Of a stretch of 50,745 nucleotides of DNA, positions 1-50,745 are shown piece after piece. This DNA comes from Chthonomonadaceae bacterium (GTDB lineage: Bacteria; Armatimonadota; Chthonomonadetes; Chthonomonadales; Chthonomonadaceae). Numbering within the stretch: the first letter of the stretch is position 1; every line of letters starts with the position of its first letter. The stretch spans positions 1 through 50,745 of the forward strand of contig DASRGZ010000118.1 of the NCBI GenBank assembly GCA_035650735.1, in the 5' to 3' direction. A program made the translations under genes and the position numbers. The notes under the pieces are model-generated. The model had not been told where the DNA came from, did no database searches, and saw only the letters and a list, made by a program, of their open reading frames with translations.

Positions 1-328
1 ATGTCAAGTAGACGCACGTATTATGGTAACTGTTTTTCTTCCATTTTTATGCTGAATAATTAAATACTGATGAGGCAGGAGAGATATTGCAGGAATAACG
101 AGGTTCGATGCGCCCAGCCCTAAAGGACAGGGCTGCCAGCAGGTATCATAGAGGCTCTAAGAGCTTCTCCCAATGGCAGGCTTGCGAGATGGCAACAGTG
201 CCCTGATGGGAGAGGCTCCAGGCAAGGGGACAGGCCCGCTCAGACGTGCTCCAGCGTCTTGTCCTGCGCGCTGGGCATGACAGTGAAGCTAAGGGTATCT
301 TCGCTTATTTCCCAAGCCGCGCCTTGTT

Positions 329-544
329 CTAGGGTGCGCTCGTTCTGCGCTGTTGTATCTCTGCGGCCAATGCCTGCACATCGCCCTGTGGCAGCCAGTT
401 ATGCCGCTCTCTCGAATAATCACCGGCTCCCATCTCAAATTGCTGTAGGAAGCGGATCAGGCCGACTGGCCCTAGCGCACGCGCAAGAGCCTCAAGTCCC
501 GTCTGACGAATTTGATCCAATGTCAGAGCTTGTGTACTTATCAT
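329..544 (-). CDS. Small hypothetical protein resembling antitoxin-like partners of PIN-domain proteins
   Basis: 71-aa ORF starting 9 nt after the leuA stop with AGAGG upstream; pattern LEALARALGPVGLIRFLQQF-x3-GDYSRER recalled from small proteins usually found next to PIN genes. Confidence 0.55.
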   Translation of the reverse strand: MISTQALTLDQIRQTGLEALARALGPVGLIRFLQQFEMGAGDYSRERHNWLPQGDVQALAAEIQQRRTSAP

Positions 545-553
545 GGCCTCTTC

Positions 554-2104
554 TTACACCGCTCCTGCTGTCTGACGGTCGGCAGTGCTGGGCGTGACGC
601 GGTCTATGAGCTTATTCAGGGCGTGCATGTAGGCTTTGGCGCTGGCGACGACAATATCGGTGTGCGCGCCGCGCCCCGTATAGATGTCGTTGCCGCGTCG
701 GATGCGGATGGTCACATCGGCCAGGGCGTCAATGCCTTCCGTCACCGCCTGAATGCTGAACTCGATTAGATCGTTCTCGACGTTGACGATCCGGTTGATG
801 GCCCGGTAGACCGCATCCACCGGCCCCGTCCCGTGGCACGAGTCAATCAATTCCCGCCCCTGCGCGTCGCGGATGCCGACGGTCGCCGTCGGGATGAGCT
901 TGTCGCCGCAGGACACCTGGACGTGCAGCAGCTCATAGGTCTGCTTGACCGCGCTCGTCTCGTCGGCGACGATGATCTCCAGGTCTTCGTCGTAGACCTG
1001 CTTCTTGCGGTCGGCCACATCCAGGAAGCGGGCGTAGATTTTATCTATCTGCTCCTCGCTGAAATTGAAGCCCAATTCATGCAGGCGGTGCTGCAAGGCG
1101 TGCCGCCCGGAGCGCGCCGTCAGGATGATCTTGCTCTCCAGGATGCCCACGTCCTTCGGGTCTATAATCTCGTAGGTCGTGCGCTCCTTGAGCACCCCGT
1201 CCTGATGGATGCCGCTGGAGTGGGCGAAGGCGTTGGCGCCGACGATGGCCTTGTTCGGCTGCACCAGGATGCCCGTCGCCGTGCTGACCATGCGGCTGGT
1301 CTTGTAGAGTTCCTGGGTGACGATGCCGGTCTCGCATTCGAAGAGGTCTTTGCGCACCTTCATCGCCATTACGACCTCTTCCAGCGACGTGTTGCCCGCG
1401 CGCTCCCCGATGCCGTTGATGGTGCACTCAACCTGCCGCGCGCCGTGGCGCACGCCCGCCAGGGAGTTGGCGACGGCCAGGCCCAGGTCGTCATGGCAGT
1501 GAACGCTGACGACGGCCTTCTCTATGTTGGGCACATGCTCCATGACGTAGCCGATCAGCGCGCCGTACTCTTCGGGCGTGGAGTAGCCGGTGGTGTCGGG
1601 GATATTGATCACGGTCGCGCCGGCCTTGATGACCTCTTCAATGACCTTGCAGAGATAATCTTTATCCGCCCGCCCGGAGTCCTCCAGGAAATACTCGACG
1701 TCATCCACGAACTTGCGCGCGTATTTGACCGCCTCGACGCCGCGCTCCATCGCCTGCTCGCGGGTCAGTTTGAGCTTGTACTGCAAATGGTTGTCGGAGA
1801 CGCCCAGGCCGGTATGGATGCGGGGGCGCACGGCGTCTTTGAGCGCCTCACCCGCGACCTCGATATCTTTCCTGACGGCGCGCGTCAGGCCGCAGACCGT
1901 GCAGTTTTTGATCACGCGGCTGATGGACTGCACGGCCTGGAAGTCGCCGGGGGAAGAGATGGGGAAACCCGCCTCGATCACGTCCACGCCAAGCCGCTCC
2001 AACTGGCGGGCGATCTCCAGCTTCTCCTCGACGTTGAGGGAGGCCCCCGGCGACTGCTCCCCATCGCGCAGGGTAGTGTCGAAAATGTAGATGCGGGTTG
2101 CCAT
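554..2104 (-). CDS. leuA: 2-isopropylmalate synthase
   Basis: FDTTLRDGEQSPG, HCHDDLG, NGIGERAGN, HSSGIHQDG, C-terminal regulatory domain GTGPVDA; ATG 2104 after GGTGAGGAG. Confidence 0.97.
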   Translation of the reverse strand: MATRIYIFDTTLRDGEQSPGASLNVEEKLEIARQLERLGVDVIEAGFPISSPGDFQAVQSISRVIKNCTVCGLTRAVRKDIEVAGEALKDAVRPRIHTGLGVSDNHLQYKLKLTREQAMERGVEAVKYARKFVDDVEYFLEDSGRADKDYLCKVIEEVIKAGATVINIPDTTGYSTPEEYGALIGYVMEHVPNIEKAVVSVHCHDDLGLAVANSLAGVRHGARQVECTINGIGERAGNTSLEEVVMAMKVRKDLFECETGIVTQELYKTSRMVSTATGILVQPNKAIVGANAFAHSSGIHQDGVLKERTTYEIIDPKDVGILESKIILTARSGRHALQHRLHELGFNFSEEQIDKIYARFLDVADRKKQVYDEDLEIIVADETSAVKQTYELLHVQVSCGDKLIPTATVGIRDAQGRELIDSCHGTGPVDAVYRAINRIVNVENDLIEFSIQAVTEGIDALADVTIRIRRGNDIYTGRGAHTDIVVASAKAYMHALNKLIDRVTPSTADRQTAGAV

Positions 2105-2274
2105 GCTTCGTGTTCTCCTCACCTTGAATGCCTTGTGGGCATTATGTTTTTACGCCGACCCTCTCTTTTTGAGAAAGAGTCAGCCACTCAAGCCGTGCAG
2201 CAGCTTCTCAGCAATGCGCTGCACTTCCGCCATCGAAATACCCTGCCGCTGCTGTACGGCCAGAGGGTGTTCCG

Positions 2275-3573
2275 TCACGCTGCCTGTGATGCAGCGAGGG
2301 CGCTATCCAGGTCGGCCTTTAAGTCCTCGATATGCTCCAGGCCGACGCTGAGACGCAGGAAGTTATCTGCGATGCCGATGGAGGCGCGCACCTCCGGATC
2401 TACCGGCGAATGGGTGGTCGAAGCTGGATGAATGATGAGCGATTTGCAGTCGCCCATGTTGGCGGCATGGCTGAAGAGCCGGGTGCGCGTCACCATGTTC
2501 TTGGCCACCTCGTAGCCGCCGTTGACATAGAGGCCGAGCATCCCGCCGCTCCGCTTGAGATAGCATTTCGCATTGTGCGCGGTCGGATGGTCGGCCCGGC
2601 CCGGATAGAGAACGCGCTCCACGCCGGGATGCCGCGCCAGCCAGCTAGCCAGGGCGGCGGCGTTGGCGCAGTGGCGCTCCATGCGAAGCGGCAGCGTCTC
2701 CAATCCCTGCACCAGATTCCAGGCCGTCATCGGAGCCATGCACGCGCCCACGTCGCGCAGCCAGTGCGCCCGCATCTTGGTCAGATAGGCCAGCGGCCCG
2801 AACTGTTGGGCGAACACCATGCCGTTATAGAGGGCGTCCGGCGCGGTGAACTGCGGGAAGCGGCCCGCGCCCCAATCGAACTTGCCGCTGTCGATCACGA
2901 CGCCGCCGATGGTCGTGCCGTGCCCGCCCAGGTACTTGGTCGCGCTGTAGACCACGACATCGGCCCCGTAGTCGAAAGGACGACACAGGCAGGGCGTCGC
3001 CAGGGTGTTATCTATAATCAGCGGGATGCCGCGCCGGTGCGCCAGTTCCGCCAGCGTCTCCAGGTTCGGCGTATCCAGCAGCGGGTTGCCGATGGTCTCC
3101 GCGTAGAGGCAGGTCGTGCGCTCGCTTATGGCGGCTTCCCACGCGGCCAGGTCATCCACCGGCACGAACGTCGCGCCGATGCCGAAGCGCGAGAGCACGT
3201 TCTTCAGGAGCGAGTAGATGCCGCCGTAGAGCGAGCTCGACGCGACGATGTTCTCTCCCGCGTCTGTGAGCGTAGCGACCGCATAGAAGGTCGCCGCCTG
3301 CCCGCTCGCCGTCGCCAGCGCCCCGACGCCGCCCTCCAGCGCCGCCACCCGCCGCTCAAACGCCTCTATCGTCGGGTTGCCGATCCGGGTATAGACCGCC
3401 CCCTCTTCTTCCAGGGCGAACCGCGCTGCCGCCTCTTCCGCCGTCGGGAAATCAAACGCGGCGGTCTGATAGATCGGCAGGGCCTGCGCGCCCGCCACCG
3501 GACCGAGCGCCGGGTCGCCATGCAGGGCCAGCGTCTCCAGCCGCCACTGCGGGGACTTATCGCGAGGGTTCAT
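2275..3573 (-). CDS. metY: O-acetylhomoserine/O-acetylserine sulfhydrylase (Cys/Met metabolism PLP enzyme)
   Basis: PIYQTAAF, YTRIGNPT, ASGQAA, IDNTLATP, SATKYLGGHG (PLP Lys), RLSVGLEH; ATG 3573 after GGAAGGA. Confidence 0.9.
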   Translation of the reverse strand: MNPRDKSPQWRLETLALHGDPALGPVAGAQALPIYQTAAFDFPTAEEAAARFALEEEGAVYTRIGNPTIEAFERRVAALEGGVGALATASGQAATFYAVATLTDAGENIVASSSLYGGIYSLLKNVLSRFGIGATFVPVDDLAAWEAAISERTTCLYAETIGNPLLDTPNLETLAELAHRRGIPLIIDNTLATPCLCRPFDYGADVVVYSATKYLGGHGTTIGGVVIDSGKFDWGAGRFPQFTAPDALYNGMVFAQQFGPLAYLTKMRAHWLRDVGACMAPMTAWNLVQGLETLPLRMERHCANAAALASWLARHPGVERVLYPGRADHPTAHNAKCYLKRSGGMLGLYVNGGYEVAKNMVTRTRLFSHAANMGDCKSLIIHPASTTHSPVDPEVRASIGIADNFLRLSVGLEHIEDLKADLDSALAASQAA

Positions 3574-3756
3574 TACTTCATTCCTTCCAGGCATTCGGAG
3601 AGCGCGCCAGCACAGCGCATAGCGCCTCCCTATCAGCGAACTTTCCCTACTTATCGGTAGATTCCGCTCTCTGCCCAATAAGTAATACGGGAAAATCTCT
3701 CTCGAATGCCTGCTATCCCTCGCGGGTTGGCCCGCCTCTATTGGCCCACCCCGGAA

Positions 3757-3778
3757 GCGGCAGGCTAAACCCTGCCGC
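3757..3778. repeat. Family B REP-like hairpin GCGGCAGG-CTAAAC-CCTGCCGC
   Basis: Same hairpin recurs at 8786, 11298, ~11493, ~22820, 31890 and 39792. Confidence 0.85.
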
Positions 3779-3781
3779 GTC

Positions 3782-4867
3782 TCACGACTTCTCGCGCCAC
3801 TCCACGCGCGCCACGCGCTCGTTAGGCTGGGTGGCCGTTTCGGTGGTCACGGCCTGCGCCGTCTGCTGGGCGACGTTGCTCTTGACCCAGCTCATCATGG
3901 CGCGCAACTCGCGGCCCACCTTCTCGATAACGTGGTTGCGGTCGCGCTGATCCAGGGCGCGGAACACCGGACGCCCGGCGCGGTTCTCCAGAATCCACTC
4001 CTTAGCGAACTGGCCGCTCTGAATCTCTTGCAGCATCTCCTTCATCGTCTGGCGCACATGCTCATCAATGACCCTCGGCCCGCGCGTCATATCGCCGTAC
4101 TGGGCCGTATCGGAGATGGAGTAGCGCATCCCGGCGATGCCCGCCTCATACATCAAGTCCACGATGAGCTTGAGCTCGTGCAGGCATTCGAAGTAGGCGA
4201 TCTCCGGCTGATAGCCCGCCTCCACCAGCGTCTCGAACGCCGCCTTGACCAGCGCCGTCGTGCCGCCGCAGAGCACGGCCTGCTCGCCGAACAGGTCGGT
4301 CTCGGTCTCCTCCTGGAAGGTCGTCTCCAGCACGCCCGCGCGCGTGCCGCCGATGCCCTTCGCGTAGGCCAGCGCAATGTTCCTGGCGTCGCCCGTGTGA
4401 TTTTGATGGATGGCGATCAGGCACGGAACGCCTTTGCCCTCCGTGTAGACGCGGCGCACCAGATGGCCCGGCCCCTTCGGCGCGACCATGAACACGTCCA
4501 CGTTCTCCGGCGGCATGATCTGGCCGAAATGGATATTGAAGCCGTGCCCGAATGCAATGGCGTTGCCCGGCTTGAGGTTCGGCTCGATCTGCTCCTTATA
4601 GAGCGCCGCCTGGTACTCGTCGTTGACCAGGATCATGATGATGTCGGCCTGCTGCGCGGCATCGGCCACCGTCAGTACCGTATGCCCGTCGTTCTCGGCG
4701 GCGGCCCAGGACTTGCCCGGCCTCAGCCCTACGACGACATCCATTCCCGAATCTTTGAGGTTGAGCGCGTGGGCATGGCCCTGGCTCCCGTACCCGATGA
4801 TGGCGATCCTCTTGCCGCGCAGGGCAGCCAGGTCGGCATCGGCGTCATAATATATCTTCGCTGGCAT
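3782..4867 (-). CDS. ilvC: Ketol-acid reductoisomerase
   Basis: [49 protein letters not shown] 4867 after AAGGGGAG. Confidence 0.97.
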
Positions 4868-4895
4868 ATTGGCAGTGCTCCCCTTTTGGAAAATC

Positions 4896-5047
4896 TTCAA
4901 CAGGATGAACAGGATGAGACAGGATTTACAGGATTAAGACAAAGACAAAGATACAGGGCTTGTATGGGTTGTAGAGACAGAAACAGGAATGGGGTTGGTT
5001 TTAGAAATCCTGTTTAATCCTGTCTTATCCTGTTCATCCTGTTGGAA
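4896..5047. repeat. Family A palindromic element (tandem CAGGAT arms), copy 1
   Basis: Left arm CAACAGGATGAACAGGATGAGACAGGATTTACAGGATT, inverted right arm AATCCTGTTTAATCCTGTCTTATCCTGTTCATCCTGTTG. Confidence 0.9.
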
Positions 5048-5854
5048 TTGGTTTTTCGGTTTGTATCCGGCCAGAACGGCAAGCTCGTAGTATTTCCAGT
5101 AGCAATCCACGTCGGTGTAGCCGATGGCGCGCAGCCATTCCAGTTGCGTCTCCACCGGCGTAAGGCGGTTGGCGGACTTATCCAGCCGGTTGACGATCTC
5201 GTCCAGAACTTCCTCGAATGTCGCCTCCTGGCCCTGAGCGCGGCGCGAGCGGGCCAGGTTCAGGGCGTAGGCGCGCTCAAAGAGGGCCGCGCCAAGCGGC
5301 GAGGCGCTGGCGACATGCTCCACGTTGATGAAGACGCCGCCGGGCCGCAGCAGATCAAAAAGCTGCGCATAGAGGGCGCGCTTGCGGTCGTCCTCGCTAT
5401 GATGGATGGCGAACCCAGACACGATGGCATCGAAGGAGAGATACGGCAGCTTCTCCACCCACTGCGGCGCGTTAAAGTCGGCTAGGACATAGGAGACGGC
5501 GGCGCCGAAGGCAGCCAGCCGTTCCGCCGCGCGCTTGAGCATCAGAACGGAGCCGTCCAGCGCGACGCCCTGTGCATCGGGCCACCGTTGCAGGACTGTC
5601 TCCAGCAGGATGCCGTCGCCGCAGCCCAGGTCGAGCACTCGCGCCGTCGCGCCGCCGGTAGGAAGCGCCGGAAGAAGCTGGCACAGCACCTCCAACTGCT
5701 CCACGCCGCCCAGGATACCGCTGCGTCGATCTCCGGCGAACTTCGCCACGACCTCCGCGTCCTGCCAGACCGTCCAGTCCGTCGCCGGGGCCGAGCGCCC
5801 ATTCCGGCGTCCCTCTGCCTGCGGTTCTCTCGCTTGGCCGTCCTGTGTCTCCAT
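4934..5854 (-). CDS. Class I SAM-dependent methyltransferase with a repeat-derived C-terminal tail
   Basis: VLDLGCGDG, FDAIVSGFAIHH, LRPGGVFINVEH; last ~37 aa encoded by the CAGGAT repeat element. Confidence 0.88.
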   Translation of the reverse strand: METQDGQAREPQAEGRRNGRSAPATDWTVWQDAEVVAKFAGDRRSGILGGVEQLEVLCQLLPALPTGGATARVLDLGCGDGILLETVLQRWPDAQGVALDGSVLMLKRAAERLAAFGAAVSYVLADFNAPQWVEKLPYLSFDAIVSGFAIHHSEDDRKRALYAQLFDLLRPGGVFINVEHVASASPLGAALFERAYALNLARSRRAQGQEATFEEVLDEIVNRLDKSANRLTPVETQLEWLRAIGYTDVDCYWKYYELAVLAGYKPKNQFQQDEQDKTGLNRISKTNPIPVSVSTTHTSPVSLSLS

Positions 5855-5895
5855 CGCCTTTCCTGAACAAGAGTGAAAACCAGGCGCACAGCGGA

Positions 5896-6261
5896 CTACG
5901 CGGGCGGTTCCGGCTGCGACTGCTCTTCCGATGCCTGCGCGGCCTCCCGCCGCAGCGCCCATCCGACCCCAACGCCGATGACCGCGCCGACCACGATAAA
6001 CAGCCCCAGATTGATAAACAGGTTGCGCACCGTATCCAGGCCGTTCCGGTCGGTCAGGGCATTATAGACGCGCCAGAGCAGCCAGTTCAGTGGGCCGAAC
6101 AACCCTATCAAAAACCCCAACAGCGTGCCGCGCCGCACGTTCTGCCGCCGCACTCCCACCGCCGCGCCGATCAGCGCGCCCGCAATCGGCCCGATCAGCG
6201 CCAGCAGCGCGAACAGCCGGTCTACCGCCGCTACCTCCACGATCTCGCGCAACTCGCCCAT
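5896..6261 (-). CDS. Small integral membrane protein (about 3 TM helices)
   Basis: Three hydrophobic segments; GGAG upstream of ATG 6261; co-oriented within the operon. Confidence 0.7.
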   Translation of the reverse strand: MGELREIVEVAAVDRLFALLALIGPIAGALIGAAVGVRRQNVRRGTLLGFLIGLFGPLNWLLWRVYNALTDRNGLDTVRNLFINLGLFIVVGAVIGVGVGWALRREAAQASEEQSQPEPPA

Positions 6262-6280
6262 CCACCACTCCAAAAGGCGA

Positions 6281-6396
6281 TTCCAACAGGATTAAGACAA
6301 GAGATAGAAGCCCAAAGTTAAGAGAAATAAGCACTCGGTTGGTTGGGTTTTAGAAATCCTGTTTAATCCTGTCTCATCCTGTTCATCCTGTTGAAA
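6281..6396. repeat. Family A palindromic element, copy 2 (short left arm)
   Basis: TTCCAACAGGATTAAGAC ... AATCCTGTTTAATCCTGTCTCATCCTGTTCATCCTGTTGAAA. Confidence 0.88.
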
Positions 6397-6401
6397 TTTT
6401 T

Positions 6402-6956
6402 TTACTCTACGCTCTCGCGTCCGGTGCGGCTGGCGGTCTTGGCGCCGCGCGCCATCGCGATAATGCCTGTGCGCACCAGTTCCCGGATGCCGTAGGACGA
6501 GAGCAGGTCGGTAATCTTGTCGAGCTTGTCCGTGCTGCCGGTCACCTCGACGATGAACGTCTTCTCGCTCATATCAATGATGCGGCCCCGGAAGATTTCG
6601 ACGATCTGCATGATCTCGCCCCGGTCTTTCGGCTCGGCATTGACCTTGATCAGGGCCAGTTCCCGCTCAACTGCCGCCGTCTCGGTATAGTCCACCACCT
6701 TGATCACTTCGACCAGCTTGTTAAGCTGCTTGGTGATCTGCTCCAGAACGCGGTGGTCGCCGCCGACCACGATGGTCATGCGGGAGACGTCGGGCTTGTC
6801 GGTGACCGAGACCGCCAGCGACTCGATATTGAACCCGCGCCGCGCGAACAGCCCGGCGACCCGCGCCAGCACGCCGGGGTGGTTCTCGACCAGAACTGTA
6901 ATCGTATGCTGCTGTTGTAGCTGTGCCATAATCGCATTGCTCATCGAAACTGCCAT
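6402..6956 (-). CDS. ilvN: Acetolactate synthase small regulatory subunit
   Basis: VLVENHPGVLARVAGLFARRGFNIESL ACT domain, KQLNKL, ERELALIKV; start may be 6944 or 6929. Confidence 0.96.
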   Translation of the reverse strand: MAVSMSNAIMAQLQQQHTITVLVENHPGVLARVAGLFARRGFNIESLAVSVTDKPDVSRMTIVVGGDHRVLEQITKQLNKLVEVIKVVDYTETAAVERELALIKVNAEPKDRGEIMQIVEIFRGRIIDMSEKTFIVEVTGSTDKLDKITDLLSSYGIRELVRTGIIAMARGAKTASRTGRESVE

Positions 6957-6984
6957 CCTCTTCCCATCCTCCAGAGTCAGAGTG

Positions 6985-8751
6985 CTACTTGAATACAGTC
7001 ATCAGAGCGGGCCGGATCGCCGCCAGGGAGGGAATCGCCTGTACCACGCGCAGCCGCTCCCGCACGAACGCCTTCGCCTCCGCGCGCCGTCCCGCCGAAA
7101 CCAGAGCTTCGGCCAGTTCCAGCCAGGCATCGCACTGGAACGGCGACTCGGCTAGGCTGGCCCGATAGGCATTTATCGCCTCACCTCTATTCCCAAGCCG
7201 GGCCGCGATGCGCGCCAGTCGCAACTGCGCCTCCGCCTCCATCGGCCAGGCGCGCACCGCCGCCTCCGCCTGCCGGTACGCCTCTGCCTGCCGCCCGTTC
7301 GCCAGCAGCAGATCGCTCACCAGCGAGCGGCAGCGCCAGGCGATGGCGGCGCGCATCTCGCGTGCCCAGCGTTCCTCCTCCATCCGGTGCTGCATCCAGA
7401 GACGCCCGATGTGTGCGTCCCACAGGTCACTCCGGCGCGGGTAGCCGAAGCCATCCACCTCCGCCGTTCCCGCTTCGCATTGTTCTGCGGCGACCACGAG
7501 ATGAGCCGCTGCCTCGGAAATATCGTTCGGCGCAGTCGGAGGCGCCCCGCCGGTCGCCTCGGCGCGATCCAGCAGCAGAAAGCCCAATCCCATGCGCGCC
7601 AGAGCATTCTCCGGCAGCCGCTCTACCGCCTGCCGTGCCTGCCGGATGGCTCCGGTGAAGTACTTTGCTTTGTGTTCTGGCGGCAGGCAATAGGCCATCC
7701 AGCCGTAGAGGGCCGCACGCGCCTCTGCCAGCCGACCGGGATCGTATCCGCTCCGTTCCGCCTCGTTGAGCAGCAGCAGCGCCGTCATCGCCGCCCCTGG
7801 CTCCGCACTGCCGTAGATCTGAAACGCCTTGCGAATCTGACGCTCGGTGGGAGGCAACTGGGCGCTCGGACGGTAGCCCGCTTTGTCAAGGTTGGCCTCG
7901 ATCAGGGCAAACAAGGCGGCGTTATGCTGCTCGTGCGTATGCTCGCCGACGGCCCTCTGCCGTCCCGCCTCGGCAATGCGCGCGCGCTCCTCCGCGTGGG
8001 CCAGGTAATAATCCAGCAGCGCCTCGAAGTTATCGGCGCTGTAATAGACGCAATGGACGCGGTCGACGAATATCTCCTGAGCCTCGGCGTTCTCGACCTC
8101 GTTAAAGACCAGCGCACCGCAGGCCGCCGCCTCATACGCCCGCTGGTTGGTTTCGCCCCGATTGCTGCGGTTGAAGACGATTTTGGCGCGGTTGAGCAGG
8201 CGGACGTAATCCTCGCCGTGATGCCCGGACGCGATCACGATCCAGTACTTATCCGACAGCCGGGCCAGTCTATCCAGCCAACGGTTGCGCTCCCCCCACA
8301 CTCCCGGGTTGAGCGCGCCAACGAACAGAACGTCAATATCCTTCTGCACGTCGGGTAGAACGCGGTGGAGGTCGGCGCCCACGCCCCAGAAACGGGCAAA
8401 CAGCGCGTTCTCGTGGCCGGCAGCCTGCAATAGCGCGCAGGCGTTCTGTTCGGAGACGATGAGATCAAAAAAACCCGCGCCATTCCAGATCGCCCTGCCG
8501 CCCCGATCCCAATCGGAGACGCCCGCCACCGTCAGCCCATCAAAGGTTTCGATGTCGGTCGGGATGGGGAAATAGCCCAGGCTTGCATGGTAATAGACAT
8601 CGGGCTTCCATCCGGGCGGACACAGCGCCTGCATTTCGGCAATGGTGGTCGGCGGCCCGCCGTTGCGGCCATAGCGCACGCAGCAGACCTCGTAGCGCGC
8701 CGCGTCCAGACCGGCGGGAACGGCGTCCTGGAACCCCATAAGCACACGCAT
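6985..8751 (-). CDS. Glycosyltransferase (CgeB/Glyco_trans_1_2-like, GT-B) with C-terminal TPR-like repeats, paralog 2
   Basis: DIDVLFVG, YVRLLNRAKIVFNRS, NQRAYEAAACGAL, ARIAEAGRQR; helical TPR-like tail; AAGGAG before ATG 8751. Confidence 0.85.
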   Translation of the reverse strand: MRVLMGFQDAVPAGLDAARYEVCCVRYGRNGGPPTTIAEMQALCPPGWKPDVYYHASLGYFPIPTDIETFDGLTVAGVSDWDRGGRAIWNGAGFFDLIVSEQNACALLQAAGHENALFARFWGVGADLHRVLPDVQKDIDVLFVGALNPGVWGERNRWLDRLARLSDKYWIVIASGHHGEDYVRLLNRAKIVFNRSNRGETNQRAYEAAACGALVFNEVENAEAQEIFVDRVHCVYYSADNFEALLDYYLAHAEERARIAEAGRQRAVGEHTHEQHNAALFALIEANLDKAGYRPSAQLPPTERQIRKAFQIYGSAEPGAAMTALLLLNEAERSGYDPGRLAEARAALYGWMAYCLPPEHKAKYFTGAIRQARQAVERLPENALARMGLGFLLLDRAEATGGAPPTAPNDISEAAAHLVVAAEQCEAGTAEVDGFGYPRRSDLWDAHIGRLWMQHRMEEERWAREMRAAIAWRCRSLVSDLLLANGRQAEAYRQAEAAVRAWPMEAEAQLRLARIAARLGNRGEAINAYRASLAESPFQCDAWLELAEALVSAGRRAEAKAFVRERLRVVQAIPSLAAIRPALMTVFK

Positions 8752-8764
8752 GTACAACTCCTTG

Positions 8765-8904
8765 CCCTCACCCCGGCCCTTCTCTCGGCAGGCTAAACCC
8801 TGCCGCTATGGGGCCTGCGGCCCGCTGCCCACCTACGTGGGCAGAGGCAAACCCCGACTTCTGCTCTCCCCTCTCCTTCGCAAGGAGAGGGGCCGGGGGT
8901 GAGG
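8765..8904. repeat. Composite element: family C arms (CCCTCACCCCGGCCC / GGGGCCGGGGGTGAGG) enclosing a family B unit
   Basis: Direct reading; lies between the two glycosyltransferase paralogs. Confidence 0.85.
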
Positions 8905-8932
8905 TTTATGGGGGCTATTAAGCCGGGAAGAG

Positions 8933-10729
8933 TCAGGCTAACGCCGCTGTGAGCGCCGGGCGGATCGCCGCAAAGGAGGGGATGGCCCGCACCACACGCA
9001 GCCGCTCCTGCACAAACGCCTCCGCTTCCGCGCGCCGCCCCAGCGCCACCAGGACGGTCGCCAACTCCGGCCAGGCCTCATAGGCCAGGGGCATCACCGC
9101 CAGTCCTTCGCGATAGCAGAGGACGGCCTCCTCCAGACGGCCCGTCATCGCCGTGCAGCGCGCCAGCCGCAGCAACGCCTCGCCGTTCTGCGGCAAATCT
9201 TGCGCGGCGGCGAGAGCCTGCCGATACGCTTCCTCGCGCTGATCGTTGGCCAGAGCCAGATCGCTCAGCATGGAACGGCAGCGCCAGGCGATCCCTGCCC
9301 GCTTTCCCCGCGCCCACTCCTCCGTATCCACCCCGCGCGCCAAATAGACCCCCTCGATATAGCTGTCAAAGCTATCGCTCCAGCGCGGATAGCCGAACCC
9401 CTCGATAGCCGTAAAGGAGGCCGTTCCGCCCTCCTGCGCCAACGATTTCTCGCAGCGCTCCGCAGCCGCTACCAGCGCTAGCGCCGCCTCCGCGATGTCG
9501 TTTCTGCCGACCGGGGGCTTGCCCTGCGCGGCCTCGGCCCGCTCCAGGAGCAGAAAGGCCAGCGTCATCTGCGCCACCGCGTTGTCCGGCGCGGCCTGCA
9601 CCGCCTGCCGCGCATGGCGCAGCGCCTCGGTAAACATAGGGATTTTCTGCCCGGCGGGAAGGTAGTGCGCCACCCATCCGCAGAGCGCCGCGCGCGCCTC
9701 CTCCAGCCGCGCCCGGTCGTAGCCCTCCCGCTCCGCCTCCTCCAACAGCGCCAGCGCGGAGGAAGCCGACGCCGGCAGCGCGCAGGAGAACATCTGCAGC
9801 GCCTTGCGGACATGGCGCTCGGCGCGCGGCAGGCGGGCGCTCGGACGGTAGCCCGCTTTGTCAAGGTTGGCCTCGATCAGGGCGAACAGGGAGTTGGCGT
9901 GCGCCTCCTCCGTATGCTGCGCCAGAATACGCTCTCGCGCCGCCTCCACGATGCGCCGCCGCTCCTCCTCGTGAGTCAGGTAATACTCTAGCAGCGCCTC
10001 GAAGTTGTCGGCGTTGTAGTAGACGCAGTGAACGCGGTCCTCAAAAATCTCCCGCGTCTCCTCGCCCTCTTCCTCGTTAAACACCAGCGCCCCACAGGCC
10101 GAGCCATCGTAGGCGCGCTGGTTAGTGCAGCCGTTGACGCTGCGGTTGAAGACGATTTTGGCCCGGTTGGTCAGGCGGACGTAGTCCTCGCCGTAGTGCC
10201 CCATGGCGACAACGACCCGGTACTTGTCCGACAGCCGCGCCAGCCGGTCCACCCACCGGTTGCGCTCGCCCCATACCGCCGCGTTGAGCGAGCCGATGAA
10301 GAGGACATCAATATCCTTCTCTACCTCCGGCAGAATACGATGTAGCTGCGGGTTGGCGCCCCAGAACCGGGCAAACTTCGCGTTGGCGTAGCCGCTAGCC
10401 TCCAGCAGCGCGCAGGCGTTGCGCTCGGTGGTGATGAGGTCGAAGAAGCCGGCGCCCGCCCAGACCGCACGCCCGCCGCGATGCCAGTCCTGGATATTGG
10501 TGGCCGTCAGCCCCTCAAACTCCTTGATGTCGGTTGGGATGGGAAAGTGGACGAGGCTGGCGTGGTAATAGACATCCGGCTTCCATCCCGGCGGGCACTG
10601 CTCCAGCATCTCGGCGATGGTGGCGGGAGGTCCCTGTCCGTCCTTGCGGTAGCGCACGACGCGCACATCATACCGGCGTGTGTCGTAGGCGGAAAGCTCG
10701 TAATCTTGGTGTCCGACGAGAATACGCAT
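8933..10729 (-). CDS. Glycosyltransferase (CgeB/Glyco_trans_1_2-like, GT-B) with C-terminal TPR-like repeats, paralog 1
   Basis: DIDVLFIG, YVRLTNRAKIVFNRS, NQRAYDGSACGAL; colinear with 6985-8751; AGGAG RBS. Confidence 0.85.
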   Translation of the reverse strand: MRILVGHQDYELSAYDTRRYDVRVVRYRKDGQGPPATIAEMLEQCPPGWKPDVYYHASLVHFPIPTDIKEFEGLTATNIQDWHRGGRAVWAGAGFFDLITTERNACALLEASGYANAKFARFWGANPQLHRILPEVEKDIDVLFIGSLNAAVWGERNRWVDRLARLSDKYRVVVAMGHYGEDYVRLTNRAKIVFNRSVNGCTNQRAYDGSACGALVFNEEEGEETREIFEDRVHCVYYNADNFEALLEYYLTHEEERRRIVEAARERILAQHTEEAHANSLFALIEANLDKAGYRPSARLPRAERHVRKALQMFSCALPASASSALALLEEAEREGYDRARLEEARAALCGWVAHYLPAGQKIPMFTEALRHARQAVQAAPDNAVAQMTLAFLLLERAEAAQGKPPVGRNDIAEAALALVAAAERCEKSLAQEGGTASFTAIEGFGYPRWSDSFDSYIEGVYLARGVDTEEWARGKRAGIAWRCRSMLSDLALANDQREEAYRQALAAAQDLPQNGEALLRLARCTAMTGRLEEAVLCYREGLAVMPLAYEAWPELATVLVALGRRAEAEAFVQERLRVVRAIPSFAAIRPALTAALA

Positions 10730-10740
10730 GACGCTCCTGC

Positions 10741-11235
10741 CTAGAGGTCAAAGGGGGGAGTGGGATCTTCCTCCTCGTCCTCTTCTCCCTCTTCCTCCAA
10801 CTCCTCCTCCAGGTCGGCGTATTCCTCGGCAACCCCCGGGGGTTCCCCTGCGCCCCCAATATCCACGGCGATGAAAAGCGCGTGGCTGATGTTCGGCCCC
10901 GGCCATTCCAGGACAGGCGCCACCGTGGGCGTCAGGCCCTCGCTCTGCGCTTCGGCGTAGCCCAGACAGATGGCATAATCCAGATGCAGCAGATCGCGCG
11001 GCGTCAGCGGGCAGGCTTCCATCTGTTCGCCAAAGCTCGCCGGCAGGTCGCCGTCGCCGTGGTTGGCGCGGGCATACTCCACCAGCAGCGGGAGGGCACG
11101 ACGGAAATAGACATGCGAGAGCGCCGGACGCAGCACCTGTCGGAAATACCGGCCGCTGCGCACCAGGCAATTATAGCCGCGTTGATAGTAACGCCAGAGC
11201 AGATCGGGTTCCAGTTCTTCTAAATGCATTGCCAT
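10741..11235 (-). CDS. Hypothetical protein with highly acidic C-terminal tail
   Basis: 164 aa from ATG 11235; ends EEYADLEEELEEEGEEDEEEDPTPPFDL; stop 11 nt before the glycosyltransferase start. Confidence 0.65.
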   Translation of the reverse strand: MAMHLEELEPDLLWRYYQRGYNCLVRSGRYFRQVLRPALSHVYFRRALPLLVEYARANHGDGDLPASFGEQMEACPLTPRDLLHLDYAICLGYAEAQSEGLTPTVAPVLEWPGPNISHALFIAVDIGGAGEPPGVAEEYADLEEELEEEGEEDEEEDPTPPFDL

Positions 11236-11297
11236 TCTATGCTCGCCCTCACCCCGGAAGACCCCACCCCCGGCCCACTGCCAGGGTCGGGCCTGAA

Positions 11298-11514
11298 GCG
11301 GCAGGCTAAACCCTGCCGCTCGGGGGCGCAAAGCGCCCGTCGCCCACCTACGTGGGCGAGACTTTCTGCCTGCGTAGGCAGCGCCCATAGAGAGGGATGG
11401 CGACGAGCCTGGTATCTCACCGGCTCTTCTGCCCACGCAGGTGGGCAAGGCTCTCTGCCTGCGTAGGCAGGCAGCGGGCCGTAGGCTCCACAGCGGCAGG
11501 GTTTAGCCTGCCGC
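11298..11514. repeat. Family B BIME/MITE-like element with inverted terminal hairpins
   Basis: GCGGCAGGCTAAACCCTGCCGCT ... AGCGGCAGGGTTTAGCCTGCCGC with internal GCCCACCTACGTGGGC and CTGCCTGCGTAGGCAG palindromes. Confidence 0.88.
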
Positions 11515-11541
11515 CAGGGGATTAGGTCCAGACGGGCCAGG

Positions 11542-13359
11542 CTAAGACAGGGGTTCGGCTTCCTTGGCCGTCGCCACCTCAACGTACTGAGCCAGCACCT
11601 TCTCCTCGTCGGCAAACGACCATGCCTCGCCGTCCTCATGAATGCTGGCCTTAAGCTCTTCCAGATCCTTGCGGATCATCATCTCCTGGATGGACTGGCC
11701 GGACGGGATCATCGGATAGACGTTCTCCTCGGTCGGGATCACGCAGTCAATCACGACTGGGCGATCCGTGACGGCTTTCGCCTTCTCCAGCACCGCGCGC
11801 AGCTCCTGCGGGTTCTGGACGCGGAACCCGACGCCGCCATATGCCTCGGCCAGCTTAACAAAGTCCGGCGAGGCTTGCAGGTCCACCGAGCTGTAGCGCT
11901 CCTTGAAGAACATCTCCTGCCACTGGCGCACCATGCCCAGCGACTTGTTGTTGATGATCACCGTGACGACGGGCAGGCCGTAGACGGTTGCGGTCATCAG
12001 CTCCTGGGTCATCATCTGGAAAGAGCCGTCGCCGGAGAGGCAGATTACGCGCTTATCGGGATGGGCGAATTGGGCGCCAATGGCGGCGGGCAGGCCGTAG
12101 CCCATTGTGCCCAGGCCCCCGGAGGTGATCCACTGGCGCGGGCGGCGGCACTTGAAGTACTGCGCGGCCCACATCTGATGCTGTCCCACATCGGTGGTCA
12201 TGATGCAATCGTGGTCAAAGATCTCGCTCACCTGCTCGATGGCATACTCGGCGTAGAGCTTGCCATCCTTGGGATAGACCAGCGGGAAGCGGCGCTTCCA
12301 CTCCATAATCTGCTCGTTCCAGGCCGACCAGGGACGCGGCGGAACGTGCTTGAGCAGTTCCGTCAGGATGACCTTCACATCCCCGACAATCGGCACCTCC
12401 GGCGCGCGGACCTTGCCGATCTCCGCCGGATCAATGTCAATGTGGATGACTCTGGCGCCGACAGCAAACTTGTCCGGGTTGCCGGTCACGCGGTCGTCGA
12501 AGCGGGCGCCGACGGCGATGAGCAGGTCGGCCTGATTGACGGCGTGGTTGGCGTAGGCGGTGCCGTGCATCCCTAACATGCCGATGCTGAGCGGGTGCGT
12601 CTCGTCAATCGCGCCCTTGCCCAACAGCGTCGTCGTCACCAGGATATTGGTCTTCTCGGCCAGGGCGGTCACCTCCGCCTGCGCGTCGGAGAGGATGGCC
12701 CCGCCGCCCACGTAGAGGACGGGCCGCTCCGCCTCGGCGATAAGCTGCGCCGCCTTGCGGATCTGCAAGTCGGGAATGCGTCCCTGCGGCCCCGCAGGCC
12801 GGTAGGAAGGAATGGCGACCTGTTTCGGATAGTCCGTCTCCGCGTTGAACTCGATCTTATTGTCGCCCACGTCGCGTGGGATGTCCACCAGCACCGGGCC
12901 GGGACGGCCTGTGCGGGCGATATAGAACGCCTCGGCTATCGTCTCGGCCAGGTCTTCCACGCGCTTGACCAGGAAGTTGTGCTTGGTGATGGGCATGGTG
13001 ATGCCGGTGATGTCGGCTTCCTGGAACGCATCCTTGCCGATGGCGGCGGTTTTGACCTGCCCGGTGATGGCGACGATGGGAATGGAGTCCATATAGGCGG
13101 TGGCGATGCCGGTGACCAGGTTGGTCGCGCCCGGCCCGCTGGTAGCCAGGCAGACGCCGACCTTGCCGGTGGCGCGGGCGAACCCATCGGCCATGTGCGC
13201 CGCGCCCTGCTCATGCCGGACGAGGATATGCTTGATGTCGTGGCAGTCGAACAGGGCGTCGTAGATAGGAAGGACCGCCCCGCCGGGATAGCCGAAGATA
13301 TGGGTGACTCCCTCTTGCCGCAAACACTCCAGCAGAATTTGCGCTCCAGATAATTTCAT
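11542..13359 (-). CDS. ilvB: Acetolactate synthase large catalytic subunit
   Basis: FGYPGGAVLP, RHEQGAAHMADG, TSGPGATN, GMLGMHG, TDVGQHQMWAAQ, SGGLGTMGYGLPAA, GDGSFQM (ThDP motif). Confidence 0.97.
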   Translation of the reverse strand: MKLSGAQILLECLRQEGVTHIFGYPGGAVLPIYDALFDCHDIKHILVRHEQGAAHMADGFARATGKVGVCLATSGPGATNLVTGIATAYMDSIPIVAITGQVKTAAIGKDAFQEADITGITMPITKHNFLVKRVEDLAETIAEAFYIARTGRPGPVLVDIPRDVGDNKIEFNAETDYPKQVAIPSYRPAGPQGRIPDLQIRKAAQLIAEAERPVLYVGGGAILSDAQAEVTALAEKTNILVTTTLLGKGAIDETHPLSIGMLGMHGTAYANHAVNQADLLIAVGARFDDRVTGNPDKFAVGARVIHIDIDPAEIGKVRAPEVPIVGDVKVILTELLKHVPPRPWSAWNEQIMEWKRRFPLVYPKDGKLYAEYAIEQVSEIFDHDCIMTTDVGQHQMWAAQYFKCRRPRQWITSGGLGTMGYGLPAAIGAQFAHPDKRVICLSGDGSFQMMTQELMTATVYGLPVVTVIINNKSLGMVRQWQEMFFKERYSSVDLQASPDFVKLAEAYGGVGFRVQNPQELRAVLEKAKAVTDRPVVIDCVIPTEENVYPMIPSGQSIQEMMIRKDLEELKASIHEDGEAWSFADEEKVLAQYVEVATAKEAEPLS

Positions 13360-13384
13360 CCGTCCCTAGCCTCCTGGGAAAATC

Positions 13385-13527
13385 TCAACAGGATTAAGCC
13401 AAAACCCTTTTAGACAGGATTAACGGGATGAGCCGGATTTCCACCCCACCACCACACAGTAACACAGGGCTTCTCTGTCTTTGTCTAATCCTGTAAATCC
13501 TGTCTCATTCTGTTCATCCTGTTGGAA
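13385..13527. repeat. Family A palindromic element, copy 3
   Basis: CAACAGGATT...ACAGGATTAACGGGAT ... AATCCTGTAAATCCTGTCTCATTCTGTTCATCCTGTTGGAA between the T-box terminator and ilvB. Confidence 0.88.
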
Positions 13528-13569
13528 AAATCAAACAGCCTCTCATCCGCAAGGGACGAGAGGCTGTTG
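13526..13569 (-). terminator. Intrinsic terminator of the T-box leader
   Basis: AACAGCCUCUC/GAGAGGCUGUU 11-bp stem followed by UGAUUUUU, mutually exclusive with the antiterminator. Confidence 0.88.
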
Positions 13570-13835
13570 CTCACGTGGTACCACCCTTGTAATCGGCGCG
13601 CGTTAACGCAACGCGAACGACGGCTGCCATCCGGCAGCCCGCCGACCACTCCTGGCGCGATATCGGGCGCCAACCGGGGAACCTAATAGAAGACAAGCCT
13701 CCCGAACACCGGAGTCCTGCTTCGTTCAGCATCCTGCTCCGAGGGGAGATTCGGCGCCGTTCCTTGCCGCCTCGCACCCCACGGCGGCTCTCTGGAAAGG
13801 AGGCCAGCGCCTACTAGCCTCATCACAGCGTTGCC
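13526..13835 (-). ncRNA. T-box riboswitch leader (transcriptional), probable Leu (CUC) specifier
   Basis: Stem I with AGUA/GAA loop, AGAGA and GGUGCGA distal motifs; T-box AAGGGUGGUACCACG (13574-13588) pairing with CGUCCCUU; terminator follows; upstream of ilvB. Confidence 0.93.
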
Positions 13836-13853
13836 AAAATTGTTGTGCCCAGT

Positions 13854-13883
13854 ATTATAGCACGGATGGCGCACGCCTGTCAA
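13854..13883 (-). promoter_or_regulatory. Sigma70-type promoter of the ilv-leu operon
   Basis: TTGACA-18 nt-TATAAT with extended -10 TG, immediately upstream of the T-box. Confidence 0.88.
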
Positions 13884-13927
13884 TGCGCCGGGCGATTTTT
13901 CTCCTCTCGGAAGCGGTAGGCGGCGGC

Positions 13928-14893
13928 TTAACGCGCCTCCTGGAATATCTCCACGGCGCCCTTGGGCGGCGCAAAGACAAAGGCCGTATCGACAATGGGG
14001 GCGTTGAGCACCGTGCCGCGATGCGTCTCTTCCAGCACATACCCGGTTCGGAACACCTGCGCGCGCGTCTTGCCGCGCCCCGGAATCGTCGCCCGCCAGA
14101 CCAATACCGCTTTGACTTTCACCAGCAAGTTCGTTCTGGGATCAATAAAGAAGGTGACTTCGCTTTTATCGGGCCTGAGATACGCAGCGGGCGCCGCTTT
14201 TTGCATCAGGTCCGGGGTGGCCCGGCCGATGACCTTGTAGGTCTTGCGCCCGTCCACGACGGCCATGCCGCTATAGCGGAACGATTGTGCCTCCACCGGC
14301 ATTCCTTTTGCCAGCAGAAAGCTCAACGGAGTGAATATCTGAAGAATCGGCACCCGCACCTCCGCCGAAGTCTTCTCGATGAGGGGTATCAGCCTGGCAT
14401 AGCTTTTCGGCGCCGTGCGCTTGGTAAAAATATTCTGCTTGCCGCTGTAGACGGTGAGCGTCCGGGTATTAGCATAGCAGACAATCGAGCCCGTGACAGG
14501 ATCCGAGGTCTCCAAAACCAGCAGGTTAGGCCGCTTGTATTTGATGGAGCTGGTCTGTAGATACTCGCCGCGTTCCGGCGTGCGGATGACGGCCTCGGCA
14601 GTCTCCTGGATGGTGCTGGCCGCATGATAAGCCGCCACCATCTTGCGCACGAGCGCGTTGGCATCCGGGCCTGAGGCGGAACCGGCCCCGGAGCGCACGG
14701 GCGCAAGCAGCGACAGCGCGCCAATCAGCAGCGCGCCGCCCACACAGCGTCTACGTCTCTCTGCCCTCTCTATGCCGCGCGGACGATCCGCAGACAGCGC
14801 GAGCCCGGTGGACTCGCTTCTCTCGATCCCTGCCCTTCGGCTCTGGGCGCAAGCCAACGGCGCGCGGAATAGGATATATCTCTCAGCCTGCAC
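13928..14893 (-). CDS. Exported LolA-like / DUF2092-like protein
   Basis: Hydrophobic signal-like segment, YKRPNLL, beta-rich core, FFIDPRTNLL, C-terminal FVFAPPKGA typical of the LolA fold; GTG 14893 after AAGGAAGGAG (start uncertain). Confidence 0.7.
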   Translation of the reverse strand: MQAERYILFRAPLACAQSRRAGIERSESTGLALSADRPRGIERAERRRRCVGGALLIGALSLLAPVRSGAGSASGPDANALVRKMVAAYHAASTIQETAEAVIRTPERGEYLQTSSIKYKRPNLLVLETSDPVTGSIVCYANTRTLTVYSGKQNIFTKRTAPKSYARLIPLIEKTSAEVRVPILQIFTPLSFLLAKGMPVEAQSFRYSGMAVVDGRKTYKVIGRATPDLMQKAAPAAYLRPDKSEVTFFIDPRTNLLVKVKAVLVWRATIPGRGKTRAQVFRTGYVLEETHRGTVLNAPIVDTAFVFAPPKGAVEIFQEAR

Positions 14894-15155
14894 AGGCGCT
14901 GCTCCTTCCTTAGACCTCACATCTTCCCTGAAATTATCGGCGCAAACGGCGCACGGGCATAGCCCCATAAGCCGTCGGCTGCCAGATGGACACGCTAGCG
15001 ATCCTCATCTCGCCGGAGCGAACTGCCGGCAATTTTAGTGATTTAGCCTGCCATATCCTCCTTAAGTCAAGGGCTTCCAGGGCCTTTCGTCGTTGGCTGC
15101 AGACAGTTATACCCCGGTTGGTCCGCTTTTCCGCGTTGTATCCTGTTGAAACTTC

Positions 15156-15184
15156 TTGACACAACTTTGGATTTATGCGAAAAT
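15156..15184 (+). promoter_or_regulatory. Possible sigma70 promoter of the GAF gene
   Basis: TTGACA-17 nt-GAAAAT with TG extension, then GAGGAGG and ATG 15208. Confidence 0.45.
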
Positions 15185-15207
15185 GGGGCCGAGGAGGGGC
15201 AAACGTT

Positions 15208-17295
15208 ATGAACCGAGCGGCCCAGCAGCGCGCCGCCATTCGCCGTCTCACGGAAGCGCTCGCCACACCGCTGCCGGCCGGCACCGTGCAGCAGATCGTC
15301 GTCGAAGAGGCCCGCCGCCTGACCAATGCCGCCAGCGCTGCGCTCTGCCTGCTGGCGGGCGGTCGGGAGTACCTGGATTTTGTCGCCGCCGCCGGCGAAA
15401 ACGCCGAGGAGATCGTGGGCCTGCGCATCCGAGTCGCCGATTCGCTTTCCGAGTCGGTGGTTGCCACCGGCCAGCCGGCCCTGCTGGATGGGCGCACGCC
15501 CATCGAAACCGGCGACTTGTTTGCAGCCGTAGACGCAGAGGGCACGCCGCCCGCCATGACGCCCCCCACGCCGGCGGCCCTCTCCCCTGCCGAGCGCCTG
15601 GCCGGAGCGCGTTCCGCCGCCATCGTCCCGGTGCGCAGAGAGGGACGTCTGATCGGCACGCTCTCCGCCCTCAACAAAGAGGGCGATGCCTCCGAGGAAG
15701 CCCCGGTTCCCGCCTTCGACGCCGACGACCTGGACACTCTGGCGATGCTGGCCGAGTTCGCCGCGCTGGCCCAGACCGTCGAGCGCACCGCCTGCACCGC
15801 CCACGAACAGGCCCGCGAACTGGCCGTCCTCTACGATGCCGCCCGCACCGTCGCCGGCAGCCTAAACGTGCAGGAGGTCATGGATAGCGTCCTCAACGCC
15901 ATCTGCACGCACCTGGAGTACCATACCGCCATCCTCTTCCTCCTCAACGACGAGCGCACGCATCTGTTTATCGCCGCCGAGCGTGGGCTGACCGAGGAGG
16001 AGCGGGAGGTTCAGCTTTCGGTGGAGACGGGCATCCCCGCGCGCGTGCTCGATAGCGGCATCCCGCGCCTGATCGCCGACACCGACCAGGAGCCCGAGTT
16101 TGAGGATATTTCCGAGCGGGCGCGCGCCCTCTCAGCCCTGATCGCGCCTATCCGCAGCCGCGACGAGACCCACGGTATTATCCTGGTCACCAGCTTGCAG
16201 CGGCACGCCTACCGTGAGGACGATCTGAAGCTGCTGGCCGCCGTCGCCCTGCAGGCCGGCATCGCCATCGAGAACGCCTGGCTCTACGAGGATGCCCAGC
16301 GGCAGGCGGAAGAGGCCGCCGCCCTCTACGACCTCTCCCAGCACGTCAACGCCACCCTCCACCTCGACCGCGTGCTCAATTTCGTGGCCGATAGCGTGCT
16401 CAATCTGCTCAAGGTAGATAAGTTTGCGCTGATGCTCTACGACAGCCGCGAGGATCGGCTGGTGACGCGCCTGGCCCGCAACGTGGACCCGGAGGTGTTC
16501 GGAGCCGTCAAGCCGCGCATGGGCCAGGGGATTGCGGGCTGGGTCTATGAGTGGCAGACGCCGCAGGCCGTCTCTGATGTCGCCGCCGACGCCCGCAACC
16601 GCAGCGCGCCCATTGACCAGGCCGGAGTCGCCTCCACGCTCTGCGTGCCCATGCACGTCGGCGAGGACGTCATCGGCGTCATTCACGCCATGAGCAGCAA
16701 GCGCCGCCTGTTCACGGTGGCCGAGATGGAACTGCTCTATACGATTGCCAATCAGGCCGCCGTCGCCATCGTCAATGCTATGCTCTACCGGGACGCACGC
16801 TCCAAGTCGCACGAGATGCGCCGCTACTTCCGCCGCATCGCCCACGCGCTCGGCTCGGCGCTGGACGAACAGGACATGCCGCGCCTGCTGGCCGATCTGG
16901 CCGTGGAAATCATGCGCGCGGACCGCTGCGCCGTCTATCGCGTCGAAGGAGAGGAGTTGCGCCTACAGGCGGCCAGCCACTTCCGCGCCGCCGTCCCGCC
17001 CGACCCCTCCGTTCCTATCGGCCAGGGGCTGTGCGGCTGGGTCGCCAAGCGCGGCCAATCGCTGGCCCTGCCCAGCTTGGAGGCGGACCCGCGCAGCCGC
17101 GCCCATGCCTGGCTCAATCGAGACCGACTGGCCTCCTACCTAGCCGTGCCGCTCAAGGCCGGGCGGCGCACCGTCGGCGTCGTCGAAATCTACACGCAGG
17201 AGCCGCGCGAGTTTAGCCAGGAGGAAGTCCAACTGCTCTCCACCTTCGCCCGCCGCGCCCGCGTCGCCGAAAAGATCGCCCTCGAAGCCGTCTGA
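15208..17295 (+). CDS. Protein made of four tandem GAF domains with no output domain
   Basis: Four repeats of S-x3-[VA]P ... G-x-[LI] ... F-x3-[DE]-x2-LL-x5-QA; GAGGAGG RBS; stops directly after the fourth GAF. Confidence 0.85.
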   Translation: MNRAAQQRAAIRRLTEALATPLPAGTVQQIVVEEARRLTNAASAALCLLAGGREYLDFVAAAGENAEEIVGLRIRVADSLSESVVATGQPALLDGRTPIETGDLFAAVDAEGTPPAMTPPTPAALSPAERLAGARSAAIVPVRREGRLIGTLSALNKEGDASEEAPVPAFDADDLDTLAMLAEFAALAQTVERTACTAHEQARELAVLYDAARTVAGSLNVQEVMDSVLNAICTHLEYHTAILFLLNDERTHLFIAAERGLTEEEREVQLSVETGIPARVLDSGIPRLIADTDQEPEFEDISERARALSALIAPIRSRDETHGIILVTSLQRHAYREDDLKLLAAVALQAGIAIENAWLYEDAQRQAEEAAALYDLSQHVNATLHLDRVLNFVADSVLNLLKVDKFALMLYDSREDRLVTRLARNVDPEVFGAVKPRMGQGIAGWVYEWQTPQAVSDVAADARNRSAPIDQAGVASTLCVPMHVGEDVIGVIHAMSSKRRLFTVAEMELLYTIANQAAVAIVNAMLYRDARSKSHEMRRYFRRIAHALGSALDEQDMPRLLADLAVEIMRADRCAVYRVEGEELRLQAASHFRAAVPPDPSVPIGQGLCGWVAKRGQSLALPSLEADPRSRAHAWLNRDRLASYLAVPLKAGRRTVGVVEIYTQEPREFSQEEVQLLSTFARRARVAEKIALEAV

Positions 17296-17433
17296 TCTCT
17301 ATCGGTCTCTCATTCCCTCCTCTACTGGTCTTTCCCCCACTTATAGGTTCCAGGGATCAGGTTTTACTCTTATTCCCTCATCTATTGGACCTACCCTTCT
17401 TGCCGCCTTTTGATGGCCTTACAAGCGACAGGG

Positions 17434-17472
17434 ACTACACCCTACGCCCTATACCCTACACCCTCGCCCTTA
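17434..17472. repeat. Heptamer tandem repeat (CCCTAYR-like)
   Basis: CTACA CCCTACG CCCTATA CCCTACA CCCTCG. Confidence 0.7.
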
Positions 17473-17491
17473 CTTGCTGCCTTCTGATGGC

Positions 17492-17521
17492 TTGACAAGC
17501 GGCGTGCGAAACCGCTACACT
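17492..17521 (+). promoter_or_regulatory. Sigma70-type promoter of the pcp-ispA-solA cluster
   Basis: TTGACA-18 nt-TACACT about 50 nt upstream of pcp. Confidence 0.65.
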
Positions 17522-17570
17522 TAACCATTCCCTGTGTTTCGGCTCCTGCCGGGAAGGACACGCGCCCGCC

Positions 17571-18203
17571 ATGCCCAGGATGCAAACGCTATTGACCGGA
17601 TTTGGCCCGTTCGGGAACGTGGTCAGCAATCCGACCGAGCGGCTGATCGCCCACTTCGCGCAGGCCGAAGTCGCCGACCACGACCTGACGACCTGCCTGC
17701 TGCCCGTCTCGTTTGCCCGCGTCCCGGCGCTGCTGCGTGCGGCGCTGGAGGCTGGCGGGCGCGGCGGCAGGCCATTTGAGAACGTGCTGATGCTGGGCGT
17801 GGCGACCGGCAGCAAGGTCTGGCGCGTGGAGCGGTTTGGCCGCAACTGGTTCGGCGACACGCTGCCGGATAGCGATGGTTTCCAGACCTCTCTCTGTAAG
17901 ATCGAGGTGGACGGCCCGGAGATGCTGTCCTCCACGCTGCCGGTGGAGGCCCTGGTCGCAGCGCTGGAGCGCGCCGGTTTCCCCGTCATCGGCTCGGATT
18001 CGGCGGGCGCCTTTCTGTGCAATCTGGGACTGTTCGTGACGCTGCGCCATCTGGAGCGGACGGGCCACCCGGCACGGGCTGGATTTCTGCACGTTCCCGC
18101 CGACGATCAGACATTTAAGCCCGGCCTAGCCAGCGCGCCGATGTTCCCCTTCCCTCAGCATGTGGAGGCCGTGCGCGTCGTCCTTTCCGCTCTGGCGGGA
18201 TAG
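17571..18203 (+). CDS. pcp: Pyroglutamyl-peptidase I (C15)
   Basis: LLTGFGPFG..NP; catalytic E (VERFGRN), C (SAGAFLCN), H (FLHVP). Confidence 0.9.
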   Translation: MPRMQTLLTGFGPFGNVVSNPTERLIAHFAQAEVADHDLTTCLLPVSFARVPALLRAALEAGGRGGRPFENVLMLGVATGSKVWRVERFGRNWFGDTLPDSDGFQTSLCKIEVDGPEMLSSTLPVEALVAALERAGFPVIGSDSAGAFLCNLGLFVTLRHLERTGHPARAGFLHVPADDQTFKPGLASAPMFPFPQHVEAVRVVLSALAG

Positions 18204-18252
18204 CCGTTGGCCGAACCGACCTTCGCCCCGGCCCAACCTCTCGGAGACCAAG

Positions 18253-19143
18253 TTGACTTTTGACCTGAGCGCCTATCTGAATGAGAAACGCCAGCGCATC
18301 GAGGCTGCGCTGGATCACTATCTGCCTCCCACCGATGCCGTCCCGCAGACGCTGCACGAATCCATCCGCTACAGCATGCTGGCTCCAGGCAAGCGCCTGC
18401 GCCCTACGCTGGTGATCGCGGCGGCGGAGGCGGTCGGCGGCAGTGCGGAAGCGGTGATGCCCACCGCCTGCGCGCTGGAGTGCATCCACGTCTTCAGCCT
18501 GATCCACGACGACCTGCCCTGCATGGATAACGACGACTACCGGCGCGGACGCCTGACCAACCACAAGGTCTACGGCGAGGCGATGGCGCTGCTGGCAGGC
18601 GATGCGCTGTTGGCGCTGGCCTTTCAACTGATCGCCGACAACGCCGCCCCCGCCCCCGCCGACCGCGTGCTGCAGACGCTGCGGCTGATCGCGGAAGCCT
18701 CCGGGACGTGGGGCATGGTCGGCGGGCAGGTGGTGGATATGCAATCGCAGGGGCAGGCGGTGACTCCGGAAACGCTGCGCTATATCCACGCCCATAAGAC
18801 CGGCGCGCTGCTGACGGCCTCCGTCCTAGCGGGCGCGCTGCTGGCGGAGGCGAGCGCGGCCCAGATCGAAGCCCTCCGCGCCTATGGAGAGCACATCGGC
18901 CTGGCGTTCCAGATCGCCGACGACATCCTGGACGTGGCCGGCGACGAGGCCAAGATCGGCAAGCCGGTTGGCAGCGACCAGAAGCAGGACAAGGCGACTT
19001 ATGTGAAGCTGTTCGGCCTGGAGGAGTCGCGGCGGCGCGCGCACGCCGAAGTGGAGGCCGCCCTGCAGGCGCTGGCTCCCTTCGACGCGAAGGCCGACCC
19101 GCTGCGTGGCATCGCGCGCTACATCGTGGAACGCGAGCTTTAG
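18253..19143 (+). CDS. ispA: Farnesyl/geranylgeranyl diphosphate synthase
   Basis: GKRLRP, SLIHDDLPCMDNDDYRRG, GGQVVD, KTGAL, FQIADDILD; TTG start after GGAG. Confidence 0.93.
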   Translation: MTFDLSAYLNEKRQRIEAALDHYLPPTDAVPQTLHESIRYSMLAPGKRLRPTLVIAAAEAVGGSAEAVMPTACALECIHVFSLIHDDLPCMDNDDYRRGRLTNHKVYGEAMALLAGDALLALAFQLIADNAAPAPADRVLQTLRLIAEASGTWGMVGGQVVDMQSQGQAVTPETLRYIHAHKTGALLTASVLAGALLAEASAAQIEALRAYGEHIGLAFQIADDILDVAGDEAKIGKPVGSDQKQDKATYVKLFGLEESRRRAHAEVEAALQALAPFDAKADPLRGIARYIVEREL

Positions 19144-19193
19144 TCCCTCGCCTTCCTCTCCCGAACTGTGAGGAGGCAAGAAAGGAAGTTATC

Positions 19194-20330
19194 GTGCGTG
19201 TTGTAATCGTCGGGGCAGGGGGCGTGGGAGCGATGGCGGCCTGGCGTCTGGCAAAGGCCGGGCACGAGGTCATCGCGCTGGAGCAGTTCCGGCTCGACCA
19301 TGACAAAGGCAGTTCCTATGGCGATAGCCGTATCGTGCGGCGCGTCTATCCTGATGCGCTCTACACGGCCCTGATGGCCGACGCCTACCCGCTCTGGGAT
19401 GAGCTGCAGGCGCAGTTTCCGGGAGAGGAGCTTTGTGTTCGCTCCGGCGGCCTCTTCTTCGGCCCGGAGACGCACCCATTGGTGCAGTCGGCGGCGCAGG
19501 CCCTGGCGGAGAACGACGTAGACCATGAGATACTGAGCGCGGAGGCTTGCGCCCGTCGCTTTCCCGCCTTCGCGCTGCGCCCGGAGGAGATCGCCCTCTA
19601 CGAGCCGAGCATGGGCTATGCCCGCGCCTCCCGCTGCGTGCGCGCCGCCGCTCAACTTGCCCGCCAGCACGGCGCGCAGATTCTGGAGGAGCGCCGAGTC
19701 GAGAGCATCGAAGCCGCGCCGGAGGGGCTGCGCGTGAGGACGCAGGCCGGCGAAACCTTCACCACCGACCGCCTGCTGCTGACCGCCGGGCCGTGGACAG
19801 GCCCGCAACTGGCAAAGCTAGGCGTGCAGGCGCCGCTCGTTGTCACCCGCCAGCCGTATATCCACCTTCAGCCGGCCCGCAACGCCGCCGACTTCGAGCC
19901 GGAACGGTTCCCACCCTGGATTGATGCAACGGCGCCCATCACCTACGGCCTCCCGCGCCTGGGCGATCTGCCAGGGGTCAAGATCGGCCTCCACGACGGG
20001 GGCCAGATCACCACGCCCGAAACCGTGGACCGCCGGGTTCGCGAGGAAGACCGCGCCGCCGTCCGCCGCTACGCTGCCGCCCGCTTCCCCTGGCTCAGCC
20101 CGGAGGTCGTCTATGAGAAGGTCTGCCTGTATACCAATACGCCCGATGAGGATTTCATCGTAGATGCCGTGCCCGGCCTGCCGGGCGCGTTCGTCATCAG
20201 CGGCTGTTCCGGGCACGGGTTCAAGTTCACGCCGCTGCTGGGCCAGATAGCCGCCGACCTGGCCACCGGAACGCCCGTTCCTTATGAGCTCTCGCGTTTC
20301 CGCCTGGCCCGTTTCGATAGCGGCGCATAG
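19194..20330 (+). CDS. solA: N-methyl-L-tryptophan oxidase / monomeric sarcosine oxidase family flavoenzyme
   Basis: GAGGVG FAD motif, GSSYGDSR, CLYTNTPDEDF (covalent FAD Cys), CSGHGFKF. Confidence 0.85.
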   Translation: MRVVIVGAGGVGAMAAWRLAKAGHEVIALEQFRLDHDKGSSYGDSRIVRRVYPDALYTALMADAYPLWDELQAQFPGEELCVRSGGLFFGPETHPLVQSAAQALAENDVDHEILSAEACARRFPAFALRPEEIALYEPSMGYARASRCVRAAAQLARQHGAQILEERRVESIEAAPEGLRVRTQAGETFTTDRLLLTAGPWTGPQLAKLGVQAPLVVTRQPYIHLQPARNAADFEPERFPPWIDATAPITYGLPRLGDLPGVKIGLHDGGQITTPETVDRRVREEDRAAVRRYAAARFPWLSPEVVYEKVCLYTNTPDEDFIVDAVPGLPGAFVISGCSGHGFKFTPLLGQIAADLATGTPVPYELSRFRLARFDSGA

Positions 20331-20366
20331 GCAGGGCGTGAGATTGCCTTCCTATTGATCCTGCCC

Positions 20367-22709
20367 ATGTCTGTCTGCTCTATTTCTCGTTGCCTCGGCG
20401 CGGCTATCGTGCTGCTGTCTTGTATAATCTTGTCGGAGCGCGCAAGCGGTCAGGCTGCGCGCGCGCCGACGGATGCTGCGCCGCGCCTGCCGGCCTCCTG
20501 CCTGCCCGATTTCACCGCGACACTGGAAGCGCCGGCGGGCAAGCACGGCTTTCTGACGGTCGGTAAGGATGGGCGCTTTCGCTGGCCCGACGGCGCGCGT
20601 GCCCGCTTCTGGGGCATCAACGTCTCCAGCACGCGCCTCGATATTCCCCATGAGCAGATCGAGCAGGTCGTCCAGGGCTTCGCCCGCGCTGGGCTGAATC
20701 TCGTGCGCCTGGAGGCCATTGACAACCGCAACTGCCTCCTCGGCAGTACGGACGCCCCCGACTCGCGCCACTTCGACCCGGAATATCTGGATCGCCTCGA
20801 CTACTGGATGGATGCGCTCCGGCGCCACGGCCTCTACTACTATCTTGATCTGCTGGACTTCCGCACCTTCAAGGATGGCGATGGCGTGCTCAACGCCGAC
20901 AAACTGGATCGCGGCGCCCGCCCTTATGCCCTCTTTGATCGCTACCTGATTGCGCTGCAGAAGGAATATGCCACCCAACTGCTGACGCATCAGAATCCCT
21001 ACTCCGGGCTGCGCCCGGTGGACGACCCGGCCCTGGCGCTGGTCGAAATATGCAACGAGCACGGCTTCTTTCTCTACCCGGAGAAGCTGGAGAGTCTGGC
21101 CGAGCCGTACCGCAGCGACCTGCGCGCCCGCTGGAACGCCTGGCTGCGTGGCCGCTACGGCACGCGCGAGAGCCTGGCGGCGGCCTGGGGAACGATCGGG
21201 ACGTTTTCCATGCTGCGCCCGGACGAAGACCCGGCCCAGCAGTCGGTGGACCTGCCGCTGCTGACGCCCGCCTCCATCCCTAACAGCCCGGCCCAGGGCG
21301 ACGTGCGCCGCGCTCCGGCGCGCTTGCGAGACGGCGTGGAGTTCCTGGTCGGGTTGCAGCGGGCCTATTTTCGGGAGATGCGCGCCCATCTGCGCGCCCT
21401 CGGCCTACGCGTGCCCGTCGCCGCCGTCGTCTCCAACGACATCCTCCCGGATGTGGCCGCGGCGGCGCAGGAGGGTGACTTCACCGCCGAAAACTGGTAT
21501 GGCGAAGGCATTGACGGCGATCCGCGCTGGCCCGATCTGCATTTCTACTCCAACCGCAACAGCCTGCGCGGGGACGGACGGGGCGGGTTCGCGCCCTATA
21601 CCGCCGCGCTGCGCTGGAACCACAAGCCCGTCGTCGTGCGGGAGTGGGCGATCACCTGGCCCAACCGCTTCCGCGCCGCCTCCGTGCCGGAAGCGCTGGC
21701 CTATTCCGCGCTGCAAGATTACGACGCGGTGCTGCTGTTCGGCTACCAGACCAACCGCGCCCCCAACGGCGCCGAAGCCGACGCCCTCAACGATTTCGCC
21801 TTCCAGTGCGACCCGACGGTGTGGGGCCTCTACGCGCTGGCCGGCCAGGCGTTCCTGCGCGGCGCCATCCGGCCCGCCGAGCGCACGGTCACGCTGACCT
21901 ACCCGGATTCCCGCCTCTTTACCTGGCCGAATCTTACCGGCGACCTGTACCGCGCGGCCTGGTGCGTGCGCCTGCAAAGCCTCACCGAAGATGTTCCCCC
22001 ACAGGATTCCGATGGCTTCCAATACACGCCAAACGGCAATGGGCGCGACCTGAGCGCCCTGCGCGCTCTGCTCGGCGACCTCATGCCCCCAAATGGGGAC
22101 GTCCCGCAGCGTGGGAAAGGCAACAGGCGAAGGAGATCGGGGGCAGCGGGCGGGGTATGGCGCAGCGATACCGGCCAGATTGTGCGCTACAGCCGCGAGG
22201 GACGCCTGGAGGTGCGGACGCCGACGCTGCGCCTGCTGGCCGGAGAGCTCACGCCGGGCCATGTCTATTTCCTCGGCGCAGGAGTTCGCTTCGCCACGCC
22301 CACCACTTATGGGGCGCTGCTCGCCTTTGCGCTGGATGGCCGGCCCCTGGAGCGCAGCCGCCATCTGGTCGTCAAAATGGTCTCGCTGGCGGAGAACACG
22401 GGCCAGGTTTTCGAGAAAGCGCCCAGCGGTGCGCCGGAAGCCTGGGCGCTGCGGGCGCGCGGGGCCGCTCCGGTGGTGACGCTGGGTCGGCCTTCGGCGC
22501 AGCCCACCCGCCTCTGGCTGACCTCCACCGCCGCATCCTCTCCTGCGCTCGCCCTGTGGATGGTCAACGGCACCTGGGAGCTGGAAATTCAGGACGGATG
22601 CGCCAGATTGGCCTGCGACACTCCCGGCATTCAAAGCCGGCTGAGCCTGCCCGGAGGCGAGCTCGTCTCCCCTAGCAGGAGGCCGGCAGCGGAGAGCCGC
22701 CGCCCCTAA
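20367..22709 (+). CDS. Secreted glycoside hydrolase, clan GH-A-like
   Basis: Signal-like N-terminus, APAGKHGFL, RFWGIN, AGLNLVRL, EICNE (acid/base), KPVVVREW (nucleophile). Confidence 0.72.
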   Translation: MSVCSISRCLGAAIVLLSCIILSERASGQAARAPTDAAPRLPASCLPDFTATLEAPAGKHGFLTVGKDGRFRWPDGARARFWGINVSSTRLDIPHEQIEQVVQGFARAGLNLVRLEAIDNRNCLLGSTDAPDSRHFDPEYLDRLDYWMDALRRHGLYYYLDLLDFRTFKDGDGVLNADKLDRGARPYALFDRYLIALQKEYATQLLTHQNPYSGLRPVDDPALALVEICNEHGFFLYPEKLESLAEPYRSDLRARWNAWLRGRYGTRESLAAAWGTIGTFSMLRPDEDPAQQSVDLPLLTPASIPNSPAQGDVRRAPARLRDGVEFLVGLQRAYFREMRAHLRALGLRVPVAAVVSNDILPDVAAAAQEGDFTAENWYGEGIDGDPRWPDLHFYSNRNSLRGDGRGGFAPYTAALRWNHKPVVVREWAITWPNRFRAASVPEALAYSALQDYDAVLLFGYQTNRAPNGAEADALNDFAFQCDPTVWGLYALAGQAFLRGAIRPAERTVTLTYPDSRLFTWPNLTGDLYRAAWCVRLQSLTEDVPPQDSDGFQYTPNGNGRDLSALRALLGDLMPPNGDVPQRGKGNRRRRSGAAGGVWRSDTGQIVRYSREGRLEVRTPTLRLLAGELTPGHVYFLGAGVRFATPTTYGALLAFALDGRPLERSRHLVVKMVSLAENTGQVFEKAPSGAPEAWALRARGAAPVVTLGRPSAQPTRLWLTSTAASSPALALWMVNGTWELEIQDGCARLACDTPGIQSRLSLPGGELVSPSRRPAAESRRP

Positions 22710-22753
22710 ATGGCACCTCAGGCCCATTCCCTGCCTTTTCATGGCGGCGCCTT

Positions 22754-22842
22754 TTCCGCCCACGCAGGTGGGCGGAAGGTTCTGCCCGCGCAGGCGGGCA
22801 TCAGGCCGTCGGCCCCACAGCGGCAGGGTTCTAGCCTGCCGC
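22754..22842. repeat. Family B half element
   Basis: GCCCACGCAGGTGGGC ... CAGCGGCAGGGTTCTAGCCTGCCGC. Confidence 0.82.
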
Positions 22843-22997
22843 CAAAAGGACGACGGGCTTGCCGGAGGCGGCACTAGAAACGCAAATAAAAGTTTACCGA
22901 CGCCTGCAATTGCAAAAAATGCTTGTTTGTGCTACTCTATACAACCTGTGGACACTTGGGAAAACCACCAATCTGCTGTTGGGTTGTGATACCACCT

Positions 22998-23918
22998 ATG
23001 GGTTCAAAAGAGGGCCAAACAATTTCGCAGTTCCGCTTTGCCAAGATGCAGGGCGTCGGCAACGATTTCGTCGTAATAGATGGACGCAAGAACGGCGATT
23101 TCGACTGGTCGGGCCTGGCGATAGAGATCTGCGACCGCCACAGCGGCGTGGGCGCGGACGGTCTGCTGGTGCTGGACGATACCCGCCTGGCCGACGTGAT
23201 GATGCGCATGTATAACCCGGACGGCACGCCGGATGTCTGCGGGAACGGTCTGCGCTGCGTGGCGCGCTATGCGGTCGAGCGGGGCCTCGTGGCGGGGGAT
23301 ACGCTGCGCGTGGGCACGCTGGCGGGCGTGCGCCCCGCGCAGGTACATCGCGACGGCTGCGGGCGGATCGTGGCAGTGACGGTCGGCATGGGGCTGCCGC
23401 GCTTTGACCCGCCGAGCATCCCCATGCGCGCCCCGGGGCCGCGCGTCATAGACTATCCTCTGAAGGTTAATGTCAATACGATTCTGCCCATTACCGTCCT
23501 CTCCACCGGCTCCACGCACGCCATCACCTTTGTAGAGGAGCTGCCGGAGGATGCCCGCTTCTTCTCCCTCAGTCCACAGGTGGAACACCACCCGCTGTTT
23601 CCCGACCGCACTAGCCTCATGTGGTGCCAGGTGGAAGGGCCGTCGCGGCTGCGGATGCGTATCTGGGAGCGGGGCGCAGGCGAGACGTGGGGCTGTGGCA
23701 CGGGCGCCTGTGCAGCGGCAGTGGCGGCCATTCTCCACGGCTACGCGGCAGAGGGCGAGCCGGTGGCGGTTTCCAGTCGCGGCGGCGAGCTCGTTATCCG
23801 GTGGCGGGAGGGCGAGCCTATCGAGATGACCGGCCCCGCCGAATTCGTCTTTGATGGCATCTACCGGCTCGATCCCTCCCGCCCGATTGGCACCCAACTC
23901 CTCCACGACTCTTACTGA
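22998..23918 (+). CDS. dapF: Diaminopimelate epimerase
   Basis: FAKMQGVGNDF, GVGADG, NPDG..CGNGLRC, ERGAGET.GCGTG (both catalytic Cys present). Confidence 0.93.
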   Translation: MGSKEGQTISQFRFAKMQGVGNDFVVIDGRKNGDFDWSGLAIEICDRHSGVGADGLLVLDDTRLADVMMRMYNPDGTPDVCGNGLRCVARYAVERGLVAGDTLRVGTLAGVRPAQVHRDGCGRIVAVTVGMGLPRFDPPSIPMRAPGPRVIDYPLKVNVNTILPITVLSTGSTHAITFVEELPEDARFFSLSPQVEHHPLFPDRTSLMWCQVEGPSRLRMRIWERGAGETWGCGTGACAAAVAAILHGYAAEGEPVAVSSRGGELVIRWREGEPIEMTGPAEFVFDGIYRLDPSRPIGTQLLHDSY

Positions 23919-24032
23919 TCCGAACGTTGATTTCTAAAGGCAACCCGCCTCCTGGAAGCAGGTTCGGCGCGCACACTGTAGATTCTAAGGCTCGGGATCA
24001 GTAAATGCTTCGTTCCTCACGGGAGATGAGGG

Positions 24033-24977
24033 CTATTGCAGGCCAACCCTGGCAGCAACGGGATGGGGGCGAGGGCTGCTTTCCATCCCATTGCGCGCAA
24101 CGGACGGCGCAGCCTCCTTGCGATGGCTGTCATGCACCAGGCCGAAGTGGATCATCACCAGCAGCGCGATGCCGAGCAGGATGCGATAGACGATAAAGAT
24201 GCCCGTGTTGTGCTCCTTCATATAGCCCAGGAACCAGCGCACGACCACGTAGGCGAACAGCCCCGCCACAAGCGCGCCCAGCAGATACGGCCCGGCTTCC
24301 GGCCCCAGGTGCGTCTTGTGCAGCACCTTGAACAGCTTGTAGAATCCCGCCGCCGTAATGAACGGGATGCTCAGGAGGAAGCTAAACCGCGCTGCGCTCT
24401 CCCGATCTAACCCCTCAAACAGGCCGGCAGTAATCGTCACTCCAGACCGTGAGGTGCCGGGAATCAGCGAGAGCACTTGCGCCCACCCGATGGCCTGGCT
24501 CTGCGGAAACGTCATCTGGCGGAGGGAGCGGGTGCGCTTGCCTATCTTCTCGGCCAGCCAGAGCACTAGGGCCAGCGCGATCAGGCTGAACGCGATCACA
24601 TCCAGCCGACGGAACTCGTTATCAATCCTGCGCTCCAACAGCAGGCCAAATACGGCGCCCGGAATGGTGGCGAGCAGCGTATACCAGCCGAGCCGCGCGT
24701 CCACATCGCCGGGGCGGAGGTTAGCGGGCGTGCGCGTGCGCAGGATGCCCTGCACGTAACGCGCCAGGTCGTTGCGGAAATAGGCGACAATGGCGATGAT
24801 GGGCCCCAACTGCACCACCGCCGAGAAGGCTGCGCCCGGATCCTCCAGGCCAAAAAGAAGCTGCGGCGCAATCGCCATGTGCGCCGTGCTGCTGACCGGC
24901 AAGAACTCGGTCAGCCCCTGCAACAGACCCAATAAAACGGCCTGTAACCAACTGATGTGAACGACATCGCCAGCCAC
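24033..24977 (-). CDS. uppP: Undecaprenyl-diphosphate phosphatase
   Basis: QGLTEFLPVSSTAH, PGTSRSGVT, AARFSFLLSIP; multiple TM segments. Confidence 0.95.
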   Translation of the reverse strand: MAGDVVHISWLQAVLLGLLQGLTEFLPVSSTAHMAIAPQLLFGLEDPGAAFSAVVQLGPIIAIVAYFRNDLARYVQGILRTRTPANLRPGDVDARLGWYTLLATIPGAVFGLLLERRIDNEFRRLDVIAFSLIALALVLWLAEKIGKRTRSLRQMTFPQSQAIGWAQVLSLIPGTSRSGVTITAGLFEGLDRESAARFSFLLSIPFITAAGFYKLFKVLHKTHLGPEAGPYLLGALVAGLFAYVVVRWFLGYMKEHNTGIFIVYRILLGIALLVMIHFGLVHDSHRKEAAPSVARNGMESSPRPHPVAARVGLQ

Positions 24978-25299
24978 TGTTTACCCTCTTTCTCCTTGTA
25001 TAGCGCGCTTGCAGCACTTGCCTGCAAGAAGTATACCGCGTTTGCGGGCGAACGCAGTATTATCGCGGGAAATCGGTCAGAATTGTGGGATTGCAAGCAA
25101 AGCGGGGAAAAATGGGGAACATGCGAGCGATTCGTACCTTCCACTATACACTAGGATACGTCGGCAGATTGCTCTCCCGTCAAGCAGTCCGCCGCGCCTC
25201 TATCTCAAGCTTCCAGGGCGTTGTGGCGCCAGGCGTCGCGCTTCGGAGGAACGCACAGAGACGGCGGGCGGCTCGGTGGCAGGTTTTTTGGCTAACCAA

Positions 25300-25328
25300 T
25301 TGACACCGGCCTTGCATTTCTGTATACT
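25300..25328 (+). promoter_or_regulatory. Sigma70-type promoter of murA-mreB
   Basis: TTGACA-17 nt-TATACT. Confidence 0.8.
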
Positions 25329-25415
25329 TTAGCAGGTCTTTTGGAATGTAATCCAGCGCTGCGCTTACTTATTGGCAGCCACTGACGAAACCGGAGCAGG
25401 AAGGGTGGCACGCTT

Positions 25416-26708
25416 TTGGACAAAATCTCTATTCGAGGCGGATTGCCATTACAGGGTACCGTCGCCATCGGAGGCAGCAAAAACGACTCCGTAGCGATCA
25501 TGGCAGGCGCGCTCCTGGTGCCAGGCAAAACCGTATTGCACCGGGTACCGCGCATCCGTGACGTATTCACTCTCTTAGAAATTTTCGGTCATCTGGGCGT
25601 CGTTTCCCGCTTTCGAGACGACGATGCATTAGAAATTGATGCCACGCATCTAACCACATCCGAAACGCCCCACGACCTGGTGCGGCAGATGCGCGCTTCC
25701 TTCAACGTCCTCGGCGCACTGCTCTCACGGTTCGGCCATGCCTCGGTCGCCATGCCCGGCGGCTGTGACATCGGGGCCCGTCCCGTCAATTTCCACGTCA
25801 AGGGACTGGAACAGCTCGGCTGCAAACTGCGCCTGGAGCATGGCATCTATACCGGCAAGGTCAAGCGGTTTGTCGGCGCTAACCTCTACCTGGAGTTTCC
25901 CAGCGCCGGCGCCACCCAGCATCTGATGATCGCCGCCTGCCGTGCCAGAGGACGTACCATCATCGGAAACTGCGCCGCCGAACCCGAAATCGTCAACCTG
26001 GCGGACTTCCTCAACGCCTGCGGCGCCAGAATTCAGGGAGCCGGCACCACTACCATTACCATTGATGGCGTGGAGGAACTCCATCCCACCGAGTTCTCCG
26101 TCATTCCCGATCGCCTGCAGGCCGGCACCTACGCGCTGGCCGCGGCCATCACCGGCGGCGACGTGGTCATCCAGAATGCCGTGATGGATCACTGCCGTCC
26201 CGTCATCTCCAAGCTGACGGAAGTGGGTGTTGAGGTCACGCCCACGCCGGACGGCTTCCGTGTGCGGCGCGTCGGCACAATCTACCCGACCGACATCAAA
26301 ACCATGCCGCATCCCGGCTTCCCCACCGATATGCAGCAGCCGTTCGCGGCCCTGCTCACCCTGGCGGACGGCGTCTCGGTCATCACCGAAACCGTCTACG
26401 AGAGCCGCTTCCGCTATACGACAGAACTGGTACGGATGGGCGCCAATATCCATGTCGAGGGGCGGAACGCCATCATCACGGGCGTGGAGCGCTTAACCGG
26501 CGCTCCCGTGACCTGCACCGATCTGCGCGGCGGAGCGGCGCTGGTCGTGGCGGGATTGGCCGCCGAAGGCGAAACCGAGATCGCAGGATTGGAGCATCTG
26601 GACCGGGGCTACGAGGATATCGTCCCGAAATTGCGCGCGCTCGGCGCGCACGTAACACGCAGCAACGAGACAGCCGCGTCAGGAGGAGTGCAAGTGTGTT
26701 CAGCCTAG
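25416..26708 (+). CDS. murA: UDP-N-acetylglucosamine 1-carboxyvinyltransferase
   Basis: [18 protein letters not shown] (active-site Cys), [23 protein letters not shown]. Confidence 0.96.
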
Positions 26709-27709
26709 TGCCGGAACTGGGCGTGGATCTAGGAACGGCTAATATACTCGTCTATATGCGCGGCAAGGGCATCGTCTTGCGGGAGCCCTCGGTCGTGGCC
26801 ATCTCCAGCCAGACGAAGGCGATCAAGGCCGTCGGCGAAGAGGCGCGCTTGATGCTGGGGCGCACGCCCGGCAATATCATCGCCATTCGCCCGATGAGCG
26901 ATGGCGTCATCGCCGACTACACCACCACCCAGAAGATGTTGGAGTATCTGTTCAGCAAGGTGGTGGGCCGGAAGCGACTTTTCAAGCCGCGCGTGCTCGT
27001 CTGTGTGCCCTCCCAGGTCACCAGCGTAGAGCGGCGTGCCGTCCTGCAGGCGGCCCAGGAGGCGGGCGCGGGCGAAGCCTACACTATCGAGGAGCCGATG
27101 GCCGCTGCCATCGGCGCGGGCCTGCCCATCTCCACGCCGGGCGGCAACATGGTCGTGGACATCGGCGGCGGCACCACCGATATCGCCGTCATCTCGCTGG
27201 GCGGCATCGTCAACAGCGAAAGCCTGCGCGTGGCGGGCAACCGCATGGACGAGGTCATCATCCGGCACGTTAAATCGGTCTATAACCTGATGATCGGCGA
27301 CCGAACCGCCGAAGAGATCAAGATGAAAATCGGCTCCGCCTATCCGCTGGAGCAGGAGCTGGTCATGCCGGTGCGCGGGCGCGACCTGGTGGCCGGGCTG
27401 CCCAAGACGGTGGAGGTGACCTCCGTGGAGATACGCGAGGCGCTTTCCGAGCCGGTGATGGCCATTGTCGAGAAGGTCAAGCGCGTGCTGGAGCAGACCC
27501 CGCCGGAACTGGCCGCCGATATTATCGAGCGCGGAATCGTACTAACCGGTGGCGGCGCTCTGCTGCGGGGCTTTGATAGGCTGCTTTCAGCGGCGACGAG
27601 CATTCCGGTCTATGTGGCCGAAGACCCGCTCTCCTGTGTCGCCATCGGCACCGGCCGCGCCCTGGAGGAGCTGCCCGCCATCCGCGAAAGCGCAATTGTG
27701 GCACGCTGA
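26696..27709 (+). CDS. mreB: Rod shape-determining actin homolog MreB/Mbl
   Basis: [43 protein letters not shown] inside the murA 3' end; 13-nt overlap. Confidence 0.96.
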
Positions 27710-27727
27710 AATGCAAAGGAAGGAAGG

Positions 27728-28531
27728 ATGAAAGAAACGAGGGCTCTTCATCCTTCACCCTTGCGAAGGATATCTCGTATGCGAAAGCCTGTCATCATAG
27801 CCTGGCTTGGCATGGGGCTGTTCGGAGGAATGGTGGGCCTGCCGGCAGGCGCTCCGGCGCGGCCCGCTCCGCCTGCGCCGCTCCCGGCTGGGAACCGCAG
27901 AGCGGCCCCGCAGCCGGTGGATGTGCCTCCCAATCACTGGGCACGCCAGGCGGTGCTGCAAGTCCTGCAAGACGGCGTGATGGCCCTGCCCGACGGACGC
28001 GCCTTTCATGGCGAGGCGAAGGTGACGCATACGCAGGCGGTGATCGCGCTGGCAAAGCTGGCGCAGGCATTGGAGGCGGGCACATGGCGTGCCGTATCGA
28101 GCCGACCCGTTCCGGACAGGCTCATGGCCGGTTCCCACGCCACATCCTGGCAGCAGCAGCCGGTGACGCGCTATGTGCTGGCCGAGACGCTGGCGCGTCT
28201 TGGCAACTATATCGCCAACGGCCTGCCCCGCCCCGGCAAAGACAGCAAAGATCTCGGCCAGTCTGTCGTCCTTCCCGGCGGCGCGGCCATCGGCGTCCCC
28301 CGCACTCACCCGGCTTATGCGTCTCTGGCCTACCTGACGCACAACCGGATGATCTGGCCCCACTCGCCGCTGCTCAAGCCGGATAACAAGCCGATCCTGG
28401 GCGCAGAACTGAGTACCGCTCTGGCTCAGATGACGGCCGGCCTCACCGACCGTCTGACCAGCCTGGGCCATGACGCCAACGGCGATACGATTGATATTAA
28501 CTCTCCCGGCATAAAAAAGCCGCGCCGCTGA
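27728..28531 (+). CDS. Exported SLH-like domain protein
   Basis: Signal-like segment, DVPPNHWA...GVM....AFHGEAKVT, second degenerate unit VPRTHPAYASL; start may be 27779. Confidence 0.7.
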   Translation: MKETRALHPSPLRRISRMRKPVIIAWLGMGLFGGMVGLPAGAPARPAPPAPLPAGNRRAAPQPVDVPPNHWARQAVLQVLQDGVMALPDGRAFHGEAKVTHTQAVIALAKLAQALEAGTWRAVSSRPVPDRLMAGSHATSWQQQPVTRYVLAETLARLGNYIANGLPRPGKDSKDLGQSVVLPGGAAIGVPRTHPAYASLAYLTHNRMIWPHSPLLKPDNKPILGAELSTALAQMTAGLTDRLTSLGHDANGDTIDINSPGIKKPRR

Positions 28532-28631
28532 GTCCGAGCTCCTCCCTTCTTGAGAATGAGAGAGTTTGGTGGTGAGGTCTGGCCCCTCTCCTTTTAGCGG
28601 CAAAACGAACTACAGGAAGCGACGCACTCCC

Positions 28632-29147
28632 ATGTCCTCTACGCCTCTTCGCTGTCAGTGCCGCCGCCAGGCCCCGACCCATCTGCGCTGCGCCCGCTGC
28701 GATGTTCCTATCTGCCCGGACTGCTCCGTTTCCACGCCCACCGGAATGATCTGCCGCGAGTGCGGCAGTCCCAAACGACATGCGCTCTTCCAGGTCAGTG
28801 CCGGCAGCCTGGCCCTGGCCGTTCTGGTAAGCCTGGCTGTGGCCGTTCTTGGCGGCTGGCTGCTGATCAGCGTCGGACTGGGCTTCGGGTTCTTCGCCCT
28901 CTGGGGCGCGTTGCTTTACGGGGGCGCTGTGGCGGAGGTGGCGCTGCGGGTGACAGGGCGCAAGCGCGGCACGGCGATGGAGGTCGTGGCCGGTGTCTGT
29001 GCGGCCCTGGGCCTTCTCGTCGGATGGTTTCTTGCCGCTTCGAGCCGGGGGGCCGGGCTCGCATTCGCCGTGCCGCATTCGCCCCGGCTGTACCTGGTGG
29101 CGATCCTAGGCGTAGCAGCGGCCATCAGCCGCATCCGCTATGTATGA
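28632..29147 (+). CDS. B-box-like zinc-finger membrane protein
   Basis: LRCARCDVPICPDC...GMICREC followed by four hydrophobic helices. Confidence 0.75.
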   Translation: MSSTPLRCQCRRQAPTHLRCARCDVPICPDCSVSTPTGMICRECGSPKRHALFQVSAGSLALAVLVSLAVAVLGGWLLISVGLGFGFFALWGALLYGGAVAEVALRVTGRKRGTAMEVVAGVCAALGLLVGWFLAASSRGAGLAFAVPHSPRLYLVAILGVAAAISRIRYV

Positions 29148-29189
29148 GGGCTCTCTGCCCAAGAGGCAAGGAGACTTATTGGGGAGCCG

Positions 29190-30182
29190 TCATAGGATAA
29201 CCAGCGCCAGGGCGCGCACCTCGCCGAATTCGTGGCGGCACTTCTCCCAGGTCGCGCCGCCGTCTTCGCTGCGGTAAAGATAGCCGCTGACAGAGGCGGC
29301 AAAGATCAGGTCGGGCGCGGCGGGGTTGGTTGCGAACGTCCAGATCGTGCTGTTGGGCGGCACAGGCAGGGCGGCTTGCTGCCAGGTGAGGCCGCCGTCA
29401 TGGGAGATCTGAATGGCCCCGGCGGTGCCGGGAGGCCCGTTGCCGTTGCCCAGAAACAGCGTGCGCGGATCGTCCGCTTTCTGGGCGATCCCCCGGCAGT
29501 AGGCCCAGGGAAAGGTTGCCTTCACGTTCTGCGGCTGCCAGGTCGCCCCGTTATCCACGCTGCGGTTGAGGTCGTTGTTAGTCGCGGCCAGCAGCGTTTT
29601 CGGGCTGCCGGGCACGACCGCCAGCGCATGGATGTCCAGGGAGCTCAGGCCCTGGTCGCACCGCTGCCAGGTCTGGCCGCCGTCGGCGCTGCGGCGCACG
29701 CCATCTATCTCGACCCCGGCCCAGAGGGTGTCTGCGTCGGTGGGATCGGCCAGCAGGCAGGTGACCCGCGAATAGCGGATCGGCCCGCACTCCGGGACCA
29801 ACTCCACGTTCAGCTTCTCCCAGGTCGCGCCCTCATCCTCCGAGCGGTAGATGGCGGAGGGGCAGGCGCCGACCAAAAGCGTCCCCGGCTTCTGCGGAGG
29901 GATGAGCAGTGACCAGATCACCGTGCCGGCCTGCCAGCCCTGGCCGGGATCGAACGGCGCCTCCAGCCGCTGCCAGCGCTCGCCGCCGTCCTGCGTGCGA
30001 TAAAGCCCGGCATCCGTGCCCGCATAGAGCGTGCCTGGGTTCTGTGGATGGACGGCCAGCGCGCGCACCTCCGCTTCCATGAACATGCCCGCGCACGCCC
30101 GCGCAAAGGTCTCCCCGCCATCGTCGCTGCGCCAGACCCCCTGACCGACGGTGCCGGCATAGAGAACATAGTTCGGTGTCAT
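29190..30182 (-). CDS. BNR/Asp-box beta-propeller protein (no signal peptide)
   Basis: Seven [ST]-x-D-x-G-x2-[WF] repeats (SDDGGETF, TQDGGERW, SEDEGATW, SADGGQTW, SVDNGATW, SHDGGLTW, SEDGGATW). Confidence 0.85.
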   Translation of the reverse strand: MTPNYVLYAGTVGQGVWRSDDGGETFARACAGMFMEAEVRALAVHPQNPGTLYAGTDAGLYRTQDGGERWQRLEAPFDPGQGWQAGTVIWSLLIPPQKPGTLLVGACPSAIYRSEDEGATWEKLNVELVPECGPIRYSRVTCLLADPTDADTLWAGVEIDGVRRSADGGQTWQRCDQGLSSLDIHALAVVPGSPKTLLAATNNDLNRSVDNGATWQPQNVKATFPWAYCRGIAQKADDPRTLFLGNGNGPPGTAGAIQISHDGGLTWQQAALPVPPNSTIWTFATNPAAPDLIFAASVSGYLYRSEDGGATWEKCRHEFGEVRALALVIL

Positions 30183-30311
30183 TGTTCGGTTCTCCGAAAG
30201 GCGACAGGATTGCGCCTGCCGTAACCATCAAAGCAGCTTTAGATACTTAGCACCCTAGCACCATAGCAACTTAACGCGATAGGATTCCGCGTGCTGCCAC
30301 CGCCACAGCCG

Positions 30312-31211
30312 CTACCCCTGCCCGATCCACTCCGGCCCGGCGACGGCGTTCCACCGCACGCGGATAGCCTCGTACTGCTCTTGTGGCAGCGGGCCTTGCG
30401 CCACGATGGCCGCGTTGCGCTGCCAGCGATCCGGCTTGGTCGTGCCGACGATAGCCGTGCCAACGCCCGGCACGCTCAAGGTAAAGCGCAGCGCGATTGC
30501 GGCCCCTTGCTCGATGTCTCCCTTCAGGAAATCGTAATCGAGCGTCTGGAGCCGCTCCCAATAGGTTTGAACGTAGGTGTTATCCGGCTTGCGGTCGCCG
30601 GTGCGCCAGGCGACGTTGGCAATGGGACGCTTGGCGATGACGCCGACGCCGCGCCGAACGGCCTCCGGCAGCGTCAGCGCGATGGCCTCCTGGTCGGCGA
30701 TGCTAACCGAGGTCTGGAGCGTGTCGAAGGCCCCGCACTGCACGGCGTAGAGCGCTGCCGTGTGGTCGCCACTATAGCCGATATAGCGCGTCTTCCCTGC
30801 AGCGCGCGCCTTCTGGAGAACGGCGATCACGTCGCCTTGCCGCAGCATCTGCTCCGGGCAGGTATGCAGCTGCACCAGGTCCAGGTAGTCGGTGCGCAGC
30901 CGCCGGAGGCTGCGATCAAGGCTCTGCTCCAGCAGGCGCGGGTCCCAGTCCGGCAGGTCAATTCCGGCAGCGTGGCCGCATTTGGTGAACAGATAGTAAT
31001 CGCCGCGTCGTTGGGAGACGGCCTTGCCGATCAGCTCCTCGCTGGCACCATAACACTCCCCCGTATCAATCACGTTCAGGCCGGCGTCGAGGGCGCTGTT
31101 GAGCAGCCGCGCGACCGTCTCTTCGGCAACGCCTTCATAGCCGATCTCGGACCCGCCAAATCCAAGCGCAGAAACCTGCATATCCGTCTTGCCTAAGGTT
31201 CGCTTTTCCAT
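30312..31211 (-). CDS. Aldo/keto reductase
   Basis: RTLGKT..VSALGFG, IDTGECYG.SE, TKCG, SLRRLRTDYLDLVQLH, GKTRYIG. Confidence 0.92.
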   Translation of the reverse strand: MEKRTLGKTDMQVSALGFGGSEIGYEGVAEETVARLLNSALDAGLNVIDTGECYGASEELIGKAVSQRRGDYYLFTKCGHAAGIDLPDWDPRLLEQSLDRSLRRLRTDYLDLVQLHTCPEQMLRQGDVIAVLQKARAAGKTRYIGYSGDHTAALYAVQCGAFDTLQTSVSIADQEAIALTLPEAVRRGVGVIAKRPIANVAWRTGDRKPDNTYVQTYWERLQTLDYDFLKGDIEQGAAIALRFTLSVPGVGTAIVGTTKPDRWQRNAAIVAQGPLPQEQYEAIRVRWNAVAGPEWIGQG

Positions 31212-31256
31212 GCTATCTCTCCGAATAGAGGCCGGTTCGCCGGCAGCGCATTTTAC

Positions 31257-31817
31257 TCAGGCCAGCCCTTGCGCGCAGCGCTCGCAGATCAGGGCGGCGC
31301 GCTGATGGGTCTCGGTGGGAATAAGCGTCTGGGTGTCAAAGTCCACAGGAACATCGGTGGCGCCGCAAAAATCGCACTTGCCGCGCTGCTTGACAACCGA
31401 GCGTCCTGCCAGCCAGTCGGAAGCCGTGTTGGTGCCTGGCAGGGGGCCAATCGCCTTGCGGAAAACCCACTCGGCGAACTTGCGCACTTTCGGATCGGTC
31501 TCGGCCAGGAGAATACGCTCCAGCGCGGCCACCGCCTCCGGGTCTTTGGGCTTGCCGCCGTCCTCCAGCGTATGCCAGGCCGCCCGGCGCACGCGCGCAT
31601 CGGCGTCTTCCATCATGCGGAACAGGGCCTCCCAGACCGCCGGAATGCGCGTGCGAACGTGGCAGGGACAGAGGTACTGCGCCGCCACCAGCCGCTCCTC
31701 CGGGTCCGCGCTGCACGACATCGCCAGCAGCTCCTCGACTTGCTCCCTGCCGACGTGCCGCTCGCCGGCTTTATGCGCCGCTTTCTGGTGCTTGTTCATG
31801 CCAAATGTCTTGCGCAT
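31257..31817 (-). CDS. HEAT-repeat protein with CPCH motif and C-terminal CxxC...CxxC zinc finger
   Basis: DADARVRRAA and ETDPKVRKFA HEAT-like units; LCPCHVR; KCDFCG...ICERC; AGGAG RBS. Confidence 0.7.
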   Translation of the reverse strand: MRKTFGMNKHQKAAHKAGERHVGREQVEELLAMSCSADPEERLVAAQYLCPCHVRTRIPAVWEALFRMMEDADARVRRAAWHTLEDGGKPKDPEAVAALERILLAETDPKVRKFAEWVFRKAIGPLPGTNTASDWLAGRSVVKQRGKCDFCGATDVPVDFDTQTLIPTETHQRAALICERCAQGLA

Positions 31818-31889
31818 GGCTCAGGTCTCCTCGGTTAAGCTACCTCCTATGACCTGCTGGGTGGCGGAAAGGTTGCGGCCTGGCTTATC

Positions 31890-31969
31890 CGGCAGGCTGC
31901 GCCCTGCCGCTGTGTGGCCTCCGGCCCAGAAGCCCAACCCTACTCCCTATACCCTATACCCTACACCCT
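31890..31969. repeat. Family B variant hairpin followed by CCCTAYW heptamer tandem
   Basis: CGGCAGGCTGCGCCCTGCCGCTG then CCCTACT CCCTATA CCCTATA CCCTACA. Confidence 0.75.
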
Positions 31970-31972
31970 GAT

Positions 31973-33820
31973 TTACGGCGTGCAGCAATCTATGGCGGAG
32001 CGGAGGGCAGGCAGCAATTCCGGGAGGTCATCCGGCGCCGGCGCCTCCTGGCCATAGGCGCGCTCCAATAGGGGCCACCAGTTATACTCGTCGAGATAGG
32101 ATAGGTCGAAAATCATCCAGCCCTGCGCCTGCCGTCCTCCGGATTTGAGGGCGCGCAGGAAGCGCTCGGGGTCGTCGGCATAGTCGGGCACATAGACGCC
32201 GGCGTAGACAAAGGCGCCGCTGGCGACGGCCATGTTGGAGAGCTCGGCGGCGTACTCCACTGTGCCCTTCTCACTCGCGCCCTCGCGACGGGCCTCCTCG
32301 CGCGTCGCTGTCGGATAGTAGCAACCCGTGGCGATCCAATCGAAGAATTCGGCATAGCCGGTGAGCGGGTAGTTCGGCGTGAACCAGGGATAGCGCAGGT
32401 GCGTCTTGTCGCTGCCCCAGTTGACGCCGACCTCGTAGTAATTGGGATACCAGGAGCCGACGTAGGTTCCGAGCTTGATTCCGGGCCGCGCGCTGCGGGC
32501 CGTCTGGGCGACATCGCTCACAAAGTCCCGGATGACCTGAGCGCGAAACTCCAGCCACAAGTTGAAGAGCGGGCCGCGAATCGGCTTCCCGCCCGGCGTC
32601 GGGGAGAAGGCAAAGACATCCTCCGGCCAGCGGGCGACGGGATGGCCGAGCCAGCGCTCAAAGGCGGCGCGCGTGCGGTCGCTAAAGTCGTTGTTGATAT
32701 TGGCGTAGCGGCAGCGGTCGAGGACAAGGCCGTCTATGGCGTAGTTGGAGGCCAGCTCCCGCACCATATCCAGCTCATGGCGGCGCGCGTCGGGATGGAG
32801 CGGGTTGACGAAGCAGGAGACCTTCTCGCTGGGGGCCTGCGTGACGGGGAGGCGCTCGGTGCGCAGATCAAAGCGTATGTAGCCGCCGGGCCGCACATGC
32901 TGGGTGATCCAGGCGCGGTCGGCGTCGCGGGTGGCCGTGAGGATATGCCCATCCTCGGGCGCGATCAGCGGGTCATCGCCCAGGAGCGCGCTGTCCACCA
33001 CGCCGATAGCGCGGTTGTTTGCGTCCAGCACCAGGTTCAGCTGCTGTCCCAACTTCGTGTTGCCGCTGCTGTTGACGAGGCCGTTGGCGCTCTCCGTGCT
33101 CTCCAGCCCGACCATGCCGCTGGTCGGTTCTCCGCCCAGCACCACGTCTTCATCCATCAGCAGGGCCGGCTTGGTCGGATCGTCTGGCTCGCCGGGAACG
33201 CGCACGGACAACCGCGCCCCGTCCGCCGCCACCATCCCACGATTGACCGTGTAGACTACGCTCTGCCAGTCGGGATGCTCATAGGCCGGCCCGACGCTGT
33301 AGTATTTGTGGCCTTCGCTGAGCACATTGATGCAGGCATCCACCTGCAAGCCGGCCTTATGGCCCTCCTCCACGAACGCGGCGAGCACGTCGAAGTCGGG
33401 CAGGGGATGGCCCTTCCACTCCCGCATCCGGGGCGCGACCTTGCTCTTGTAGAGCACCTGCCCGCTCAGCGGCTTGACATCCACGACCAGGGTGTTGATG
33501 TGGGCGGCCTTACAGCGGCGCACGATCTCGGCGACGCCGGCGCGCGTGGTCGTGTAGTCTACCAGCGTCGTGCCGTTCTTATCCTTGCGGGCGCGCGTGA
33601 GGTTGGCCGTGCCGTCTATCCAGAGCAGGCGGCCCTGCGCGCCCAGCATGGCGCTCATGCTGCGGGCCAGGTCCGGCGGGCGCTGCGCCTGCGCAGGCAG
33701 CCCGCTAACGGCGCAGAGGAGCAGGCTCAGAACAGGCAGCAGCCCCCCGGCCCACTCTCTCCCCGAGAGAGAGGAAGCAGGGGCCTTGCGTCTTCTTTTG
33801 AAGGCAAAAAGAAATCTCAT
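31973..33820 (-). CDS. Exported GHL10 (DUF187)-like glycoside hydrolase
   Basis: INTLVVDVKP, FDVLAAFVEEGHKAGL, FVNPLHP, YAIDGLVLDRCRY, WLEFRAQVI; signal-like N-terminus. Confidence 0.8.
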   Translation of the reverse strand: MRFLFAFKRRRKAPASSLSGREWAGGLLPVLSLLLCAVSGLPAQAQRPPDLARSMSAMLGAQGRLLWIDGTANLTRARKDKNGTTLVDYTTTRAGVAEIVRRCKAAHINTLVVDVKPLSGQVLYKSKVAPRMREWKGHPLPDFDVLAAFVEEGHKAGLQVDACINVLSEGHKYYSVGPAYEHPDWQSVVYTVNRGMVAADGARLSVRVPGEPDDPTKPALLMDEDVVLGGEPTSGMVGLESTESANGLVNSSGNTKLGQQLNLVLDANNRAIGVVDSALLGDDPLIAPEDGHILTATRDADRAWITQHVRPGGYIRFDLRTERLPVTQAPSEKVSCFVNPLHPDARRHELDMVRELASNYAIDGLVLDRCRYANINNDFSDRTRAAFERWLGHPVARWPEDVFAFSPTPGGKPIRGPLFNLWLEFRAQVIRDFVSDVAQTARSARPGIKLGTYVGSWYPNYYEVGVNWGSDKTHLRYPWFTPNYPLTGYAEFFDWIATGCYYPTATREEARREGASEKGTVEYAAELSNMAVASGAFVYAGVYVPDYADDPERFLRALKSGGRQAQGWMIFDLSYLDEYNWWPLLERAYGQEAPAPDDLPELLPALRSAIDCCTP

Positions 33821-35736
33821 CGAATGATTACCGTCGCGGGATAGGTCGAGCCGCCGAGCGGCACGGTCTGAATGGTGACGATGCGCGTCTCGTGCGGACG
33901 CAGCGTAAAGTGGGCCAATGGGCGCTGTTCGGGCGGGCGCACCTCGTTGACCTCCAGGTAGCGGCCTGCGATGGCAAACACCGCCATGACCGGGCCGCCG
34001 CCCGCCCCGAACGCTACCTCTACCGTCTGCGGCGTGGGCAGCGGATTCTGGAGGGTGACTTTAATATTGTAGAGGACGCCATAGTCGCCGGCATTGTTCC
34101 GGTCCTCTTCGGCGCTGGCAGGCGCGGCGTGCGCGTCGGGCCGTCCGACGGGCACAAAGGCCCAGTGCTGCCCGCAGATATACTCCGTCTCGACGCGGCG
34201 CAGGGCGCCGTAGAGAGGGAACGGATCGGCGGGGCCGTCCAGGGCGGCCAGTTCGGCGGCGGTCAGGGGGCGCGGTGGGGCATAGCGCCAGGCGTCCAAT
34301 CGGCGCAGTATCGAGCTGGGAAAGCCGGTGGCCCCCATCGGCTCCGCAGAGACCCGTAACACGCATCGGGCCGCCTCATCAGAAGAATCCACCAGGGCGA
34401 CCTGCGCAATGCCGCTGGCGGTCTGGTGGCGCTCCAACCGCTGGACCAGAAGCGGCAGCACGCTGCCGGGGGGCACCGTGCAGATTTCGCCGCGCGCCTT
34501 GAGCCAGTTGCGCAGGAACACCTTTCCGGCACGATACCCGACGCTGCCCGGGTCACGGCCAGGCGGCACAAAGCCGGGGATGAGATGCACGCGCACGGCA
34601 TGGCGGGTCGGATTAGCCAGGGTGACGGCCAGCGCGATGGGGCGGCGCATCTGGTTGTCGTGGTGGAACATCAGGCGGGCGGGCGCATCGGCGGACAGGG
34701 GCCCGGCGGTGAGCGTCTGGTAACTGCGGATGTGTTCGGGGTTGTTGCTATAGACCAGACGGGCGGCGGGGTGGAGGGGCAGCGCGCGGTTGAAGACGCG
34801 CACGCGGGCCGTGCCGGTAACGGGCAGGTAGTCCGGCCCCGCGAGCCGCACGCGCGCCGTAACGGTCTGGCTCTGGCCGGGTCGCGGGCTGCGCCGGACG
34901 CGCAACGGCTCCAGGAACCGCAGGAACGCGCCAGGTTCGCAGGGAATGCGGCGCAGGGCGGCGGCAGCGGCGTTGATCACCAGGTCGGTCGGCGCGCTCG
35001 GCGTTGCCGTGATTTCGGCGCTCAGATCAGTGGGCACACGCCCGGCCCATCGCCTGACCAGGATGACGCAGGTGGCGGCATCGGCTCCACTGTGCACCCT
35101 CACGACCGCTTTGCCTGGCCTCTCTCCCCGCACGATAAGACGCCGCCCCGGGCTGTCGCAATCGATGGTAACGCAGCCCTCGCCCTGCGGCGTGTGCGTG
35201 ACGAAAGGAGCCTCGGCATAGCCGCCGATGGCCAGCGTGCGCGTTTCCCCGACCGGCACGACGATGCGGCCCGGCTTTAGGAGAAGGGCTGGCTGTGCTA
35301 CTGCCTCTCGGAGCAGCTTGACCCAGCGGAGCGCCAGCGCTTTGGGTGTGGTATGGCCGGCGCGGGCCTCGGCGCGGGTAGCAACTGCCAGCAGGCCGCG
35401 CCCGGCGATCACGAGCCGCCATTCCTGTCCCGCCGGTCGGGCCTGTATCGCTGAAGGCGAGAGGCCGAGGAGGGCGTGTTCCCGCAGGCGCTCTGCGACG
35501 ACGCGCGCCCGCTGACTCGGCGGGCCTCCGCCCGGGAGGGCCTGGAAACGCAGGGCCGCGCGCTTATTGACGAGAACGGCATTGCCTTGCGCCTCGACGC
35601 GCGGGTGAAGCTTTCCCGGCGCCGCATGCGCCGACAGCGCCAAGAGGACGCACAAAACAAACCAAAATCCACGCAATGGGCGAAAAAAGTGAGATGAAGG
35701 TAGGTGGAACGCTAAAACAGGCCGAAGGTGGGGCAT
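33817..35736 (-). CDS. Large exported hypothetical protein
   Basis: Signal peptide ending ALSAHA; LVYSNNPE and GDYGVLY motifs; ATGA overlap with the GHL10 gene; AAGGGAG RBS. Confidence 0.72.
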   Translation of the reverse strand: MPHLRPVLAFHLPSSHFFRPLRGFWFVLCVLLALSAHAAPGKLHPRVEAQGNAVLVNKRAALRFQALPGGGPPSQRARVVAERLREHALLGLSPSAIQARPAGQEWRLVIAGRGLLAVATRAEARAGHTTPKALALRWVKLLREAVAQPALLLKPGRIVVPVGETRTLAIGGYAEAPFVTHTPQGEGCVTIDCDSPGRRLIVRGERPGKAVVRVHSGADAATCVILVRRWAGRVPTDLSAEITATPSAPTDLVINAAAAALRRIPCEPGAFLRFLEPLRVRRSPRPGQSQTVTARVRLAGPDYLPVTGTARVRVFNRALPLHPAARLVYSNNPEHIRSYQTLTAGPLSADAPARLMFHHDNQMRRPIALAVTLANPTRHAVRVHLIPGFVPPGRDPGSVGYRAGKVFLRNWLKARGEICTVPPGSVLPLLVQRLERHQTASGIAQVALVDSSDEAARCVLRVSAEPMGATGFPSSILRRLDAWRYAPPRPLTAAELAALDGPADPFPLYGALRRVETEYICGQHWAFVPVGRPDAHAAPASAEEDRNNAGDYGVLYNIKVTLQNPLPTPQTVEVAFGAGGGPVMAVFAIAGRYLEVNEVRPPEQRPLAHFTLRPHETRIVTIQTVPLGGSTYPATVIIR

Positions 35737-35765
35737 GATGTCGGCTCCCTTGTGAGTGACGATAG

Positions 35766-35795
35766 ATTCTACCGAAATCGTCGGGAACCTGTCAA
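35766..35795 (-). promoter_or_regulatory. Sigma70-type promoter
   Basis: TTGACA-18 nt-TAGAAT, about 30 nt upstream of ATG 35736. Confidence 0.7.
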
Positions 35796-35815
35796 TGATA
35801 CTGGAGGCGAATTTC

Positions 35816-35932
35816 ACCTAACCCCCCGGCCCCCTTCCCTGATACGTTCGCTCCGCTCACAGGGAAGGGGGTAACCCGGCTTCTCGGTTCCCCCTCTCCC
35901 GCAGCGCCGGAAGAGGGGTCGGGGGTAAGGGC
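35816..35932. repeat. Family C palindromic element
   Basis: CCTAACCCCCCGGCCCCCTTCCC..GGGAAGGGGG and CCCCTCTCCC..AGAGGGGTCGGGGGTAAGG. Confidence 0.8.
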
Positions 35933-35946
35933 CATTAAGACTAGAC

Positions 35947-36288
35947 CTAAGAGCCTGGCCAGGCAAAAACACGTTCCGGTAGGGCCGGAATAGGTTGATT
36001 AAAATCTAGGCCGGAGATCTGCTGAGCCTGATCTTTAAACCAGCGGTCGAACGGATCCTGGGAACGCGCCCAGCCCTCAAAAGTCTGGCGCGGATCATCG
36101 GATTCCAGAGTTACCAGAACCATATCGCCTTGCGGGCTCGTCTGCAGGAACCACTCTTCGCGGCGAACGCCCAGACGGGCAAACGATTCGGCTGCCTCAC
36201 TGGAACGGGCCTGTACCTGGTGGGCAAACTGCCGTGCTTGCTCCATTTTGCCGGGCAGGATAGGAAAGGCAATTGTCATTGTAGCCAT
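35947..36288 (-). CDS. Small alpha/beta protein (DUF6176-like, tentative)
   Basis: AFPILPGK...GVRREEWFLQ...PFDRWFK; GGAGG RBS. Confidence 0.7.
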   Translation of the reverse strand: MATMTIAFPILPGKMEQARQFAHQVQARSSEAAESFARLGVRREEWFLQTSPQGDMVLVTLESDDPRQTFEGWARSQDPFDRWFKDQAQQISGLDFNQPIPALPERVFAWPGS

Positions 36289-36516
36289 GCTAGGTATCCT
36301 CCATCATGCTTTGCTCTGACCTCACTGGGTCAGGCCATCTATAGCATAAGCGACCCAGGTTACAGGAAGATAACAGCCAAGTGAAGCCAGGATTAAAATT
36401 TCACGGTATGTCTTGTGCGCCGGAGTAGAAGGTTCCGGCTGCTTTTGCGCGGTGCACTGATGCAATGTCCTTGCGGGCCGCGCGGCGGAAGCCCCGCCGT
36501 TCAGCGTGGAACGCCG

Positions 36517-37629
36517 TCATGGGGTCAGCGCCTCCGCCAGACGCTCCAGCACAATCGTTTCCTCGCCGGGCTCCAGCGTCATCGGGTTAAGATAGAGCGC
36601 CTCTGCGCCGGCAGAGGCGACGGCGATGCTCGGGCTGTCGGCGGCTAACCGGGCCACAACCTGATCGCGGCTCACGCCGGCGACGGCGGCATCAATGACG
36701 ACCAGGCTCCGGGGGAGCGGCTGTCCCGCTTCGTTGGGGTAATCGCGCCGGGCCGAGACGCCCGGCAGGCGGTTCAACGCGGCGTTCCATTCCACCACGA
36801 CCTGCTCGCAGTACCGGGCGCGCGCCTCGTGATCCAGACGTAGATAGCGCCGGACAGCCGCCAGCAGGCCGACCATCTCTTCTTTGCCTACCTTCATGGG
36901 ACGTCCGATGCTGTGGTTGGGATTGCCGTTGCGCGCGCAGGCCTCGATCAGAGCGCGCCGCCCCAAGATCAGGCCGCTCGACTGTGGGCCGCGCAGGTCT
37001 TTGCCGCCGCTAAAGATAGCCAGGTCGGCTCCCATCTCGGTGAAGCGCCATAAGTTCTCCACCGGCGGCAGCTGCGCCGCCGCGTCCACGATGACCGGCA
37101 CGCCGTGCGCTCTGGCGACCTCGATCACAGCCGGCAGGGGCAGGTCGCCCCGGCCCGTCATCGCCCCCTGGAACCAGAAGATCGCCGCCGTCCGCGCAGA
37201 GAGCGCGCTTTCCAGCTCCCAGTGTGCCGTGCCGGTGCTGTAGCCAATCTCCACCACCCGCACGCCGACCTGCCGCACTGCATGGTCGTAGCCGTTCCGG
37301 TGGGCGCGGTGAATGATGACCTCGTCCTTCAAGCCGGTCAGGTCGGGCAACTGGCGGATGGCGGCGGGGTCCGTGCCGGCGATGCAGGCGGCGGTGGCCA
37401 GCACCAGCCCGGCGGCAGCCCCGGCGCAGACATAGGCGGCCTCATTATGGGTGAGCTCTGCGATGCGCTCTCCCACCCGCCGCTGCAATTCCTCCAGGTC
37501 CACAAAGGAGCGGCTGGCCTCGGCCATGGCAGCCACCACTTCGGGCGGCATGCGCGAGCCGCCCAGCCGGGTGAGAGTGGCAAAGGCGTTAATAACCGGG
37601 CGTACCCCCAGTTCCTCGTAAATATCCAT
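36517..37629 (-). CDS. SelA-like / DgaE-family PLP-dependent lyase
   Basis: LGVRPVINA..TRLGGS, GAAAGL, VIVDAAAQ, FSGGKDLRGPQSSG (PLP Lys), IGRPMKVGKEE; lacks the SelA N-terminal tRNA-binding domain. Confidence 0.85.
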   Translation of the reverse strand: MDIYEELGVRPVINAFATLTRLGGSRMPPEVVAAMAEASRSFVDLEELQRRVGERIAELTHNEAAYVCAGAAAGLVLATAACIAGTDPAAIRQLPDLTGLKDEVIIHRAHRNGYDHAVRQVGVRVVEIGYSTGTAHWELESALSARTAAIFWFQGAMTGRGDLPLPAVIEVARAHGVPVIVDAAAQLPPVENLWRFTEMGADLAIFSGGKDLRGPQSSGLILGRRALIEACARNGNPNHSIGRPMKVGKEEMVGLLAAVRRYLRLDHEARARYCEQVVVEWNAALNRLPGVSARRDYPNEAGQPLPRSLVVIDAAVAGVSRDQVVARLAADSPSIAVASAGAEALYLNPMTLEPGEETIVLERLAEALTP

Positions 37630-37638
37630 GGCTCGTCC

Positions 37639-38847
37639 TTATCGCAGCGTCCAGTATTCGGGAGGCGCCTCGGCCCATTCCGGCACGCTCAGCCCACCCG
37701 GATCGTAGACGACCTTGCCTGCCCGCAGGGTCAGGGCGCACTCCAGCTTGCGGCTGCCTGTCAGCCTGGCCCGTCCGCAATCTACAAAGCCAAAGCGTCC
37801 CTCCCGAAGCTGCAAAACCGCCACGTCGGCCTCGGCTCCTACAGTCAGTGTTCCCAGTTCTGGCCTGCCGATCTCGCGCGCCGGGGTGACAGTGGATCGG
37901 AAAACGACCTCTTGCAGCGGCATCCCCAGGTTGAGCAGCTTGGACATTGTGGTTAGCATGTCCACCACAGGCCCGTTGACGTTGCCGTTGTGGAGGTCCG
38001 TGCTGATGGAGTCCGGGGCGAAGCCGTGTTCCATCGCCGGCGCCGCCTGTCGGAACCAGAAACTGGCCGCGCCGTGGCCGACATCAAAGACGATGCCGCG
38101 CTCGCGCGCTTCCCACAGAAACGCTTGCGGCCTGTTCCGCTCGTCCAGGAGGGGAAACTGCTGGGCGTAAACGTGGGTGTGGATGTCGCCGGGCCGCATC
38201 TTTTTGAGCAGCAGATCTGGGTAGGTCCGCTCCGGGCGCGGCCAGAAGTCCACCATGACCGGCTTGCCGCAGATCTCCCCGGCGGCGACCGCCCGCTCCA
38301 CGGCAGCCCAGGGAGGGTGCTGTTCATCCCAGGGCTTATGAGTCCAGTAGTGGGCGGTCTTGATGCCCACGCAAACCTCCGGGTAAGCCAGCACAATGGA
38401 GGCGGCCAGTTCTGGGTCCATCTCGCTGATTTCCTGCTCAAACGGGCCCTGCATCCCGGATTTGACGATATTGATGAAGGCCAGCACGCGCGTCTTAGCC
38501 CGATCTATCACCGTCCGCTTGAAATGCAGGAAGTGCTTGGCTCCCGCCGTGCCGGTATATACGACGGTCGTCACCCCCGACCGGAAGGAATGATGGTCGG
38601 CCACAACGCTTAGCCCCTCCGGCTCGCGGGTATGGTAGGCGTGCATGTGAATATCAATCAGGCCGGGGGTCACATAATGGCCGGTCACGTTTGCCACGAC
38701 CGCCGCCGCGTGGGAAGGAAGATCGCGAGCCACCTGCGCGATCTTGCCGTCCAGGATGGCGACATCTGCCGGGCCGTGAATGTCATTGGCAGGGTCAACC
38801 ACCTGCCCGCCTTTGAGCAGCAGATCGTAACGGGGTTGAGTTTCCAT
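37639..38847 (-). CDS. Amidohydrolase / deacylase (dihydroorotase-like metallohydrolase)
   Basis: PGLIDIHMH, GIK, RPGDIHTH, FDVGHG, DSISTDLH, GAEADVA; AAGGAG RBS. Confidence 0.88.
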   Translation of the reverse strand: METQPRYDLLLKGGQVVDPANDIHGPADVAILDGKIAQVARDLPSHAAAVVANVTGHYVTPGLIDIHMHAYHTREPEGLSVVADHHSFRSGVTTVVYTGTAGAKHFLHFKRTVIDRAKTRVLAFINIVKSGMQGPFEQEISEMDPELAASIVLAYPEVCVGIKTAHYWTHKPWDEQHPPWAAVERAVAAGEICGKPVMVDFWPRPERTYPDLLLKKMRPGDIHTHVYAQQFPLLDERNRPQAFLWEARERGIVFDVGHGAASFWFRQAAPAMEHGFAPDSISTDLHNGNVNGPVVDMLTTMSKLLNLGMPLQEVVFRSTVTPAREIGRPELGTLTVGAEADVAVLQLREGRFGFVDCGRARLTGSRKLECALTLRAGKVVYDPGGLSVPEWAEAPPEYWTLR

Positions 38848-39193
38848 GCTTTGCTCCTTCGGCCAGAAATCGGCCCATGATTGCCTTACTCTGCGCTAAA
38901 GTTCGGGTAATCCCTCCCAACGGTGTGGACGTATCTCCTCAGCAGCAGGCTGCGTGAGATTGATCCACACGGCTGGGAGTGTCTACCAAAGTTCGATAGG
39001 GCCGCAGAAATACCTGCTGTGCCCGGCCCATGCAGGCGGCGAAATCGAGCAGGAATAACCGCGCTCAGGCGGTAATTGGCCTGCATCTAAGTCCCCATTG
39101 CAATCCCGCATAGTTCTTCGAGATGAGCACTCTACGCAATCACTCTGCGCGGGCGCTTGGGTGGGTGGCAGCAGATAGAGGAGGGAGAGCGCG

Positions 39194-39706
39194 ATGGCGT
39201 TTAACGTGAAGAAGCGCGGCAAGCTAACCTATTACTATTCCGGTGAACGTCCGGTTCTGTCGTGCCTGGTAACGGAAGAGTTGCCCGATGGCGACCTCAA
39301 GATCTACTTTGCCGGCCTAACGGGCGGGCACTCGGCTACAGGCGTCCTGGGGCTGGACACGGTGACGCGCATGGACCCGGAGCGCGAGATCCCTCTGGTC
39401 TTCGCTTCCTGGGAGAGGTGGCTGCAAGAGGCCGGCATCTGCCAATCCCTCCAGGAGATAGATTTCCTGGAGATGCACGCCTTTGGCTGCCAGCCCAAAT
39501 CCCCCAGCCCGATAACCGATCCGGTGGGCTACGCGGAGGAGATCAAGCGCTTGCGGGAAGCCTATGCGCGCGGATACAGCGCCTATTTTGCCGAGCATCT
39601 GCCCGATCACGGCCTTCCGGCGCGGTTCACCGTCCACGTCGTAGATGTTCCGGACCAGGCCGCCTCTTATGAGTTTTACAGCGTGGGCTTGCTGCAAAGG
39701 CGCTAG
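39194..39706 (+). CDS. Hypothetical protein, probable divergent Rid (YjgF/RidA-fold) member
   Basis: IYFAGLTG and LPARFTVHV..VP....YEF resemble Rid motifs; GAGGGAG RBS. Confidence 0.55.
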   Translation: MAFNVKKRGKLTYYYSGERPVLSCLVTEELPDGDLKIYFAGLTGGHSATGVLGLDTVTRMDPEREIPLVFASWERWLQEAGICQSLQEIDFLEMHAFGCQPKSPSPITDPVGYAEEIKRLREAYARGYSAYFAEHLPDHGLPARFTVHVVDVPDQAASYEFYSVGLLQRR

Positions 39707-39717
39707 CCTGACGCCCG

Positions 39718-39812
39718 ACCTAACCCCCCGTAAAGGGGGTGACCCGGCTTCTGCCTGCAAAGGTATCGCTAGGCGGTGGCCCGACCCTCTCGCGGCAGGG
39801 TTTAGCCTGCCG
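39718..39812. repeat. Degenerate family C + family B mosaic
   Basis: CCTAACCCCCCGTAAAGGGGG then GCGGCAGGGTTTAGCCTGCCG. Confidence 0.7.
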
Positions 39813-39868
39813 GAACAGGATCAGGCTTAGCCGCCCGTATAGAAAAAGGCTCCTGGAAAGGAATACAG

Positions 39869-42124
39869 ATGCACCGCACGCTTTTTGCTTTCGCTCTTCT
39901 GTGCCTGTTACTTCTCTCGGCGAGTAGCGGCTACGGCGCGACCGTGGCGACCGAAGACGGCCTGGTGCTTGCGTTCCGCGATTCCGATGCCGCCATAACC
40001 GAAGTGGGGGTGGATGGCAGGCCCGTGAAGCTCAACGGCTCGCCAGGCGGCTTCTACGTCGTAGATATGGTGGCCGAGAAGCGGCTGGGCCAGATGGACT
40101 ACCGGAGCGCCGCCTATCCCGGCACACGCCTGCAAGCGACGGCGCGGCCCTCGCCGACGGGCGTGGTCATCCAGGGAAAAGCCAACGACCTCTGGGTGCG
40201 GGCGCGCGTGGAGAGCCGGGGCGACTACTTGGCCGTGACGGGCGACCTGGTCAATCTGCGCCCGCAGGAGGATCGCGCGGTCATCCTCTATTTCCGCCTG
40301 CCGGTGGAGGGTAGCGGCGCGCGCTGGGGCCGGAACCTGGGCGTGGAGGAGCCCATCCAGCCCGGACAGCGCTACCTGAACGCAACGGAATTTCACCAGG
40401 CCTACCGGCCCGCGATGTCCCGCCTGCCTATTGCCACGCTCTCGGGCGCGGGGTGGGGCCTCTCCCTGGCGCAGCCGATGGACGTGCCCCGCTTCTTCCG
40501 CATCGCCTATCAGGAGCCTTACGGCTTGCAGATGGAGTATGAGTTCGGTCTCTCGGCCATCACCTGGAAGTTCCGCAACCGCGCGCCCTTCCGATTCCTC
40601 CTCTATCGCCACGATCCAGCCTGGGGCCTGCGGTCCGCCTTCGAGCGCTACTACCGGTTTTTCCCCGAGCTGTTCCGCAAGATCGTCCGCGATGGCATGT
40701 GGATTGACGATTGGGAAGGCAAGCGTGCCCAACTGGGCGATCCCACCGATTACGGCATCGTCTTCAACGAGACGGGCAACTGGGCCGATGAGGAGCAGCG
40801 GTCGCAGGATGTGCTTTCCATGATGTACATCGAGCCCTGGTGCGACCATATCGAGGGCACGCCCGACCAGATCCCGGCCATGGCCAAGGATACGCCGGAG
40901 AACCGGCAGGAGGCGCGCTTCGGGCGAGGGGCCGACCTGCGCACCAACGCCCTGCAACTGCTCAACTCGGCCGTCTACGGCCCGGATGGCAAGATCCTGG
41001 ACCCGCGCACGGCCGCCGTCGGGGGATTCTATGTGGAAGGCACGCCCGACAATCCCTACTACCGCTACCTCACCAATCCCGATCCCGAGCTGCCCACCCC
41101 CTTCGGCGGCTACAACCGGGCGCAGAAGATCATCCGCTACGACCTCTACACCTCCTGGGGACGGCAGACCGATCAGCCCCAGTACGAGAAGGACGGCATC
41201 TATTACGACTCCATCGGGGCCGCATGGGCCGGCAGCCACCTCCAGAACTTCCGGCGCGACCACATGCCCTACGTGGATTTCCCGCTCACCTTCGACCACA
41301 AGACCGGCAGGGTGACGATCACGCACGGCTTCTCGGCCATCGAGTTCCTGCGCTGGTGTACGACCCAGGCCCACAATGACGGCAGGCCCACGATGGGCAA
41401 CGCCAGCCCCGGCTATTTCCTGCCCTTCGTGGCTCCTTACCTCGATATGGGCGGCGCCAACGAGAACTACGAATACGAGGCCGACTTCGCCGGCCTCAAG
41501 GAAGAGCGCGCGCTGATGTACCAGAAGCCGCTCTCCTACCTCAACAACCGGGAGCTTGCCGATCCGGCCAGAGCCGAGGCCGTCCTGGATCGCCTGCTGC
41601 TCTACGCCTGCTATCCCGGCGCCGACAGCGTCCAGCAGATGGTGGCGCAGCGCGCGCTCTACCGCGCCTACATCCCCCTCTACAACGCGCTAGGCGCTGC
41701 CGGGTGGGAGCCGGTTCCCTATGCGCGCGTCTCGCCGCCCGATGCCTGGTGCGAGCGGTTCGGCAACGCCAAACGCGGCTACTTCTTCGCCCTCCGCAAT
41801 CCCGGCAAGGCCCGTGAGCTAACCCTGACATTGGACCGAAAAGCGCTGGGGATAGAGAGGGCTGCGTTCCAGGCCGTCGCCGGCTGCCAGATCCAGAGCG
41901 CTGGTGCCGACAGCGTGCGGCTGGCCGTGCCGGCGCAATGGACCGCGATCATCGCCGTGAACCGTCCCGATGCCGGTGCGCTGGCGGCTCTACATCGGCG
42001 TGAGCGGATACGATTTAGAGCCCTAACAAAACTTGGCCGTCAGGCTCTCCCCTCACCCCGGCCCTCTCCCTGCAAGGCAGAGGGAGAACGGGTTTTGTTT
42101 GGCACTCTTAAGCTGTCCCCATAA
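39869..42124 (+). CDS. Large secreted hypothetical protein, possible glycoside hydrolase
   Basis: Signal peptide, beta-rich N-domain, MYIEPW and DGIYYDS barrel-like motifs; C-terminal tail runs through a palindromic repeat. Confidence 0.65.
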   Translation: MHRTLFAFALLCLLLLSASSGYGATVATEDGLVLAFRDSDAAITEVGVDGRPVKLNGSPGGFYVVDMVAEKRLGQMDYRSAAYPGTRLQATARPSPTGVVIQGKANDLWVRARVESRGDYLAVTGDLVNLRPQEDRAVILYFRLPVEGSGARWGRNLGVEEPIQPGQRYLNATEFHQAYRPAMSRLPIATLSGAGWGLSLAQPMDVPRFFRIAYQEPYGLQMEYEFGLSAITWKFRNRAPFRFLLYRHDPAWGLRSAFERYYRFFPELFRKIVRDGMWIDDWEGKRAQLGDPTDYGIVFNETGNWADEEQRSQDVLSMMYIEPWCDHIEGTPDQIPAMAKDTPENRQEARFGRGADLRTNALQLLNSAVYGPDGKILDPRTAAVGGFYVEGTPDNPYYRYLTNPDPELPTPFGGYNRAQKIIRYDLYTSWGRQTDQPQYEKDGIYYDSIGAAWAGSHLQNFRRDHMPYVDFPLTFDHKTGRVTITHGFSAIEFLRWCTTQAHNDGRPTMGNASPGYFLPFVAPYLDMGGANENYEYEADFAGLKEERALMYQKPLSYLNNRELADPARAEAVLDRLLLYACYPGADSVQQMVAQRALYRAYIPLYNALGAAGWEPVPYARVSPPDAWCERFGNAKRGYFFALRNPGKARELTLTLDRKALGIERAAFQAVAGCQIQSAGADSVRLAVPAQWTAIIAVNRPDAGALAALHRRERIRFRALTKLGRQALPSPRPSPCKAEGERVLFGTLKLSP
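42050..42087. repeat. Family C unit inside the 3' end of the 751-aa CDS
   Basis: CCCTCACCCCGGCCCTCTCCCTGCAAGGCAGAGGGAGA. Confidence 0.8.
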
Positions 42125-42441
42125 ATTGGTCCAATTTTGTTGCGACCTTAATCCGAAGGGATTGGACATCCCCGGCCGTCAACGACCGGGGGTTATTCTT
42201 TGGCTCCAACAGGTAAGGAAGTCATAGCCTGGCTGCTCTACTCACTGTGGCACATTTCATAGTTAGCGTGTGCTGCCCTTAATAGCGCGCCATGCGACGG
42301 CAGTTTACAATAACGACAGCCTGTACGCAACACACTCCCGCGCCTCGCCAAGCTCTTACGGTTCTCAAAAGCCGGGCGCACATCTTCTGCGCAATGGACT
42401 CTTGCCGGTCTCGGCGTGAGCATCCAGGAAGGAGCCAAGAA

Positions 42442-44877
42442 ATGACCAATCCAGAGGGGCCCATCTATGTGGCCACCGCCTTTCCCGTCCGGATTGACGA
42501 CGGGAAAAACGTCTACAACCTTGTCTATTTCCCGGACAAGAACAACCAGCAGCTACAGCGTGAAGGCCAATCCCCCCACTACTACTATCTGCCCCACGAT
42601 ATTCGCATCGCCAAAGACATGAGCACGGGCGACTACAAGTTTCACCTGCTCCACTTTGAGGGCGTGCGCTCCGGGGATACCAATGTCGGGGTGACCGGCA
42701 CGCAGGAGATCGCGGGCGGACTGCTGACCCTCTCGGCGACCTGCGCTATTCCCGGCGAGGTGCTTCTGGCGGCCCACGACCAGTTCCTGGGCAACTGGCG
42801 CGGCAACGACGACGCCTTCTTCGGCTGGCGCAACGGAGTGCAGCCAAAGTTCGGTCCCGTTCCCATCCGGTCGAACATGGTCTCGATCTCCAACATCTCC
42901 CCAACGCAAAACCGCAGCGTGCCCACGATGGAGGACAGCGGCACCGCAGGTCGCGGTCCCGGAAGCCGCAACCGGCCGCCCGTGATCACCACCTCCACGC
43001 GCCCGCGCATCGCCCCCTCGCCGCGCTCCATTCCGGTGCAGATGGCCTTCCGCGATGGCGGGAACCTGGACCTATGGTACGCTAACCTGACCGGGCAGGG
43101 GCCGGGCGCGATTGATCTGCAGGCCGAAAACGCCCTGGCCGGGCTGCTGGGCAGCATGCCGACGCTGCTACTCTGGAGTTCTTTCCACGGCGCGGAGGGC
43201 GGCATCGTCATGTCCCAGGCGCTGCAAATACCCATGTGGACGCCCTCCGGCCACCTGAGCATTCACGGCCATTGGGACCGCATCTTCGAGCATTTCTCCG
43301 CTGCCGGCCACTATGGCGGTTTCTTCTGGTCGGCCGATATACAGGCGGAGTTCAACAACCTGGTCATCAACGGCGACATCCAGGTGGATCTCTCGATAGA
43401 CGATACGCTGCCCGGCTCAGACAAGATCCGCGAGATGCTGCAGAAGCAGAGCGACCTCGTCTACCAGTCGTTCCTCGATGAGGCCAAAAAGGTCATCTTC
43501 GACCCGGCCCCGCCCAACGTGCAGCCGGCGCAGGCCTCCGGCGGCTTCCTGGGGCTGGGGGGCGGCTTCGCCCTCAAGGCCCGCGTGGACAGCCAGAGCC
43601 TCGACCTCAAGTTCGAGGAGACCCTCAACACCCGTTACTTGCAGACAGACGTCATCAGCAGCCCGCTCACCGGCTTCTACGAGGAGATCAAGAAAGACCC
43701 GAACGCCGAGAAGAAGTACTTTACGACCGCCTATGTCGGCGACTGGGAGCGCAAGGTCGCGCGCTTTGTCAAGCCGGTCGTCAACTGGCCCGATCCCTCC
43801 AAGAAGTGGATCGGCGAACCGGTCGCTTTCCTCTCAGCCCAGATCGGCTACCCGAACACAGCCGGCGAGATCCAGTGGGTCGGCCACGTCTTCCAGAGCA
43901 CGGACGCCCCCGATACTACCTGGCCGCCCGCCATGGAGATGAAGGCCGCCGCCGACGTCGTCAACCCGCCCGCCGGGTGGACCCCGGATAAGACCTTTAT
44001 CAAGCGGCAGGTCCACTTCACCGAGCCGCCCGACGAGACGCTCTATCCGTTCTCCCGCGTCTTCATCGAGAAGAACATCGTAGACCTCGATCCGGGCGAT
44101 AACGGCACGCTCACCAACGACACCACCATCGAAGTCCGCGCCGACAGCGCCGGAAAGCTGGATGTCGGCCCCATTTCGCTTAACATAGACCTGGACAACG
44201 CCAAGCAGGAGGTGGAAGTCGCCTTCCAGTGCGAGGGGAAGACCGCCGACGGCCAGGACCGCCCGATCACCAAGTTCCTCTGGAAATATGAGGACCAGGG
44301 GGAAGACCGTTACTGGGCCATCTATACCGGGCAGCTGGACTTTGTGCCCCGGTATAAGTACCAGGTGCGCGTCATCGTCAAGGGCAGCCTGTTCACCAAA
44401 GGCATGGAGTGGACAGGCCCCTGGGTCGAAGCGGCGGGCAACGGGCCGCTGATCGTCACGGTGCCCCAGTCCGATGATCCGGGCGTGCAATCGCGCAGCC
44501 TGATCCCGGGAGCGGCTCCGATGGCAGCGACGCCGGCCCATCCGATGCCGCCGCCGCCCATAACCGGGGTTACCGCTCCGGCGTCCGGAGGAGCCGCCCG
44601 ACGGCCCACCGGCCCGCCGCCGACCACGCGCACGACGCCGCCCGCTACCGCCGTCACCTCCACCCGGCCGCCTAGCACGCGCCGTGGGATGCCTGCCGAG
44701 GCGAACGGCGAGAATGGCGCGGGCGATGAGGGCCTGGTGCTGGTCCCCTGGAGCGCCACGCCGCCAACCACCGCCGAGCGCAGCCAGCCGATGGTCGGCA
44801 CAAGGGCGGATCGCAGCATGGAGGAGAGCGGCGCCTACAAGGGGACCGATGTGAGCGGCTACCGCCTGAAAGGGTAG
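42442..44877 (+). CDS. Uncharacterised 811-aa protein (shared module, beta-sandwich-like region, Pro/Thr-rich tail), no signal peptide
   Basis: AGGAAGGAG RBS before ATG 42442; long ORF with GC3-rich codons; YYYLP...F.L....GGLLTLS motif. Confidence 0.85.
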   Translation: MTNPEGPIYVATAFPVRIDDGKNVYNLVYFPDKNNQQLQREGQSPHYYYLPHDIRIAKDMSTGDYKFHLLHFEGVRSGDTNVGVTGTQEIAGGLLTLSATCAIPGEVLLAAHDQFLGNWRGNDDAFFGWRNGVQPKFGPVPIRSNMVSISNISPTQNRSVPTMEDSGTAGRGPGSRNRPPVITTSTRPRIAPSPRSIPVQMAFRDGGNLDLWYANLTGQGPGAIDLQAENALAGLLGSMPTLLLWSSFHGAEGGIVMSQALQIPMWTPSGHLSIHGHWDRIFEHFSAAGHYGGFFWSADIQAEFNNLVINGDIQVDLSIDDTLPGSDKIREMLQKQSDLVYQSFLDEAKKVIFDPAPPNVQPAQASGGFLGLGGGFALKARVDSQSLDLKFEETLNTRYLQTDVISSPLTGFYEEIKKDPNAEKKYFTTAYVGDWERKVARFVKPVVNWPDPSKKWIGEPVAFLSAQIGYPNTAGEIQWVGHVFQSTDAPDTTWPPAMEMKAAADVVNPPAGWTPDKTFIKRQVHFTEPPDETLYPFSRVFIEKNIVDLDPGDNGTLTNDTTIEVRADSAGKLDVGPISLNIDLDNAKQEVEVAFQCEGKTADGQDRPITKFLWKYEDQGEDRYWAIYTGQLDFVPRYKYQVRVIVKGSLFTKGMEWTGPWVEAAGNGPLIVTVPQSDDPGVQSRSLIPGAAPMAATPAHPMPPPPITGVTAPASGGAARRPTGPPPTTRTTPPATAVTSTRPPSTRRGMPAEANGENGAGDEGLVLVPWSATPPTTAERSQPMVGTRADRSMEESGAYKGTDVSGYRLKG

Positions 44878-44890
44878 CTGGGAGTCTGCC

Positions 44891-47800
44891 ATGCGTTACC
44901 CGAATCCCGCCGGACCCTCCGGCCAACAAAGCTGGCAGACACGAGAGGTCGGGGTCGGAGACATCCGACCCCGAACCCTTCAGATGCTCCCGGATGCCGC
45001 CCACACGGGGCAGCCGGACGTCGGCCAGATCGTTTACTATCTTCCCGTTGCCCCGCAGCTGGGGCGCACGGAGAATGGGGAGCCGGCCTTCTCCCTGACG
45101 CTCATCCTCCGCCGCCAGCCCACGCCGGAAGAGGAAACCCTCGATGGGCTGATACAGCAAGGGCGGCTAACCCTGGGCCTGACCCTGGATGTGCCGTCGG
45201 AGGCCGTGGAGGCGCTGGGAACCTCCCCTGACATCGCCTACCGCCCGCTCTTTGCGCGGCAGGTACGTTTCGCGCTCGCAAAAGACGGCCAGGCGCTTGA
45301 GGGCGGCGAAGCCGTCGCCACCGGCGCGAACGCGCATGCCGGACTCAGCCTGGACCTGGATCGGGAGAACACGCTGGCCGTTCTGGACGCGCTGGAGCGC
45401 GTGCCGTCTGCGATCACTGTTTGCGCCGAGGTCGCCTACCGCACCGTGATGCAAGCCCAGAAACTTCACTGGAAGGGCAACTGGGCCGATATCTACGACT
45501 TCCTGAAGCCCTCCTTCGGCGCGGACAACACGATCCCGTATCCGGCGCTCCAGCAGCAGTTCCTCGATCTGTTCCAGGCAGACCTGCTTGCTGCCGGCTA
45601 TGTCTCCGCTTCCGGGCAGGAGACGCCGGTGGCCGAGACGGAGCGCGCCGGGCTGTTTAGCGCGTTTCTCCGGCTGGCCAACCGGCAGATTTTGCAGGCC
45701 AACACGCGCCTGCTGCTCGACGATCCCGGCCAGACCTACGCGCTCCTGGACCGGCCCAGCCCCTATTACGCGCTGGATGTTTCGCAGACGTCTGCCGGTT
45801 TGGCTGCCGGCGAGCAGACCCTTATGCTCACGGCGCCTCTGGAACAACTGATCGGCGGCTTGCTGGATGGACGGGACGCCAACGCCTATATCCATCCCGT
45901 CTGCCCGGACCCCGCCGGCAGCGGCGCGCTGGTTCCCGTGCCGCCGCGGGTCACGACGCCCTCCTCCAGCCGACAAAGCCGCGACGTGAGCGCCGCACCT
46001 ATGTGCCTGGCGGCGACGGGCGGCCCGGTCAAGTCCATGGCGCTGGCCATGCGGCCGGATACCTCCCAGCCGGTTCCCGCTAAGGCGCTGGCCGCGAGCG
46101 ACCTGGCGCGTCCCATTCTCACCGACGGCGGCAAACACCGGTGGATCTACGACGACCTGATCCTGGATCGCCCGGACATCCCGATTCTGTTGAGCCTGCC
46201 GGTGATTAACGACGCTCAGCCCTCCGTCGTCTGGCGCGACCGGGCCACGCCCTCGAAATACTGGTATGCGCCGGCCTTTGAGGTCGTTCAGCCCACGCCC
46301 AACCAGACGGCGGACGCCAGCCCGTTCCTGTTTACCTACAAGTCCTCGGGCGCGACCGCGGACGGACAGCCCGGCCTGGAGGCGACGATCCGGTTTACGC
46401 TGCGCCCGATCATGGCCCAGGAGGTCCAGGCCGCCCTGCAGGCGCTCGGCAACCCGGAGGCGCATCCGGTGCCCACCAATAACCTGGCCGTCGCGCTCTC
46501 GCTGCCCTATCTGGATCAGAACCACGCGACCCAGACGCAGCGGCTTGCCGCCACCGTGGAGCCGACGGGAGACACGCTGCTGGTCACGGTGTCGCTGTTA
46601 GATGCCACCGTGCGCATCTGTTACGGCGCGCTGGCCTATCCCAACTTCCAGAGCATTCCGGCCAAGCTGATCGTCACCTACGCCTTCAGGGCCTACGTTC
46701 CCATCCCGGATGACGATAGACTGCAACTGGTCTACGGCGGTAAGATCGCGGTGACGCCAGTAGTGCGCCCGGAAGTTATGGAAAAGCCCATCGCGAGTAG
46801 GGCCTATCTGGACGCATCGGAACTGGCCTACAAGATGCCCATCGGCGAGATGCGCTTTCAGCGCGAGGCCCCGCAAGCGGCGAGTTATGCGGCCGTGGTA
46901 CGGGACTATGCGCCGAACGCGGCGCTCGCGCCGTCGCCATCCGCGAGCATGGGGCGGGGTGGGGCCGTCGCGTTGATGGAGCGTGCGGCAGCAAGCGCGG
47001 TGGCGCTCGCTCCCGCTCCGGCAGCCACGGCGACCGCTGTTGTCACCACGCGGCCTGCCGCCGCCGCCATCGCTCCCGCCGCACAGGCTGTCGCCCTGAA
47101 ACCGGGGGTCGTCGTGCGGCCCGATATCGAGGTCGCCGGCATCCTCGACAAGCTGCGCCTGCAGGTCCACTTCGCGATCCAGACCCAGTTTCACCAGGAG
47201 GAGCCCGTCGCGCTCTTCCCCTGCGCGACGCTGGGCGCGTTCTACCTACGGGAGGCGGATGGGGAGAAGGCGCCCATCGGCTGCCAGGATACCTTCCAGC
47301 TTGGCCAGATGGTTTTGAAGCTCTATGAGGAGATTCCAGAGCTCAAGAACGAGAGCTTCTACCGCGTCTTTCGGTCGCTTCAGCAGCCGGGCCGCTTCCT
47401 AGTGCTGCCTAACGTCTACCGGATCACCCGCTACGCGGCCACGGAGGGCAGCCAGGCCTACCATCCCGTGATCGTCGTCCACTCTGCCCACGACGCGACG
47501 ACCGCCTCCAATAACCGCTATTTCTTCGAGGCGACGCTGGAGCCGGACCTGCCCCCCTATGTCCGCAGGGAACTCCAGAGCAGACTGAAAGCCTATGCCG
47601 CCTCCCCGGTCGTCGAGTACCCGACCGAGATTGAAAGCGATACGGCCTATGCCTGGGTTCTCGGCGTGACGGACACGCAGCATATCGAGCTCAAGGCGGG
47701 CAACGCCTTCTGGGTCAGTTTCGGCACCGACGCGGCCAATGCGCTGATCCTGGAGTCCCTGCTGAAAAACTCCGGCATCAGCGGGGTCGCCACCTTCACC

Positions 47801-48430
47801 CTGCCGGATGGGATGGCGCTGCAATCCCAGCTAGAACTCAACCTGAGCCGCATCGTCGGCCCCTGGAGCAGCGGCCCGCTTGCCGTGCAGGTCCAACCTG
47901 GCAGCGCCACCCTGACCAACCGCATCGAGACCCCCGTCAACGTGACGCAGCTACGGCTCTACGACGCCACCGGCGCGATGCAGGCGGTTCCGGCGGAGCG
48001 CACGCTGGCTCCCGGCGAGTCGCAGCAGGTAACGCTGCCGGGGCCTGCTGGGGAGGTGCAGGCGGTCTACCAGGTGCCGCCGGGCAGCCCGGCCAGCATA
48101 GAAGAGATCGCGACCTATCTGGAGGACATCCGTACCAACGTGATCTTCGTCAACCTGGTCAACTACGCCAACCACGATCTGACGCAACTGGCCGTGCAGG
48201 CCCGCATCAAAGACGTGGATCAGACCTATAATCTGGCCTTTTCGGAAGACCAGCGCATCAGCGATGTGGCGATCCAGTTGCCGCTGACGACCTATCTGGA
48301 CAAGCACATTCTCCAGTTTCAGGTTACCAAGACGCTTAGCGCGGGCCAATCGGTCGCTACATCCTGGCTGGAATGGGACCTGGCGGCCCAGGGCAACGTC
48401 ATCAGCGTGACCTGGGACATGATCCAATAG
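44891..48430 (+). CDS. Uncharacterised 1179-aa protein with three apparent copies of the same module, no signal peptide
   Basis: Starts 13 nt after the previous stop with GGGAG; VYYLP/YWYAP/FLVLP-initiated modules separated by low-complexity linkers. Confidence 0.87.
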   Translation: MRYPNPAGPSGQQSWQTREVGVGDIRPRTLQMLPDAAHTGQPDVGQIVYYLPVAPQLGRTENGEPAFSLTLILRRQPTPEEETLDGLIQQGRLTLGLTLDVPSEAVEALGTSPDIAYRPLFARQVRFALAKDGQALEGGEAVATGANAHAGLSLDLDRENTLAVLDALERVPSAITVCAEVAYRTVMQAQKLHWKGNWADIYDFLKPSFGADNTIPYPALQQQFLDLFQADLLAAGYVSASGQETPVAETERAGLFSAFLRLANRQILQANTRLLLDDPGQTYALLDRPSPYYALDVSQTSAGLAAGEQTLMLTAPLEQLIGGLLDGRDANAYIHPVCPDPAGSGALVPVPPRVTTPSSSRQSRDVSAAPMCLAATGGPVKSMALAMRPDTSQPVPAKALAASDLARPILTDGGKHRWIYDDLILDRPDIPILLSLPVINDAQPSVVWRDRATPSKYWYAPAFEVVQPTPNQTADASPFLFTYKSSGATADGQPGLEATIRFTLRPIMAQEVQAALQALGNPEAHPVPTNNLAVALSLPYLDQNHATQTQRLAATVEPTGDTLLVTVSLLDATVRICYGALAYPNFQSIPAKLIVTYAFRAYVPIPDDDRLQLVYGGKIAVTPVVRPEVMEKPIASRAYLDASELAYKMPIGEMRFQREAPQAASYAAVVRDYAPNAALAPSPSASMGRGGAVALMERAAASAVALAPAPAATATAVVTTRPAAAAIAPAAQAVALKPGVVVRPDIEVAGILDKLRLQVHFAIQTQFHQEEPVALFPCATLGAFYLREADGEKAPIGCQDTFQLGQMVLKLYEEIPELKNESFYRVFRSLQQPGRFLVLPNVYRITRYAATEGSQAYHPVIVVHSAHDATTASNNRYFFEATLEPDLPPYVRRELQSRLKAYAASPVVEYPTEIESDTAYAWVLGVTDTQHIELKAGNAFWVSFGTDAANALILESLLKNSGISGVATFTLPDGMALQSQLELNLSRIVGPWSSGPLAVQVQPGSATLTNRIETPVNVTQLRLYDATGAMQAVPAERTLAPGESQQVTLPGPAGEVQAVYQVPPGSPASIEEIATYLEDIRTNVIFVNLVNYANHDLTQLAVQARIKDVDQTYNLAFSEDQRISDVAIQLPLTTYLDKHILQFQVTKTLSAGQSVATSWLEWDLAAQGNVISVTWDMIQ

Positions 48431-48477
48431 AACGGGAGGGGCACTCAGTTTGCTCATGCGGCCCTCAGCCTGGCAGA

Positions 48478-48783
48478 CCTCACCCCCTAACCCCCTCTCC
48501 TTTGTAAGAAGAGGGGGAACGGTGAAGCCAGGTTCTACCCTCATCCCCGGCCCTTCTCCCTGATAGGGAGAAGGGAGACGAGAAGCCAGGTTCTCCCCTC
48601 TCTCGCAGCGTGGATCGCTAGGCGGAGGGCTGTCGCGAGGTGTCGCAAGGCGGAGCCGGAGGCCGTAACTCCGGCGACCCTTGCAGTGGGCCGCACCATG
48701 GTAGGCCCGACCCTGGCAGTAGGGGCTAGAGGTGAGGGCTTCTGCTCCCCCCTCCTTGAGAAGGAGAGGGGCCGGGGGTGAGG
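48478..48783. repeat. Family C multi-unit mosaic containing family B flanking sub-repeats
   Basis: CCTCACCCCTAACCCCCTCTCC, CCCTCATCCCCGGCCCTTCTCCC, terminal GGAGAGGGGCCGGGGGTGAGG; GGCCCGACCCTGGCAGT is the reverse complement of 11276-11292. Confidence 0.8.
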
Positions 48784-48852
48784 TCTATTGAGGATAGGTG
48801 CGAGAACTGAATGACCCTGAGGAAGCGGAAGAGCAGACAAGGAGCGGTGGCA

Positions 48853-48906
48853 ATGAGCGATCAAAAATCCCGCTCACCGCTGCTCACGACCCACTGTCTA
48901 CAATAA
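48853..48906 (+). CDS. Possible 17-aa upstream ORF MSDQKSRSPLLTTHCLQ
   Basis: AAGGAG RBS; in frame with the protease; TAA stop overlaps the protease RBS (TAAGGAG). Confidence 0.3.
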   Translation: MSDQKSRSPLLTTHCLQ

Positions 48907-48918
48907 GGAGTTGTGACA

Positions 48919-50745
48919 ATGAGCGATGAGACCACAAACCAGGGCAGCTACTACTACGCCAACGGCCAGCGGATTCCGCTGGTTCAGGAGCCGGGCGTCT
49001 ATGCGGTGCGGTTCAAGACCGGCGAGCGCGCCGACTCCCCGGGGCTGTCTCTGATGGCCCGCCGCATACTCCGAGATCAATCGGAGAGCGTCAACTTTAT
49101 CCCCAACTATGGGCTGCAAGTCTATCGGACCAATACCGCCGTGGACACGCCCATCCAGGTCTTAAATCGGGAAGAGAGCGTAGAGTTCGCCACGCCCGCG
49201 TACCGGCGGCGGATTGAGGGCCAGACAAGCGATGTCCTCTACGTCACCAACCAGATCCTGGTGCAGTTCAAGCCCGACGTAGACCGCCAGACGATAGACG
49301 CGCTCAACCAGAAATACCAGACGCGCATCGTCGAGCCCCTCAAATACGCGCCCAACGGCTACCTGCTGGAGCTGGAGAGCGGGCCGAACGCCAATCGCGC
49401 CGTCGAAATCGCCAACGCCTACTACGAGTCGGGGCGGGTGATCTTCGCGATGCCTAACCTGATCAAGAAGCGCTATATCCGCTCCACTGCGGCCGTCGAG
49501 CCAATGATGGCGACCGCCGTGGCGACCGCTCGGCGGGATGTTTCCGAGGGCGGGGAGTATCTGGAGCAGCAGTGGCATCTAAGAACGGCTAAGGTGGTGG
49601 ACGCCTGGGAGCTTCCGGGCCTGATGTGCCCGCAGGGAGACCCCAACATCACCATCGCCATTCTCGATGACGGCGTAGATGTGGCCCACCCGGAGTTTAA
49701 CAAGACGCTCTCCAATGGCAGCGCGAAAGTGGCCATACAGCACGATTTCGCCGCCAACTCCGACGACGGCTCTCCCAAAGGCGCCGACGATAACCACGGC
49801 ACGTCATGCGCGGGCGTGGTGACGGCGGGCGGCGTCAAAGCCTATGGGGCCGCGCCCAACTGCCGCCTGATGGTCGGCATCACCCCGCTCTATCTCGGCG
49901 CGGTCGAAGAAGGCCAGATGTTCCAGTGGGCAGCGGACAATGGGGCCGACATCATCAGCTGTAGCTGGGGCGGGCGCGACGGCATCGGCCTGGTCGAGCC
50001 GCTCGCTGACAGCACCCGCACGGCCATCCATTACTGCGTGACCCAGGGCCGCGGCGGCAAGGGCATCCCGATCTTCTGGGCGGCGGGCAACGGCAACGAG
50101 TCGCTCGACCTGCCCGGCAAGCCCTGGCAGGCACGCGACGGCTACGCCGCCAACTATCCCGATGTCATGGCTATCGCCGCCTCCACCAGCAACGAGACCC
50201 GCGCCTACTATAGCGATTTCGGGCCGGAGGTCTGCGTCTGCGCGCCCTCCAGCGGCAACCTGGCCGCCGGCGAGAAGGGCATCTTTACCACCGACCGGGC
50301 CGGCGCGGACGGCTATAATCCGGGCACAACGGCCAAAGGCGACGCCGAAGGCAACTACACCAACAGCTTCGGCGGGACCTCCTCCGCTGCACCGCTCGTC
50401 GCCGGGATCGCCGCCCTGATGCTCTCGGCCAATCCTGACCTCAAGCCCAGCGATGTGCGCGATATTCTGGGCAAGACGGCGGACAAGATCGGCAGTGCCT
50501 CGGAGTACGATTCCAACGGGCACAGCGAGAACTACGGGTACGGGCGCGTGAACGCCAAAGCCGCCGTCCAGATGGCCAGCAGCTACCGCGGCAGCCCGGC
50601 GCCTGCCTCCGGCAAGCCGACGATCCAGGGGCCTGGGAGCATCTCACGCTCCAGCAATGACCCGCCCGAGTTCCAGGTGGACCCCAGCCCGAACCCTTAC
50701 TACATCGTGGAGGTCGCCACCCAGGCTCAGCTCTTCGACACGACC
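48919..50745 (+). CDS. S8 subtilisin/kexin-like serine protease, 3'-truncated by the window end (absent from the ORF track)
   Basis: Manual translation from ATG 48919: IAILDDG (D 49666), NHGTSCAG (H 49795), ISCSWG, GRGGKG..FWAAGNG, FGGTSSAAP (S 50380); prodomain without signal peptide. Confidence 0.93.
   Translation, partial: MSDETTNQGSYYYANGQRIPLVQEPGVYAVRFKTGERADSPGLSLMARRILRDQSESVNFIPNYGLQVYRTNTAVDTPIQVLNREESVEFATPAYRRRIEGQTSDVLYVTNQILVQFKPDVDRQTIDALNQKYQTRIVEPLKYAPNGYLLELESGPNANRAVEIANAYYESGRVIFAMPNLIKKRYIRSTAAVEPMMATAVATARRDVSEGGEYLEQQWHLRTAKVVDAWELPGLMCPQGDPNITIAILDDGVDVAHPEFNKTLSNGSAKVAIQHDFAANSDDGSPKGADDNHGTSCAGVVTAGGVKAYGAAPNCRLMVGITPLYLGAVEEGQMFQWAADNGADIISCSWGGRDGIGLVEPLADSTRTAIHYCVTQGRGGKGIPIFWAAGNGNESLDLPGKPWQARDGYAANYPDVMAIAASTSNETRAYYSDFGPEVCVCAPSSGNLAAGEKGIFTTDRAGADGYNPGTTAKGDAEGNYTNSFGGTSSAAPLVAGIAALMLSANPDLKPSDVRDILGKTADKIGSASEYDSNGHSENYGYGRVNAKAAVQMASSYRGSPAPASGKPTIQGPGSISRSSNDPPEFQVDPSPNPYYIVEVATQAQLFDTT

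Follow-up and report, generated by a model that had tools for sequence, protein, structure and literature searches.

The window, which is the entire contig of 50,745 nucleotides, ends in a real and conserved three-gene operon encoding two large proteins, P1 and P2, which profile comparison indicates to be homologous through their N-terminal modules, and a protease, P3. Our best explanation, held tentatively and at a little less than even confidence, is that these genes encode a beta-barrel pore assembly, of an unnamed superfamily, with two components and a protease that licenses it; its target would be bacterial envelopes. The pore, the cleavage and the binding are all things that we infer.

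Layout of the locus

42442..44877, + strand: P1, 811 aa; superfamily module at the N-terminus, followed by two beta-sandwich domains and a disordered Pro-rich tail; putative pore-forming subunit
44891..48430, + strand: P2, 1179 aa; a copy of the module whose hairpin is short and polar, two more beta-rich modules and two C-terminal sandwiches; putative anchor/initiator
48431..48800, no strand: repeat mosaic; palindromic repeat found genome-wide, outside the system
48853..48906, + strand: 17-codon ORF, whose start falls in a duplicated piece of the P3 start region; probably no gene
48919..50745, + strand: P3, 609 aa, open at the contig end; subtilase resembling kexin and mirolase, its prodomain at 102-180 and its S8 domain at 243-542

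The coordinates and lengths given by an earlier, sequence-only reading for three co-oriented genes (811, 1179 and >609 aa, the first two separated by 13 nt) were borne out. An alternative in-frame ATG at 42292 would extend P1 to 861 aa; the start was taken as 42442 because a purine-rich ribosome site lies there and homologues begin at the same point. P3 runs off the contig end, and its continuation was not found in the assembly, where the final 21-60 bases had no match among the other contigs. Upstream of the operon, neither a sigma-70 promoter pattern nor a terminator pattern was found. The repeat mosaic reported before P3 does exist, and it belongs to a palindromic repeat with 224 copies (at most three mismatches) on 102 of the 224 contigs of the genome; it is rejected as a part of the system. 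The possible 17-codon ORF of the same reading is probably not a gene, as it starts in a 23-nt copy of the P3 start region (87% identical). The best 11-residue N-terminal hydropathy windows (1.43 in P1, 0.10 in P2 and 0.60 in P3) agree with the earlier statement that none of the proteins has a hydrophobic signal, and among homologues of this clade signal-like N-termini exceeded the cut-off of this window test (no SignalP) in 0 of 119 P1 and 1 of 59 P2 proteins.

Conservation of the operon and exchange of its protease

The operon was found in scattered bacteria and archaea, and its neighborhood was surveyed in 60 genome loci. P2 came after P1 in 51 of 53 informative loci, and an intact-looking protease followed P2 in 46 of 49, being a subtilase (S8) in 21 and caspase-like (C14) in 25. 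The coupling to a protease in the sequence-only reading is thus conserved among homologues, across two unrelated protease folds. No protease stands behind P2 in locus L053. The His/Cys motifs were present in 25 of 25 C14 genes, the SWG motif and post-oxyanion Asp in 20 of 20 whole S8 genes, and the PADLOC subtilase and caspase models match the partner proteases.

P3 itself carries an S8 domain (Pfam E 1.6e-43) with the Asp-His-Ser triad and SWG motif (D250/H293/N391/S488). Its closest solved structures are mirolase, furin (E 4.5e-20) and kexin, so that its description as a kexin-like protease stands. Since P1 and P2 of the window are nearest to a caspase-linked operon and P3 is nearest to S8 genes of other operons, the sequences make it likely that the third-gene protease was acquired by a swap. 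The tree was built with a quick method without five loci that have a split or partial P1 (L007, L029, L033, L036 and L041), and one of its rows (L022) sits on an implausible branch, probably because of a wrong ORF.

50617..50745, + strand: start of a ~115-aa domain of no named family at the P3 end (E 7e-11 to the domain profile); putative adaptor

Each of the 46 S8 and caspase third genes carries this domain, which is absent from the multi-paralogue loci described below. It is fused to S8, C14, M15 and a glycoside hydrolase, and in 4 loci also to a fourth, non-protease gene. Ten of its 13 database matches, which come without genomic context, are S8 or C14, and it had no PDB sequence match. A Pfam scan covering 38 of the 46 third genes (20 S8, 18 caspases) found M15 peptidase in 10 and an Rv2525c-like hydrolase in 1 of the S8 genes, and PG_binding_1 in 4 of the caspases. 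PG_binding_1 was also found in 1 of 59 superfamily proteins and in a single P2-like gene. Should the pore reading prove wrong, the operon is still a clear and testable unknown, being a conserved unit in which subtilase and caspase are exchanged behind one common domain.

The shared module and its superfamily

42442..43746, + strand: P1 module, residues 1-435; has its homologous counterparts in P2 (1-345) and in a superfamily of no named family
46196..47860, + strand: P2 central modules, residues 436-990; what short P2 forms retain, as do the P2-like genes of multi-paralogue operons

BLASTP between P1 and P2 was not significant (best E 0.49), and profile comparison matched P1 3-437 to P2 5-343 with 97% probability (E 8.7e-11). 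Compared separately, the module halves gave 94.7% and 95.1%, with reversed controls at 6.4% or less. The shared module proposed earlier is therefore real, and both motif pairs quoted for it lie inside this alignment. Homology of the Trp-containing C-terminal units, suggested at the same time, was not detected by profiles (0.53%, E 0.11); both units are predicted beta-sandwiches only. The central modules of P2 match P2-like genes of multi-paralogue operons at 97.6%. P2 as a triplicate of one core was rejected, as module 1 matched module 2 weakly (15.8%) and module 3 not at all in profile comparisons.

In line with the earlier view that P1 and P2 belong to no recognized family, neither had a match in Pfam, NCBIfam (to E 1) or PADLOC, PDB sequences matched neither protein nor the module profile, and the ESM Atlas returned unnamed clusters only. 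Fold searches with whole-protein models returned generic beta-sandwich tails only, the N-terminal module being covered only within whole models. A phage origin was rejected for want of a match in 50,697 phage records or in viral contigs. We did not find the operon described in a full-text literature search (titles and abstract openings); domain-architecture surveys in subscription journals and supplementary tables, outside that scope, could list it.

The module defines a superfamily of 2,314 clusters that also builds operons of 4-6 paralogues, some of them secreted. In one clade the N-termini are signal-like (7 of 7 tested), and a papain-like protease is the last gene of one of its operons. 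Multi-paralogue operons in many cases carry prenyltransferase-like or phospholipase D genes, and in another clade, with 64 metagenome loci, a prenyltransferase-like gene was found in 27, a caspase in 9 and M4 in 3. Protease gating is consequently not universal across the wider superfamily. The earlier reading of a protease-gated hetero-oligomeric assembly gains from the undescribed family, the P1/P2 homology and the tight protease linkage, and loses on this generality.

It is possible, although we would put it just below an even chance, that the superfamily makes beta-barrel pores of a structural class not yet described; its >2,000 clusters, from bacteria and archaea, would range from a minimal kit of P1, P2 and protease to complement-like cascades of 4-6 paralogues, with a dedicated adaptor that plugs in cell-wall hydrolases and unrelated proteases. 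The folds known to form beta-barrel pores are few, and prokaryotes rarely have self-contained multi-subunit pore systems that a protease triggers. If true, the reading would bring a further class of machinery for microbial conflict, in a large unnamed superfamily with a minimal three-gene form accessible to expression and testing, and would show how complement-like cascades can originate independently.

A candidate membrane hairpin and cleavage loop in P1

42925..43062, + strand: Arg-rich flexible linker of P1, residues 162-207, low confidence (pLDDT 49-74); candidate cleavage loop
43294..43353, + strand: amphipathic beta-hairpin of P1, residues 285-304, with aromatic tip; conserved candidate membrane-spanning hairpin
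43747..44472, + strand: two Ig/FnIII-like beta-sandwiches of P1, residues 436-677

In hairpin 285-304 the ten outward positions are hydrophobic (charged in at most 5%) and the inward ones polar, an alternation repeated in 147 rows of the superfamily alignment. Only 1 of 2,624 windows in P1 and 0 of 4,620 in P2 had these properties, by criteria fixed after the segment had been seen; by alternation alone 285/296 ranks 11th, and ordinary sheet strands alternate too. The outward face resembles membrane barrels because it is small and uncharged, with flanking aromatics in both strands. In the AF2 model, P1 270-318 is a single long hairpin containing this segment, and the homologous P2 stretch is two helices; P2 lacks a counterpart, its own hairpin being short and polar. 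The P1 hairpin is short unless neighboring helices unfold. The pore-former branch of the earlier interpretation gains from this hairpin. A two-copy complex prediction of P1 1-435 scored 0.01 and 0.10 against a mark of 0.42, which counts as no answer and bears neither way.

Kexin-type and metacaspase-type enzymes both cleave after basic residues, and the linker of P1 fits this with R/K at position 195 in 97 and at 204 in 85 of 120 homologues (R195 and R204 in P1); Arg is common in linkers of GC-rich genomes. Together with the kexin-type motifs, the conserved Arg is suggestive of activation by Arg/Lys cleavage, as in CDCL toxins.

Proposed mechanism and alternatives

In the pore assembly that we favor, P1, P2 and P3 would be cytoplasmic and would exit the cell by lysis or another route. 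P3 would dock on P1/P2 via its ~115-aa domain(s), in many homologues would bind or cut peptidoglycan, and would cleave after Arg in flexible linkers, at about 195-204 in P1 and also in P2. P2, with its polar hairpin, would anchor and seed the assembly; many P1 copies would join, and in each of them a helix-hairpin-helix segment would unfold to supply one membrane-spanning hairpin of the barrel. An outward target at the envelope is suggested because many homologues carry peptidoglycan domains and one clade bears signal-like N-termini. Counting against a pore are the missing signal peptides of this clade and the finding, from the neighborhood clusters of the 60 loci, of no conserved export or immunity gene. 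The post hoc hairpin criteria, the alternation of ordinary strands, the shortness of the hairpin without unfolding, the general frequency of linker Arg in GC-rich genomes and locus L053 weigh in the same direction, as do the commoner prenyltransferase-like genes of another clade and the M15 zinc motifs, intact by pattern in only 5 of 10 Pfam matches.

The operon resembles the CDCLs of Bacteroidota in its adjacent large and small paralogues and, as proposed here, in a bacterial target, Arg/Lys cleavage and a helix-to-hairpin change; an anchor plus a polymerizing subunit is proposed in both. According to PMC11169675, CDCLs carry SpII signals and YGR/GG motifs, their CDC fold has two hairpins, and the C11 protease that they use is the target's, whereas P1/P2/P3 lack a signal and the YGR signature, show a single clear hairpin and have an operon-encoded protease with its own adaptor-like domain. 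The YGR pattern (an aromatic pair, then the YGR named in PMC11169675) occurred in 0 of 120 P1, 0 of 60 P2 and 3 of 146 superfamily proteins. For P1, P2 and the module profile no match to the thiol-activated cytolysin family was found in Pfam/NCBIfam (to E 1) or PDB sequences, and the hydropathy counts above (0 of 119 and 1 of 59) give no sign of CDCL-type SpII signals. The complement membrane attack complex and MACPF proteins comprise multiple paralogues with specialized hairpins and are protease-triggered, which the 4-6-gene operons and the putative protease trigger resemble in part. The MACPF signature, [YWF]G[TS]H[FYV]-x6-GG, was found in 0 of 326 sequences (120 P1, 60 P2, 146 superfamily), with no sequence match either, and the MACPF fold, a bent sheet of four strands with two clusters of helices, was not among the matches listed in whole-model searches of P1/P2, in which the N-terminal module is barely covered. 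The system would act like CDCL or complement, yet it fails their motif tests, and CDCL and gasdermin serve as analogies only.

Binary toxin translocons of the protective antigen type are furin-activated and have one amphipathic hairpin per subunit. An unlikely alternative, though the most probable of those considered, is that P1/P2 form such a translocon and that the third gene is a payload, loaded via the ~115-aa domain, rather than an activator. The varied fusions of that domain would suit a shared docking domain for cargo, as would the phospholipase D, prenyltransferase-like, M4, C70 or neprosin genes that other clades have in place of these third genes. A free payload slot should nevertheless vary more than the third gene of this clade, where a protease, probably Arg-specific, is encoded almost without exception, and payloads of ~1,100 aa with a self-maturing subtilase would be ill-suited to unfolding translocation. 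Unlike binary toxins, to which there was no sequence or fold match, the operon encodes its own protease, and bacterial cell-wall domains replace animal receptor domains.

Slightly less probable still is that the proteins form a structural polymer (a fibre, a cage or a surface layer) matured by the protease, with the hairpin serving in strand exchange or as part of a barrel and never inserted into a membrane. Against it, the fold-search matches concerned are at background level, the outward hairpin face resembles that of membrane barrels, and the patchy spread, with no carriers among 36 same-family genomes searched, suits conflict genes.

Least probable is a gasdermin-like cell-death or self-lysis module, in which a stress or phage cue would fire the protease, P1 would perforate the host membrane from inside and peptidoglycan enzymes would complete lysis: all parts are cytoplasmic, and 6 of the 60 loci have STAND-WD40 or kinase genes in their vicinity, but a conserved sensor gene or sensor fusion is missing, P1/P2 match no PADLOC model, and the peptidoglycan-binding domains on module proteins and the secreted clade point outward. 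According to PMC12642450, defence modules likewise alternate between caspase-like and subtilase partners, and gasdermin, Pepco and EACC1 effectors are cytoplasmic with such interchangeable partners; there they are small single proteins tied to sensors, in contrast to the two large paralogues, sensorless and with peptidoglycan domains, found here. No PADLOC or Pfam gasdermin model matches P1 or P2, and the gasdermin fold, which ends in a short inhibitory peptide at the C-terminus, was not among the matches listed in whole-model fold searches of P1; in the P1 model the module is followed by two sandwiches and then a long tail. The adjacent dedicated protease of bacterial gasdermin systems does have its counterpart in the 46 protease-bearing loci.

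The three-gene operon and its distribution

The three genes lie where the sequence-only reading had placed them, on a contig that the window spans in full, and the last one extends past the contig end:

42442..44877 (+): P1, 811 aa
44891..48430 (+): P2, 1179 aa
48919..50745 (+): P3, open at the contig end

As that reading held, P1 and P2 match no named family (zero matches in Pfam, NCBIfam, PADLOC and PDB sequences), none of the three proteins has a hydrophobic N-terminus, and P3 is a kexin-like protease, with subtilase domain, prodomain and full catalytic motifs; its nearest solved structures are mirolase, furin and kexin. The repeat mosaic reported between P2 and P3 is a palindromic repeat with 224 copies on 102 of 224 contigs. 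The possible 17-codon ORF is explained by a duplicated start region in this spacer and is probably no gene. Immediately upstream of P1, 39869-42124 (+) encodes a signal-bearing 751-aa protein without a Pfam match. No comparable neighbor is repeated among the 60 operon loci surveyed, and the protein is therefore placed outside the system.

Database relatives numbered 199 among 7,996 scored candidates for P1 (45-61% identity among the 120 matches listed) and 60 among 8,000 for P2. By scanning genome contigs, we found 60 operon loci, spread over many phyla and two methanogenic archaea. Seven of these stop at P1, leaving 53 informative for P2, which was the next gene in 51; the exceptions are L054, with a P1 fragment only, and L057 (13962-16622), where two P1-like genes precede an unassigned gene of 291 aa and then, by weak matches, one for a ricin-lectin zinc peptidase. 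Another two stop directly after P2, and the anticipated linkage to proteases was evident in 46 of the remaining 49 loci, where a protease directly follows P2.

The distribution of the operon is patchy. It occurs in 0 of 36 genomes of the window's family, its caspase form was found on one plasmid record, and a search of phage records and viral contigs gave no match. Operon genes are split over two frames in several metagenome-assembled genomes (L007, L031, L033, L036 and L041), through sequencing error or decay. L045 has an additional P2-like gene (7729-9768, minus strand), which is short and transcribed divergently to its operon, and BTAD-type regulators lie upstream of several operons (L064 9611-11509, L016 4895-6058 and L053 4449-5291).

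Third-gene proteases

The 46 proteases comprise 21 subtilases (S8) and 25 caspase-like proteases (C14), with catalytic motifs retained in all 20 whole S8 genes and all 25 caspases. Outside this count are L038, L040 and L053, the third gene being read for L038 and L053: L053 has no protease behind P2, and L038 has a gene for DUF6345, a domain linked to the caspase clan, with His-Gly and Cys motifs. An unnamed domain of ~115 aa, a putative adaptor, was found in one to three copies on all 46 proteases; the last 42 residues of the window P3 are its start, and one database protein (P0176) fuses P2, caspase and this domain. Pfam, applied to 38 of the 46, identified an M15 peptidase domain in 10 and a Rv2525c-like hydrolase in one of 20 S8 genes, and a peptidoglycan-binding domain in 4 of 18 caspases. 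Four loci have a fourth gene of ~300 aa with the adaptor domain and another unnamed domain, a candidate for immunity, inhibitor or cargo:

L015, 9166-10032
L023, 19245-20201
L035, 19356-20318
L056, 11136-12119

In a P1 tree made by a quick method from 46 rows, 20 S8-linked rows form a single group (support 97). The window P1 falls outside it, adjoining a caspase-linked row (support 87), and that caspase-linked operon is also the closest to the window P1 and P2, while P3 is closest to S8 genes of other loci. Tree and closest relatives suggest a protease swap. Archaeal rows sit among bacterial ones in this tree. Complete operons with M15 peptidases occur in Methanosarcina and Methanotrichaceae (L020, L021), and a P2 in Halogeometricum (P0180), although these archaea are not known to have murein.

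Shared module and hairpin

BLASTP did not detect a link between P1 and P2. Profile comparison upheld the proposed shared module, with a 97% match (E 8.7e-11) spanning the initial 340-440 residues; both sub-parts match on their own, with reversed controls at 6.4% or less. The C-terminal units, also proposed as shared, gave no match (0.53%). AF2 models were fair (mean pLDDT 79 for P1, 84 for P2), with the module followed by two sandwiches and a disordered tail in P1, and by two beta-rich modules and two sandwiches in P2. The fold search suggested earlier, run with the whole models of P1 and P2, matched the sandwiches only, at background scores.

A helix-hairpin-helix segment is conspicuous within the module. 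Among P1 homologs, positions 285, 287, 289, 291, 293 and the even positions 296-304 are hydrophobic and hardly ever charged, the other hairpin positions are polar and the tip is aromatic. This hairpin was the sole pass among 2,624 P1 windows, against 0 of 4,620 for P2, in a strict amphipathic test whose criteria were chosen after the fact. P1 270-318 was modeled as a single long hairpin and the equivalent P2 stretch as helices, a difference that may parallel the one between pore-state and soluble-state hairpins in cytolysins. Two conserved Arg positions, 195 (R/K in 97/120) and 204 (85/120), lie in a low-confidence P1 linker of ~51 residues that is absent from several short family members and from the protease-less L053; in P2, Arg is conserved at 352 (44/59) and 364 (40/59).

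Possible mode of action

The operon is real and conserved, and from it we infer a mechanism. Our leading, still tentative, reading is that P1, P2 and P3 form a putative protease-licensed two-component pore against bacterial envelopes. A delivery pore with enzyme cargo appears unlikely, a structural polymer slightly more so, and intracellular suicide is the least probable. The leading reading, the delivery pore and intracellular suicide, taken together, therefore make a pore of some kind probable, as judged from one sequence pattern. A two-component pore of this kind would act much like complement, CDCL toxins (PMC11169675) and protease-effector modules (PMC12642450), but P1 and P2 fail the sequence and motif tests of all three. 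Full-text searches gave no description of the operon, and it is apparently undescribed.

The wider superfamily

A nine-row module profile, searched against clusters at 50% identity, retrieved 2,314 clusters at E up to 0.001 and 1,390 at 1e-10; a named domain covers the module in 0 of 59 proteins scanned. Within the window's phylum, 6 of 201 genomes have the module, as do 3/121, 1/201 and 5/201 in three other samples, with the centre genomes counted. Distant operons hold four to six paralogs with differing hairpins and a P2-like gene, which matches P2 at 97.6% in profile comparison. Signal-like N-termini characterize one clade (7/7 tested), including L068, L069 and L073 with five paralogs and a P2-like gene; its last operon gene is papain-like or, by eye, HExxH. 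Neighbors in a cytoplasmic clade were taken from 64 metagenome loci, many short, from the best 80 of 190 matches, and were prenyltransferase-like (27), caspase (9) and M4 peptidase (3); the first label rests on a weak Pfam match in 1 of 8 genes scanned. Like the prenyltransferase-like gene, a cyclase-like gene follows multi-paralog operons, in 10 loci. Examples of such genes, which might lipidate subunits, are, with similar ones:

L090, 13009-13974
L096, 12886-14759

Some superfamily members have an insert, without a Pfam match, that by eye resembles an OmpA-type wall-binding domain. Lastly, in one operon (G050:C5; L063 1142-15578 and L065 13313-17627), five paralogs and a core-only gene occur together with genes for phospholipase D, a P2-like protein and a fused cyclase/prenyltransferase-like protein.
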